A DNA stretch of 64,000 nt. Origin: Mobula hypostoma. Taxonomy: Eukaryota. The notes under the pieces were generated by a model that did not search any database, had not been told where the DNA came from, and saw only the letters and a list, made by a program, of their open reading frames with translations. Where the stretch lies: the NCBI RefSeq assembly GCF_963921235.1, contig NC_086108.1:38814001-38878000 (forward strand), given 5' to 3'. Shown here piece by piece: positions 1 through 64,000 of this stretch (positions within the stretch are counted from its first letter, which is position 1; the number at the start of each line of letters is the position of its first letter). The translations under genes were made by a program, and so were the position numbers.

Positions 1-711
1 CTAACTGTCCCAGAAACACCTTAAGGTCTTTATTTTAAAACCAATGAGGTATTTATAAAATGTGACTGTTACTTGTCGGAGAATAAGTAACTAATTTCAT
101 TTGTTGTGCAATTTTGTTGTTTTGGGCAGCAGTACATTGCAAAACATAGTAATTACAATATTAATTAACTAGTAATTACAGTAAGTATATATAATTAAAT
201 TAAGTAGTGCAGAAAGGGAAGGGATTTTGTTTCAAATGAGGTACACTGTCCATTCAGAAATCCGATGGTGGAGGGACAGAAGCTGTCCCTGAAACGACAG
301 GCTCGTCTCACAAACAACAATGTGGTACTGCGATCACATGATGTCTGAGATGTAAATACGAGACAGCACACGTGGGAAGGATTAGGAAAAAAAAACGAAC
401 GAACGAGAACTTTACCATTGTTTTTTTAAAATAATAAATACTATGGGATCTTTTACTACTGTAACCCAATTTAACATCTTCTCAAGCAGAGCAGTCCGAT
501 ACTGCAACATGCAACTCTTTCACTGGTTGTGTTTAAGCTTCAAGAATGGGTCTTCAATCTGCAAATCATCCATTTTGAGCCACTTTCTGCAGCCTAAAAC
601 AAACCAAGTTGTGTTTCTGCAAAGTCCAGCTGGAGTAGAAGAATCCCAAACGTAAAACACTCGTCGGGTGCAGTTTCTGAAAACAAATTAGACCAGACCT
701 GTTTATAAACG

Positions 712-842
712 CAAGAGATTATGCAAATACTGGAAATCCGGAGCACCCCATAGAAAATGCTGGAGGAACTCAACAGGTCAGGCAGCATCTTTGGACAGGA
801 ATAAACAGTTGACTTTTCTGGATGAGAGCCTTCACCAGGATT
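712..842 (-). mobile_element. Degenerate Penelope-like terminal repeat fragment
   Basis: aaaatgctggaggaactcaacaggtcaggcagcatct...cccttcaccagga matches the pseudo-LTR attached to the GIY-YIG element at 44348-45535. Confidence 0.7.
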
Positions 843-971
843 TTTTTTATTGTTTAATTCTGAAAAATATTACTTTAACTCTTTTTCTATTTTTTATAAT
901 TTTTCTTCCCCCCCCCCCATCCCACCCCTCTCTTCCCGGTAACCTTGCTAGTTTGTTATTTTTGCTATGTT

Positions 972-1202
972 TGTAACTCCAAAACATAAAAGCCAGTTTA
1001 AAGTAAAACATGGATCTGGGAGGTAATGCGTATCTAGTTTCATTTTTACTTTAAGCAAGGTGCATAAGTAATAACATGGTGTGATGATGTACACCATTCA
1101 TGTACTCTTACATATAACCTGTAATTAATTATTTAAACAAACAAGAGTGCTTAATCAAAGAATATATTTACAACATTGCAGTACTCAAATATTAAATACA
1201 CA
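972..1202. mobile_element. Possible short solo LTR
   Basis: Starts TGTAAC and ends ACACA; no TSD recovered. Confidence 0.35.
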
Positions 1203-2171
1203 ATCATTTTCAGCAGTGTTTGATCCTTTTTCTGCAGCACTGTAGCACAGCACCTTCTGCTGACCCTTCAGCTGCAGTGAGGTGCCTGATTTTCAGCTTC
1301 CTCCACTTGTTTTTGGGACCTGGTTTGCTGACTGCATCTCCCTATTTCATTATCTATAAACCCACATTGCTAATACAATTAAAGTTAATAAAGCTGTTTC
1401 AAGGAAATGATGCTTGATGAGTCAGCCTCATCATCCAGTGTTCCAACTGGACAAACATGAGAGCTGATTTTGAAACATTTCTGGTATTAAAGGTGGTTAA
1501 TCTGTCTAATTTTAGGACATGATTAGGACCGTTTTAAGACAGTTCTGTGTATACATTTTAAAGGCAGAGTTTTGTTTTAATATGTATTTGCCTTTAATTG
1601 TATAACTTGAAAAATGTACTTTAGACAAACATTTCATTTTACACACACTATTTCATTTTGCTCACAAGGCAGAGGGTGGTAGTAGATGGAGCATATTCTG
1701 CCTGGAGGTCAGTGACCAGTGGTATACTGCAGGGATCTGTTATGGGACCCCTGCTCTTTGAAATTTTTACATTTGGAAGCTTGCAGATGGCAAAAAGGTT
1801 GGTGATATTGTGGATAGAGTAGAAGGTTATAATGAAACATTGATTGGACGCAGAGCTGGGCTGAGAAGTGGCAGATGGAGTTCAATTGGGAAAAATGTAG
1901 AGTGATGCACTTTGGAAGGTTAAACTTGAAGGCCGAGTGCAGGGTTAATGCCAGGATTCTTAACAGTGTGGAAAAGCAGGGGGATCTTGGATTCTACATC
2001 CATAGATCCCTCAAAGTTACTGTTCATTGATGGAGTGGTTAATAAGGCATATAGGGTGTTGGCCTTCATTAATCAGGGGACAGAGTTCAGGAGCTGTGAT
2101 TTGGAGAATTTCGAGAGGGTGCAGAGGAGATTTACCAAGATCCTGCCCAGATTAGAAAGTACGTCTTATGT

Positions 2172-2802
2172 GAACAACAGGAATTCTGCAGATGCTGGAA
2201 ATTCAAGCAACACACATCGAAGTTGCTGGAACGCAGCAGGCCAGGCAGCATCTCTAGGAAGAGGTACAGTTGACGTTTCAGGCCGAGACCCTTCGTCAGG
2301 ACTGACTGAAGGAAGAGTTAGTAAGAGATTTGAAAGTGGGAGGGGGAGGGGGAGATCCAAAATGATAGGAGAAGAGAGGAGGGGGAGGGATGGAGCCAAG
2401 AGCTGGACAGGTGATTGGCAAAGGGGATATGAGAGGATCATGGGACAGGAGGTCCGGGGAGAAAGACAAGGGGGGGAACCCAGAGGATGGGCAAGGAGTA
2501 TAGTCAGAGGGAGAAAAAGGAGAGTGAGAGAAAGAATGTGTGTATAAAAATAAATAATGGATGGGGTACGAGGGGGAGGTGGGGCATTAGCAGAAGTTAG
2601 AGAAGTCAATGTTCATGCCATCAGGTTGGAGGCTACCCAGATGGAATATAAGGTGTTGTTCCTCCAACCTGAGTGTGGCTTCATCTTTACAGTAGAGGAG
2701 GCCGTGGATAGACATGTCAGAATGGGAATGGGATGTGGAATTAAAATGTGTGGCCACTGGGAGATCCTGCTTTCTCTGGCGGACAGAGCGTAGGTGTTCA
2801 GC
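2172..2802 (-). mobile_element. Penelope-like element 3' fragment with hammerhead-bearing terminal repeat
   Basis: Contains the end of the GIY-YIG ORF (tcaggttggaggctacccagatggaatataagg), a purine-rich tract and the terminal repeat; inserted in CR1 with a degenerate tcttatg duplication. Confidence 0.85.
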
Positions 2803-2859
2803 AAAAATATCTTATGCAGATAGGTTGAGAGAACTAGGATTTTTCTCTCTAGCAAACCA

Positions 2860-3139
2860 GCAAGTTTATTTGTATAGCAATTTTCAAACACAAGGCAGTT
2901 CAAAATACTTTACATAGAACAAGATATAAAAATCGAACATCAAATTTCAGACAATATATAAGAATAAAATCACACAAAAGTAGTTATGATAAATAAAAGT
3001 TACAGTGCGAGAGATGCTAATTGAAAGCTTCAGTGAAAAGAAATGTTTAAACCTGGATTTAAAAGAGCTTAAAGTTGGGGCAGACTTCAGATCCTCTGGA
3101 AGGTTACTCCAGATATGTGAAGCATAGTAACTAAAAGCA
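2860..3139 (-). mobile_element. L2-type LINE 3' end fragment
   Basis: tttatttgtatagcaattttcaaacacaaggcagttcaaaatactttaca...aacctggatttaaaag...ccagatatgtgaagcatagtaactaaaagc resembles L2 3' ends as I recall them; interrupts the CR1. Confidence 0.5.
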
Positions 3140-3889
3140 AAGGAGGATGATTAGTGAGTTGATAGAGTTGTATAATAGACAACAGCATTTGTTATGTGGA
3201 CATCAGCATTTTATTCCCAGGCAGCAGTGACACATATGAGAGGGCATATTTCTCAGATGATTGGAAGAAAATCTCGGGGTGATGTCAGAGGTAGGCTTTC
3301 TTTACACAGAGAGTGGTAGGTGGGTGGAATATACTGTCAGGTGTGGTGGAAGTGGAAGCAGACACATTAGGGACACCTAAAGAGACTCTTAGATAGGTAC
3401 ATGGATGAAAGAAAAATGGAGGGCTATGTGGGAGGAAAGGGTTGGATTGATCCTGGAGCAGGTTAAAAGATTGCCACAACATCTTGGGCTGAAATACAGT
3501 ACCGCATTATACAGGCTTTATGTTCTTTTTCTAATATTTTCTTCCACTTCATTATACTTCACTGGCATTGAAAGAAGGCTTAAAATTAATGTTGTAAATT
3601 TATGTATAGTGAAATTGTCTATTGGTTGATCAATCTGAACTGGGACAATTAATTTACATGGGCCAGGAAATCCTTATGAAAAGATCTATCAGAATCATTA
3701 ATTTTAAATGTTTATTGGGTACATTTCCCTATTATGTTCAAAGAAATTAGCTATATTTTCCATGTTTTTGAACTATATTTTGCACATTTATTTATATCTT
3801 ATAAAATTTCATGGAATTATTCTCTAAAAATCAGCATAGTATTAAATGAAAACTAGAAAATATTATTTTGAAGTAGACTGCATTTGAAG

Positions 3890-6800
3890 TATCACACACA
3901 AACTGGTGGGAGAACTCAGCAGGTCAGGCAGCATCTATGGAAATAAATAAACAGTTGAAGTTTTGGGCCGAGACCCTTCTTCAGGACAGAGAAGGAAGAG
4001 GGAAGACGCCAGAATTAAAAGGTGGGTGAGGAGAAGGAGGCTTGCTGGTAGGTGATAGGTGAAGCCAGGTGAGTAGGAAAGGTCAAGGGCTTGAGAAGAA
4101 GGCACTTGATAGGAGAGGAGAGTGAACTAAAGGAGAAAGGGAAGAAGGAGGGGACACAGGGGGAGGTGATAGGCAGATGAGAAGAGGTAAAAGGTCAGAG
4201 TGGAGAATAGAGGAACTTGGGGGGAGAGTGGATTTTACATAGAACATAGAATAGTACAGCACAGTACAGGCCCTTCAGCCCACAATGTTGTGCTGACCCT
4301 CAAACCCTGCCTCCCATATAACCCCTCACCTTAAATTCCTCCATATACCTGTCCAGTAGTCTCTTAAACTTCACTAGTGAATCTGCCTCCACCACTGACT
4401 CAGGCAGTGCATTCCACACACCAACCACTCTCTGAGTAAAAAACCTTCCTCTAATATTCCCCTTGAACTACCCACCCCTTACCTTAAAGCCATGTCCTCT
4501 TGTATTGAGCAGTGGTGCCCTGGGGAAGAGGCGATGGCTATCCACTCTATCTATTCCTCTTATTATCTTGTACACCTCTATCATGCCTCCTCTCATTCTC
4601 CTTTTCTCCAAAGAGTAAAGCCCTAGCTCCCTTAATCTCTGATCATAATGCATACTCTCTAAACCAGGCAGCATCCTGGTAAATCTCCTCTGTACCCTTT
4701 CCAATGCTTCCACATCCTTCCTATAGTGAGGTGACCAGAACTGGACACAGTACTCCAAGTGTGGCCTAACCAGAGTTTTATAGAGCTGCACCATTACATC
4801 GTGACTCTTAAACTCTATCCCTCGACTTATGAAAGCTAACACCCCATAAGGTTTTTTAACTACCCTATCCACCTGTGAGGCAACTTTCAGGGATCTGTGG
4901 ACATGTACCCCCAGATCCCTCTGCTCCTCCACACTACTAAGTATCCTGCCATTTACTTTGTACTCTGCCTTGGAGTTTGTCCTTCCAAAGTGTACCACCT
5001 CACACTTCTCCGGGTTGAACTCCAACTGCCACTTCTCAGCCCACTTCTGCATCCTATCAATGTCTCTCTGCAATCTTCGACAATCCTCTACACTATCTAC
5101 AACACCACCAACCTTTGTGTCGTCTGCAAACTTGCCAACCCACCCTTCTACCCCTACATTCAGGTCGTTATAAAAATCACGAAAGGTAGAGGTCCCAGAA
5201 CAGATCCTTGTGGGACACCACTAGTTACAATCCTCCAATCTGAGTGTACTCCGTCCACCACCACCCTCTGCCTTCTGCAGGCAAGCCAATTCTGAATCCA
5301 TCTGGCCAAACTTCCCCGGATCCCATGCCTTCTGACTTTCTAAATAAGCCTACTGTGTGGAACCTTGTCAAATGCCTTACTAAAATCCATATAGATCACA
5401 TCCACTGCACTACCCTCATCTATATGCCTGGTCACCTCCTCAAAGAACTCTATCAGGCTTGTTAGACATGATCTGCCCTTCACAAAGCCATGTTGACTGT
5501 CCCTGATCAGACCATGATTCTCTAAGTGCCCAGGGATCCTATCTCTAAGAATCTTTTCCAACAGCTTTCCCACCACAGACGTAAGGCTCACTGGTCTATA
5601 ATTACCCGGACTATCCCTACTACCTTTTTTGAACAAGGGGACAACATTCACCTCCCTACAATCCTCCGGTACCATTCCCGTGGACAACGAGGACATAAAG
5701 ATCCTAGCCAGAGGCTCAGCAATCTCTTCCCTTGCCTCGTGGAGCAGCCTGGGGAATATTCCGTCAGGCCCCGGGGACTTATCCATCCTAATGTATTTTA
5801 ACAACTCCAACACCTCCTCTCCCTTAATATCAACATGCTCCAGAACATCAACCTCACTCATATTGTCCTCACCATCATCAAGTTCCCTCTCATTGGTGAA
5901 TACCGAAGAGAAGTATTCATTGAGGGCCTTACTCACTTCCATAGCCTCCAGGCACATCTTCCCACCTTTACCTCTAATCGGTCCTTCTTTCACTCCTCTC
6001 ATCCTTTTGTTCTTCACATAATTGAAGAATGCCTTGGGGTTTTCATTTACCCTACTCGCCAAGGCCTTCTCATGCCCCCATCTTGGTCTTCTCAGCCCCT
6101 TCTTAAGCTCCTTTCTTGCTTCCCTATATTCCTCAATAGACCCATCTGATCCTTGCTTCCTAAACCTCATGTATGCTGCCTTCTTCCACCTGACTAGATT
6201 TTCCACCTCACTTGTCACCCATAGTTCCTTCACCCTACCATTCTTTATCTTCCTCACCGGGACAAGTTTATCCCTAACATCCTGCAAGAGATCTCTAAAC
6301 ATCGACCACATGTCCATAGTACATTTCCCTTCAAAAACATCATCCCAATTCACACCCGCAAGCTCTAGCCTTATAGCCTCATAATTTGCCTTTCCCCAAT
6401 TAAAAATTTTTCTGTCATCTCTGATTCTATCCTTTCCCATGATAATGCTAAAGGCCAGGGAGCGGTGGTCACTGCCCCCCAGATGCTCACCCACTGAGAG
6501 ATCTGTGACCTGACCCGGTTCATTACCTAGTACTAGATCTAGTATGGCATTCCCCCTAGTTGGCCTGTCCGCATACTGTGACTGGAATCCATCCTGGACA
6601 CACTTAACAAACTCTGCCCCATCTAAACCCTTGGAATTAATCAGGTGCCAATCAATATTAGGGAAGTTAAAGTCACCCATGATAACAACTCCGTTATTTT
6701 TGCACCTTTCCAAACTCTGCCTCCCAATCTGCTCCTCTGTATCTCTGCTGCTACCAGGGGGCCTGTAGAATCCCCCAATAGAGTAACTGCTCCCTTCCTG

Positions 6801-8490
6801 TTCCTGACTTCCACCCATACTGACTCAAAAGAGGATCCTGCTACATTACCCACCCTTTCTGTAGCTGTAATAGTATCCCTGACGAGTAATGCCAGCCCTC
6901 CTCTCCTTTTTCCGCCCTCTCTATCCCTTTTAAAGCACTGAAATCCAGGAATATCGAGAATCCATTCCTGCCCTGGTGCCAGTCAAGTCTCTGTAATGGC
7001 CACTACATCATAATTCCATGTATGTATCCAAGCCCTCAGTTCATCACCTTTGTTCCTGATGCTTCTTGCATTGAGGTACACACACTTCAGCCCTTCTACC
7101 TTACTACCTTTACACCCTTTATTCTGTTTCTCTTTCCTCAAAGCCTCTCTATATGTTAGATCTGGCTTTACTCCATGCACTTCTTTCACTGCTCTATCGC
7201 TCTGGGTCCCATCCCCCTCGCAAATTAGTTCAAACCCTCCTGAACCATGCTAGCAAACCTACCTGCAAGGATATTGCTCCCCCTCGAGTTCAGGTGCACC
7301 CCATCCAATCTGTACAGGTCCCACCTTCCCTAGAAGAGATCCCAATGATCCAAAAATCTAAAACCCTGCTCCCTGCACCAACTCCTCAGCCACGCATTCA
7401 ACTGCCAACTCCTCCAATTCTTACAATCACTGTCACGTAGCACTGGCAGCAATCCTGAGAACGCCACCCTTGAGGTCCTGTTCTTCAGCCTTCTGCCTAG
7501 TTCCCGAAACTCACACTTCAGGACCTCATCCCTCTTCCTGCCTATGTCATTGGTCCCGACATGTATCACGACTTCTGGTTGCTTTCCCTCTCGTACCAGG
7601 ATGTCGTGCACCCGATCAGAGACATCCCGGACCCTGGCACCCGGGAGGCAACAAACCATGCGGGTCCTTCTCACGTCCATAAAACCTCCTGTCTGCTCCC
7701 CTGACTATAGAGTCTCCAATGACGACAGCTCTCCTCTTCTCCGTCCCACCCTTCTGAACCACTGGGTCAGACTCAGTGCCGGAGGCCCTGCCACCGTGGC
7801 TCACCCCTGGTCGGTCATCCCCGCCAACAGTATCCAGGACGGTAAACTTATTATTCAGGGTATGGCTACAGTGGTGCTCTGCACTACCTGTCTGCTCACC
7901 TTCGCTTTCCCCCCCTCTGACTGTCACCCAACGACCTGTTTCTGACAGCCTAGGTGTGACTACCTCCCTGTAGCTCTCATCTATGACTGCCTCATTCTCC
8001 CTTATGAGTCGAAGGTCATCCAGCTGCTGCTCCAGATTCCTTACATGGTCTTCCAGATCGCCCAGCCGTATGCACTTCTGGCAGATGTGACTCTGCGGGA
8101 GAAGGGCGTTCCCCCAAGACTGCCACGTCTCACATGAGAGGCACATCACCGTCTCAGGAGACATTGTAAAGACTAACTGCGAGCAAGCTTGTCCTCCGCC
8201 TCTTCTCGTCGAAGCCTCTCGAGTCAAAGCCTCAAAGCTCCACTCCTTCACTGGCCCACTCACTCACTGGCCGTTGGATTTTGTGTACCAGAAGAAGAAA
8301 TCATGCCCTCGGGTTGGAGGCTACTCAAACAGAAGACAAGGTCTTGGTCCTTCACCTTAGAGGGCGGCCTCACTTGACGCAAGAGGAGGCCGTAGAGCGA
8401 CATGTCAGAATGGGGGTGGGAATCACAGTGAAATGTTTGGCCATCAGGAAGTCCCACTGGAGGCAATGGAGCAAAGGTGCCCAGCAAAGT
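3890..8490 (-). mobile_element. Penelope-like fragment (3890-4236 and 8283-8490) split by a CR1
   Basis: Terminal repeat at 3890-3990 followed by a purine tract; continues after the CR1 with gggttggaggctactcaaacag and gacatgtcagaatggg. Confidence 0.75.
4237..8274 (-). mobile_element. Full-length CR1 LINE (ORF1 zinc finger + GDSL esterase; ORF2 APE-RT), with frameshifts
   Basis: ORF1 about 8165-7230 (CLSCETW...HICQKC, VVIGDSIVRG, VIHVGTNDI). ORF2 about 7080-4340 (NARSIRNK, GDFNFP, KSPGPDGI, NYRPVSLTS, YMDFSKAFDKVPH). (TTCTATG)n-type 3' tail; 8-bp TSD tggatttt at 4229-4236 and 8275-8282. Confidence 0.95.
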
Positions 8491-8719
8491 GTGTGAAATA
8501 TAACCTGGAGCTATATTAACAACTGATATTTCAAGACTTTTGGCAATGTTACAAATAATATTTCCCTAAACAATGGTCTTGCTTGACTCTTCTTCCCGTA
8601 TTCCACCTTTTGTAATATAATCCAAACACTCAAAATATTGCTCTGCCAGGAGAGACTTCTGGAATGTAGTATTATGTAGCATAGTAAAACTAACAAAATA
8701 AATTTATGCCTAATTTTAA

Positions 8720-8973
8720 GATGATTGGAGGAAAGCATCGGGGGGGGGGAGTGGGGTGTTGTATATGTTTTACATAGAGAGTGGTGGGTGCATGGAACAT
8801 CATGCCAGGGGTAGAGGTTGATACATTAGTGACATTTAAAAAACTCTTATTTAGGCACACAGATGTCAGAAAAATGGAGGGTTATGTGTGAAGGAAGGGC
8901 TAGATTGATCTTAGAGTAGGTTAAGAGGTCGTAGGCTGAAGGACTTGTATTGTGCTTTAGTGTTCTATGTTCT
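8720..8973 (+). mobile_element. CR1 3' fragment
   Basis: ttttacatagagagtggtgggtgcatggaac ... ttctatgttcta tail. Confidence 0.75.
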
Positions 8974-9623
8974 AAAAATTCAGAATATTAAAGTTGTACA
9001 CGCAAGTCCTCACAAAAGGTACTGTAATTTTCATGCTTGTGAATAATACCGTACATTTAGAAAAAGGCACAGAGTTTCAATTGCCATTAACTCTATTTGT
9101 TCTGTTTCTGCACTGTTACATTTTGGGAATAGCATGTGGGCAGGGAAGGATAATTTAGAATAAACTTCACCCGACATCAATGTGATGAGACCCTCTTAAA
9201 AACTGAAAAAAAAAATTCCTTTAAACACCAATTGTCTAAAGATCATTTGTACAGATTCAGTTTAATTGATCTCCTTTCAATGTTTCAAAAGCAAAACACA
9301 GGAGATGATGGAAAGCAGAAATAACAACAGAAGTTGCTGAAGTTACTGTACTCAGCAGATCAGGCTGTGTCTGTGGAGAGAGAAACGAGAGATAAGGATT
9401 CAAATCAATGACTGAGTAGAACATATTTGCACTGTGCTAGTATTGTGAGAACAATTCATCCCAAAGCAACATCAAATAATGCTATGTGGAAAATCATCTT
9501 GTGCTTTCTGTAAACTTTCTCATTCTGGTACCTTTCCCACATGATAGTGCTGGGATATCAAAGCCCACCCATGAAACTTGTTTTAGCATCTTCACTGTAT
9601 TTTCAATCTATCTGCAGAAAGGT

Positions 9624-9751
9624 CCTGACGAAGGGTCTCGGCCTGAAACATCGACTGTACCTCGTCCTAGAGACGCTGCCTGGCCTGCTGCGTTCACCAG
9701 CAACTTTGATGTGTGTTGCTTGAATTTCCAGCATCTGCAGAATTCCTGTTG
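9624..9751 (+). mobile_element. 128-bp solo Penelope terminal repeat starting at the hammerhead core
   Basis: cctgacgaagggtctcggcctgaaac...aattcctgttg, flanked by a perfect 13-bp TSD tctgcagaaaggt (9611-9623, 9752-9764). Confidence 0.9.
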
Positions 9752-10119
9752 TCTGCAGAAAGGTTTTCTCATTTCCTTTATGTGTGTATAAATGTCTTTG
9801 ATGAGCCACGAAAAGCTCTTGCTCAAGATGAGGCATGTTCGCACTATTACCCAGGGCCTTTTGCAGAAACATTATGGGATGTCTGACTGTGGTGAACTTG
9901 ATGTGTCCTAGATGCATTGCTGCCCTGGTGAGGAGATCATCAGTTTTTGCACTAGCAGGCTCAATGGTGGTCTGAGAGCCGGGAATGGTGTAGGGATGGG
10001 TGGAATGTTCATGAGAGTGTTAAAGCAACAATTTCTGTGTGTATGAGGGAACAATGATTTAGCAGTGTTCAACTCACTCTGATGGCCCTTCTAACATCAT
10101 GAACTATCTTGCAATATTA

Positions 10120-10410
10120 TAGTCATAGTTGTACACACAGAAATAGGTCCTTTGGCCCACTGTGTGAATGCCAACCTTTTTGTCCATCCACACTAATTTT
10201 ATTTGTTTGCACTGTCCTTCTATGCCTTGCCTATTCAAGTACCTATCTAACTACCGGTTAAACATAGTGATTGTATCTGACAACACCATCTCCTCTGGCA
10301 GTGTGTTCCAGATATCAACCATTCTCTGTGTGCAAGATGAACTTTCCTCACAAATCTCCTTTGAAACTCCTGCCTCTGGTCCTAAGTCTTTGCCCTCTTG
10401 GTTCTGACAC
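10120..10410 (-). mobile_element. Old CR1 3' fragment
   Basis: tagagtcatag tail, ctggcagtgtgttccagatatcaaccattctctgtgtg. Confidence 0.65.
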
Positions 10411-11309
10411 CTTTATGAAGGGTTTATTTCTTTTTGTAAAGTGCTTCCCTTCATGAGAGAATGACTGAAGCTGACTTTTCCATTCTTACTCTTGGAAGAG
10501 CAAGTATCAGCCATCCCCTGTTAGACCACTATTGGTGGTTCTGGCAGCTGTCCAGGAATCCCTGAGGCATAGTCTCTCCATCCTGGCATATATTTTGTTC
10601 ACTGGGATTTCTGGGACAAGGGGCTGGTTGATGCCCCCTGTGTTGCCATCAAGCAAAGAATTGGCAACTGTGATGCAACTTTAGCCTCATTAACTATTCA
10701 ACTGCTGCTTTTAATGTTTTTGAAGCTTATCCAAATTCTACCCCTCTGTAATCAATCAAATGGATGTCACATATGCTGAAAGAAAAATTCTTCATCTCCC
10801 AATGTAGCTTTGCACATTATTTGTCTATCTGCACTTCCCTTTCTCTGTAACTATAACATTATATTCTGCATTCTTGTCTTCCACTTTTACTGCCTCAATG
10901 TACTTGTGTCTGGAATGGTCTGTCTCAAGAGCATGCAAACCGAAACTAACCTCTGTATCTTAGTGCACGTGAAAAACATAAACCAATACCACTGTGTTTA
11001 GGCACACCAGAAATAGATGGAATGCATTTTCTAGGCTCAGGAGCAGACAGATTGGATAAAGAAAAGGTAATCTGTTTACATATTAATGCTACATTAAAGT
11101 GGCATATAAATTAATACAATTGCCAAAAATAATGTTGCAGATATCAACAGATATTAATGTTGAAACATGTTCAAACTTCCCTTGATAAGATACCTAATTC
11201 AGGTGAAATCATTCAACTTCAATAAGAGAATCGGAATCATCTTAAACATCTTGCTTTAATTAATGAGATGTGAATTCATATTAATTTTCTGACCTCTATC
11301 CAGTCTTTA

Positions 11310-11495
11310 AAAAAATAATTAAGTAGTTCAAGTATAGGATGTTTGACAGCCCTTAAACTCCCTTGCTTAAAATGTTAAAAAGAATGTTTCATCTTTAACT
11401 TTATGCCTTTTGGAGATCGGTTCATCTTCTACTCACTTAACTATTCACAGTAACAGAAATTTTGACCAAGGGTGCCCAAACTTTTGCTTGCCATC
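11310..11495. mobile_element. Tc1-like DNA transposon terminal fragment
   Basis: Ends in ttttgaccaagggtgcccaaacttttgcttgcca, which resembles Tc1 TIR ends; left boundary approximate. Confidence 0.5.
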
Positions 11496-12256
11496 TTTAA
11501 GTGTCTCCCCATGTGTATGAAAGTACTAAGTTATCATTGCAATAAATTCAGTCATCTTTTAATGCTATTTATTGCTAAGTACCTACAATATCTTTTACAG
11601 GATAAGATTGTCCAAATCTTTTTATTTACATCACATTGACATTGATGTGGATGGTGCATAACTTAAAAAAAATTAAAAATCATATTCCAATTTTTAGTGT
11701 TAGAGATCAACTCCTTAGAAAAATATCATTTTGCTGAAGTTACTGACTATATTGACATAAATTCAATTTTTCTTCATAAACATCTTCTGTTCCATAGACT
11801 AGATTTTCTTAAGAATATTAAACCAACTTTTGGAATTCCTTGGCAATGTATTAATATGAAATGCTGCAATTATTCTGTACCCAGTTAATTTTTTGTTTAA
11901 TATTCTTCAGAGTAATTATTTTGGCTTGTAAATTAAAATAAGGTTACTTATTAAAATATAAGATGTTGCAAAATCAGTATTTCATCATAATTTCATTCTG
12001 TAAATATTTTTAAACTTTTTAAAATATATATAAAATATACTTCAGAGGGATAGAAGATGCCTTTCTCCAACTATCACTTTGGTGAATTCATTAAGTATCT
12101 TTTAAAGGCTACTTTTGTTTCATTTCATCCTATCATTGTTTGAATGCATTGACCTTTTGAGCTGATGCATTCTTTTAATCACAAGCAGGTCTTCTGAACT
12201 ATTTTTGATGGTTAAAGAATCTGCATTACTTTTTAGAATCTTGTTATAGGCCTTAA

Positions 12257-12513
12257 GACCCCGCTGATGGCGTAGTGGCATCAGTGTCGGACTTCGGGAT
12301 GAAAGGTCCCGGGTTCGAATCCAGCCAGCTGGCTCCCCTGCACGCTTTCCATCCGTGCTGAGTTACGAGCTGGTGATTTCTTTGGAAACTCACATGGCAG
12401 AAGGCAATGGCAAACCACTGCTGTAACTTGCATCGTACATGGTTCCCCACTACGTCAGAGAGGCGTGGAGGGAAATCGTGCACTAACCGGAGAAACTCCG
12501 GATGCGACTTACC
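12257..12513 (+). mobile_element. tRNA-derived SINE with RTE-like motif
   Basis: A box TGGCGTAGTGG, B box GGTTCGAATCC, internal GAAGGCAATGGCAAACCACT; 12-bp TSD tatag(g/a)ccttaa at 12245-12256 and 12514-12525. Confidence 0.9.
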
Positions 12514-12539
12514 TATAGACCTTAATTCTGTTTGTCACA

Positions 12540-13000
12540 GGACAAGAAGGAAGTGATTGCATTGAGGAGTATGCAGAGAAGATTCAACAGGATGTTGCCT
12601 AAATTGGAGGACTTCAGTTATGGGGAGAAATTGAATAGGTTGGGCATGTTTGCCTGGTGCAAAGGAGTAAGTATGTTGTATTATTAGAGGCATAGTCAAA
12701 ATCTCAGGGTATCAAAAACATGAGGTCACAAGTTTAAGGTGAGACGAAGGAGTTTTAGAGTGAATCTGAGGAGTAAGTACATTGGATGGTTGACATCTGA
12801 GACACACTGCCAGAAGAAATGGTAGAAACAGATATAAGCACTTATGCTTAAGAGGCATTTAGGCAAGCACTTAAATAGACAAACCATAAGAGGATATGGA
12901 CTTAATGCAGGCAAGTAGGGTTAGTCTAGACAGGCAAAAAGATTGGTATGTACTTTGTAGGTCGAGGAGGCCTATTGATGTGCTGTAAGACTCTGACCTG
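12540..13000 (+). mobile_element. Old CR1 3' fragment
   Basis: gcagagaagattcaacaggatgttgcct (QRRFNRMLP), tttaaggtgag. Confidence 0.7.
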
Positions 13001-13965
13001 TCTTTAAATATTTAATCTAATCCTGTTCTGTCCATCTGCTTATTTACATTCAATTTATTGTCTATTGTTGTGACTGTGAACTGAGTCATTGGAGGCACTG
13101 AAACTGGGTGATATGAAAGATATCACCACAAACAGGCATCACCTTTTTAGTAGAGCATCTTCCAACTCAAATTACATCAATACATCTAGGAACAAAGATA
13201 ACAGCAGGTGATTCAATACATGACATTAATGCTTCATTAATGGTTTTACTGAAGTACATATTTTAAAATGGGCGCACACTGTAACTGACAAACCAACTCT
13301 GAATGTGTTCAAACACCTTTTCTGAGACTAAATAGTAATTCACTCGGGTGGTTGAAAAGGTTCTGAAGACTGAGGACCCAGACATTCAAAAGTGTTGTGG
13401 CAACTAACTCTCATTACAGTTATTGATAGAGCAAATATGCCAATGACCATGTTTGATGTGCAAAGTGATGGTTTGATGTATCCCAATTAATGTAGCCCCA
13501 CTGTCTTGTCTGCTGCTTGCAAGAAAATATCATGGTTACATCCGTTTGAAAACCACATCTTTTGCGCAGCCTCCTGCTGTGGGCCAGTGCTCTGTGGATG
13601 GTACTGCCTGTTTACAAAGCTGCCCTTTTAAATTCAAATCCACTACTGTTAGCAATTACAGGAAAACCAGTTTACCTGATGACTGCTTTCCACTTGCATT
13701 GATGCTTGCTGTACCTACATAATTCCATAGCACCTAAATCTCTAATATCTGTAATATTTTACATATTCCAGTAGTACTACTGATTCCGTTAAACTTCAAA
13801 GATGTTGTAAAAAATCTTGTGTTTACTTGGTCCAACAAAGTTGATGGAATCTAATGAAACTTGTTTCAATGCACAGTATTTTAATGTGAGCAATTTAAAT
13901 TCCGAGTATTTTCTCACTTCATTCATTCCATGGGACTTTTAAAGAAGCCCACGGAAACGTTTCCT

Positions 13966-14053
13966 CTGTAAACGATTGCTATTTATAGTTTGACCATTTT
14001 ATAAATTGTTTAAGCCTATTTAACTGCTTAAGAGATCAAGCAAACCACATATA
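13966..14053 (+). repeat. 88-bp direct repeat, left copy
   Basis: Aligns without gaps to 17421-17508 with 5 mismatches. Confidence 0.95.
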
Positions 14054-17000
14054 TTGAATTGAATTGACTTTATTTCTTACATCCTTCACATACATGAGGA
14101 GTAAAAATCTTTGCGTTACGTCTCCATCTAAATGTGCAATGTGCAACCATAATAATTTATAATAAATAGAACAGTCAATGTAATAGAAACATAGAAAACC
14201 TACAGGACAATACAGGTCCTTCGGCCCATAAAGCTGTGCTGAACATGTCCTTACCTTAGAAATTACCTAGGGTTGTCCATAGCCCTCTATTTTTCTGAGC
14301 TCCATGTACCTGTCCAGGAGTCTCTTAACAGACCCTATTATATTCGCCTCCACCATCGTCGCCAGCAGCCTATTCCATGCACTCACCACTCTCTGTGTAA
14401 AAAAAACTTATCCCTGGTATCTCCTCCGTACCTACTTCCAAACACCTTAAAACTAACAACTCTCGTGTTAGCCATTTCAACCCTGGGGAAAAGCCTCTGA
14501 CTATCCACATGATCAATCCATCTCATCATCTTATAGACTTCTATCAGGTCACCTCTCATCCTCCCATCGCTGCAAGGAAAAAAGGCCGAGTTCACTCAAC
14601 CTATTCTCATAAGACATGTTCCCCAATCCAGGCAACATCCTTGTAAATCTTGTTGATCTTATTTTGCTTTTTTTAATTCTGCATCAGATCCAGAGTAAGA
14701 ATTATCTTTTCCCCTTTACAGGAAATGACATTAAATGATCTTGAATCCTGATTCCCCTCACGGACTGAACTCACTGTTAGTTTCAACTGCAACTTAATTC
14801 AACCCTCATCCTACTTGGATTTATTCTCCCTATTACAGCTGGAGACTCCGGGCAGAGTTGTGGATAAAATATCTTTAACCACTCCCCTCCCACCCCCAGC
14901 AGTAACTTTCCACCCTGACGATGTCCCTCTCCCTGTCAGAAGGTCAGGACTAGCCAATCTGTCCACAGTCCTTCAGACAATGGATAACGAGACCCAGACA
15001 ATATCCATACATAGGCTGGGCAGTGGGCAGGAACAGGTGTAGGGGTTGAGTGGGATCCAGGATCAGCCATGATGGAATGGCGGAACAGACTCGATGGGCT
15101 GAATGGCCTAATTCTGCTCCTATGTCTTATGTATACGCAAGTTAGCGTGAATTCATCAGTCTGACAGCCTGGTGGAAGAAGCTGTCCCGGAGCCTGTTGG
15201 TCCTGGTTTTTATGCTGCGGTACCATTTCCCGGACGGTAGCAGCTGGGATAGATTGTGGTTGGGGTGACTCGGGTCCCCAATGATCCTACAGGCCCTTTT
15301 TACACATCTGTCCTTGTAAATGTCCTGAATCATGGGAAGTTCACAAACACTGATGCACTGGGCTGTCCACACCACTCTCTGCAGAATCCTGCGATTAAGG
15401 GAGGTACAGTTCCCATACCAGGCAGTGATGCAGTCAGTTAGGATGCTCTCAATTGTGCCCCTGTAGAAAGTTCTTAGGATCTGGGGGCCCCATGCTAAAC
15501 TTACCCAACCGTCTGAGGTGAAAGAGGCACTGTTGTGTACAGATCACGTGAGGTCTTCGGTGATGTGGATGCTGAGGAACTTGAAGCTGTTTACCTTCTC
15601 AACCCCAGATTCATTGATGTCAATAGGAGTTAGCCCATCTTCATTCCTCCTGTAATCCACAACCAGCTCCTTTGTTTTTGCGACATAGAGGGAGATGATG
15701 TTGTCTTAGCAACACACAACATGCTGGAGGAGCTCAGCAGGTCGGGCAGCATCCGTGGAAACGATCAGTCAACGTTTCGGGCCGGACCCCTTCGTCAGGA
15801 TGGAAGAGAGAAGGGGCAGAGGCCCTATAAAGAAGGTGGGGGGAGGGTGGGAAGGAGAACGCTGGTAGGTTCCAGGTGAAAAACCAGTAAGGGGAAAGAT
15901 AAGGGGTGGGGAGGGGAAGCAGGGAGGTGATGGGCAAGAAAGGTGAAGAAGAAATAGGGGGAAACACAATGGGTAGTAGAAGGAGGCGGAACCATGAGGG
16001 AGGTGATAGGCAGCTGGGGGAGGGGGCAGAGTGAAACTGGGATAGGGCAGAGTGAAACTGGGATAGGGGAAGGGAGGGGGAGGGAATTACCGGAAGTTGG
16101 AGAATGCTATGTTCATACCAAGGGGCTGGAGACTACCCAGACGGTATATGATGTTGTTTTCTTGACACCACTGTGTCAAAGAGATGACTTCTTCCCTGTG
16201 GACCACCTTGTTATTGTTTGAGATAAGGCCAATCAGTGTAGTGTCATCGGCAAATTTAATTAGCAGATTGGAGCTGTGGGTGGCAATACATTCATGGGTA
16301 TACAGGGAGTAAAGGAGGGGACTCAGTACACAGACCTGAGGGGCTCCTGTATTGAGAGTCAGGGGGTTGGAGGTGAGGGAGCCAACTCTTACAAGCTGCT
16401 GGCAATCTGACAGGAAGTCCAGGATCCAGCTGCACAAGGCAGGGTCAAGGCTGAGGTCTCTGAGCTTCTCGTCGAGGCTGGATAAAATTATGGGGTTGAA
16501 TGCTGAACTGCAATCCAAGAACAGCATTCTCACATAAGCATCCTTCTTCTTCAGGTGTGTAAGGACGGTATGTAGAGCAGTGGCTATTGCGTCATCTGTC
16601 AATTGGTTATGTCGGAAGGTGAATTGTAGGGGGTCCAGTGTGGGTGGTAGCATGCTGCAGATGTCATCCTTGACCAGCCTCTCAAAGCATTTGCTTATTA
16701 TTGAGGTGAGTGCGGCAGGACATCAGTCGTTCAGGCATGTTACCTTGGTCTTATTTGGCACAGGGACGCTGATGGATAATTTGAAGCAGGAGGGCATTCT
16801 ACACTGGGAGAGGGAGAGATTAAAAATGTCAGTAAACACTCCTGCCAGTTGTGCTGCGCACATCCTGAGTACTCGCCCTGGGATGCCATCTGGTCCCGCA
16901 GACTTGCGACTGTCCACTCGTTGGAAACATCTATGTACCTCAGCCGCAGAGATGACCAGGTTGCAGGTTGAAGTGATGGCTTTCCTCAGAGGCTCAGAGT

Positions 17001-17420
17001 TCGCGACATCGAACCGAACATAAAAGCGATTGAACTCATCAGGGAGAGGCCGCAATGTTGGTGGCACCATAATGTTTGGCTTTGAAGTCTGCGATGATAT
17101 GCAGCCCTTGCCACAAGTCACGTGTGCTATTCATTGTGAATCATGACTCAATCTTCTCCCTATATTGTTGTTTTGTAGCCTTGATAGCTTTGCGCACGTC
17201 ATAGCTGGTTTCCTTGATCTCTAGTTGATATCCAGCGATGTAAACTCAATGTCGCGCTGTAAGTGCTGCTCGTACGAAAAAATTGATCCAGGGTTTCTGG
17301 TTCAGGAAGATCCTGACCGACTTCTGGGGGACAACATCGTTAATGCACTTCCAGACGAGCACGTGATTCCATCAGTGAACTTGGAGGAAACCTTTCCGAT
17401 GCGTGTTTTGTCTTCTCCGC
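14054..17420 (-). mobile_element. Rex1/Babar-like LINE, 5'-truncated, with nested CR1 (about 14183-14650) and Penelope-like (about 15708-16160) fragments
   Basis: KSAGPDGIPGRVLRMCAAQLAGVFTDIFNLSL, LDPLQF, YVRMLFLDCSSAFN, NTGAPQVCVLSPLLYSLYT, KFADDT, LLPSGKWYRSIK; (TTCAA)n tail at the left end. Confidence 0.9.
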
Positions 17421-17508
17421 CTGTAAAAGATTGCTATTTATAGTTCGAACATTTTATAAATTGCTTAAGCCTATTTAACTGCTTAAGAGATCAAGCAAAC
17501 CACGTATA
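17421..17508 (+). repeat. 88-bp direct repeat, right copy
   Basis: Aligns without gaps to 13966-14053; the pair abuts both ends of the Rex1-like LINE. Confidence 0.95.
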
Positions 17509-17667
17509 GCACCTATTGGGAAATTATAATATGAGTGGTACATAATGGAATATTTCAAAGTTGCCTTCTCCAATAATGTGTCCAATAAATATTTATTGTA
17601 TGATATGTGGACTGTAAGTGACAGGGCCTGTTTAATATCACTGAATCCCAGAAGATATCGAGAGCAG

Positions 17668-18006
17668 ATCCAGAGGGCGACTGCGGTGGCAAAAGTGTTA
17701 TGGGACAAGTATTTCATTTATTATGGACTTCCCAGGTGGATACATAGTGACCAGGGACAGGATTTCGAGAGCAGACTCATCCATGAGTTACTGGGCATGC
17801 TTGCAGTTCAGAAATCGAGGACCACGCCCTATCACCCGCAGAGTGAACCCCAGCCTGAGAGGTTTAAGTGGACCTTGCTAGACATGCTCGGGACCCTGGA
17901 GATCAGCAAGAAGAGCCGGTGGAGTCAACATATTGGGCATCTGGTTCACTGTTACAACTGTACACGAAATGAAGCTACTGGGTACTCGCCGTATTATCTG
18001 ATGTTT
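17668..18006 (+). mobile_element. Ty3/Gypsy integrase core fragment
   Basis: VAKVLWDKYFIYYGLPRWIHSDQGQDFESRLI...SRTTPYHPQSEPQPERFKWTLLDML...YNCTRNEATGYSPYYLMF; stop-free, ends at a CR1 tail. Confidence 0.9.
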
Positions 18007-18562
18007 TAGAACATAGAACATAGAATGGTACAGCACATTACAGGCCCTTGGGCCCACAATGTTGTGCCGACCCTTAAACCCTGCCGCCCATATAACCCCC
18101 CACCTTAAATTCCTTCATATACCTGTCTAGTAGTCTCTTAAACTTCACTAATGTATCTGCCTCTACCATTGACTCAGGCATTGCATTCCAGTCACTAACC
18201 ACTCTCTGAGTAAAAAACCTTCCTCTAATATCCCCCTTGAACTTCCCACCCCTTATCTTAAAGCCATGTCCTCTTGTATTGAGAAGTGGTGTCCTGGGGA
18301 AGAGGCGCTGGCTATCCACTCTATCTATTCCTCTTAATATCTTGTACACCTCTATCATGTCTCCTCTCATCCTCCTCCTCTCCAAAGAGTAAAGCCCTAG
18401 CTCCCTTAATCTCTGATCATAATGCATACTCTCTAAACCAGGCAGCATCCTGGTAAATCTCCTCTGTACCCTTTCTGATGCTTCCACATCCTTCCTATAG
18501 TGAGGTGACCAGAACTGGACACTACTCCAAGTGTGGCCTAACCAGAGTTTTATAGAGCTGCA

Positions 18563-18779
18563 AACAACAGGAATTCTGCACATGCTGGAAATTCAAGCAA
18601 CACACATCAAAGTTGCTGGTGAACGCAGCATGCCAGGCAGCATCTCTAGGAAGAGGTACAGTCGACGTTTCAAGCTGAGACCCTTCGTCAGGACTAGTCC
18701 TGACAAAGGGTCTCAGCCTGAAACGTCGACTGCACCTCTTCCTAGAGATGCTGCCTGGCCTGCTGCATTCACCAGCATC
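18563..18779. mobile_element. Palindromic mini Penelope-like insertion made of two inverted terminal repeats
   Basis: About 82-bp arms (18614-18695 and 18696-18777) centred on ACT|AGT; perfect 15-bp TSD ttttatagagctgca (18548-18562, 18780-18794). Confidence 0.92.
18659..18696 (-). ncRNA. Minimal type I hammerhead ribozyme motif
   Basis: Minus strand reads TAGTC CTGACGA AGGGTCTCAGCTT GAAA C GTC GACTG: core boxes intact, stem I TAGTC/GACTG, palindromic ACGT in place of stem III. Confidence 0.75.
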
Positions 18780-20766
18780 TTTTATAGAGCTGCATCATAC
18801 ATCACGACTCTTAAACTCTATCCCTTGACTTATGAAAGCTAACACCCGAAAGCTTTCTTAACTACCCTATATACCTGTGAGGCAACTTTCAGTGATCTGT
18901 GGACATGTACCCCCAGATCCCTCTGCTCTTCCACACTACCAAGTATTCTGCCATTTACTTTGTACTCTGCCTTGGAGTTTGTCCTTCCAAAGTGTACCGC
19001 CTCACACTTCTCCGGGTTGAACTCCATCTGCCACTTTTCAGCCCACTTCTGCATTTTATCAATGTCTCTCTGCAATCTTCGACAATCCTCTACTCTATCT
19101 GCAACACCACCAACCTTTGTGTCGTCTGCAAACTTGCCAACCCACCCTTCTACCCCCACATCCAGGTCGTTAATAAAAATCACGAAGAGTAGAGGTCCCC
19201 AAGCAGATCCTTGTGGGACTCCACTAGTCACAACCCTCCAATCTGAATGTACTCCTTCCAACACGACCCTCTGCCTTCTGCAGGCAAGCCAATTCTGAAT
19301 CCACCTGGCCAAACTTCCCTGGATCCCATGCCTTCTGACTTTCTGACTTTCTGAATAAGCCTACCGTGTGGAACCTCATCAAATGCCTTACTAAAATCCA
19401 TGTAGATCACATACACTACAGTACCCTCATCTATATGCCTGGTCACCTCCTCAAAGAACTCTATCAGGCTTGTTAGACACGATCTGTCCTTCACAAAGCC
19501 ATGCTGACTGTCCCTGATCAGACCATGATTCTCTAAATGCCCATAGATCCTATCTCTAAGAATCTTTTCCAACAGCTTTCCCACCACAGACGTAAGGCTT
19601 ACTGGTCTATAATTACCCGGACTTTCCCTACTACCTTTTTTGAACAAGGGGACAACATTCGCCTCCCTCCAATCTTCCGGTACCATTCCCATGGACAACG
19701 AGGACATAAAGATCCTAGCCAGAGACTCAGCAATCTCTTCCCTCGCCTCGTGGAGCAGCCTGGGGAATATTCCATCAGGCCCCAGGGACTTATCCGTCCT
19801 AATGTATTTTAACAACTCCAACACCTCCTCTCCCTTAATATCTACATGCTCCAGAACATCAGCCTCACTCATATTGTCCTCACCGTCATCAAGTTCCCTC
19901 TCATTGGTAAATACCGAAGAAAAGTATTCATCGAGGACCTCGCTCACTTCCACAGCCTCCAGGCACATCTACCCACCTTTATCTCTAATGGGTCCTACCT
20001 TCACTCCTGTCATCCTTTTGTTCTTCACATAATTGAAGAATGCCTTGGGGTTTTCCTTTACCCTATTCGCCAAGACCTTCTCATGCCCCCTTATTGCTCT
20101 CCTTAGGCCCTTCTTAAGTTCCTTTCTTGCTTCCCTATATTCCTCAATAGACCCATCTGATTTTTGCTTCCTAAACCTCATGTATGCTGCCTTCTTCCAC
20201 CTGACTAGATTTTCCACCTCACTTGTCACCCATGGTTCCTTCACCCTACCATTCTTTATCTTCCTCACCGGGACAAATTTATCCCTAACATCCTGCAAGA
20301 GATCCCTAAATATCGACCACATGTCCATAGTACATTTCCCTGCAAAAACATCATCCCAATTCACACCTGCAAGTTGTAGCCTTATAGCCTCATAATTTGC
20401 CCTTCCCCAATTAAAAACTTTCCTGTCCTCTCTGATTCTATCCTTTTCCATGATAATGCTAAAGGCCAGGGAGCGGTGGTCACTGTCCCCCAGATGCTCA
20501 CCCACTGAGAGATCTGTGACCTGACCCGGTTCATTACCTAGTACTAGATCTAGTATGGCATTCCCCCTAGTCGGCCTGTCCGCATACTGTGACTGGAATC
20601 CATCCTGGACACACTTAACAAAATCTGCCCCATCTAAACCCTTGGAACTAATCAGGTGCCAATCAATATTAGGGAAGTTAATGTCACCCATGATAACAAC
20701 CATGTTATTTTTGCACCTTTCCAAAATCTGCCTCCCAATCTGCTCCTCTGTATCTCCGCTGCTACC

Positions 20767-21156
20767 AGCCCCACCTCCCCCTCGTACCCCATCAGTTATT
20801 TATTTATATACACACATTCTTTCTCTCTCTCTCCTTTTTCTTCCTCTGTCCCTCTGAATATATACCTTGCCCATCCTCTGGGTTCCCCGCCCCCCCATTT
20901 CTTTCTCCCTGGGCCTCCTGTCCCATGATCCTCTCATATCCCTTTTGCCAATCACCTGTCCAGCTCTTGGCTCCATCCCTCCCCCTCCTGTCTTCTCCTA
21001 TCATTTTGGATCTCCCCCTCCCCCTCCCACTTTCAAATCTCTTACTAGCTCTTCCTTCAGTTAGTCCTGACGAAGGGTCTCGGCCCGAAACGTCAACTGT
21101 ACCTCTTCCTAGAGATGCTGTCTGGCCTGCTGCGTTCACCAGCAACTTTGATGTGT
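20767..21156 (+). mobile_element. Penelope-like 3' fragment, same young subfamily as 2172-2802
   Basis: Reverse complement closely matches about 2212-2585. Confidence 0.9.
21062..21099 (+). ncRNA. Minimal type I hammerhead ribozyme motif
   Basis: TAGTC CTGACGA AGGGTCTCGGCCC GAAA C GTC AACTG: intact core and stem II, one mismatch in stem I. Confidence 0.7.
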
Positions 21157-22119
21157 GAACCAAGGATCATAGCTGAGTCTTCTCGGGGAGAACTCGCTTC
21201 ATATTCAGACCAGCAAAGGAAATAATTTACTTTAAAGCTTTAGATGACAATTTCTTCAATTAATTTAACTTTAACAACCATTTATGAATAACATTTATAG
21301 TTCTATTAAACAGTTGGAGACTGAAGTGTTGTGGGTGTCACAATAAGTATAACTAGCATTCAGGTTGTTTAACAGTTACAGGCGAATGATACTCATTTTA
21401 ACATTAGGAAGTAAGTTTATCCTGGATCGCCCAACCTCGCAGACACACTAGTTGTTTATTTACAATATAATTGTAGCATTATTTGACATATTCTTGTGCA
21501 TAGTATTAGTTGTGGCTCAGTCTTAGCTCCTCACGTCCACTGGAAGTGTCAACTGGAAGGTTGCAACCTAGAGATCTGCTCCAGGCATTTGAGCACAAAA
21601 TTTGGACAGACTACTCTCCAGTGCCATATCATTGGGTAGCAACTTCCAGCTAAAAGGTTTAGTTTGAGTTTTAGTCTGCCATCTCAGGTACAAGTATAAC
21701 ACGCCCCAAAGCATTTTACTAGGGGTCACGAATTAAATGGCCAATATCTGTCTTTCACCAAACAGCAGTAAAACAAGTTTTGTATCATATTTATATCTAC
21801 GGGAGTTTTCTGGACACACAATGCTTGTTGCATTTCTAACATTACAACAGTGTCTCCATGGCAAAAGTAGTAATCAGCTATGCACCAAAGCTGTGAATGT
21901 CATTATATTTGCAGCATTCTTTAAAATAAAAGCCAAAATTTGGTGTGAGGTGTGTAGGGTTTGTGTTTCAGGATTCAACTGTGACATCATTTTGGTTAAG
22001 AGCAAACCTGATTGAATCAAGATTAAGTGAGCAGCATTGTTGAAAAATTGCATTAGAAAGGTACTTGAAGTATGAGTTTTAAGCATCTCAGATTGATTGG
22101 TGCTAGGATTCTTGTGGCT

Positions 22120-23435
22120 TAGCTATGGGAGACAAGATCAGTAAGTTCACAGATGGCATGAATGGCAGAGTTGTTAATTTCTGTATGTGGAAGTTAGTTT
22201 TGGACTGTTGAGAGATAATGAAATAGGCTCAAAATGGCAGATGGAACTTAATGCAGACAGATGCAAATTATTGTATTTTGGGAGCATTTGATGAGGCTAG
22301 GTAGACACCATGAATTGTAGGGTGTCGGGGACAATTCACAAAGAGGTCCATAAAACCCTGAAGGTGGCAATGTAGGTAGATAATGTGGTTTGAAAGGCAA
22401 TGAGGATACTGACCTTCATTAGTTGGTGCATTGCATACGTAAATAAGGAGGTTTGGAAACAGCTGGAGTACTGCATGTGGTTCTGGTTACCAGGACTACA
22501 AAGGATGTGATGTCACTGGAGAGAGTGCAGAGGAGTGCCAAGTATTGCCTGGATGGAGTGGCTCAGTTATGAGGAGAGACAGGAGAAGCTAGATCTTTTC
22601 TGCCTGGAGAGGAGGAAGTTACTCTGCAGCTGTGGCACGTAACCATCAGCAAACCCTTCAGCTGGCTCTGTGAACGTGGCCTGCAGCCATCGTGGTCCTG
22701 GACCGGCTTCACTCACCGCAGTGCTGAACTGGCTCTGTGGCTGTGGATTCACGTTCAGGGACTCAGTATTTCATGTTCCGTGTGCTATTTGGTACCTTTT
22801 TCTTATTGCTGGCACAATTTGTTTTTTCCACCCATTAGGTGTTTGACGGGCTACTGTGTAGTGGTTTTTAATGGGTTCTATTGTGTTTCTTTGTATTTTG
22901 GCTGCTTTCAAGAATCTCAAGGCTGTATACAATATACATACTTTGATAATAAATGCACTTTGAAGTTTGTTAAGAGATATGATTGAGGTATATAAAATTG
23001 AGTATAGATAGGATGGACTTAAGAAAAGTTTTCTACATATCAGAGTACATAAAACTAAAGGGTATAGATTTAGGGTGAGAGGGAAGAGATTTAGAGGGGA
23101 AATGAGAGGGACAAGACTAGACTAGACTACACAGTCTCTTCCTTCAGTTAGTCCTGACAAAGGGTCTTGGCCTGAAACGTCGACTGTACCTCTTCCTAGA
23201 GATGCTGCCTGGCCTGCTGCGTTCACCAGCAACTTTGATGTGTGTTGCTAGACTACCCTAAATGCACTATCTGAAAGTGTGATTGAATCTGTATGGCTTG
23301 CCGTATTTAATAAGTGTACAGATGAGCACAGTTACTGAGTTGTAGGGGGCAATGGAACAAGTGCCGGGAGATGAGATTAAAAAGGGATGTGGACGAGTTA
23401 GGCTGAATGCTGTGCTCCCATGCAATACAGTTCTA
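22120..23435 (+). mobile_element. Old CR1 3' part with nested non-autonomous retroposon (about 22620-22966) and solo Penelope repeat
   Basis: aagttcacagatg (KFxD), aatggcagatggaacttaatgc, ctggagagagtgcagagg; resumes at about 22975 (atgattgaggtatataaa). Confidence 0.7.
23131..23247 (+). mobile_element. Solo Penelope terminal repeat with mutated hammerhead core
   Basis: ttagtcctgacaaagggtcttggcctgaaacgtcgactg; 9-bp TSD ctagactac (23122-23130, 23248-23256). Confidence 0.85.
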
Positions 23436-24399
23436 GGTTCAGGAATACTGCATGTATATTCCTGGCACTTAGCAGAAGGCTCAGTACTCTTGTAATGATT
23501 GTAATGGACTGCCTCCTTGGTGTATCTGAAGGATGATTTAGTGTGTCATCTTCCTCCTTGTTCTATTTCATTTCTTTGAGACTTAATTATCGCTTCAATT
23601 AATATATGAAATATAGAACTTTTAGTCAAAATGATATTGATCTGCAGTCTCCGTTGAGATCATGGCTCACATTTAGTAGTTGTTTCGGATGGTTTGGGGG
23701 ACAGAGAAGGGGAGTAGAGGTCACATTGGGGTTTAGGAACAGTGATGTAGAGGAGTTAGAAGTTGGGCCTCCACTCCATATTCAAAGGCCAGCAACATGG
23801 ACAGGTGATGAGGGACATCCGGAGTACAGGCCTCCACTCCGCACCTTTGTCAGCGACGTGGATGGGTAATGAAGGACGTCCATTGATGTTGGGCAATCCC
23901 ACATCAGTGGATCCCAGGATTGGATGTCCATATGAACGCGAGGCATGAGGCCTGTAAGTCAGTGCTCCTGGAGTTTGAGTCTGGAGTTCAGGGTTCTGAC
24001 ATCGACTGGTCCAAGGTTTGATAGTCGGAAGTCTGGACGTTCAAGCCTGATAACTGAAGCCTGAAGTCTGGAGGTTGGAGATTGGAGACTGGTCCTGGCG
24101 TTGGAGGACTGGCATATGTGTGTGTGGGTGGAGGGGAGGAAAGGGACTTGTTTTACTGATACTGTTTTGTTGCTTGTTGTCTTTGTTTCGTTGAGTCCTG
24201 TGCTGTTCTGCTAAGTATTGTGGGCATGCTAGGTTAGCACTGGAAAGTGTGTCGATACTTGTGAGCTGCCCCCAGCGTACTCTCAGCTGTAGCTTTTCAA
24301 TGTAAATGACTATATATTTTAACACATTTTATGATTTGATATACATGTGATAAGTAAATCTGAATGTGCATCTGAGGAGTTGTAAATGCTGGTGTTAAT

Positions 24400-24960
24400 A
24401 ATCCATGTACCCTTAGGTCTTTCAGCTTTTTGAGCACCTTCTCCCTTGCAATAGTAACTGCACCCACTTCTCTTCCTTCACAAACTACAACATCTGACTC
24501 ACTCCTAGTGTCTTCCACAGTGAAGAATGATGCAAAATACGCATTTAATTCATCTGCCATCTCCTTGGCCCCCGTTATTATTTCTCTGGCCTCATTTTCT
24601 AGCAGACCTATATCCACTCTCATCTCCCTTTTATTTTTTACATACTTGAAGAAGCTTTTACTATTCACTTTGATATTGTTTGATAGCTTGCTTTCATATT
24701 TCATCCTTTCCCTCCTAATGATTCTTTTTGTTGCTCTCTGTGGGGTTCTAAAAGCTTCCGAATCCTCCGTCTTCCCACTAATTTTTGCTTTGTTGTATGC
24801 CCTCTCTTTTGCTTTTACATTAGCTTTGACTTCCCTTGTCAGCCACGATTGTACTATTTTGCCATTGCTGCTCTGCTATCATCTGTGCCAGCAGCTCCTT
24901 CCAATTTACTTTGGCCAACTCCTCTCTCATACCTCTGTAATTTCCCTTACTCCACTGAAA
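24400..24960 (-). mobile_element. CR1 ORF2 internal fragment
   Basis: NIKVNSKSFFKYVKNKR...EMADELNAYFASFFTVED...EKVLKKLKDL. Confidence 0.85.
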
Positions 24961-27154
24961 ATGACTTTATTAGACATTTATTGAGAGCAAGAAAATGCAA
25001 AAATATATAATTCACACATTATTAATACCTTTGTATGTGTTTTAATTAAATATTTCAGTTTTCATAATCAATAGAATAGAGAGAAACACGTTTCAGTGAA
25101 ATAGACTTTATTTAATTCTTACAGATACTAATTGAACAAATAGATTTTATATTGAAAGTGCGTATGCCTTTCTTTAAGAGTCAGTTTGGTATCAATATGA
25201 AGCTGACGTTGCTTTTTATCAGATTAATTTGTATTATTAAATAAATTTTGTAAGATCACCTATGGTGGTTCGTGCCCATTGCAATGAATGAATTTCATTT
25301 ATGAGAACTTCAGCTGGTACCAAATTCTATTTTGGACATCCAGCAACTTTCTTGGACACTGTATTATGGACATGGGATTCATTTTTGATCCCCGTAAAGG
25401 CTACACTCATCCTGTTCGGATATCCTTAAATAATTAGGAATTCTTTTCACTATCATGTCAGTGGATGTCATGCTGTCATGTCCCTTGTTTTCAAAGAAAG
25501 ACATCAAGTAAATCCATCATCAAAGCTGACACTAAAAACTGATTTGAATGTCCACTAATTATATCCTCATGCTCAATTTTTGTCAAGAATAATTTGACAA
25601 CGTCCCAAATCTAGCATTTAATTGTTTTTCCCTTCTGGATTATCTGACATGTCAGATTACTTTTATTTAATTTAACATGAAATAATCCATGTGGAAAAAA
25701 AATCTCGCCTGGAAAGCAAAACTGACTTTTTCTTAACCCCTGTGCCAATAATGCCAGGAGGATTCATCAATTTCAGAATAAGAAATATGGCAACTTGATT
25801 GCGAGCCTGCAGGTAGATCTGCTGCATTGATAATGTGAATTCTCACAAAAGAATTACATTAGAGTTTGAGCTATGAGCACAGCAGAAGAAAACTGAATTA
25901 TGTACATGGGCAGAGTATGAAGAGCACGCGTGCTAAATCTCCCAGTACTTCTCTATATGGGCACAGTCACTTTATACTGGCCTTGCTGTGACCTGGCAGC
26001 AGTCCAGCTCATTATTTTTGCATTTCAAAAGATATTTCAATCATCAACTTGAGCTTAAGTGCAGAGTAACCCTGCAATCTTCAGTTCTCATCACATATTC
26101 ATTTCTTCTATTTCATCAGCACAGCAAAAAGGGATATTAAAACACTTTTCCACAGATTCGATCTCTATTTTCTTTTAACCTGGAATGTAGGACAGTATGA
26201 ATTTTACTGAAAGTGCTTGGTGAACTAAAAATGTTTAAACTTTATTTAAAACATTGGTTGCAGTAACAGTTCAATTATACATTTTAAAAACAAATCTAGC
26301 CTTACACCCTAGATATTTGATATATAGTTTCTGGTCTCATGCTCTAATAATTGTTAATTTACATATACAAACAAATTTCTGAATGAATATTTTCCCCAAA
26401 TTGAATGCAATCATAAAAAAAGTTTCAATGGTATTGTTAGACCTCTCATAATTATTTATCTGCAGGTAATGATGCATGTTCTGTGTCATTACAGATAGTG
26501 TTATATAATGTTAATGTGTTAATAATAGATACAAAAATCGCCAGGCGTGAAAAACATAGTACTCCCTCAACAGTTCCAGAATTGCTGATTTTGGGGCATT
26601 GTGCGTGGCTGTGTTGCTTGATTCTGACCTGGGCTCTAATGCAAGGTCAACTCTTTATAATAGGCACTCACCACTTTCAGTTTTCGGCACAGAACATGCT
26701 GGCAGCCCCACAGTGCCACAGGCAGATGATCTGGAGCCAAGGGATTTTAAAAACATTGCTATTCATCCTCAAAGTCAATCTACAATTGAGATGGTTTGGA
26801 GGGAAGACCTGAAATAGACAAGGATTGAGAATCGCAGCAAATTGATGACAATGTTTTGAATGTTCTGTGCTGGATGCTCTCCAAAGAATGGGAGTCTTTT
26901 TTTTATGGCCAGAATGAACGACTGAGCAAAAGATGGAGGGTAGCAAGTGAGTAAATGGTGTCTCATCTGGGGCAATATGACAAAGATATTTGAAGGCTGG
27001 AAATTAAATGTGTTGTCATGGTTTCATCTAACAATATAGTATAGTCCACAATAAAAATTAAGCCTGAATCACTCTTAACCTGTTTCAGGGGACTGATAGG
27101 CTGCACTGTGCCAGCTATTGACAGCTTAAGTGGATGGGTGCTCATGATGAATTA

Positions 27155-30100
27155 GTCGTAGAGTCATAGAAATCTACAGCACAGAAATAGACCTTTTGGT
27201 CCATCTAGTCCATGACAAACCATTTAAACTGCACAGTCCCACTGACCTGCACCCAGACCATAGCCCTCCATAGCCCTCCCTCTCTTATCTATAATCTATG
27301 TACCATCACTTACATTGGCAGCTCATTCAACACTCTCACCACCCTCTGAGTGAAGAGGATTCCCCTAATGTTCCCTTTAAATATTTCAGCTTTCACCCTT
27401 AACCCATGACCTCTAGTTATAGTCTCACCAAAGTTCAGTGGAAAAAGCCTGCTTGCATTTACCCTATCTATACCCCTCATAATTTTGTATACCTCTAACA
27501 AATCACCCTCAATCTTCTATTATCCAGGGAATAAAATTCTAACATATTCAATCTTTCCTTATAACTCAGGTCCTCCAGTCCCAGCAACATCCTTGTACAT
27601 TTTCTCTATACTCTTCCAATCTTATTTACATCTTTCCTGTAAGTAGGTGACCAAAACTGCACACAATACTCCAAATTAGGCTGCATCAATGTCTTGTATA
27701 ACTTCAACATAACATCCCAACTCCTATACTCAATACTTTGATTTATGAAGGCCAATGTGCCAAAAGCTTTTTTATGACCCAATCTACTTATGATGTCACT
27801 TCCAGTGAATTATGGACCTGTATTCCCAGATCCCTTTATTCTATCACAGTCCTCAGTGCCATATCGCTCACTGTGTAAGACTTGCCCTGGTTGGTCCTTC
27901 CAAAGTCCTCACTCTTGTCTGCATTAAATTCCATTTTCAGCCTATTTTTCCAGCTGATAGTCTTCCTTGCTGTTCACTGCACCCTCAATCTTGGTGACAT
28001 CCGCAAATTTGCTGATCCAGTTAACTACATTATCATCCAAATCACTGGTACAGATAACAAACAACAATGGACACAGCACCATTTCCTGTGGCACTCCACC
28101 AGTCACAGGCCTTCAGTCAGAGAGGCAACCATCTACTACTACTTTCTGGCTTCCCTCACAAAATCAATGTCTAATCCAATTTACTATCTCATTCTGAATG
28201 CTGAGTGACTGAACCTTCTTAGCCAACCTCCCATGTGGGACTTTGTCAAATGCCTTGCTGAAGCTCATGTGGACAACATCCAGTACCTTGCCTTCATTAA
28301 CTTTACTGGTAACTTCCTCAAAAAAAACTCTATAAGTTTGTTTGGACATGACCTACTGTGCACAAAGTCATGGTGACTATCCCTCAACAGACCCTGTATA
28401 TCCAAATAGTCATATATCCTGTCCTTTAGAATACCTTCCAGTAATTTTCCCTCGACTGATGTCAGACTCACGGGCCTAAAATTTCCTGTTTTATTCTTAG
28501 AGCCTTTCTTCAAAAGCGGAAAAAAACTTTAGCTATCCTCTAATCCTCCAGTACCTCACCTGTCACTATAAGGATGATTTAAATATCTCTGCTAGGGCCC
28601 CTACAATTTCTGCACTTGCTCTTACAGGGTCAGAGGAAACATCCTGTCAGGCCCTGAAAATTTATCAACCGAATTTTTCTGAAGACCTCGAACATCTCCT
28701 CCTGTGTAATCTGTATAAGATCTATGACCTCGCTGCTGCTTTTCTTCACTTCTATAGACTCTGTCCGTCTCCTGAGTAAATACAGATGAAAAATAATCCA
28801 TTTAAGATCTCCCCCCATTTCTTTTGGCTCCATGAATAGAATAGCATTCTGATCTTCTAGAGGACCAATTTTGTCTCTTGCAATCCCTTTGCTCCTAACA
28901 TATCTGCAGAATCCCTGAGGATTCTCCTTCACCTTGTCTGCTAGGGAACCTCATGCCTTCTTTTAGTCCTCCTGATTTCTTTAGGTGTTCGCTTGTATTT
29001 CTTATACTCCGCAAATACCTTATTTGTTTGTATCTGCCTACACCTGTTACGCACCTCCTTTTATTTTCTTAACCAGGGCTTGACTACCTCTTGAAAACCA
29101 TGCTACTCTAAAACCTGTTATCCTTGCCTTTTATTCTGACAGGCACATACAAGCTTTGTACTCTCAAAATTTCACTTTTGAAAGCCTCCTGCTTACCCAA
29201 GTATACCTTTGCTAGAAAACAACCTGTCCTAATCCGCACTTGGCGGATCCTTTCTGATATGATCAAAACTGGCCTTTCTCCGATTTAGAATCTCAATCTA
29301 AGGACCAGACCCATCTTTTTTCCATAATTACACTGAAACTCATTACATTATGATCACTAGGTGCAAAATGAACCCCTAGACAAACTTCTGTCAACTGCCC
29401 TGTTTCATTCCCAAAAAGGAGATCAAGTATTGCACATTTTCTCATTGGGACCTCTATGTCCAGATTAAGGAAACTTCCCTGAACACATTTGACAAACTCC
29501 ATCCCATCTAGTCCTTTTACAGTATGGGAGTTGCAGTCTATATGTGGAAAGTTAAAATCACCTACTATCACAACCTTATGTTTCTTGCAACAGTCTGCAA
29601 TCTCTCTACAAATTTGTTCCTCTAAATCCCACAGACTGTTGGGTGGCCTATAGTATCACCCCATTAACACCATCATGCCTTTCTTATTCCTCGGTTCCAC
29701 CAATAAAGCCTCACTATACAAATTCTCCAGTCTGTCATGACTGAGCACTGCCATGACATTTTCCCAGACTAGTAACACCACCCTTCCCACTTTAATCCTT
29801 CCCGCTCTATCACATCTGAAACAATGGAACTCCAGAATACTGAGCTGCCAGTCTTGCCCCTGCTGCAACCAAGTCTCACTAATGGCTGTAACAGGTATCA
29901 TAATTCCATGTGTTGATCCGTGCTCTAAGCTCACTTTCCTACAAAACCTCTTGCATTGAAGTATACACAACTCAGAACATTAGTTACACCATGTTCAACG
30001 TTTAAGTTCTTGACGTTGTCTAAGGTCTTAACGACATCTGTCTCCGCAACCACTCTACTATCTGTACTGGCAATGCGGTTATCACACCCCACCCCCTGCA

Positions 30101-30210
30101 ACTCTAGTTTAAAGCCCCAGTGTGCAGTACTAGCAAACCTTCCCACTAGGGTATTAGTCCCCTCCAATTTAGATGCAAACCATTTCTTCTGTACAGGTCC
30201 CACCTTTGGT
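27155..30210 (-). mobile_element. Older CR1 LINE, decayed ORF1 end + ORF2
   Basis: CVYFNAR, VGDFNFP, NFRPVSLTS, FSKAFDKVPHGRL, FTQRVVRV; tagagtcatagaa tail. Confidence 0.9.
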
Positions 30211-31699
30211 CACTGTCACCACATCATCTGTGTAAACATTCAAATTTGGCAAGAATAAATACCAGTTATGTTGTTGTCTCAGGCTAGCTGAACCTGGCAC
30301 ATTTTTAGGCTAGGAGTGAAGTAAATGCTTATTTTCATATTGACCTGTAAGAGAGGGCTGTCGTTAACCACAAGGCTGCCTTTGCAGGCAGGAGGGTGAT
30401 GCTTACAAAGATATGATCCAGCATGCTGTACTTGAAGGGGATGGAGATTGTAGACACAGCTGATGCTGAGAATAAGCCTATCATCAAGTATCCTTTACCT
30501 CGCATTTTTATTTTCATATTCATTTCTTTGACATGAAAATATTGTACCATTGCAGCCAAAAGCTATAATCTCTTGCCATGTTGAGACATGCTTGATGAGG
30601 TGAGCTATTGAAAGAAAAGAAAACTATTCTCCACTTACAGTTGCTCAAGGAGCAGAGATGACAGAATTTAGCACTGCTGTGGCAATGACTAATACAGGCT
30701 CCTGAGCGCTCTTGTCCAAGTTAAACCTCAATGTTTTCTATGTTTGATTTCCTTTCAGTTTTGTTTACACAATTTGTTTTATTTTCTGCATATTGGGTGT
30801 TAGATGGTCTTTTTTAAATGGGTTCTATTGAGTTTCGTTTTTTTGTGGCTGCCTGTAAGGAGACAAATCTCAAGGCCATATATAGAATATATATAGTTTG
30901 ATAATAAGTGTACTTCGAAGTTTGGTTTCTTCCCATATCTCATGGATGTGTTAATTGGTATTGTAATTGGCCATTCTAAATTTCACCTCATGTAGTAATA
31001 TTTGTTAGGACTTGAGAAGGTAAGGAGGATAGAATGAAATAGGATGTGTGTTTGACAATCAGCGTGAACTGGGTGAGCCAAAGGACCCCTTTCTATGCTG
31101 CCTATCTCCACGAGCTGTTAACATCTGTGGTTGCGAGGTATTGTGATATTCTGCAGCTTTTGTGCATCCTAAAAGCTCTTCAAATAACACCAGAACATCT
31201 GTAGGACAAAGGGAATTATGGAAACTGCAGATATTGAGCGTCATGTATATGGTGTTTTGGGGTAGCAGCTAGTTCTGTACAGGAACAGATTTATCACTGG
31301 GATGTTGGCACACATGAAGTCTTCAGTTTAGAACACTCCCCAGACTGGGAATCCCTGCTGCACACAAGAATTGAAAGGCTCTTTTATGTCACAGGCTGCT
31401 TTCTAGCATTCTTTATTACTGTGTCGGTGCCCTGACTGATGCAAATGAGCACAGCGACAGAGACCTCTTGTGTTGACTGCAGACATGAAAGCTATTATGC
31501 AGCTGTTAACTTTACAGACTTAACCCAGGGCTGTCATTGTCCTGGAAGTGGTGCCAAAGCCTGGGCATGGTTTATAGGACCCCTACATGTTTCTGAATCA
31601 AATCTAAAAACAGCAGGCTCCTGAATTCACTGGAAAGATACCAATATCTGTATATGCGCAAAATCCTCCAAATTCACTGGAAGAATAAGCAGACTAATG

Positions 31700-32160
31700 T
31701 GAGCGTCCGTGCCCGGCCAACATGTCCTACATTGAGTCTCTAGTTACTCTCAGTCTGCTATGTTGGGCAGGCCAAGTCATTCCCATGCCTGACTCCAGAC
31801 TCCCATAATGCACTACTCCTTTTTCTTCCTGACATGTGAGGAGATGAGCAGCTGAATAGAGGAAAGGATTCAAGGCTGTGCTCAAATCTTCCTTCATGAA
31901 GTGCAGCACCCTGCCTTGCCCCTGGCCCAAGACCTCCTTAAGTGGAGAGGGTCCTGTTGGGATGTTATTGAGAACCTCGAGGCCAAGCATCAGGGACACA
32001 CAGGAGCCTTTCGGAAGGATTGCTTCACCTCAGTCACTCACCAAGCTCACCTATAGAAGAGTCTGCAGTTCCTGCATTAATCTCATCAGACATCTCAGAA
32101 CCCATGAAACCAGAGTGGATGTAAATTGTCCTTGATTCTGAGGGCCTGCCTGAAAGACTA
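31700..32160 (+). mobile_element. RTE-clade LINE 3' fragment
   Basis: Decayed LCWAGQVIPMPDSRLP and RKGFKAVLKSSFMKC (compare RWAGHV.RM.D.RLPK), plus C-terminal CSSCINLIRHLRTH. Confidence 0.75.
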
Positions 32161-32326
32161 GTGTAGTACTGTATATGGACTAACTTAATCAAATGTTACT
32201 TCCTAAAAAAGTGCATACTTTTAAGTGAACTCCTTGCAATTTGAAATCAAAGGGCTTGCTTGCTTTCCTGTAACTTGTGATCATGTTTGACGACTAACTT
32301 GGTCTTTCTTTTGCTTGCTTCCTTAG

Positions 32327-32911
32327 GTTTATGTTTTGCTGCAATTCTTAACAAGTGCCTCTCCAGTCCTTGCAAAAACAATGCGACCTGCGAGGACCTT
32401 ATTGATGACTATATTTGCCACTGTCCAATGATACCTGTGGCATTCACAGGAAAGAACTGTGAGGAACTGTTCGATGTTTGTACAGCATATCCCTGTCAAC
32501 ACAATGCAACATGCAAGAGCATTTTGGGTACCGCTGACTTCTCTTGTGATTGCCCTCCCGATCGTACTGGGACCAGCTGCGAAAGTTACATTAACAAGTG
32601 TGCCAGCGCTCCCTGCTTGAATGGTGCCATCTGTTTGCACAATGCCACTGGCTATAGCTGTGTTTGCCCTCCAGGTTACACTGGCACTGACTGTGGAACC
32701 AGTGTGAATGAATGTGCACCAAATCCATGTGAAAACGGAGCTGTGTGTAAGGACAAGCTTAATGGATTTTCCTGCTTCTGTGTGCCTGGCTACCAGGGCA
32801 AACTGTGTGAGATTGAAGTCAATGAGTGTGCTTCAGAACCCTGCAGAAATGAATCTACCTGCATGAATGGAATTGACAAGTACACCTGCATCTGCCCACC
32901 TGGCTTGACAG
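32327..32911 (+). CDS. CRB1: Crumbs homolog coding exon (exon 2 equivalent), 5 EGF-like repeats
   Basis: Acceptor cttgcttccttag| and donor aca g|gtaaaa, phase 1/1, 585 nt. Reads LCFAAILNKCLSSPCKNNATC...CFCVPGYQGKLCEIEVNECASEPCRNESTC...YTCICPPGLT. The CFCVPGYQG motif and the size match my recollection of CRB1 exon 2. Confidence 0.9.
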
Positions 32912-33009
32912 GTAAAAAGCACGTTCTGGGTTTGTCTGAGCATCACTTGATAAATCACCTACAAGGGACAAATAAACTCTTCCAACTGAGTATAGGTCAA
33001 TTTTAATCA

Positions 33010-33396
33010 AAGTTTCGACGACAGACTCGGCCATCTTCATTGGGGATGGTGCCTAGCCACATATAGACAATGGTATAGTTACCCTCATTATCCATTCCAC
33101 TGTCCTACCTTGTTTACAATTGAATTCCAGTTCTTTCTTAATCACCTTTGTTAAAATTAGTTTTCTCTAGTTTTAGTTCAATGACTCCCTTCACCAGGTG
33201 TTCACAAAAGCCACTGGCATGACACAGTAGTTTTGTGCCATCAAAGTCAATCCTATGGCCATTGCAAATGCAGTGATCTGCTACTGCCAATTTCTCTGGG
33301 TAACCCCAAACCGATACACAATTACAGCGTATATCGGCCAGAAGTACCCACAGCACGGAGCGCAAGAGGTGTATCTGTTAGGGTTACCCAGAGAAA
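33010..33396 (-). mobile_element. Penelope-like GIY-YIG fragment (second family) with inverted piece
   Basis: Minus strand GYPEKLAVADHCICNGHRIDFDGTKLL...IELKLEKTNFNKGD; plus strand AYIGQ at about 33327. Confidence 0.7.
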
Positions 33397-34119
33397 CAAT
33401 TTCATCCAACGTCTTGCTTGCTGGCTTTTCAGGAGTTACTAAGTTGCATAAGAGCTTGTGCGTTTTAACACCAATTAAGCTCAGAAGAGTGGCGGCTTTC
33501 TTTACCTCATCCGCATTACAATGCAGTTCAACCCTCTTGGCATACGATTTCCAGTTCTCATTATTCATCAACTTTCCGGACTAAGAACACCATCACATCA
33601 TTTTCACTTTAACTTATCTTGTTGTGCGTCTCTCACCATGTATCACACACTATTACACCCACATACCTTCGCCGAACTGATTCACTATTTCCTCTCACTG
33701 TCTCTCTCCGAGTTCTGTCCTCTCGTAACAGTCGGTGCATTTGGTATGTCCTTGCTCTTTCTCCACACTTCTGAAAACGTTAATCCATGTCCATGTTACA
33801 ATATGTGGTTTGGACTGAAGGAAAAAAAAAAGTGGCTGAAGTCGCTTAGCACTTTCATGCAAGGGCATTTATAATGTGTGTCAAAAATCAAACTTACAAA
33901 AATTAGTGAAAAGAAAACAACCAATATTTACAGAAAGATTTCTACCGGAAAATACAATAAATAGCTCCATACTTTGTCCAGTGTGAACTTTGGCAGCTCT
34001 TTCTCTTCCCGCTACTGAAAGTGATCTGCACTTTTTTTAGACACCAGGATATACCACCTTTAATTACCTACAAAGTTAACGTAAGACTACACACAGATTA
34101 AAATACAATGCACCCCACA
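33397..34119 (-). mobile_element. Gypsy LTR-retrotransposon 5' remnant (putative LTR about 33794-34119 and gag N-terminus)
   Basis: NENWKSYAKRVELHCNADEVKKAATLLSLIGVKTHKLLCNLVTPEKPASKTLDEIV is typical of Gypsy gag N-termini; upstream block is TG...CA bounded. Confidence 0.65.
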
Positions 34120-34794
34120 ATGTAGTCGCAATCATATTACCAAATCAACAGAAGTATCTACCTTAAATGCAGTATACGAACAATACACACATTTACACAT
34201 CCCCATTACTAAAGAAATTGATTATTTCATCGTGTATGGAGGGAAGGGCACCATGAAGCCAAACCCTTTAGGACCTATTATTGGAATATATTGGGGAAGA
34301 CATTGAGTGTGCATACTCAAGTCAACCACAGCAGCATGACAAGGGAGTGGGTGGGTGTGAGTGTGCGTGTGTGCGCGGTTGTAAATGTAAGGAGTGTGTT
34401 TATCTAGCACTCGCTGTCACAGTCCAATTGCCTTTTTAGAGCTAATATTGAATCTCTTTCCATTATTCCATCAAGCGCTGCATTCCATATCAACTTTAGT
34501 GCAGTACCTTATGAAACCTCTATGCATTGTATCGACGCCCAGTCTGGAGGCTTGATATATTTAAAGCACAGTGGAAGATCAATTGTTAATGAAGATTACC
34601 ATGTTTAGTCACTCAGATCATAGATATTCAAACTTTCTCTTATTTGGAACCTTGAGGATTTTTTAAAATTTAATTCTATTGGGACTGCAGGCAGGATCTG
34701 CCATTCTCTTCGTTATTTTAGGAATGTATCATCAGACGATAATAGCTAAAAAGCATTAAAAGGCAATACAAAACTTTGTGACATTCAAATGATG

Positions 34795-35285
34795 TCATTT
34801 AGCTAGAAAAGATGTAAAAAAGATTCATAAGCATGTTATCAGGACTGAAGGGTTTGAGGTACGAGGAGAGTCTGAATACGCTGGGGCATAGTTTCCTCAG
34901 TATAGAAGGCTGAGAGGTGATCTTGTAGACTAAACCAAGAGGCATAGGTAAGATGAATGGTTACTATCTTTTCCCACCTGGATAGGAGAGCCAGAAATTC
35001 GAGGGCATAGATTTAAGGTGAGAGGGAAATGATTTAAAGGAAAGCCGAGGGGTAATTTTATCTACACAGAGGCTGGTATGTATGTGGAATGAGTTGCCAG
35101 AGGAAAAGCTGGAGGTTGTCACAATTACAAAGTTTAAAAGACATTTGAATGGGTATAAGGATACAAAAGGTTTATGGCCAAGCAGAGGCAATTGAGACAA
35201 ATGGGATTCCTGTTCGCAATTTGGTCAGCTTGGAAGTGTTATTTGAACAGATTTTAGGAATTAACTTTTTGTGTGCTGTATAACT
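34795..35285 (+). mobile_element. Old CR1 3' fragment
   Basis: gaaggctgagaggtgatctt, gagggcatagatttaaggtgagaggg, acacagaggctggt. Confidence 0.75.
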
Positions 35286-36332
35286 CTGATTTCAAAAATA
35301 AAGAGTATTGGAAAGGAATTTACTGCTACATTTAGAATCACATGGTAATGCATGATGTTCCTCATCCCCATGGCACACCCCAGTAATTGTCTGTTGTCAG
35401 TGATTAATTCTGGTTGAAAGGAGCCTAGGGTAGAGTTTACGCCTTCATTCTTGTGACTCTATTTGTAACTAAGCCCATATTCATCATTTTCCATCAAGAA
35501 TGCAGGATCCCTTCAGTTAACCTGGTATCTTACAATAAATACTTCAAAAAAAAAATGAGAGAAGAAAAGAGAATAATTTATTTATTCCAGTTACAAATTC
35601 ACTAAGGTGCACATTTTTAACTCGGTCGAAGGCAGCATATAAATGCAGGTGGTCACAGAAAGCATACCATTTAGCAAATGGAATATTGATTCTGGAAGTT
35701 AATGCATGTGAACAAAACTCCAGCAACAGTACACCAAGGCTTGCCTATTATCATGAAATGAATTGCACATTTTAAGCGTTGACAAATTATACAAACTTCA
35801 AGGAGCAAAGATAATACAGCAGCTAAGGGCAAACCAGGTGTATGGGTTTCAAAGACTCAAAATGTAGCTGGTGTATAATGAATATGCTCATTTCAATGAA
35901 GCTAGAACTGATGAGGATGTTGCGTAAGCTAATATAATTAAAATAAAGCATATTTAGAGCTATGGCCATATTTGCATTTTATGTGTCACTGAATCTACAT
36001 GGATAGGAAATTACCTCATACAAATTATATACAATTGTTGCTAATTTGGTGCATTAAGACAGAATTTTAAGTATCTTATATTTTCTTTGTTCAATGCTGC
36101 TATTTTTCTGGTAAGTACCAAGAGTGTCTGTCACCCTGGTCCCTGAGGCACAGTCATAATAATTTAGCTTACGTGAATGAGAATAAAAGAGAAAAAAACA
36201 CCTCAAGGTTCTGAACAGGATCTTTACCGGGGACACAGAGCCACATATTTGGTCAGATAACCTCAATCTTGGTCAATGAAGTTAGACAAGAACCAAAGAG
36301 ATATTCAGGTCGGGATTTGACATAGGACACAA

Positions 36333-36940
36333 CACATAGAACAGTACAGCACAGAAACAGGCCCTTCAGCCCTCAATATCTGCATCCAACAAGATGCCAA
36401 ATTAAAGGAGTTAAACTACATCCCTCCATTCCTAAATGTTTAAGTGTTTAACAGCCTCTTAAATGCTGTTGTCACATCTACCTCTACCAGTCCCTCCAAC
36501 AGCTCATTCTGAGTATCTACCATTCTCTGTATGAAATAAAACCGTGTCCACATATCCTCTTTAACTTCCCTTCTCAACTTAAATCAAGGGTTCCTAACCT
36601 GGCGCTCACAGGCCCCTTGATTAATAGTAGGGGTCCAAAAGATTGTGAACCCCTGACTTAAATGTATGTCCTCTTGTACTTGACATTTCTACTCTGAGAA
36701 TAACTATTTTGACTGACCACCTTGTCTATGTGTCTTATAATCTTAGAAACTTCTAGCAGGTACTCCAGAGAAAACAACTCATGTCTGACAAACTTCTCAT
36801 TTTAGCTCATACCTTTTAATCCGGACAGCATCTAGCTAAAACTGATCTGCACTTTTCCAAAGTATCCACATCCTTCCTGGTCTCGGGCAACCAGATTTCA
36901 CACAATGCTCCAAATGTTGCCCAGCAAAGTTCTATGTAGA
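36333..36940 (-). mobile_element. Old CR1 3' fragment
   Basis: catagaacagtacagcacagaaacaggcccttcagccc tail. Confidence 0.75.
36585..36655. mobile_element. hAT-type MITE, 71 bp
   Basis: TIRs caagggttc...gaacccctg; perfect 8-bp TSD acttaaat (36577-36584, 36656-36663). Confidence 0.85.
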
Positions 36941-37719
36941 TCTTTGGGCTTGTGCTTCAGGATGGGGATGGGGTGTGTGGATTGAAGGCAGGGATATCAA
37001 TGATGAAGAAATTAAATTCAGAGATGCCAAGGAGCTGGAACTAGAAAAGTGGATTCACTTCTGGAGAGTATTGAAATTTGGATGTTGGGTGAGATGAGTG
37101 TGCATTAGGCTCTGCAGCAATTTATGGGAAGTAATTATGACTTTGATTAATTATGTCAAATGGATGACAATAGTAACACTCAGTCGTACATCATATCCCA
37201 ATCTAAGTTTCCATTTACTGCCTATTGTCACATTTCATTGAACATTGGATTGGAGCTCATTGGTCTAGTGACCCACCTGGAATCTCTATCCATGGTCGCT
37301 CACACAGCTGCACACATCCAGATATAGGGGCCAATTCCTGCAATTGTTTACTTCCTAGAGAAGAGCAGGGTGATTTCAGTCACATCAGAACCTCTGATTG
37401 TGCCGTGAGGAGATCAAGCTCCGGAAACATGCCGGAAAGCTTTGAAAATCATCAAAGCCCCAATGTCAGCATTCAGAGACATGTAAAAGGTATCAGCTGA
37501 AGGCAAAAGCTAAAATTAGCAGTTTTTTTTTAAATGTTGTTTAATAAGAATATTTATATTTTTCTAACAATCAGAAGCAGAATTAAAAGCAAGCCATTTC
37601 TCTGAAAACAAAATGAAACTTGGCTTCTGATAACCAAAATCCTCACTGCCCCCCTTTGAAATCAAGAGGATCTTGGATCTCAGGTGATTCTGAACTGCTG
37701 CAGGATCTGCATTAAGTAT

Positions 37720-39249
37720 TGTAAAGCACTGGATTAATGTCGGGAAGGTAAAATGACAATTTAACTCAGTCTGAGCTTGTAGCGTGTGGAGTTCCTGTGC
37801 ATGGTAAACCGTGTAGGTCTGTTAATGTCTAATGTTTGTTGATAGCAGCTGGGTTCTTTCTTAGTGTCAGGTGCCATTAACATGAAGATGCCAGTTATGA
37901 CTAAATGTCTGTTGGTTATTTTGAGTGCAAGGTTGATGGATTCTTTTTTAGTGTCTGTCAAATTAGCTTGATTGATGTTTTTTTTTTGGATTTGGGCTTA
38001 TTCTTTATATGCTCAAAGCATTGGTAGCAAGTGGATGAGGAGTGACCAGTACAATGTCTAATTGCTTTATGAGGGTATGCTGAACACTGTGTCGATGGAC
38101 ACAGGATGTTTTTTAAAAAAAGACAGGCTGTGTTGAGACAAAGGTTCAAAGAGTTTGTCTGTCTTTGTGTATCTCACTGTACTTGTGAAACTCATATTTA
38201 TTGGGGTGCCCTTCCTGGTTTTGTTGGACTTCAACCACGAGCCAGAAACCATGATCGGTGCTTCTACCCGAGGGTCATTTCACAAGCGAGTCAGAATTCA
38301 GGTTTCCCCCAACAACCGCAACAATCAAGTGCTGACAAAGAATCGCGAGCCCTGAAATCTTTGTGACTTGCTACATAATATTTTGTGTGGTTTATTTCTG
38401 CTTTCTCTTTCGTGATAATAAATTGAGCTTGGGTTAGTTTGTTGTGCTTGTACGCTTACGTCACACTCCAGGAGTCACACTCACATCCCCATCTACATCA
38501 ACGGAACTGTAGTGGAGCGTGTATCGAGCTTCAAATTCCTTGGTGTCCACATTTCCGAGGATCTCACCTGGTCCCTGAACTCCTACATCCTGATCAAAAA
38601 GGTGCAACAGCGCCTTTATTTCCTGCAGAACATCAAGAAAGCTCACCTCTGTCCCAGGATACTGATGGACTTTTATCGCTGTACCATTGAGAGCATACTC
38701 ACCAACTGCATCTCAGTGTGGTATGGCAATTGTCCCGTATCGGACCGCAAAGCACTCCAGTGTGTGGTGAAAACTGCCCAGTGGATTATCGGCACCCAGT
38801 TGCCCACCATTGAGAACATCTACCATAAACGCTGCCTGAGCAGGGCGAAAAGCATTATCTGGGATGCATCTCACCCTAATCATGGACCTTTAACTCTCCT
38901 TCCATCCGGTAGGCGCTACAGGAGCCTCCGCTCCCGCACCAGCAGGCACAGGAAGAGCTTCTTCCCTGAGGCTGTGACACTGCTGAACCTCACATCACAG
39001 CGCTAAGCAGTATTACATCCGTATTGTACTGTCTCAGTACTTTTATATTTGTGTGCTGTAGCACTTTTTTTATTCGCAGTTATTTTGTAAATAACACTAT
39101 TCTTTGCATTTCTGGTCAGATGCTAAATGCATTTCATTGGCTTTGTATCTGTACTCGGCACAATGACAATAAAGTTGAATCTAATCTAATTACTACTCCA
39201 TATAATGGACATCCGAACTGTCTAGGTGCGATTAACCCGGCCTTTTGTG
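37720..39249 (+). repeat. 5' LTR of the ERV (interrupted by a Rex1-like LINE)
   Basis: Colinear with 48807-49549 (e.g. tggatgaggagtgacca.tacaatgtctaattg, gtgtcgatggacacaggatgt, gagccctgaaatcttt); AATAAA at about 38417; 3' boundary approximate. Confidence 0.88.
38471..39190 (+). mobile_element. Rex1-like LINE 3' fragment inserted in the 5' LTR
   Basis: Stop-free ORF 38512-39006 (ERVSSFKFLGVHISEDLTW, FYRCTIESILT, LLPSGRRYRSL); aataaagttgaatctaatctaat tail. Confidence 0.9.
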
Positions 39250-39257
39250 TAATCCTA

Positions 39258-39275
39258 TGGTGCCATGAGCAGGGT
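39258..39275 (+). promoter_or_regulatory. Primer-binding site, tRNA-His-like
   Basis: TGGTGCCATGAGCAGGGT matches the complement of the tRNA-His 3' end (TGGTGCCGTGACTCGGAT) at 13/18, just after the 5' LTR. Confidence 0.6.
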
Positions 39276-39287
39276 CCATCCAGCAAT

Positions 39288-40963
39288 ATGTGGAGGTGGA
39301 TAAGCAAGTCGAGCGATATCGTAACCAGGTCTCCGAATGGGTGGATAACTCGGAAGGTTTTGGATCTTTGGCTAATGACCTGGTCCTCCCAGATGTTGGG
39401 AGAATGCACTTGCTGAATTGGCTGACATAAGTTTCCGTATGTAGTATCACAATGCCTTAAGCATATAGACTTTCCCTCTAAGAGGGATATTTTATGACTG
39501 CATTGCGGCAGTGAGTTATTAAAACAACTGAATCCACTGAGGAAAATAAGCGACTGCAGCGTGAGTTGGCCTGTGAGTTCTCAGAACTCTATCTTAAGTG
39601 ACGCGCCGCGGGCAGAGCAGGGGCGCGCTAAATGTTCTGAGCCTAAACAAATTGCTGTGGCTGATGGGGTTATCTGGGAGATTGGATGAGATGGAAATAC
39701 TGTTATCGAGGCGTGTAAACGTTAAAGAAGGAACGCCGGAACGCTGATGAGCAAAATCAAACTTACTTCCCATAAGTTGTCCCTGGAAAAGCCCCATGGA
39801 AGCTATTTCATCCCTTTGTGGTATGGCAATACAATCTGCCATTTATAATAACAGTGACTTTAACGACCCTGAGGCTGCCCTTTTTCCCTCGGTATGTTCA
39901 TCCGATTGATGGAAGGGGGACCGTCATGGTGGTGAGGCATCTTGCTGGCTCTGTTAGGGCAAGCTGAAATGTAGATTAGGAACGGGTGCAGGTTAAGGCT
40001 GCTTTTAAATCTCGGCAGCAGCAAGGGCAATCTGAGCAAATAATAAATGGAACTAGGAATGCCTCAAAACAACTTGATGACTGCGCCTCAGCAGTTTGTA
40101 TCAGAGACCCTCTTCCCGATTTATAAGAAAGGGAATGTTTCTATTCCTGCTGAATGCAGGGCTGGATAAGGAAGAAAATGACGGTGTACCTTCCGGCATT
40201 CTTTGTGTGCTATACCGTGAGCACGTGATCCAGGTGGGTTGCATTCAATAACCGAAAGGGACTGGTCGCCCTTCTGGCCCCTACACAGGAATGTGATGTT
40301 AATCCCAAAAGAAGGATGTTTCCCAGTTACATCCGGACTTGGGACAACTGAACCCTGGATGGCAGCTTACTCAACCTGTCGTCTAGGGCTTTGGCTAGGG
40401 CGCTGGAACTGCCACTGTTGCTATGACAACTCCAAAGGGAGACACGAGGTGGTAGGTACCTATTACCCTTTGGTGGTCACAGGCGAGCGAGTGTAAATTC
40501 AGGGATATGGTGGATCGGTTAAGGATACTGTATGAACAAAGGTCCGTCTGCTGTTGGTGAGGGAACTCCTCGGTCTGTCCCCGTTCTCATCTCCCAGGTA
40601 CCTGACAACATTTTAGGAATTGGTTGGTTAACAGGAACCTCTATCATGGCACCCTTTGGCAAATTTACTTTTGGTATTCGGAAGGTGACCATTCTGGTTG
40701 GAAAGGCAAGGAGCGAACCTGTCTTTATACCCTTGCCATTGCAAATAGTAGTTGCCAAGCAATATTATCTCCTGGGAGGAAATCGGTGAAACAGCCGAGT
40801 CCCTTTTAAACCTAGGGGTTCTTCCCATTATAATGGCCCTATTTGGCTATTTTGGAAACCTGATGGTTTATTGCATATAATCCTTGATTATTGTCAGTTA
40901 AATCAGTTTGCCCGTGAAATCAGTTCGCCCCTCTGCTGCTCACAGCTGTTTCAGCCACTATGA
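39288..40963 (+). pseudogene. ERV gag, protease and RT N-terminus (decayed)
   Basis: CPWKSPMEAISSLCGMAIQSAIY...DPE and LLNAGLDKEENDGVPSGIL (class III gag-like); VPVLISQVPDNILGIGWL...ILVGKARSEPVFIPLPLQIVVAKQYYLLGG. Confidence 0.8.
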
Positions 40964-41793
40964 CCCAGACGGAGACGGAGTTAAGAAGGCTCTAAACGGC
41001 GACTCCTTTGTTTGCATCTTCGGAATCAGCTCGACTTCCATCTTTAATATCTTTATTTTTCCCTTTCAGGGTTCTTTTGAAGTCCCTGACCTGAAGTTAC
41101 ACACTGACTTCGGTTCTTTGCAGGAATGGGATCCGTCCTCGGGGTTTCAGGACTGACCAAGGATGCCAAGGATTCGGCCTGAGAGTCCGGCTCGTATTTG
41201 GAAGCCTAAGATCTCAGGACTCTGGAGACAGGCGGATCGAGGGTCGGTGTCATGGCACAAGACCCGTGTGTCGTCGGGGAAGTTGTAAAATCTACTGCTG
41301 TGTGCCCAAAGACCTGAGATCTTTGTGATCTTCAGGCACAGAGGACTCGAAAAAAGCGACGTAACGGACTTCTAACATCATAAACCAGCAAGTTGTTTGT
41401 TATGTCTCCCCGCTCGTTGGGAAATGGAGACGTCTCCCTCTCCCTTATTAGGGAGAGAGAGAACCTGTGGTACGTCGAATGCTGGGTGAAACGCAAAGTC
41501 TTTGGGGTAACTGCAAGTCTGTGTCTTTGCTATTGCTTTGCTCACTCTTGACTGCTCGGTGGTGGTGCTGATGCTTTTTCTGCGGTGGAGGGAGGGGGAT
41601 CGTTGCTCGCTGCTGCTTACGCGCAAGAGGGGGGAGCTGGGGTTGACTTTGGGGTTCTCACGTTTAACTGTCATTCATTCTTTGGGGCACTTCCCTGTTT
41701 TCGTGGAGGTTTGCGAAGTACAAACTGTAAAAGCATTTCAGGCTGTATATTGTATACATTTCTCTGACATTAAATTGCACCTTTGAACCTTTG
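40964..41793 (+). mobile_element. About 830-bp non-coding retroposon inserted in ERV RT
   Basis: Starts near gagttaagaaggctctaaacggcgactcc, ends ctctgacattaaattgcacctttgaacctttga; homologous to 42918-43715 in the opposite orientation. Confidence 0.85.
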
Positions 41794-42917
41794 ATTAAGG
41801 ACCTTTCTCGGAGACTGACGGTTATTGTGCTGTTACTGATTTGGCTAATGCCTTCTTCTCCATCCCTGTTGCTGAACAGTCCCAAGATCAGTTTGCATTC
41901 ACATGGAATGGCCTTTAGTACACCTTTACACAGCTTCCCCAAGTATATGTTCATAGTCCTACTATTTGCCATAGTGTGGTGGCATGGGATATGTGTGAAC
42001 GTGTCCTATTCCCCAGCATTAAAGTAGCTCACTGTATAGATGATCGTGGAAGTCCTCTGAGGAGGAGGTTTCTGAAGGCCTTAATACTTTGACTGAGCAC
42101 ATGCGATTGAGGAGATGAGAAATTAACCCCGATAAAATACAGGGCCCAGCTATGACTATGCATTTTCTGGGAATACAATGGATTAAGGGAGATAGGATAA
42201 GGTCAGAAATGAGTTCCTAGACATAGCACCCCCTATGGCAAAACAAGAAGCCCAATACTTTGTTTGCCTTTTGGGATACTGGCAGCGACACATACTCCGT
42301 TTGGCTATGCGCTTCCAACTGTGTGTGCTGTGACTAGAAAGAAGTTTACTTCCGTATGGGGCCTCAAGCAGCAATCAGCATTTGAAGCTGCAGGGGAGGC
42401 CATCACAGCAGCCTTACCCCGTGTCTTCATTGAGAGTGCTTACCATATGATCTGCAAGAAGATGTGGCTGTCTGGAGCCTCTGACAGAGGTATGGAGGAA
42501 AGAACATACCTCTCAGTTTCTGATCCCAGAAACTTTCTGATGCTGCCACCAGATACATTGCACTTCAGAAAAAAAAATTCTTGCCTCCTACTGGGCTTTG
42601 ATAGAAACTGAAACAAAGATGGGAGATTCTCTCGTCCCTCTCAGCTCTGACCTTCCCTTTATGGGATGGGTCCTCTCTGACACCCTCATCCATAAGGTAG
42701 GGTGTGCAGAGCAGAGTTCGTTTCTCAAGTGGAAGTGGTATATTTCTGAATGAGCATCAAAGGGACTGGACAGAATTCATAAGATACATGAACTGGTTGC
42801 TGAGCCCCACGGGCAGCACCACCCGTGCCTGAAGCTGCCTTGGTCGATGCCCAGCCCGTTGGGTGGGGTGTTCCCTTTGATCTTCTGACTGCCGCTCAGC
42901 AGCAGCACACCTGGTTC
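41794..42917 (+). pseudogene. ERV reverse transcriptase and tether (decayed)
   Basis: YCAVTDLANAFFSIPVAEQSQDQFAFTWNGL*YTFTQLPQVYVHSPTICH...HCIDD (42030-42044)...FLGIQW...APPMAKQEAQYFVCLLGYWQRHI...LPFMGWVLSD..HKVGCAEQSSFLKWKWYI. Confidence 0.92.
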
Positions 42918-43715
42918 AAAGATCCAACTTAATGTCAGAGAAATGTATACAATATACATCCTGAAATGCTTTTTCTTTGCAAACATCCACAAAAACGGAG
43001 GAGTGCCCCAAAGAATGAACGACAGTTAAACGTAAGAGCCACAAAGTCCCCCACCCCGAGCTCCCCTCCCTCTCATAAATAAGTGGCAACAAGCAACAAT
43101 CCCTCCTCCTCCCAACAGCAAATAAAAGCATAAGCACCCACCACCAAGCACTCAAGCATGAGCAAAGCAATAGCAAAGACACAGACTTGCAGTTACCCCA
43201 AGGACTTCACATTTCACCCAGCATTTGACATACCACAGGCTCTCTCTCTCCCTAATAAGGGAGAAAGAGATGTCTCCATTTTCACAGCGATCGGGGAAAT
43301 ATAAAACACAACTCACTGGTTTACGATGTTGAAAGTCCGTTATGTCGCTTCTTCCGAGTTCTGTTCCCAAAGATCTCGGGTCTTTGGGCACACAGCAGTA
43401 GATTTTTCAACTCCCCCGATGATACACAGGTCTCCTGCCATGACACCGACCCTCTATCCACCTGTCTCCTGAGCTCCGAGATCTTAGGCTTCCAAATCCG
43501 AGCTGGCCTCTCAGGCCGAATCCTTGGCGTGCCGGACAATGGCCAGACCTGAAACCCTGAGAACGGGTCCCGCAAAGAACCGAAGTCTGCATGTAACTCC
43601 AGGTCAGGGTCTTCAAAAGAACCTCGAAAGGGAAAAATAAAGATATTAAAGATGGAAATAGAGTTGTTTCCAAAGATACAAGCAAAGGAGTTGCTGTTTA
43701 GCGCCATCTTAACTT
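42918..43715 (-). mobile_element. Second copy of the non-coding retroposon, inserted in the WFTD motif of RNase H
   Basis: Minus strand starts aagttaagatggcgctaaacagcaactcc; colinear with 40964-41793. Confidence 0.85.
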
Positions 43716-44023
43716 GGGTGTTGGCGCATGGCCAAGTGGTTAAGGTGTTCATCGAAGTGATTTGAAGGTCGCTAGTTTGAGCCTTGGCTGAGGCAGCGTG
43801 TGTGTCCTTGAGCAAGGCACTTAACCATACATTGCTTTGTGACGATACCAGTGCCAAGCTGTATGGGTCCTAATGCCCTTCCCTTGGACAACATCGGTGG
43901 CGTGGAGAGGGGAGACTTGAAGCATAGGCAACTGCCGGTCTTCTATACAACCTTGCCCAGGCCTGCGCCCTGGAAACCTTCCAAGGCGCAAGTCCATGGT
44001 GTCATGAGACTAATGGATGCCTA
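43716..44023 (+). mobile_element. tRNA-derived SINE
   Basis: A box TGGCCAAGTGG, degenerate B box, central GTGTCCTTGAGCAAGGCACTTAACC; taactt duplicated at both ends. Confidence 0.85.
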
Positions 44024-44031
44024 TAACTTTG

Positions 44032-44347
44032 CTTCACCGATGACTCTGCGACATGGAAGAATGGTCGTCGCTGTGGAAGTTTGCTGCTTTTCACCCTCTC
44101 ACCCAGCCATTTCTGAAGAAGGAAGGCCCTGAGGGGTCGAGTCAATAGGCAGAGCTTGTAGCAGTGCAGACTGTCTTTATGTGTGAAACCGAAGACATCC
44201 ATATTAATACTGAATCCTGAGCTGTTGCTCATGGACTTGCTGTCAGGTTGCCCCGGTGGAACCAACAGCCTTATACTATCATGGGGCATCTTTTATGGGT
44301 AGTGGAGTTGTGGAGGGACATTTGGAAGTGATCATCGCATGCTACCA
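44032..44347 (+). pseudogene. ERV RNase H (decayed)
   Basis: FTDDSA...WKFAAFHP...GSSQ*AELVAV...IHINTES*AVAHGLAV..PRW...LWRDIW. Confidence 0.88.
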
Positions 44348-47305
44348 GCAACACACACAAAATGCTGGAGGAAGTCAGCAGGCCAGGCAGCATCTATGGA
44401 AAAGAGTAGTCAATGTTTCGGGCCAAGACCCTTCATCAGGACTGGAGAAAGAAGACAGGAGTCAGAGCAAGAAGTTCGGGGGGGTTGGAGGAAGAACCAC
44501 AAGGTGATAGGTGAAACGGGGGTGGGGGTGGGGGGGCAGTGAAGTAAAGAGCTGGGAAGTCGATTGGTGAAAGAGATACAGGCCTGGAGAAGGGGGATCT
44601 GATAGGAGAGGACAGAAGGCCATGGAAGAAAGGGAAGGGGGAAGAGCACCTGAGGGAGGTGATGGGAAGGTAACGTGAGAGAGAGAAGTGGGAATGGGGA
44701 ATGATGGGAGGTGGGGGGTGGCCATGAGAAATCAATGTTCATGCCATCAGGTTGGAGGTTACCAAAATGGAATACCAGGAGTTGGGTGTTGCTCCTTCAG
44801 CCTGAGTGTGGCCTCATCAAGACAGTAGAGAAGGCCATAGACTGATATGTTGGAATGGGAATGGTAAGTGGAATTAAGTGGATGGCCAGTGGGAGATCCC
44901 ACTTTTTCTGGTGGATGGAGTGTAGGTACTCAGTGAAATGGTCTCCAAATCTACGTTGGGTCTCACCAATATACAAGAGACCACAATGGGAGCACTGGAT
45001 ACAGTAGATGACCCCAACAGTCTCACAGGTGATGTGACACCTCAACGGGAAACACTGTTTGGGACCCTGAATGGTAGTGAGGGAGGAGGTGTAGGGGCAG
45101 GTGCAGCACTTGTTCAGCTTGCAAGGATAAGTGCCAGGAGGGAGATCATTCAGGAGGGACGAATGGACAAGGGAGTCCCATAGGGAGCAATCTCTGCAGA
45201 AAGCAGAAAGTGGGAGGAGGGAAAGATATGCTTGGTGGATGGCAGAAGTTACAGAGGATTATATGCTGGATGCAGAGGCTGGTGAGGATGAGGAACTCTA
45301 TTCCTGGGGGAGTGGCTGGAGAATGGGGTGAGGGCAGACGTGCGCAAAATGGAAGTGATGTAGTTGAGGGGAGCATTGATGGTGGAGGAAGGGAAGCCCC
45401 TTTCTTTGAAAAAGGAGGACATCTCCTTAGTTCTAGAATGAAAAGCTTCATCCTGAGAGCAGATGCGACAGAGACGGAGGAACTGAGGGAAGAGGATGGC
45501 ATTTTTACAAGTAACAGGGTGGGAAGGGGTATAGTTCATTTTAATACCACTTCCTATTCCCATTCTGACATGCCAGTCCATGGCCTCCTGTACTGTTGCA
45601 ATGAGATCACACTCATGTTAGAGGAGCAACACCTTATACTCCGTCTGGGCAGCCTCCAACCTGATGGCATGAACATCGATTTCTCAACCTTCCACTAATG
45701 CACCCCCCTCACCGTTCCCCATTCCCATTTTCCTTGCCCATCACCTCCCTCTGGTGCTCCCCCCTTCCCTTTCTTTCTTCCATGGCCTTCTGTCCTATCA
45801 GATTCCCCTTTCTCCAGTCCTTTATCTCTTTCACCGGTTGACTTTCCAGCTCTTTACTTCACCCTTCCTCCCCTCCCAGTTTCACCTATCACCTACTACC
45901 TTGTATTTCTTCCTCCCCTCCCACCAGCTTTTTACTCTGACATCTCATCTGTTTTTCTCCAGTTCAGATGAAAGGTATCAGCCTGAAATGTCGACTGCAC
46001 TCTTTTCCATAGATGCCACCTGGCTGCTGAATTCTTCCAGCATTTTATGTGCATTGCCTGTATAACCCAGATTAATTAAACCCAAAGATGTAATGTTAGA
46101 GGGTTCCACCTGCGGAGGGATTAAAACGAGGCTTACCGATTTTTTTAAAAAAGAGAATTTTGGAAAAAAAACACTCTGCAAGAGAGGTGTGGTTGATGCA
46201 GGCACAGATAAGGAGAGAAACGAAGCACCAGTTAGAAGCTGAAGACAGGAACTGTTAAGAGTGGAATTAGTAGTGAGTATCTTTACCCTACTAACTTGAA
46301 AACCTCAAGATGAAACCCCTGGGGGAGGAGACAATAGCGATAAATATTTATTGAAGCTATGGCTATAAAATGCAGCAGTTATAATGAGAGAGTATCGGCA
46401 GAGACGAGTGTCCAAAATCCCTACCATGTAGTTGGGAATTAGTTCTGCAAAATCATACCAACGGACTTGGTCAAGTTTTTGTACAAGTTTGTGAACTGAC
46501 TTTCCATGGACGATGAACTATTTCATCCAACGAAACAAGATGGCGAGCCACCCACAATCGAGAAACCAGCGCAGGAACGAAATGTGTAATGACGCAAAGG
46601 ATTTAATATGGTTTGATGTTTAAGTTTATTTTCATTAGAAGAATCCGAATTTGATTTTCTGGAAGAACTGATTATTTGTGCAAAGACTTTGATAAGTTAC
46701 AGAATGAGATTTACTTTGTTTAAAAGTAGTGATGTCAGAGAACTATCGTGAAAGGAGTAAAACTGTGTCTTCATAAATTTTGAATTTGAATTTAAACTTG
46801 TAGCTATACTGCCTGGAACTGAAACTGAAGTTAACTAATACTTAAGAATAGGAATTATAGTTGGTTTCCTAACTAACTAGGGATAAGTAAAAAGGAAAGT
46901 TTAGTCTGTAAACTTTTAAATAGGGAGTAATACCAGATCTAATTAGGTAGAGAGATTAGAGTAATAAAGGAATCTCATTGATTCTAATTAAAAAGGAATC
47001 TGTTTTGGGTTGATATCTAAGACTTGGACCCTAAACAGAATGTTGGAATTTTGAATTGTTCTTGCTCACGTAAATATTTCGTACGTATTGTTCTTTTTCT
47101 TATAAACAAATCTTACCTCCAGAAGTGTGTGGTTTCTGTTCACTGTCTCCTTCCGATACCTAGAATCTTCTGATGGCCTACTAGCACCTAGTGTAATTTG
47201 ATTTTCTCAAAGAGTGCGGTGACTAGTCACACACGATAAGACTGGTGCTACACAGGTGTTGTACTTGGATTTCCAGCATCTGTAGATCTCCTCTTGTTTG
47301 TGATT
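44348..47305 (-). mobile_element. Neptune-type Penelope-like element with inverted terminal repeat, inserted in ERV pol
   Basis: Minus strand RT C-terminus (SHPVTCKNAILFPQFLRLCRICSQD) and GIY-YIG (VIYCIQCSHCGLLYIGETQRRFGDHF) to about 45535. Inverted copy of the 3' end at 45536-46058, finishing at 47265-47305. 11-bp TSD gcatg(c/t)tacca (44337-44347, 47306-47316). Confidence 0.9.
46059..47264. mobile_element. About 1.2-kb solo-LTR-like insertion inside the Penelope terminal repeat
   Basis: Splits the repeat (gtgcattgcc | ttggatttccagcatct); termini tgtataac...gttgtac are imperfect inverted repeats; no ORF. Confidence 0.55.
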
Positions 47306-47316
47306 GCATGTTACCA

Positions 47317-48270
47317 TTACAGCTTACCATGGCATCACCTAATTGAAAGATAATTTGCTGATGACAAGAATTAACATTCCTGACAAACTCGCTTGTGTTG
47401 GCACGGTGAAATTTAGCCCTCAGCCTCAAATACCAATATTGCCACTTGCTCGGTGGGCTCATGAGTCTTCTGGTCACTTGGGGGTACAAGGTACCTTGGA
47501 GTTGTCTAGGCAGCAGGGATTATTCCTTCTCACAGATATAACTCAGACAGCAGTGGGGAACAAATTAAGGACCAATAGCTTTTAAAATGACTCTTGGCTG
47601 CCATTCACCATGGGCTTGCTCCTGCTCAGACTTGGCAAGTGGATTAATTCGATCTCCTTCCTTTACAGAAGCGATACCAGTACCTGCTCACTATGGTGGA
47701 CAGTTATCCTGTTCTTTTGATAGCAAACCCTACTTTAAAGCTAATCAGGATGGTACCCTTAGGGGATTAGAAACCTTATTTCTGTATACAGCGATACCCT
47801 CGAAATTCAATCCGACACTGGTTGGCACTTTTTGCATTCTAGGGTACAAGAGGGAACTGTCTCTAATGGTCTTCCATATCCCCTATTATCCTCAGGCCAG
47901 TGATCTGATTGAATGAATGAATGGCCTATCAAAACGTCAAATTCGTTTACTTACTTCTGTCCATACCTTATCTGGATGGTTACCTGTGCTTCGTATAACT
48001 TGAATAACTGCTGTTTGAAAGGAGGCACTCCCTTTTTGTGAGTAATAGAACAATCTTTCCCTTTTGTTTCCGATGGCACAACTGAACGTACTGATAAAGA
48101 GCCAAGTCAGTTCTGCAAGGAGAGGGGGTATAGTATGGGTGACATACCCCTCTTCCCCTCCAGTGGAGGGTGCGATTATAGCTGATGGATGGGTTATAGC
48201 CATACTGGGTGATGGTATGAGGACAGACCTGTCTTGTGTGTGTGGATAAAGGTAACTTGACAAATGAACA
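47317..48270 (+). pseudogene. ERV integrase (decayed)
   Basis: LARWAHESSGHLGVQGTLELSRQQGL, APAQTWQVD*F..LP...YQYLLTMVDSY, EIQSDTGWHF, FHIPYYPQASDLIE*MNGLSKRQI. Confidence 0.9.
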
Positions 48271-48313
48271 CATTTATGTCTCGCCGGTTTTATTTGTAAA
48301 GGTTCCTGCCAGA

Positions 48314-48842
48314 ATGTTGCTTCGTTTTGTTTTAATGCTTGTCTTGTGTTTTGTTGGATGATGGACTTCTGTTCAGACCTGTCAGACTACTGAGAACCTT
48401 GCGATCGGTGAAAATTATATTATTGTTTCGGGAAAAATGTACACTTGTGATATATACTAACTGGGACCTGTAAGAGTGAGGGAATGTTGTAAACCTAGAG
48501 AGACTGGCCTGATATGACTTTTCCTGTGAAACAAGGGAAGTGCCAAATTGATTGTAATTTGAGTTTTCATCACTGATCAGAATGTGGTGTTTATAAATCC
48601 TACTTGTTCTGTTCAAATTGCCCCTTAGGGACAAGGGCATACATTTTAATGTTGAGATTAATCATTGGATATGTATAATTTTTCATATTTTAATAATCAT
48701 TAGAATATTAGTTTTAATCATCCAAGGGATGGTAATATGTATTCTTCATTTTAAGCAGAAGTGTTCTGTGTTTCTTTCACCTACCAGACATTTGAGGGGT
48801 AGATTGTGTAAAAGATCAGATGACTGTCTGGAGGGTAAATGA
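48314..48842 (+). pseudogene. Decayed small membrane-protein ORF at the env position
   Basis: MLLRFVLMLVLCFVG* signal-like start, Cys-containing middle, hydrophobic WICIIFHILIIIRILVLIIQGMVICILHF; stops and at least one frameshift. Confidence 0.45.
48794..48806 (+). promoter_or_regulatory. Polypurine tract
   Basis: GAGGGGTAGATTG immediately before the 3' LTR, similar to the ERV-L/MaLR-type AGGGGTGGA tract. Confidence 0.7.
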
Positions 48843-49549
48843 CAACTTAATTCTTTCTGAACTTGCGGCATATAGAGTGTCTGTACAAGGTTAACAATGT
48901 AGGTCTGTTAATGTCTTATGTTTGTTAATAGCAGGTGGTCACTGAGAGTTGATGGATTCTTTCTTAGTGTCTGTTAAATTTGCTTGATGGATTCTTTTTT
49001 ATGTAATATTAAATGTTCTTTTGTAAGTGAAAGGAATGTTATGTCCAAAATGTTGGGAGACCAATGGATGAGGAGTGACCATTACAATGTCTAATTGAGT
49101 GATGATGATATGCTGAATACAGTGTCGATGGACACAGGATGTGTATGAAAAAAGACAGGCTGTGTTGAAACAAAAAATTAAAAAGCTTGACTGTCTCTGT
49201 ACATGTCTCTCTGTGCTTGTGAAATTTGTATTTATTGATGTGCTCTCCCTGGTTTCATTGGACTTGTCAATGGCCAGAAATTGCGATTGGTGCCTAGGAT
49301 CCAGGGATGGTTTCATGAATGAGTCGGAATTTGAGTTCTGAACAGTCGCAATCAAGTGGTGACGAAGCAGCATGAGCCCTGAAATCTTTGCGGAAATCTT
49401 TTTGACTTGCTACATAGTATTTTGTGTAGTTTACATGTGCTTTCTATTTTATGATAAATTAGATTTAATTTACTTTGTTGTGCTTGTATGCTTATAATCA
49501 CATCTTCTGGGCACTTGAAACTTGGATCTGATCAACTCAGCCCATTACA
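48807..49549 (+). repeat. 3' LTR of the ERV
   Basis: TGTAA...TTACA; homologous to 37720-39249. Confidence 0.88.
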
Positions 49550-50728
49550 GGATTTGAGAGAGAAGTACCCCTTTGTAAATACTGGGGAATCTCTTAGCAA
49601 GGTTGAACTCTACATGGAATTCAGTAATGGAGTGAGCCAACATGTTTGGTCTTGTATATCTATCAGTAAAGCTTAGGCTTACTCGTTTCAAGTTCTAAAG
49701 TGAGATATGGCATGGGAACAGGCTGTTCAGCCCATTGAAACTGTATCAAACGTCAGCCATCCACTTCTGCTACTCCTGCGTAAATTCCATTTTTAATCAT
49801 CTGGCATTCCCCAGATTCCATGATCCTACCACTTAGCTGCACACTGGAGACAATACTGTTTTTGGATGTGTGAAGATATTGGAACACTGGGAGGAGAACC
49901 ACGCAGCCACAGGGAGAATGTCTGGGTTGTGAAAGGTTGAGATGAGGCTGCACTGTTGGGGATCAAATATTTGGATTTGTTAATTTATCAGTATAATGTT
50001 AAATGTTTTCATTGAAAATTAAATTGGTCAATGGATATATGTATACCTGATATCGTTTCCAAAACCAACAAGCAAAGAATGCCCTGATGCTTCCTATTAC
50101 ACTGGTGCCAAGTCAGACTGCTAGAGCCTTTGTTTTCAAAGGCACCACATTGGCATGGCATAAACAAAAAAAGACAGAAAATGCTGTAAAAAAAAACACA
50201 GCTGTTAAAGGAATCAATTAACACTCCAGACTGAAGATAGATATATCTGCTAGAAGATCTCATCCTGAAATGTCAACACCCTTTCATGTCAACAAGACTG
50301 ACTTGTTGAGGTTTCCTAGCATTTTTCATGTTCCTTTCTGATTTGTAGCATCTGCACTTTTGAATTCTTAATTACCTTTGACACATTCAGGATAGTTGAA
50401 GATTCACTGCTGTCTATGGGCTTTAAAGCTTGCAGTTCTGTTTAAAAGTGTTAATATTAGCTAGCAAACTTTAGCCCCAGTTGTTGAAATTTCCATTGGA
50501 GGGAGTCACCGCTATAAGTCATCGTGTCTGCTTGATTGACAGAAGAATGACTTCCTCCTGCAGTTTTCCTTCCTTTCTCAGATAAACAGAAAACTGGTCT
50601 TCAGCAAAGTATGGGTTTCATATGGCAACTCTCAGGTAATCTGTTAACCTTGTAGCTTCCAAGTGTGGCATTATGCTAAACTAATTGCACAGAGGATGCT
50701 CAATTGATGATTCTTCCGCAATCTATGA

Positions 50729-50950
<222 letters not shown>

Positions 50951-51584
50951 TAAGTTATAATGCTTGCGATGTCAACTGGATATTGGCCTATAGTTTGAGG
51001 GCAGCGGTGAACAGGATGATAACAGGGGTTCATCTTAGATGCTTATTACAACTGTCTGCCTTTCTTTAATAACTTGCTGTAATCAGAAAACCTTTATTAG
51101 AACCTTCCATGGGAAATGAGAATGGGTATTGTATGAACTGGGTCCCTAAATACGCATCTCCGCAAACCATCAGAACTACCACGGAACAACACGTGTAAAC
51201 TGGAATAGTTGATTCTGTGCTACAGAATTCACTAGCCCAGCACCGCTGCCCACTCTACAGTTGGACTTTGACGCTGAACGTTCATGCTGTGTAGTGATAG
51301 AATATGACTGCTGCAGTTGCCCACAGTCACACTTGGGGAACTGTCCACCGAGATCATTCCAGGTTAGACCCAGTGAATGAACAGTAGCCTACTGACACTA
51401 ATGGAACGGGATTACCTTTAGGGTCAATGGCAAGTATAAGGTGAGTAATGTTATTTTTCAATTAATTGCATTAATCATATTTTATCCTTTAGAAATATTT
51501 AGCTTCTAATTGTTTCATTTGAATTTTAATTCTTCAGTGAATGTTTGTTAACATGAGGATCCTTCATGTAACAAATCAAGTTCA

Positions 51585-54497
51585 ACATAGAAACATAGAA
51601 ATATAGAAAACCTACAGCAAATACAGGCCCTTTGGCCCACAAAGCTGTGTCAAACATGTCTTTACCTTAGAACTACCTAGGCTTACGCATAGCCCTCTAT
51701 TTTCTAAGCTCCATGTATCCATCCAGGAGTCTCTTAAAAGACCTTATCATTTCCGCCTCCACCACCACCGGCAGCCCATTCCACGCACTCACCACTCTCT
51801 GCATAAAAAAAACTTACCCGTCATCTCCTCTGTACCTACTTCCAAGCACCTTAAAACTATGCTCTCTCGTGCCAACCATTTTGGCCCTGCGTAAAAGCCT
51901 CTGACAATCCACACGATCAATGCCTGTCATTATCTTGTAGATCTCTATCAGGTCACCTCTCATTCTCCGTCGCTCCAAGGAGAAAAGGCCAAGTTCACTC
52001 AACCTATTCTCATAAGGCATGCTCCCCAATCCAGGCAACATCCTTGTAAATCTCCTCTGCACCCTTTCTATGGTTTCCACATCCTTCCTGTAGTGAGGTA
52101 ACCAGAAATGAGCACAGTACTCCAAGTGGGGTCCTATGTAGATGCAACATTACCTCTCGGCTCTTAGACTCAATCCCACAATCGATGAATGCCAATGCAC
52201 TGTATGGCTTCTTAACCACAGAGTCAACTTGTATAGCAGCTTTGAATGCCCTATGGACTCGGACCCCAAGATCCCTCTGATCCTCCACACTACCAGGAGT
52301 CTTGCCATTAATACTATATTCTGCCATCATATTTGACCTACCAAAATCAACCGCCTCACACTTACCTGGTTTGAACTCCATTTGCTACTTCTCAGCCCAG
52401 TTTTGCATCCTATCGATGTCCTGCTGTAACCCCTGATAGCCCTCCACACTATCAACAACACTTCCAACCTTAGTGTCAGCAGCAAATTTACTCACCCATC
52501 CCTCCAATTCCACATCCAGGTTATTTGTAAAAATCACAAAGAGTAGGGGTCACAGAAAGATCCCTGAGGCACACTACTGGTCACCGGCCTCCATGCAGAA
52601 TATGACCCGTCTACCACCACTTTTTGTCTTCTGTGAGCAAGTCAGTTCTGGATCCACAAAGCAATGTCCCCTTGGATCCCATGCCTCCTTACTTTCTCAA
52701 TAAGCCTCGCATGGGGTACCTTGTCAAATGCCTTGCTGAAATCCATATACACTACATCTACGGCTCTACCTTCATCATTGTGTTTAGTCACATCCTCAAA
52801 AAATTCAAACAGGCTCGTAAGGAATGACTTGCCTTTGACAAAGCCATGCTGACTATTCCTAATCATATTATGCCTCTCCTGATGTTCATAAATCTTGCCT
52901 CTCAGGATCTTCTCCATCAACTTACTAACCACTGAAGTAAGACTCACTGGCCTATAATTTTCTGGGCTGTCCCTACTCCCTTTCTTGAATAAGGGAACAA
53001 CATCTGCAACCCTCCAATCCTCCGGAACCTCTCACGTTGTCATTGAGGATGCAAAGATCATCACCAGAGGCTCAGCAATCTCCTCCCTTGCCTCCCACAG
53101 TAGCCTGGGGTACATCCCGTCCAGTCCCGGTGACTTATCCAACTTGATGCTTTCTAAAAGCTCCAGTACATCCTCTTCCTTAATATCTACATGCTCAAGC
53201 TTTTTAGTCCGCTGTAAGTCATCTCTACAATCACCAAGATACTGTTCTGTAGTGAATACTGAAGCTAAGTATTCATTAAGTACCTCTGCCATCTCCTCTG
53301 GTTCCAAACACACTTTTCCACTGTCACAATTGCTTGGTCCTATTCTCTCATGTCTTATCCTCTTGCTCTTCACATACTTGTAGAATGCCTTGGGATTTTC
53401 CTTAATCCTGTCTGCCAAGGCCTTCTCATGGCCCCTTCTGGCTCTCCTAATCTCATTCTTAAATTCCTTCCTGCTAGCCTTATAATCTTCTAGATCTCTA
53501 TCAGTACCTAGTTTTTTTGAACCTTTCATAAGCTCTCCTTTTCTTCTTGACTAGATTTAAAACAGACTTTGTACAGCACAGATCCTGTACCCTACTGTCC
53601 TTTCCCTGTCTCATTGCAACGTATCTACACAGAACCCCATGCAAATATCCCCTGAACATTTGCCACATTTCTTCCCTACATTTCCCTGAGAACATCTGTT
53701 TCCAATTTATGCTTCCAAGTTCCTGCCTGATAGCATCATATTTCCCCTTACTCCAATTAAATGTTTCCCTAACTTGTCTGCTCCTATCCCTCTCCAATGC
53801 TATGGTAAAGGAGATAGAATTGTGATCACTATCTCCAAAATGCTCTCCCACTGAGAGATCTGACACTTGACCAGGTTCATTTCCCGATACCAGATCAAGT
53901 ACAGCCTCTCCTCTTGTAGGCTTATCTACAGATTGTGTCAAGAAACCTTCCTGAACACACCTAACAAACTCCACCCCATCTAAACCCCTCTCTCTGGGGA
54001 GATGCCAATCAATATTTGGGAAATTAAAAGCTCCCACCACGACAACCCTGTTATTATTACTCCTCTCCAGAATTTGTCTCCCTATCTGCTCCTCAATGTC
54101 CCTGTTACTATTGGATATTCTATAAAAAAACACGTAGTAAAGTTATTGACCCCTTTGTATTCCTAACTTCCACCCACAGAGACTCAGTAGACAACCCCTC
54201 CATGACTTCCTCCTTTTCTGCAGCTGTGACACTATCTCTGATCAGCAGTGCCATGTCCCCACCTCTTTTGCCTCCCTCCCTGTCCTTTCTGAAACATCTA
54301 AAGTCTGGCACTTGAAGTAGCCATTCCTGTCCCAGCACCATCCAAGTCTCTGTAATGGCCACAACATCATAGCTCCAAGTGCTGGTCCACGCTCTAAGCT
54401 CATCTGCTTTGTTCATAATTCTCCTTGCATTAAAATAGACAGATCTCAAACCATCGGTCTGAATGCGTCCCTTCTCTATCACCTGCCTATCCTCCCT
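51585..54497 (-). mobile_element. CR1 LINE ORF2, 5'-truncated
   Basis: VYFNARRIMNK, VGAFNFP, KSPGLDG, YMDFSKAFDKVPH, ERVQRRFTRMLPGL; (catagaaa)n tail. Confidence 0.93.
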
Positions 54498-55035
54498 TTC
54501 AAGTTCAAGTTCAGCCAGTCAGCTGTACACTCACATATACAGCCAAATGAAACAACATTTCTCTGGGACTAAAGTGCAAAACACAGTGCATATATCACAC
54601 ACAGCACATAAAATAATACTAATACAATAACATTAACAAATAATAAAAATATATTCTGTCGATGTACAAGCAGACATAAATGCATCTACAACATATGGTT
54701 AAATATCTAACAGTATCATGCTACTGGCACTGTCATAAATAATGTGTACTGGCTGGTAGTAGAGTGTGCAGATGTCTGACAGCCTGGGGGAAGAAGCTGT
54801 TACTCAGCCTGACAATCCTTAATCTTACACTGCAGTGCTTTCTGCCTGATGGTAGAAGGTCAGAAAGATTGTAGGAGAGATGGGAGAGGTCTTCGACAAT
54901 GCTGAGGGCTCTACAGATGCAGTTCTTCTGGTAGTTGTCCTAGATGAGGTGAGGAGAGAGGCCCCGATGATTCTCTCAGCAGTCGTCGCAATCTGATCCA
55001 GAGTCAGCGGTCAAACGCCTTGCATTTCCCACATC
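54498..55035 (-). mobile_element. Rex1-like LINE 3' fragment
   Basis: ttcaagttcaagttca tail; ctgacagcctgggggaagaagctgtt and ttctgcctgatggtagaagg (LLPSGR on the minus strand). Confidence 0.7.
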
Positions 55036-55039
55036 CTCG

Positions 55040-55661
55040 CTATCTTCACTCGATGACTCCCTGTATGAGTGCTTCGTTCAAGCTCACTCAGAAGGCCTTC
55101 CAATTTCTGGTCCTATTCTCAAAGCCCAAGCCGAGAATTTTGACAAGCAGATCAACGGGGAAACCTCTGCCGACGACGAATACCCAACATATGAGCACGT
55201 GACGGACGCCGAGATTGTCCGTAACTATAGCGCTGGCGGAGGCACGTGTACCGGTTCTCGAGCCACAAGAAGATGATAATGAAGAGCCTCCACCCCACCC
55301 CCAAAAGTGTCTGAAGCCATTGAACACCTCGAGGCGAGACTCTGTTGGCTGGAGACCCAGGAGGTGGACCACACAAAAAACCTCCAACTCAGAAGCATTC
55401 TAGATTTCCCTCGCAGCCAGCGACATGCTACGTTCAAGCAAGGAACACTCGATCACTATTTTAAGAAATAAACTGTAAATGATGATTTGCTAATATTCTT
55501 GAATGTTTTTATTTGTTGTTTTATGTATTAAAAAGCTTTACTAAAAATTAATTTGTGTTTTAATTTCTACAGTAACAACAACCCTGATTTAGCGTGACCC
55601 CGCTTTTATCGCGATGACATTTTATGGACCAAAACGATCGCGTTATAACGGGGTTTCACTG
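55040..55661 (+). mobile_element. pogo/Tigger-like DNA transposon 3' part
   Basis: Transposase C-terminus DDEYPTYEHVTDAEIV...VSEAIEHLE..LCWLETQE...KQGTLDHYFKK* (stop 55469-55471); TIR cgcgttataacggggtttcactg. Confidence 0.8.
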
Positions 55662-55949
55662 CAACAAGAGATACTTTTTTTTTGTTTGGTGCAAGATTGA
55701 GCAACTTACAGATCTTGAAATGCAGTGAAGAAATTAGAATACTGATGGATTTGCAGAAACTTCACTGGAAATATGAACTCTGTGAAGGTTTTAAATTACT
55801 TTGTCAAATTGCTTTCTTTTTAGTATAGGGACAGACAACAGATTTAGTTTCCCCCAGCTCAACTGAAAAAAAATCCGGGGTCTGTACTTTTATATCATAC
55901 ACTTATGACCACATGAAAGAAAAGTGGTAGAGTGACATACTGTAGCTAG

Positions 55950-56520
55950 TGGTGCTCTTGCCTCAGAGCATCAGTCACCCAGGTTCACTCCTCGGTCCGG
56001 TGCTGATTGTGTGGAACAGGAGTTGCCAACGTGGGATCCATGGATCCCTTGCTTAATGGTAATTGTCCATGGCATAAAAAAGTTTGGGAACCCCTGGCGT
56101 AGAGTTTGCATATTCTCCTCCAAATGTTCTGGTTTCCTCCCACATTCCATAGGTAGTAGAGACACAAGAGATTGCAGAGGCTTGGAAGAACTTGGCAGGC
56201 AAGAGCTTCTGTAGAAAGAAATGAATTATTGATTTCCAGGTCAAAATGCAGCAACAGAACTGAAATGTCGACAATTCCTTTTCTCCCGTGAGTACCGCTC
56301 AGCCTGCTGAGTTCCCCAAGACTGTTCATTCCAAAGGTTCATCTTAAGGGGGCTTCTGTAAATTGTAGTTAGCATGTAAATGAGTGAACTGGTTGTGCTG
56401 GAATCTTTGGGGAGTGTTGATGAGAGTGTTTGAAATATAAAAGAGGATTACTGTGAACAAGATGCTTTATAGTCAGCCCGGACTTGGTGAACCAAAGGGT
56501 CTGTTTTCATGCTGCTGGTC
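55950..56520 (+). mobile_element. tRNA-derived V-SINE-like element with nested MITE and Penelope repeat remnant
   Basis: ccaggttcactcct, gagtttgcatattctcc, ggtttcctcccacattcca. Confidence 0.6.
56017..56096. mobile_element. hAT-type MITE, 80 bp, related to 36585-36655
   Basis: TIRs caggagttgccaa...ttgggaacccctg; degenerate 8-bp TSD gtgtggaa/gcgtagag. Confidence 0.75.
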
Positions 56521-56849
56521 TCATTGAGTTCTTCCTTCAGTTTATTTTTCTCCATGAAGTAGCTGGCTGTCAGCATGCTGCACTGTGATCACTTCTCAGG
56601 AGAAGTCTGCTTGCTGTGATAAAGCCTCTGAAAGAGTGGAAAGAATGAAAGTGTTGATTGCCTCATGTTGGTTTAGCATTTGAAAAAGGCAAGCATTTTA
56701 ATTAGATCCTTTGAGAATAATTAATGCAAATAAATGACTGCTCTTTAGCTAGAAGTTATGCATTTCAACATGTACTTTAAACATTATCAACTTCATCTCC
56801 CGTTAGTATGATTATATTGAGGGATAGAAACATTAGTGTACTTTCTGAC

Positions 56850-57682
56850 TGTGACCCTCTCGTATGCAAACTCGGCTCAGTAACTAACTCCGCTAACAGC
56901 CACGTGACTCAGCGGTGAGAAGACCACCTTTCATAAACAATATACTGTACGTCTATGGCCATTAGCTTGTGGGTTCAACCAGTCAGGAAAGCTGGACGTT
57001 CCAATTAACAGAACCTTGATTTGAGCAAATGCTGTGTAAATACTGCCCATACACGGTTATTGGTTGGCAAGAAATAATGGATCATGCACCACATAAAATT
57101 ATAAAGAAAGTATATCTACCAATTTCAGCTTTATCAAATAGTTAATAGGAAAAGAAAGGGGCCCATTACAGTCAAACCAGTCCAATGTTCACATAACGTT
57201 GGAGCTCATACAGGGGATTTTTTACTCATGCGCTGGACCACGATTTGCATGAAAGCACCTGCCACAGTCTAAATTTTCCTCGAAGACCATCTCCAGCAAC
57301 TGGCTCTCTCTCTCTCTCCCTCTCAGGAGTACTGGTCCTTCCTTTTTGGACCATCATCTACAGAAAGCACTTTGTCAATGGGGACTGTTCTTCCAATGGT
57401 ATTCTGTAGTATCCTCCCTCCTGTTCCATTCCGCAGCTCCCACAAAAGACCCAAACCAGACTACTATCCATCATAAAACTCTTTCCACCCCGCTCTCTCT
57501 AGAACTTTCTCCCAATCCCACCATCCTGATTGGCTGACACAACATTCCTAAGTTGAACAACATAGCCTCTTATTGCTATCCAAAACCAAAACATTCTACC
57601 AGCAAGAGACACTGCTTTTGCAGAAAGCTGCTAAAATGAAATACCTAGAACATAGCAATAGAATCTTAACCAGAGCATTATA
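56850..57682 (-). mobile_element. Solo LTR, Gypsy-type
   Basis: TGTGA...TTATA termini; 4-bp TSD tgac at 56846-56849 and 57683-57686; strand tentative. Confidence 0.65.
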
Positions 57683-57834
57683 TGACTTTTCTACATTTAT
57701 ACATATTAGAATGGTTACTTGATTTTCTTGTTAAAGAATCAAATGCATGCCACTAATCAGATTAATGAAACCTATACATTTCCACAGGTGTATGTGGAAA
57801 TATCTCACTTTACCTTTTTCTAATACTGTAGTAG

Positions 57835-58015
57835 GCTATTTGGCCCATCAAATCTATGTTGGTTCTCAGAGAAATCCCAATTGTCACATTTGTCTCTCAC
57901 ATGCCCATTAACTTCCCTAACTCTCCTTGTCACTCACTGACAATAGCCAATTAACCTATGTCTTTGGAGTGTGGGAGGAAACCAGAGTACCCAGGGGGTA
58001 ACCTACACAGTCTCA
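57835..58015 (-). mobile_element. V-SINE-like fragment
   Basis: gccaattaacctatgtctttggagtgtgggaggaaaccagagtaccc. Confidence 0.65.
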
Positions 58016-58236
58016 GAGATTGTGGCCATAATATTAAGGATAATTGAGGAAGCAATAATTTAAAATGTTTTAGCCCTTAGAATAAATAATTTAAAAATAT
58101 TGCAATTCTTACTTAGAACTGTAATCATTAATTCTGTCACAAAGCATTGGTTTGCTCATGATAAACCCTGGTATCAAAGATCACTGATTGTAAATAATGT
58201 TTAATAGCAGACTGCCCTTTTATTTGCTTATTGCAG

Positions 58237-58376
58237 GTATAGCTGTGACTGTGTGAACACTGGATATACGGGTTTGCACTGTGACTTCTACGTCCCCAGT
58301 TGTCTTTCACAACCCTGTCTCAACAGCGCCACCTGCCAGGACACTGATGGAAATTACACTTGTCACTGCTGGCCAG
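58237..58376 (+). CDS. CRB1: Crumbs homolog coding exon (exon 4 equivalent)
   Basis: ttattgcag| ... cca g|gtttgt; 140 nt, phase 2/1. [55 protein letters not shown] is CRB1-like. Confidence 0.92.
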
Positions 58377-58659
58377 GTTTGTGTTTTTATATTTTGTATA
58401 AACGACTATTGCTATCTTGTTCAAAGTATCAACACAATGTTATTAAACAAAATCAGCATTTGATTTTAATTTATCATATTGAGAAATTTATATTTTTTAA
58501 TATATTCAGTGCTTTGATTGCTCTAAGTTCTGATTAAAAATATCTGCGCTGTTTTCTGTACTGATGCACGTGTTTTTTCTCACCATATACATAGTTGTGC
58601 AGTCAAACCATACGCAGAACATATCTGCTTGTAAGAAGAAGCTGCTAGTCTTGTGAATG

Positions 58660-60290
58660 AGATATAGGAGCAGAGTTAGGCCACTTGGCCCATCGACTCT
58701 GCTCCACCATTCAATCGTGGCTGATTTATTAGTCTCTCAACCCCACTCTGCTGCCTTCTCCCTGTAACTTTCGACATGTTGACTAACCCAGAACCTAGAA
58801 ATATGCTTTAAATATACTCAATGGCTTAGCCTCCACATCCGTCTGTGGCAATGAATTCCACAGATTCACCAACCCCTTGCTAAATAAATTCCTTCCCTTC
58901 TCTGTTCTAAATGGATATCCCTCTATTCTGAGGCTGGGCCTTCTGGTCATAGGCTCAACGACTATAGAAATATCCTCCCCAAATCCATTCTGTCTAAGTA
59001 TTTCAGTATTCACTAGGTTTCAATCAAATCCTCTCTCATTCTTCCAAACTCCAGAGAGTAAAGGCCATCAAATTCTCCTTATATTTAACCCTTTCATTCC
59101 TGGGATCATTTTCGTAAATCTCCTCTGGACTCTCTCCAATGCCAGCACATCTTTTCTTAGAAAAGAAGCCCAAAACTGCGCACAATACTCCCAAATACAG
59201 TCTGACCAATTTGTTATAAAGCCTCAGCATTACATCTGCTTTTATATTCTAGTCCTCTTGAAATGAATATTAACATTGTATTTGCCTTCCTTACCAGTGA
59301 CTCAGCCTGCAAGTTAACCTTTAGGGAATCCTGCAACAAGGATCAGTCCCTTTACACCTCTGAATTTTTAATTTTCTCCCCATTTAGAAAATAGTCTATG
59401 CGTTTATCTCTTCTAGCAGAGTGCATGACCAGACACTTCCCTACATTTTGTTCCATCTGCCACTTCTTTGCCCATTCTCCCAATCTGTTCAAGTCCTTCC
59501 GCATTCTCCCTGCTTCCTCAACACCATCTGCTCTTCCACCTATCTTTATATCGTCTGAAAACTTGGCCATAAAGCCATCAATTCTGTCATCTAAATGGCT
59601 GACATATAAAATGAAAAAAGTGGTCCCAATACCGACCCCTGTGGAACACCACTTGTTACTGGCAGCCAACCAGAATAGGCCCCTTTATCCTGACCTTTTA
59701 CTTCCTGTCAGTCAGCCATCTTCTATCCATGCTGGCATCTTACTTGTTATCTTGTTAAACAGCCTTGTGTGCGGCACCCATAGGCCTTCAGAAAATCCAA
59801 GTACATAACATTCATTGATCTCCTTTGCCTATCCTGCCTGTTATTTACTCAAAGAATTGCAACAGATTTGTCAGAAAATATTTCCTTTAACTAAGTTCGC
59901 TTTGGCCTACTTTATTATGCACCTCCAAGTATCCCAAAACGTCATTCCAACATCTTCCCAATCACTGAAGTCAGGCCTACAAGCCTATAATTTCCTTTCT
60001 TCTGCCTGCCTCCCTTTTTAAAGAGTGGAGTGACATTTGCAATTTTCCAGTCCTCCAGAACCATTCCAGAATCTAGTGATTCATAGAAGATCTTTACTAA
60101 TGCCTCCACAATCTCTTCAGCTACTTCTTTCAGGACCCTGTGTTGTAGTCCCTCTGGTGATTTATCTACCTTCAGAACTTTCAGTTTCCCAAGTTCTTAT
60201 CCCTAGTAATAGCAACTGCATTTATTTCTGCCCCTGGCATTCTTGAATTCTGGCATTCTGCTAGTGTCTTCTACAGTGAAGACTGACACT
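58660..60290 (-). mobile_element. Old CR1 LINE ORF2 fragment
   Basis: MAKFSDDIKIGG, LGEWAKKWQME.NVGKC, NLWNSLPQ; gagatataggagcagagttaggcca tail. Confidence 0.85.
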
Positions 60291-60304
60291 GCAGGGTGAA
60301 ATCA

Positions 60305-61195
60305 GTTCAATGATTCAAAGTGCACTCATTATCAAAGAATGCATAAATTATACAACCTTGAGATTTGTTTGCTTAACAAAGCAATGAACCCAAAAGAACC
60401 TAATTTACAAAAAAATAAGACGAACCCTCAGTGCCCACAGAGGAAGAGGAAAAAAATCAAAACAAATGCAATGGAAGCAAGCAATAACAATAGCAATAGC
60501 ATTCTGAACCAAATTGAGTCCTAAGATCCAAATCCCCAGAGCAGCCCAGAGTAGGCCCAAAGCCTTAGTATTCAGTCCATCATATTAGCAGGGCAGGTCA
60601 CCACAAAGTTCGCAGACATGAAGCACAGCAGTCTCACAGCCTTAGCATCATGGAGAGAGGAGCCCCCTGACCCTCTGGGCGGGCTTTTTAAAATGTATGA
60701 GCCTTGCATTAAGACCTGGGCCCCAGGCGGTGAATCACTCCGGGCCTAGAACACACTGCGCAGCAATTCACTTTGGACCTAGATTTCGCTGTCAGAGAAG
60801 CCATTCTCGGCCTCTCCAAATCTGCTCAGAGCTTAGAACGATCTAACCTCGCCTGACTCTCAACACCTGATCTTTCCAGTCTATCTGGGCCAGCGTTTTG
60901 GTTATCTAAGCAGCACATTGTACCTCACATTAGGACCCAGGCCTCGCTGTGGCGTATCGCTCAGTTGGTGGCGTAACACAAGCAGCCAGAGATTGTGGTG
61001 AACATTGGCACTAATGACAAAGGGAGCAAGGGGGAGGGGGGGTCCTGTCTATAGGGAATTAGGGAAAAGCTTGCTGTGGAAGGTATAGCCTAATCACAAA
61101 GGATTGGTTACATGGGTTTGCTGGAGCCTTTGGGGAGGTTTTAAGCTAAATTGGCAGGGGAATGGGAACCAGAGTGATATGACTGAGGGTAGGGG
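60305..61195. mobile_element. Non-autonomous retroposon (minus, about 60305-60960) and CR1 ORF1 esterase remnant (plus, about 60980-61195)
   Basis: ttcaaagtgcactcattatcaaagaatgcata mirrors the 3' end seen at 22940; QPEIVVNIGTND at about 60983. Confidence 0.55.
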
Positions 61196-61522
61196 CGCAG
61201 ACACCATCAGGAATTTTCTAGGTTTCCTGTTGAGTGGAGTTTAATGTGACAGCATTGGGTTCAGTGCTACCTGTTTGCAATGAAGCAGTTTAACTCGTGC
61301 TTTAACCCAAGGTGACATGGGTAATCTCATATTCTCAGTTTTATTTCCTTTCCCTGAATTCTGTGCAATGTTTTTTATGCCATTGCCAGCCACTTCCCAC
61401 TATGATAACTCAATACGTAGTATGTCATTTAAGCCAACATGGAAACCTGCTTAGTACAGTATCACAGATTGATATGCTGTGTGGCTATTAATCATGTTTA
61501 TGAAAGGTCAAGACAAACCAAG

Positions 61523-61622
61523 CAGTCCTGCTGAAGGGCTGCAGATCGAAACGTCAACTGTACTTCTTTTCCAAAGATGCTGCCTGACCTGCTGAGTTCC
61601 TCCAGCATTTTGAGTGTGTTGA
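61523..61622 (+). mobile_element. Solo Penelope terminal repeat with degenerate hammerhead
   Basis: cagtcctgctgaagggctgcagatcgaaacgtcaactg...gctgagttcctccagcattttgagtgtgtt. Confidence 0.8.
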
Positions 61623-62552
61623 GCAAACAATTACGTTTATTTTTAAAGATGTATGTGGCCAAGTTCTTTGACCGGTAAATTATAAATGCATGGAATGTCA
61701 AGAAAGATTCCGAAAAATTCAGAGTCCCAATATGTAACCAGTTCCTAGAAAGTGGAGCTCTATCAAGCATTAAACCAAAATTACACATTTCTAGAAAGCT
61801 GAAGCCTGGACAGTGAGGACCTGCTCAAGTAAAGCTAAGTATGCAAAATTATCCCTTTACATGGTTAGCTGAATGCCACAGAACCAAGAAGAAAAGACAT
61901 TTTTGTACAAGTTCTTTGATTTGTTCTTCAACTCTGTCATTACTAGTAGATCATAATGTTCATGGGTAGCAGATACTGTGCACAATTGTCAGTGACAGCT
62001 GCAAACAACCCTGGACATTACCTGCGCTGTCAGTACCTGATTCAGATTGTCTGCATTTCTTGGAGGCGATTGAGCCATTCTGAGCTTGAGTGTGGAGAGA
62101 GTGAGTGAAAAGACAAATGCAAGGAGAGGGCTGGTGAAAGAAAAGACTCTGCTTAAAGTAAAGGGGAACAAACAAAGTGTAAAGAAGAAAGGTAAAAGGA
62201 GAATGGATGATGAATGAATGAGAAAAAGGATCAATAAAGAGAATTGAGAGAGAAAGGAGTGAAAAGACAAGTAAGAAGGGGCAGGTGGAAGAGGTGAGAG
62301 CAGACATGATTTTTTTCCCCTCTGCTTCATTTACAATTTTCTAATTCAACAATCACAGGATTAAAGAATGGTAGAATTTAGTTAAGGTGTTTTTTGTCCT
62401 TTTCCCCTACAATCCTTACCCAGCTCCATCCCCACCTCCAAATAACCCTCATTTCATGATTCTCAGGTGGAGAGTATCGATTAATTTTGTTTTGTGGTCC
62501 AGACTGTAAAAGTGAATGTAACCATTATATGCATTTTGTGATTTTAATTCAG

Positions 62553-62735
62553 GTTTTATGGGGGCACAATGTGAGATCGATATCCCTGAGTGCTTCAGTA
62601 ATCCTTGTTTACATGGGGCAGAGTGTGTTGAACTCTCCTGGCGAAGCATGAATGGAAACACCACTGAATCGCCTGTAGTCTTTAGCTATGAGCGTGCTGC
62701 TGGCTACATCTGTAAATGTCAGCATGGATTTACAG
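62553..62735 (+). CDS. CRB1: Crumbs homolog coding exon (exon 5 equivalent), EGF repeat with Crumbs-specific long loop
   Basis: ttttaattcag| ... aca g|gtaccc; 183 nt, phase 1/1. FMGAQCEIDIPECFSNPCLHGAECVELSWRSMNGNTTESPVVFSYERAAGYICKCQHGFT; ECVELS...FSY..A.GY.C.CQ.GFTG favours CRB1 over CRB2. Confidence 0.92.
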
Positions 62736-63357
62736 GTACCCTTCAAAGTTATACGTTGCATTTTGTTTCCTGAGGAAGAACATTGCAGAAATCATCAGAG
62801 ATTTTAGTTTACTTTGGTAGTAAGCAAATACATAGAGACAAAACGAGGCTAAGGATTTTGCCCTTTCTTTCATCTGGGGACTACAATCAGTTTAATTATT
62901 GACATTGTAGTAAGTGACATCATTTGGTGAAACACTTCAATAATAATGCACATGGAAACTGATATTAATGAACTAGTTACTATACATGGAAACTGAATTC
63001 TAATTTATAAACATTATCAAAGGAAATAGATGTCCTTAACATTGTACGAGTTGTCTGTTAAAGGTGAAATAATTTTCCATGGAATTAATAATTTTTCAAA
63101 ATTAGAATGGCTTAATTCATTAACAAATGGAAACTCACTGGCTTAAGGATTTTTAAAATCAATTTTTAATGTAGCATTCCTGTTGCATCCTCGTTGGGAA
63201 TTTTACTCTGGAAATTGGGGTAGGCAGAACAAAAATTCCAACAAAACAGAGGAGATGAATTTCTTCTTGAGCACTAAAAGACTCCAAAATATAAGCAAAT
63301 TTATTCCACCCTGAGCTGGGTAAATCTTCAACACCACAACACCAGATTATTTTGAGT

Positions 63358-63690
63358 TAGAACATAGAACAGTACCGCATAGGGACAAGGCCTTGTGCCG
63401 AACCGACTGGAAAGTAAAATAAAAACCGCAAACACTAATCCCTCCTGTTTACACAACGTCCATATCTCTCCAACTTCGTCATATTCATGTGTCTATCTAA
63501 ATGTCTCTTAGAAGCCTCTAATGTATTTGGCTCACCATACCGGGTGGCACATTCCAGGCATACACCACACTCTGAGTCAAAAAATTTACCCCCCACATCC
63601 CCTTTGAACCTACCTCCTCTCACCTTCAATGCATGCCCTCTGGTATTAGACGTTTCTACCCTGGGGAAAAAGCTGCATATATTTCTAACC
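63358..63690 (-). mobile_element. CR1 3' fragment
   Basis: tagaacatagaacagtac tail; KVRGGRFKGDVGGKFF. Confidence 0.8.
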
Positions 63691-64000
63691 TAGTCCATCC
63701 ATCTGCTTTAAGCTGAGTCAGTGGCTCTGAGACAGCATGTTAAATAGACTCTGGAAAAAGCAAACCCTTTTTAGGATGATTTCTCCTTAACTTGTCAGTT
63801 TTGTGGAGAATATGAACATGAACATGTTTCTCTCACTAGAAACTGCCAAAAACTTATTTTTAAAAAACTCCACCAAGAGCTCTCCAACGTTCTCCCACAG
63901 AAGGAGGGCAGGATACATGATGTCAGAAAAAGGACTACCCCTGGTTAATTAACCTGCAGCAAATTGATACATTGCAAAAGAGTGGCAACTAATTGACTTC

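Follow-up and report, generated by a model that had tools for sequence, protein, structure and literature searches.

The locus studied here raises the question of which retroviral lineage left a broken element in an intron of the ray Mobula hypostoma, how that lineage spread in the host genome and how old it is. The window, by which we mean the whole stretch of 64,000 nucleotides that was analysed, had been described in an initial annotation as carrying an ERV-L-like (class III) provirus. In the present study, we consider it likely that the element is a dead ERV3 provirus with a Ser primer site, no dUTPase and an env-position frame, belonging to an old family that likely spread by germ-cell retrotransposition after a likely deletion of most of env.

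Structure of the provirus and its host intron

The features of the window are as follows (coordinates, strand, description).

32329-32911, +, host CRB1 exon 2 with EGF repeats, located upstream of the provirus; identity 94% to Hypanus sabinus CRB1
37703-37707, +, left target-site duplication, 5 bp; 4 of 5 bases equal to 49550-49554
37708-49549, +, class III (ERV3) provirus as judged from sequence, decayed, in CRB1 intron 2
37708-38458, +, 5' LTR, main part, aligned with the 3' LTR; start a few bases shorter than in paralogues
38459-39190, +, LINE 3' end with short tandem tail, splitting the 5' LTR; absent from 39 paralogues; Pfam PF09004, E 9e-14
39191-39254, +, 5' LTR, remainder, end approximate; resembles 49495-49549 and lies before the primer-binding site
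39258-39275, +, primer-binding site, tRNA-Ser(CGA); complementary at 14 of 18 bases to tRNA-Ser(CGA) of the same genome
39300-40480, +, gag, ends approximate; broken by stops, frameshifts and deletions
40481-40913, +, protease region and RT start, broken; tblastn 38% to P0160, 78 bits
40914-41791, +, high-copy repeat, absent from paralogues; inverted twin at 42913-43714
41792-42918, +, RT with connection (tether), interrupted by stops and frameshifts; the window copy has an altered catalytic motif
42919-44029, no strand, insertion: inverted twin of the 40914-41791 repeat and a second repeat at about 43706-44025; absent from paralogues
44030-44347, +, RNase H, broken; Pfam RNase_H E 0.018, tblastn 36-41%
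44348-47302, no strand, insertion: Penelope-like pieces in inverted arrangement; GIY-YIG E 0.0027, inverted arms
47303-48250, +, RNase H end and integrase with C-terminal domain, broken (tblastn, Pfam); no dUTPase behind
48314-48790, +, short env-position frame, broken: hydrophobic signal-peptide-like leader, Cys-rich stretch, membrane anchor, short tail
48794-48799, +, polypurine tract, shortened at the LTR junction
48800-49549, +, 3' LTR; ends in ACA, first bases missing
49550-49554, +, right target-site duplication, 5 bp, pairing with 37703-37707
50741-50950, +, host CRB1 exon 3 (approximate ends), lying 1.2 kb downstream of the provirus; tblastn 89%, E 4e-32

The order of parts described before, from LTR and primer-binding site through gag, protease, RT, tether, RNase H and integrase to polypurine tract and LTR, was borne out by the paired LTRs, the primer-site match and tblastn blocks lying in that order. 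With class III Pol proteins as queries, tblastn found protease at 40550-40912, RT-connection at 41808-42923, RNase H at 44047-44358 and integrase at 47382-47997, and the single-frame Pfam matches were weak yet in place (RVT_1 E 0.0011, the RNase_H match listed above, Integrase_H2C2 E 0.12). The six Pol motifs named earlier, from DLANAFFSIP to A.WAHE.SGH, were recovered in the stated order at 41838, 42119, 42589, 42727, 42864 and 47448, in changing frames. The start had been set at 37720; the 5-bp duplication corrects it to 37708, and paralogue matches to the 5' LTR start at 37708-37712. Among paralogues, the two flanking 5-bp stretches agree at 5 of 5 bases in L106 and, by eye, in L021, at 4 of 5 in L044 and at 1 of 5 in L024. 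Alignment of the 5' with the 3' LTR gave 72% over 560 columns and 79% over 121 columns (E 1e-83), and 930 first-look candidates for the 3' LTR were seen in the genome. The primer site is matched by L022 at 18 of 18 bases to tRNA-Ser(CGA), and at 12 or more bases in 10 of 43 paralogues. Two parts are added to the earlier description, namely the splitting of the 5' LTR by the LINE fragment and the env-position frame between integrase and polypurine tract.

It had been claimed that stops, frameshifts and about 5.6 kb of later insertions hide the open reading frames and that about 6.2 kb remain without them. This agrees with our measurements: besides the frame changes, there are four inserted blocks of 5,676 bp in total, across which 39 paralogues run contiguous, and their removal leaves 6,166 bp. 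In addition, gag-pro of the window is about 0.5 kb shorter than in six paralogues (spacing 2.1-2.3 kb). The LINE fragment, which we take to be L2/Rex1-like, reached a summed contig depth of about million-fold. The repeat at 40914-41791 gave 9,934 first-look candidates at 81-86% identity, its arms with 42913-43714 being 85-93% complementary, and the second repeat beside this twin may be SINE-like, a label that comes from reading the sequence. Inside the Penelope-like block, a 1.2-kb unit (about 46059-47262) with fixed ends and 1,246 candidates, mostly at 81-88% identity, is a probable solo LTR.

The probable CRB1 intron of a cartilaginous fish is now specified by exon matches as intron 2, in sense orientation, of a stingray-like batoid; in the upstream exon, identity is 94% to CRB1 of Hypanus sabinus, 81% to that of Narcine and 74% to that of whale shark. 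The insertion junctions were matched in organisms B and E, the 5' junction being bridged in both and the 3' junction in B; the 3' contig of organism E has 27 bases on the LTR side against a threshold of 31. Organisms C and D gave pieces 1-9% different from the window, with no bridging contig among those listed. The insertion predates, several times over, a split marked by 5.6% sequence difference. As read from these sequences, it is old and shared between species, and its bearing on age is modest. The window copy itself likely has no function today, and it is expected to be spliced out with the intron.

Decay, spread and the env-position frame

The family counts no fewer than 40 internal copies, which are all old, and its RT region gave 47 genome matches at 71-83% identity. 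The LTR pair of the window differs by a K2P distance of 0.282 (679 sites), and six copies, the window and five paralogues, range from 0.18 to 0.28; only five paralogue pairs were dated because the self-BLAST missed several pairs. The 877 pairs among 44 copies have a median K2P of 0.276 (range 0.17-0.37), like the LTR pairs, and the tree of the copies has a star-like shape. In RT, the three codon positions (0.194/0.219/0.197) show no third-position excess. These sequence patterns suggest that the family likely spread by one burst and then decayed without selection. The nested repeats are 81-88% identical to their own families, whereas the provirus is 71-76% identical to most of its own.

Han 2015 assumed a rate of 2.2e-10 for elephant shark and quoted 2.2e-9 for mammals. 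With these two rates, neither calibrated for rays, the LTR age would be about 640 and about 64 million years. The former exceeds the age of jawed vertebrates, and absolute LTR dating was rejected.

The preferred explanation would run as follows. A retrovirus of the ERV-L/ERV-S-type clade would have colonized the germ line of an ancestral ray, and an internal deletion would have removed most of an SnRV-type env, leaving a shortened-env derivative as template for one burst. Each copy would have been reverse-transcribed from a 5' LTR transcript with tRNA-Ser(CGA) as primer and then integrated, the spread being by retrotransposition inside germ cells, and the copies would have decayed afterwards without selection. 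It is from the structure of the family that we infer its intracellular spread. The region behind integrase gave 42 matches among the best 40 of 123 candidates, and none of them was interrupted by an env-sized gap. No full env was found among the 40 scored copies; each search scored its 40 best candidates, and env-bearing members may thus be missed. In none of the 44 family loci was a gamma-type ISD or CX6CC motif seen.

Spread by reinfection, or by packaging with an env-bearing helper, in place of intracellular retrotransposition is unlikely in our judgement. Possible helpers are present: the sister family L091/L098, found in this genome and belonging to the same clade, has a gamma-type env (CWVC and CX6CC motifs; an ISD or CX6CC motif is found in the locus L098), and SnRV-like elements with env are abundant, with 151 matches. 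That all scored copies share one short env-position region and that the tree is star-like without coding signal argue against such a route. Moreover, the gamma-env sister copies, with terminal branches of about 0.05-0.17 against 0.2-0.5 in the family, are probably later because they are less decayed.

The frame at 48314-48790 is likely a remnant of an SnRV-type env, as its sequence suggests. For its anchor, matches to the C-terminal end of SnRV-type Env were found (E 7e-5 and 1.5e-4); against 633 sequences, many membrane proteins among them, the top match was again SnRV-type Env (E 0.0028) and the next stood at E 1.9, and forward env matched 5 of 28 regions compared with 0 of 28 for reversed env. 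This assignment is open to composition error because it is anchored on a hydrophobic stretch of 35-40 residues. The leader frame has about 97 codons without a stop common to half of the copies, while the other two frames have 10 such stops each; a second frame has no such common stop over 59 codons up to the polypurine tract.

It is quite unlikely that this frame is an accessory gene, or one captured from the host, that encodes a small membrane protein rich in cysteine. The leader, about ten cysteines, the anchor and the short tail do have the look of a small type I membrane protein. Towards the N-terminus there is no env match: both the leader and the Cys-rich stretch are without a match in Pfam, in PDB (none below E 1) or in the SnRV-type envs compared. 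Gene capture by ERVs is on record in the accessible text of PMC4299795. Against capture, the frame lies where env is expected and runs up to the polypurine tract, the best anchor matches are the ends of SnRV-type Env and not host proteins, and in 18 of 22 copies the two open stretches do not share a frame. No host family was matched either: Pfam gave nothing significant for either part, the anchor profile met unrelated membrane helices (best E 0.038), and the leader profile, searched against 1.84 billion representatives, returned three leucine-rich-repeat proteins only, which were judged spurious. The lack of third-position excess is a further point against capture, read with the limit that the codon-position test cannot judge this frame because there is no coding signal even in RT. 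The cysteine spacing also brought to mind TNF-receptor or three-finger proteins as a source of this stretch, but these searches lent that idea no support. In lungfish, P0006 shows a weak resemblance to SnRV-type Env behind Pol (E 0.009).

Placement of Pol and Gag

On the evidence of its Pol sequence, the provirus is a class III (ERV3) element of the ERV-L/ERV-S group. An unjoined RT piece of 83 residues scored 96 and 87 bits against ERV3-type Pol, compared with 34 for foamy, 28 for HERV-K, 26 for MLV and 16 for HIV RT, and Ty3 RT was not among the 60 PDB matches listed for it. The identity of the RT piece was 53-61% to five ERV3 proteins and 40-44% to the SnRV-like L115, L117 and L119. In trees, the ERV-L/ERV-S group including the window was recovered in 69 of 69, 39 of 39 and 48 of 48 replicates for three reference frames, the supports being FastTree bootstraps on reference-projected rows. 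As outgroups, the trees used elements from the same genome, identified through motifs and Pfam, in place of labelled exogenous SnRV, foamy, HERV-S, Gypsy or ERV4 sequences. An IMG/VR scan for named retroviral references gave 187 pattern hits, of which none was confirmed. Within these limits, bit scores and trees agree with the claim of an ERV-L/ERV-S-type Pol that is not of Gypsy, epsilon or foamy type, and the RT-tree check proposed earlier placed the window Pol apart from SnRV-like and class I elements.

Gag is consistent with this placement. The Fv1-like Gag P0162 of Hemitrygon was matched by the window and 18 paralogues (best E 3.5e-13; window 40126-40227, E 2.8e-4); Pfam on the gag frames gave no significant match. 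The CCHC zinc-knuckle pattern occurred in 2 of 44 family stretches (positions unchecked) against 8 of 13 control loci, although decay could hide a knuckle, and it is absent from the Hemitrygon Gag-Pol. A GPF/Y pattern was found in 4 of 44 family stretches (positions unchecked) and in no class I control, and the YIDD motif of RT in 6 of 44 copies. A dUTPase was found in none of the 44 family loci by tblastn with the mouse dUTPase region and motif, with the mouse protein positive. Of the traits given for ERV3 in the available part of Chong et al. 2014 (PMC4299795), the family agrees in Pol grouping with mammalian ERV3/ERVL, in a 5-bp duplication and in the lack of a zinc knuckle; a further trait given there is the lack of GPF/Y behind integrase.

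A batoid-only clade of the window, Hemitrygon and Narcine elements was supported in 66 of 69, 38 of 39 and 45 of 48 replicates (SH support 0.75 in the RT-only tree). All sampled batoid elements fell in this one clade, with several deep sub-lineages. Galliform and mole sequences, taken as ERV-S-like, and Xenopus sequences were not sister to it.

We regard a late cross-class jump to rays from a tetrapod ERV-L or ERV-S as improbable. Frequent host switches are reported in the consulted portion of Xu et al. 2018 (PMC6001957), where cartilaginous-fish retroviruses are basal in no clade, and RT-region identity is 47% to the mouse cluster and 50% to Hemitrygon. The single batoid clade with its deep sub-lineages opposes such a jump, as do the replicates, which join the family to the mouse cluster in 1 of 69 and the batoid clade to it in 10 of 69, 3 of 39 and 3 of 48; the great age of the insertion relative to the 5.6% split also speaks against it. 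An older jump, in either direction, may have taken place, as the backbone of the trees lacks resolution. That the element belongs instead to the Gypsy retrotransposons or to the SnRV-like, ERV4, foamy or class I proviruses is highly improbable: among solved structures the nearest are foamy RTs, the anchor in the env position looks SnRV-like, and the 5-bp duplication and absent dUTPase are also compatible with ERV4, but bit scores and trees, as far as the references reach, oppose Gypsy, foamy, class I and SnRV-like origins, connection and RNase H are separate domains, gag is Fv1-like, and ERV4 is disfavoured because Pol groups with the mouse ERV-L cluster.

Thus the ERV-L-like label holds for the class III group and fails for ERV-L in the strict sense, because the family has a primer site for tRNA-Ser, lacks dUTPase and does not form a clade with the mouse ERV-L cluster, whose label was inferred from cluster members and dUTPase.

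Relation to known elements

The ray family shares with ERV-L (MuERV-L, HERV-L) the Pol group, a YIDD-type RT, an Fv1-like Gag without zinc knuckle, the 5-bp duplication and the likely spread without a working env. It differs from ERV-L in the env-position remnant as well as in the three features just named; the tRNA-Leu primer is given as an ERV-L feature in the accessible text of PMC524511. With ERV-S (HERV-S/HERV18) and XtERV-S, as far as the available text of Yedavalli et al. 2021 (PMC8278194) describes them, it shares the Ser primer site, TGT/ACA ends and, probably, a class III gag-pol with an env of foreign origin. The ERV-S env is there of class I (gamma) type, whereas the remnant anchor in the ray family is SnRV-like, and XtERV-S has a dUTPase, which the ray family lacks; ERVS, like the ray family, is without dUTPase (PMC5753468). 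Chen et al. (bioRxiv 10.1101/2021.11.23.469661), in the portion consulted, describe ERV-SA.a-Ppe, which joins a class III Pol to a gamma-type Env in an anamniote, as in the sister family L091/L098; they call its Pol SnRV-related. The suffix of its name might stand for Pristis pectinata, a sawfish, though this is a guess.

Relatives are already recorded in several hosts. The accessible part of Xu et al. 2018 places the whale-shark Rh_ty_ERV3 and the killifish No_fu_ERV1 adjacent to HERVL and Murine_ERVL in the S2 tree, in terms of tip order and not branching. Rh_ty_ERV3 also has an elasmobranch host, a shark as opposed to a ray, and its Gag, compared over the first 400 residues, has by eye the same C-terminal block as window 40126-40227 and the Hemitrygon Gag. 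A 2024 survey counted 2,843 clade III RT loci in six chondrichthyan genomes, NCBI predicted proteins of the ERV-L/ERV-S group occur in Hemitrygon, Narcine, teleosts, bichir and lungfish, and amphibians also have annotated relatives. It had been proposed that a batoid member would bear on the age and host range of the lineage. The first part stands to a modest degree, through the old, shared insertion; the second does not, the host range changing little because elasmobranch members are already in print. No description of this ray family was found in the literature searched, and it may be a new family within the known group.

The window copy is ordinary decayed DNA. The family, however, adds a well-bounded, multi-copy ray member to the ERV-L/ERV-S group, and its orthologous insertion in a conserved gene makes a minimum age readable in any ray genome from one intron. 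If the SnRV-type origin of env is true, class III env swapping, seen in frogs and HERV-S, would gain a further donor, and amplification after env loss would be seen outside mammals. More tentatively, and with somewhat less than even confidence, we suggest that a ray-only ERV3 clade has been resident for well over 100 million years as a third branch beside ERV-L and ERV-S, with at least two envelope swaps. This family would then be a recombinant of ERV3 gag-pol and SnRV-type env, a pairing for which no description was found in the literature searched; its env loss and burst would be independent of those in mammals, while its sister took a gamma-type env. Were this so, the CRB1 insertion would be a dated marker of the minimum age of the ray clade.

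The best-scoring relatives of the window Pol, in the same batoid clade, are the Gag-Pol models of the Hemitrygon akajei XP_072893362.1 cluster and Narcine bancroftii XP_069787449.1. Like the ray family, they have no dUTPase and an Fv1-like Gag; they belong to a different, far less decayed sub-lineage with about 50% RT identity to the window copy, and are annotated as host genes; no account of them as ERVs was found in the literature searched. Some of the Hemitrygon akajei models are named 'Friend virus susceptibility protein 1-like'.

Structure of the provirus within CRB1

The LTR-like ends of the element lie 11 kb apart with 72-79% mutual identity, and the Pol motifs between them follow the retroviral order, spread across three frames. 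Searches by tblastn with class III Pol proteins placed the four Pol regions in the order that the initial annotation had read; of the span proposed there (37720 to 49549), the end was retained and the start was corrected to 37708. The provirus sits in intron 2 of CRB1, in sense and 1.2 kb upstream of exon 3, as the positions of the CRB1 exons, all on the plus strand, demonstrate. The CRB1 exon at 32329-32911 shares 94% identity with its counterpart in the stingray Hypanus sabinus, 81% with that of Narcine and 74% with that of whale shark. This confirmed the suspected host gene, and the host is likely a myliobatiform ray.

Features of the provirus and of CRB1 in the window
about 17249-17424, plus strand, CRB1 exon
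32329-32911, plus strand, CRB1 exon
37708-49549, plus strand, provirus
38459-39190, inserted block 1
40550-40912, protease
40914-41791, inserted block 2
41808-42923, RT and connection
42919-44029, inserted block 3
44047-44358, RNase H
44348-47302, inserted block 4
47382-47997, integrase, with weaker matches to about 48250
about 50741-50950, 58238-58381 and 62552-62740, plus strand, CRB1 exons

A separate integrase fragment, presumably Gypsy by its motifs, is present at 17530-18009 in CRB1 intron 1, directly behind exon 1.

The blocks were defined by comparing the window with 39 of the family loci matched by the RT-connection piece, all of which continue without interruption at each block. They total 5,676 bp and leave a provirus of 6,166 bp, close to the 5.6 and 6.2 kb estimated at first. 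All three inserted units checked for copy number are high-copy repeats, and two are 81-88% identical to their own families in DNA searches, which makes these insertions younger than the provirus. A probable solo LTR of another family (46059-47262, 1.2 kb, fixed inverted ends, 1,246 first-look candidates) is nested in Penelope-like pieces within the provirus. Furthermore, one high-copy repeat occurs twice in opposite orientation, at 40967-41791 and 42913-43714, inserted 1.1 kb apart, and forms a long inverted repeat flanking RT.

The target-site duplication is 5 bp with one mismatch; in the paralogues it matches at 5/5 (L106), 4/5 (L044), 1/5 (L024) and, by eye, 5/5 (L021), and the paralogue LTRs start with TG and end with ACA. 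The primer-binding site at 39258 matches 14/18 bases at the 3' end of the tRNA-Ser(CGA) encoded in the same genome; paralogue L022 matches 18/18, and at least 12 bases agree in 10 of 43 paralogue stretches. A 5-bp duplication without zinc knuckle is the ERV3 pattern (PMC4299795, Table 1).

Class assignment and batoid relatives

The unjoined 83-residue RT piece scored 86-96 bits against Pol sequences of ERV3 type from medaka, lizard, pheasant and lungfish, in contrast to 34 for foamy RT, 28 for HERV-K, 26 for MLV and 16 for HIV. The best 120 of 279 relatives in a profile search came from fish (Hemitrygon, Narcine, killifish, medaka, gobies, toadfish, bichir and lungfish) and tetrapods (caecilians, frogs, newts, turtles, birds and mammals).

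The RT tree comprised 127 rows after removal of rows with fewer than 190 or 120 readable residues; the RT-connection-integrase trees comprised 46, with six of the 44 family copies. As outgroups we used class I elements of the same genome (L110-L114, L123; Pfam TLV_coat or MLVIN_C in three) and SnRV-like ones (L115-L122, L125, L127, L128), labelled by motif as in ca_mi_ERV1 and le_er_ERV4 (PMC6001957). The trees were concordant. Apart from these outgroups, a group of window, mouse ERV-L-type cluster and bird, amphibian and fish sequences appeared in 69/69, 39/39 and 48/48 bootstrap replicates, so the identity first proposed is correct at the level of class III. All batoid sequences formed a single clade in 66/69, 38/39 and 45/48 replicates, and this clade joined the mouse cluster only rarely (10/69, 3/39, 3/48). 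In the last two runs, mouse and galliform references guarded against pull toward the Hemitrygon reference.

P0031 was taken as MuERV-L, a label inferred from Mus proteins in its cluster and a dUTPase behind integrase rather than named in the records. Unlike it, the ray family has no dUTPase in 44 loci, and in this absence and in its Ser primer site it resembles ERV-S. In the window and in 18 paralogues, pieces of gag match proteins of Hemitrygon named Fv1-like by NCBI; Fv1 itself goes back to the gag of murine ERV-L (PMC8922424). Judged by Pol scores, trees, gag, primer and dUTPase state, the element is an ERV3 that is ERV-S-like in the last two, yet belongs to neither mammalian lineage.

Xu et al. 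2018 (PMC6001957) screened elephant shark, whale shark and little skate and state that clade Huo, to which class III ERVs belong, has hosts in every major vertebrate lineage. There, whale-shark Rh_ty_ERV3 adjoins HERVL in the tree listing, as tip order only, and those little skate entries whose sequence starts were compared look class I or SnRV-like by motif. For elephant shark, the accessible text of PMC4977317 and PMC4422223 gives SnRV-like and epsilon-like lineages only; across six chondrichthyan genomes, PMC11089739 counts 2,843 RT loci of clade III, not subdivided in the part available, and PMC12287698 includes 13 cartilaginous fishes, the available text making no mention of the ray family. 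In the literature searched, which left most subscription journals, Dfam and Repbase outside its scope, there was no account of this family or of ERV3 pol with SnRV-type env. The provirus is real, well bounded and class III, and per this literature represents a new family within a known group.

The NCBI gene models P0158-P0169 (Hemitrygon akajei) and P0222-P0234 (Narcine bancroftii) represent gag or gag-pol of ERV3; several of them carry Fv1-like names. A third ERV3 sub-lineage of this genome (L100, L101, L102, L107, L109) groups with Hemitrygon P0060. In the RT tree, owl proteins P0037 (Tyto alba) and P0053 (Athene cunicularia) nest among frog ERV3 sequences, which suggests a frog-to-owl jump.

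The env position

About 550 bases separate the end of pol, at about 48250, from the polypurine tract, recurrently in paralogues, and none of 40 scored candidates has an env-sized gap in the post-integrase region. When 27 copies were aligned on one anchor (stops shared if present in half of them), the hydrophobic-leader frame met its first shared stop at codon 98, against 10 shared stops in each of the other two frames. Downstream, a second frame runs 59 codons without shared stop and encodes a strongly hydrophobic segment followed by a short tail. In a U3 control, shared stops occurred in 3/3 frames. The two open stretches are mutually out of frame in 18/22 copies; the break is therefore likely older than the burst.

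This frame is probably a deleted SnRV-type env. Against 633 sequences, the best match of the anchor was the C-terminus of the SnRV-type Env of L115 (E 0.0028; next 1.9); the Env C-termini of L156 and L158 gave 7e-5 and 1.5e-4, and of 28 regions 5 were hit by forward env and 0 by reversed env. The main rival is a captured host membrane protein. Apart from three leucine-rich-repeat hits among representative sequences, taken as spurious, the leader and Cys-rich part had no match in the Pfam, PDB, representative-sequence, 633-sequence or SnRV-type Env comparisons; some 120 of the 633 were EGF-repeat proteins such as Crumbs and Notch. A likely SnRV-type env remnant is of modest interest, and ERV-L-like Pol with acquired env is reported in frogs (PMC8278194; bioRxiv 2024.07.05.601823) and likewise in ERV-SA.a-Ppe.

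Within the batoid clade, a sister family that has decayed less (L090-L099, e.g. G000:C68:16364000-16373999 and G000:C2:200966100-200976099; LTR pair of L099 96% identical) carries a different env, of gamma type and marked by CWVC and CX6CC motifs, long in L091 and L098 and internally deleted in L090, L097 and L099. Env thus appears to have been lost twice within the clade. SnRV-like proviruses are abundant (L115-L122, L125, L127, L128, L136-L159; at least two Pol lineages), and one SnRV-like env piece has 151 matches. The lungfish gene model P0006 (Protopterus annectens) joins ERV3-type Pol to a stretch weakly like SnRV-type Env (E 0.009), possibly a second case of this pairing.

Age, orthology and spread

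In a DNA search of its own genome, the RT-connection piece had 142 candidates, of which 40 were scored; these yielded 47 matches, mostly with 71-76% identity. LTR-pair K2P is 0.282 for the window copy and lies between 0.18 and 0.27 for five paralogues, the pairwise median among 44 copies is 0.276, and RT shows no third-position excess; this argues for a single burst that drew on few templates and was followed by neutral decay. The same site is present in contigs of other organisms: those of organism B span the two junctions, with 11 differences in 942 bases and 49 in 2,332, whereas those of organism E span the 5' junction, with a difference of about 5.6% across six listed pieces (109 of about 1,945 bases, summed). 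Setting the LTR K2P against this 5.6%, the insertion would be about four to five times older than the split from organism E, if rates were constant. The two rates of PMC4422223 give a loose bracket of 64 to 640 million years, and PMC10587355 gives a per-generation rate; the age can be narrowed no further than to between some tens and a few hundred million years.

The data establish the anatomy of the provirus, its class and copy number, its orthology and its decay, and a batoid-only ERV3 clade with a datable orthologous insertion is likewise of modest interest. An ERV3 retrovirus would have entered the ray germ line, lost most of env and spread by intracellular retrotransposition primed by tRNA-Ser(CGA), integrating with a 5-bp stagger; four repeats would have entered this provirus later. 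Nothing in the sequence data points to a present function of the CRB1-intron copy. At locus L050 (G000:C9:59297300-59307299), about 3.1 kb is duplicated in direct orientation with 92% identity, and the duplication overlaps a family copy.
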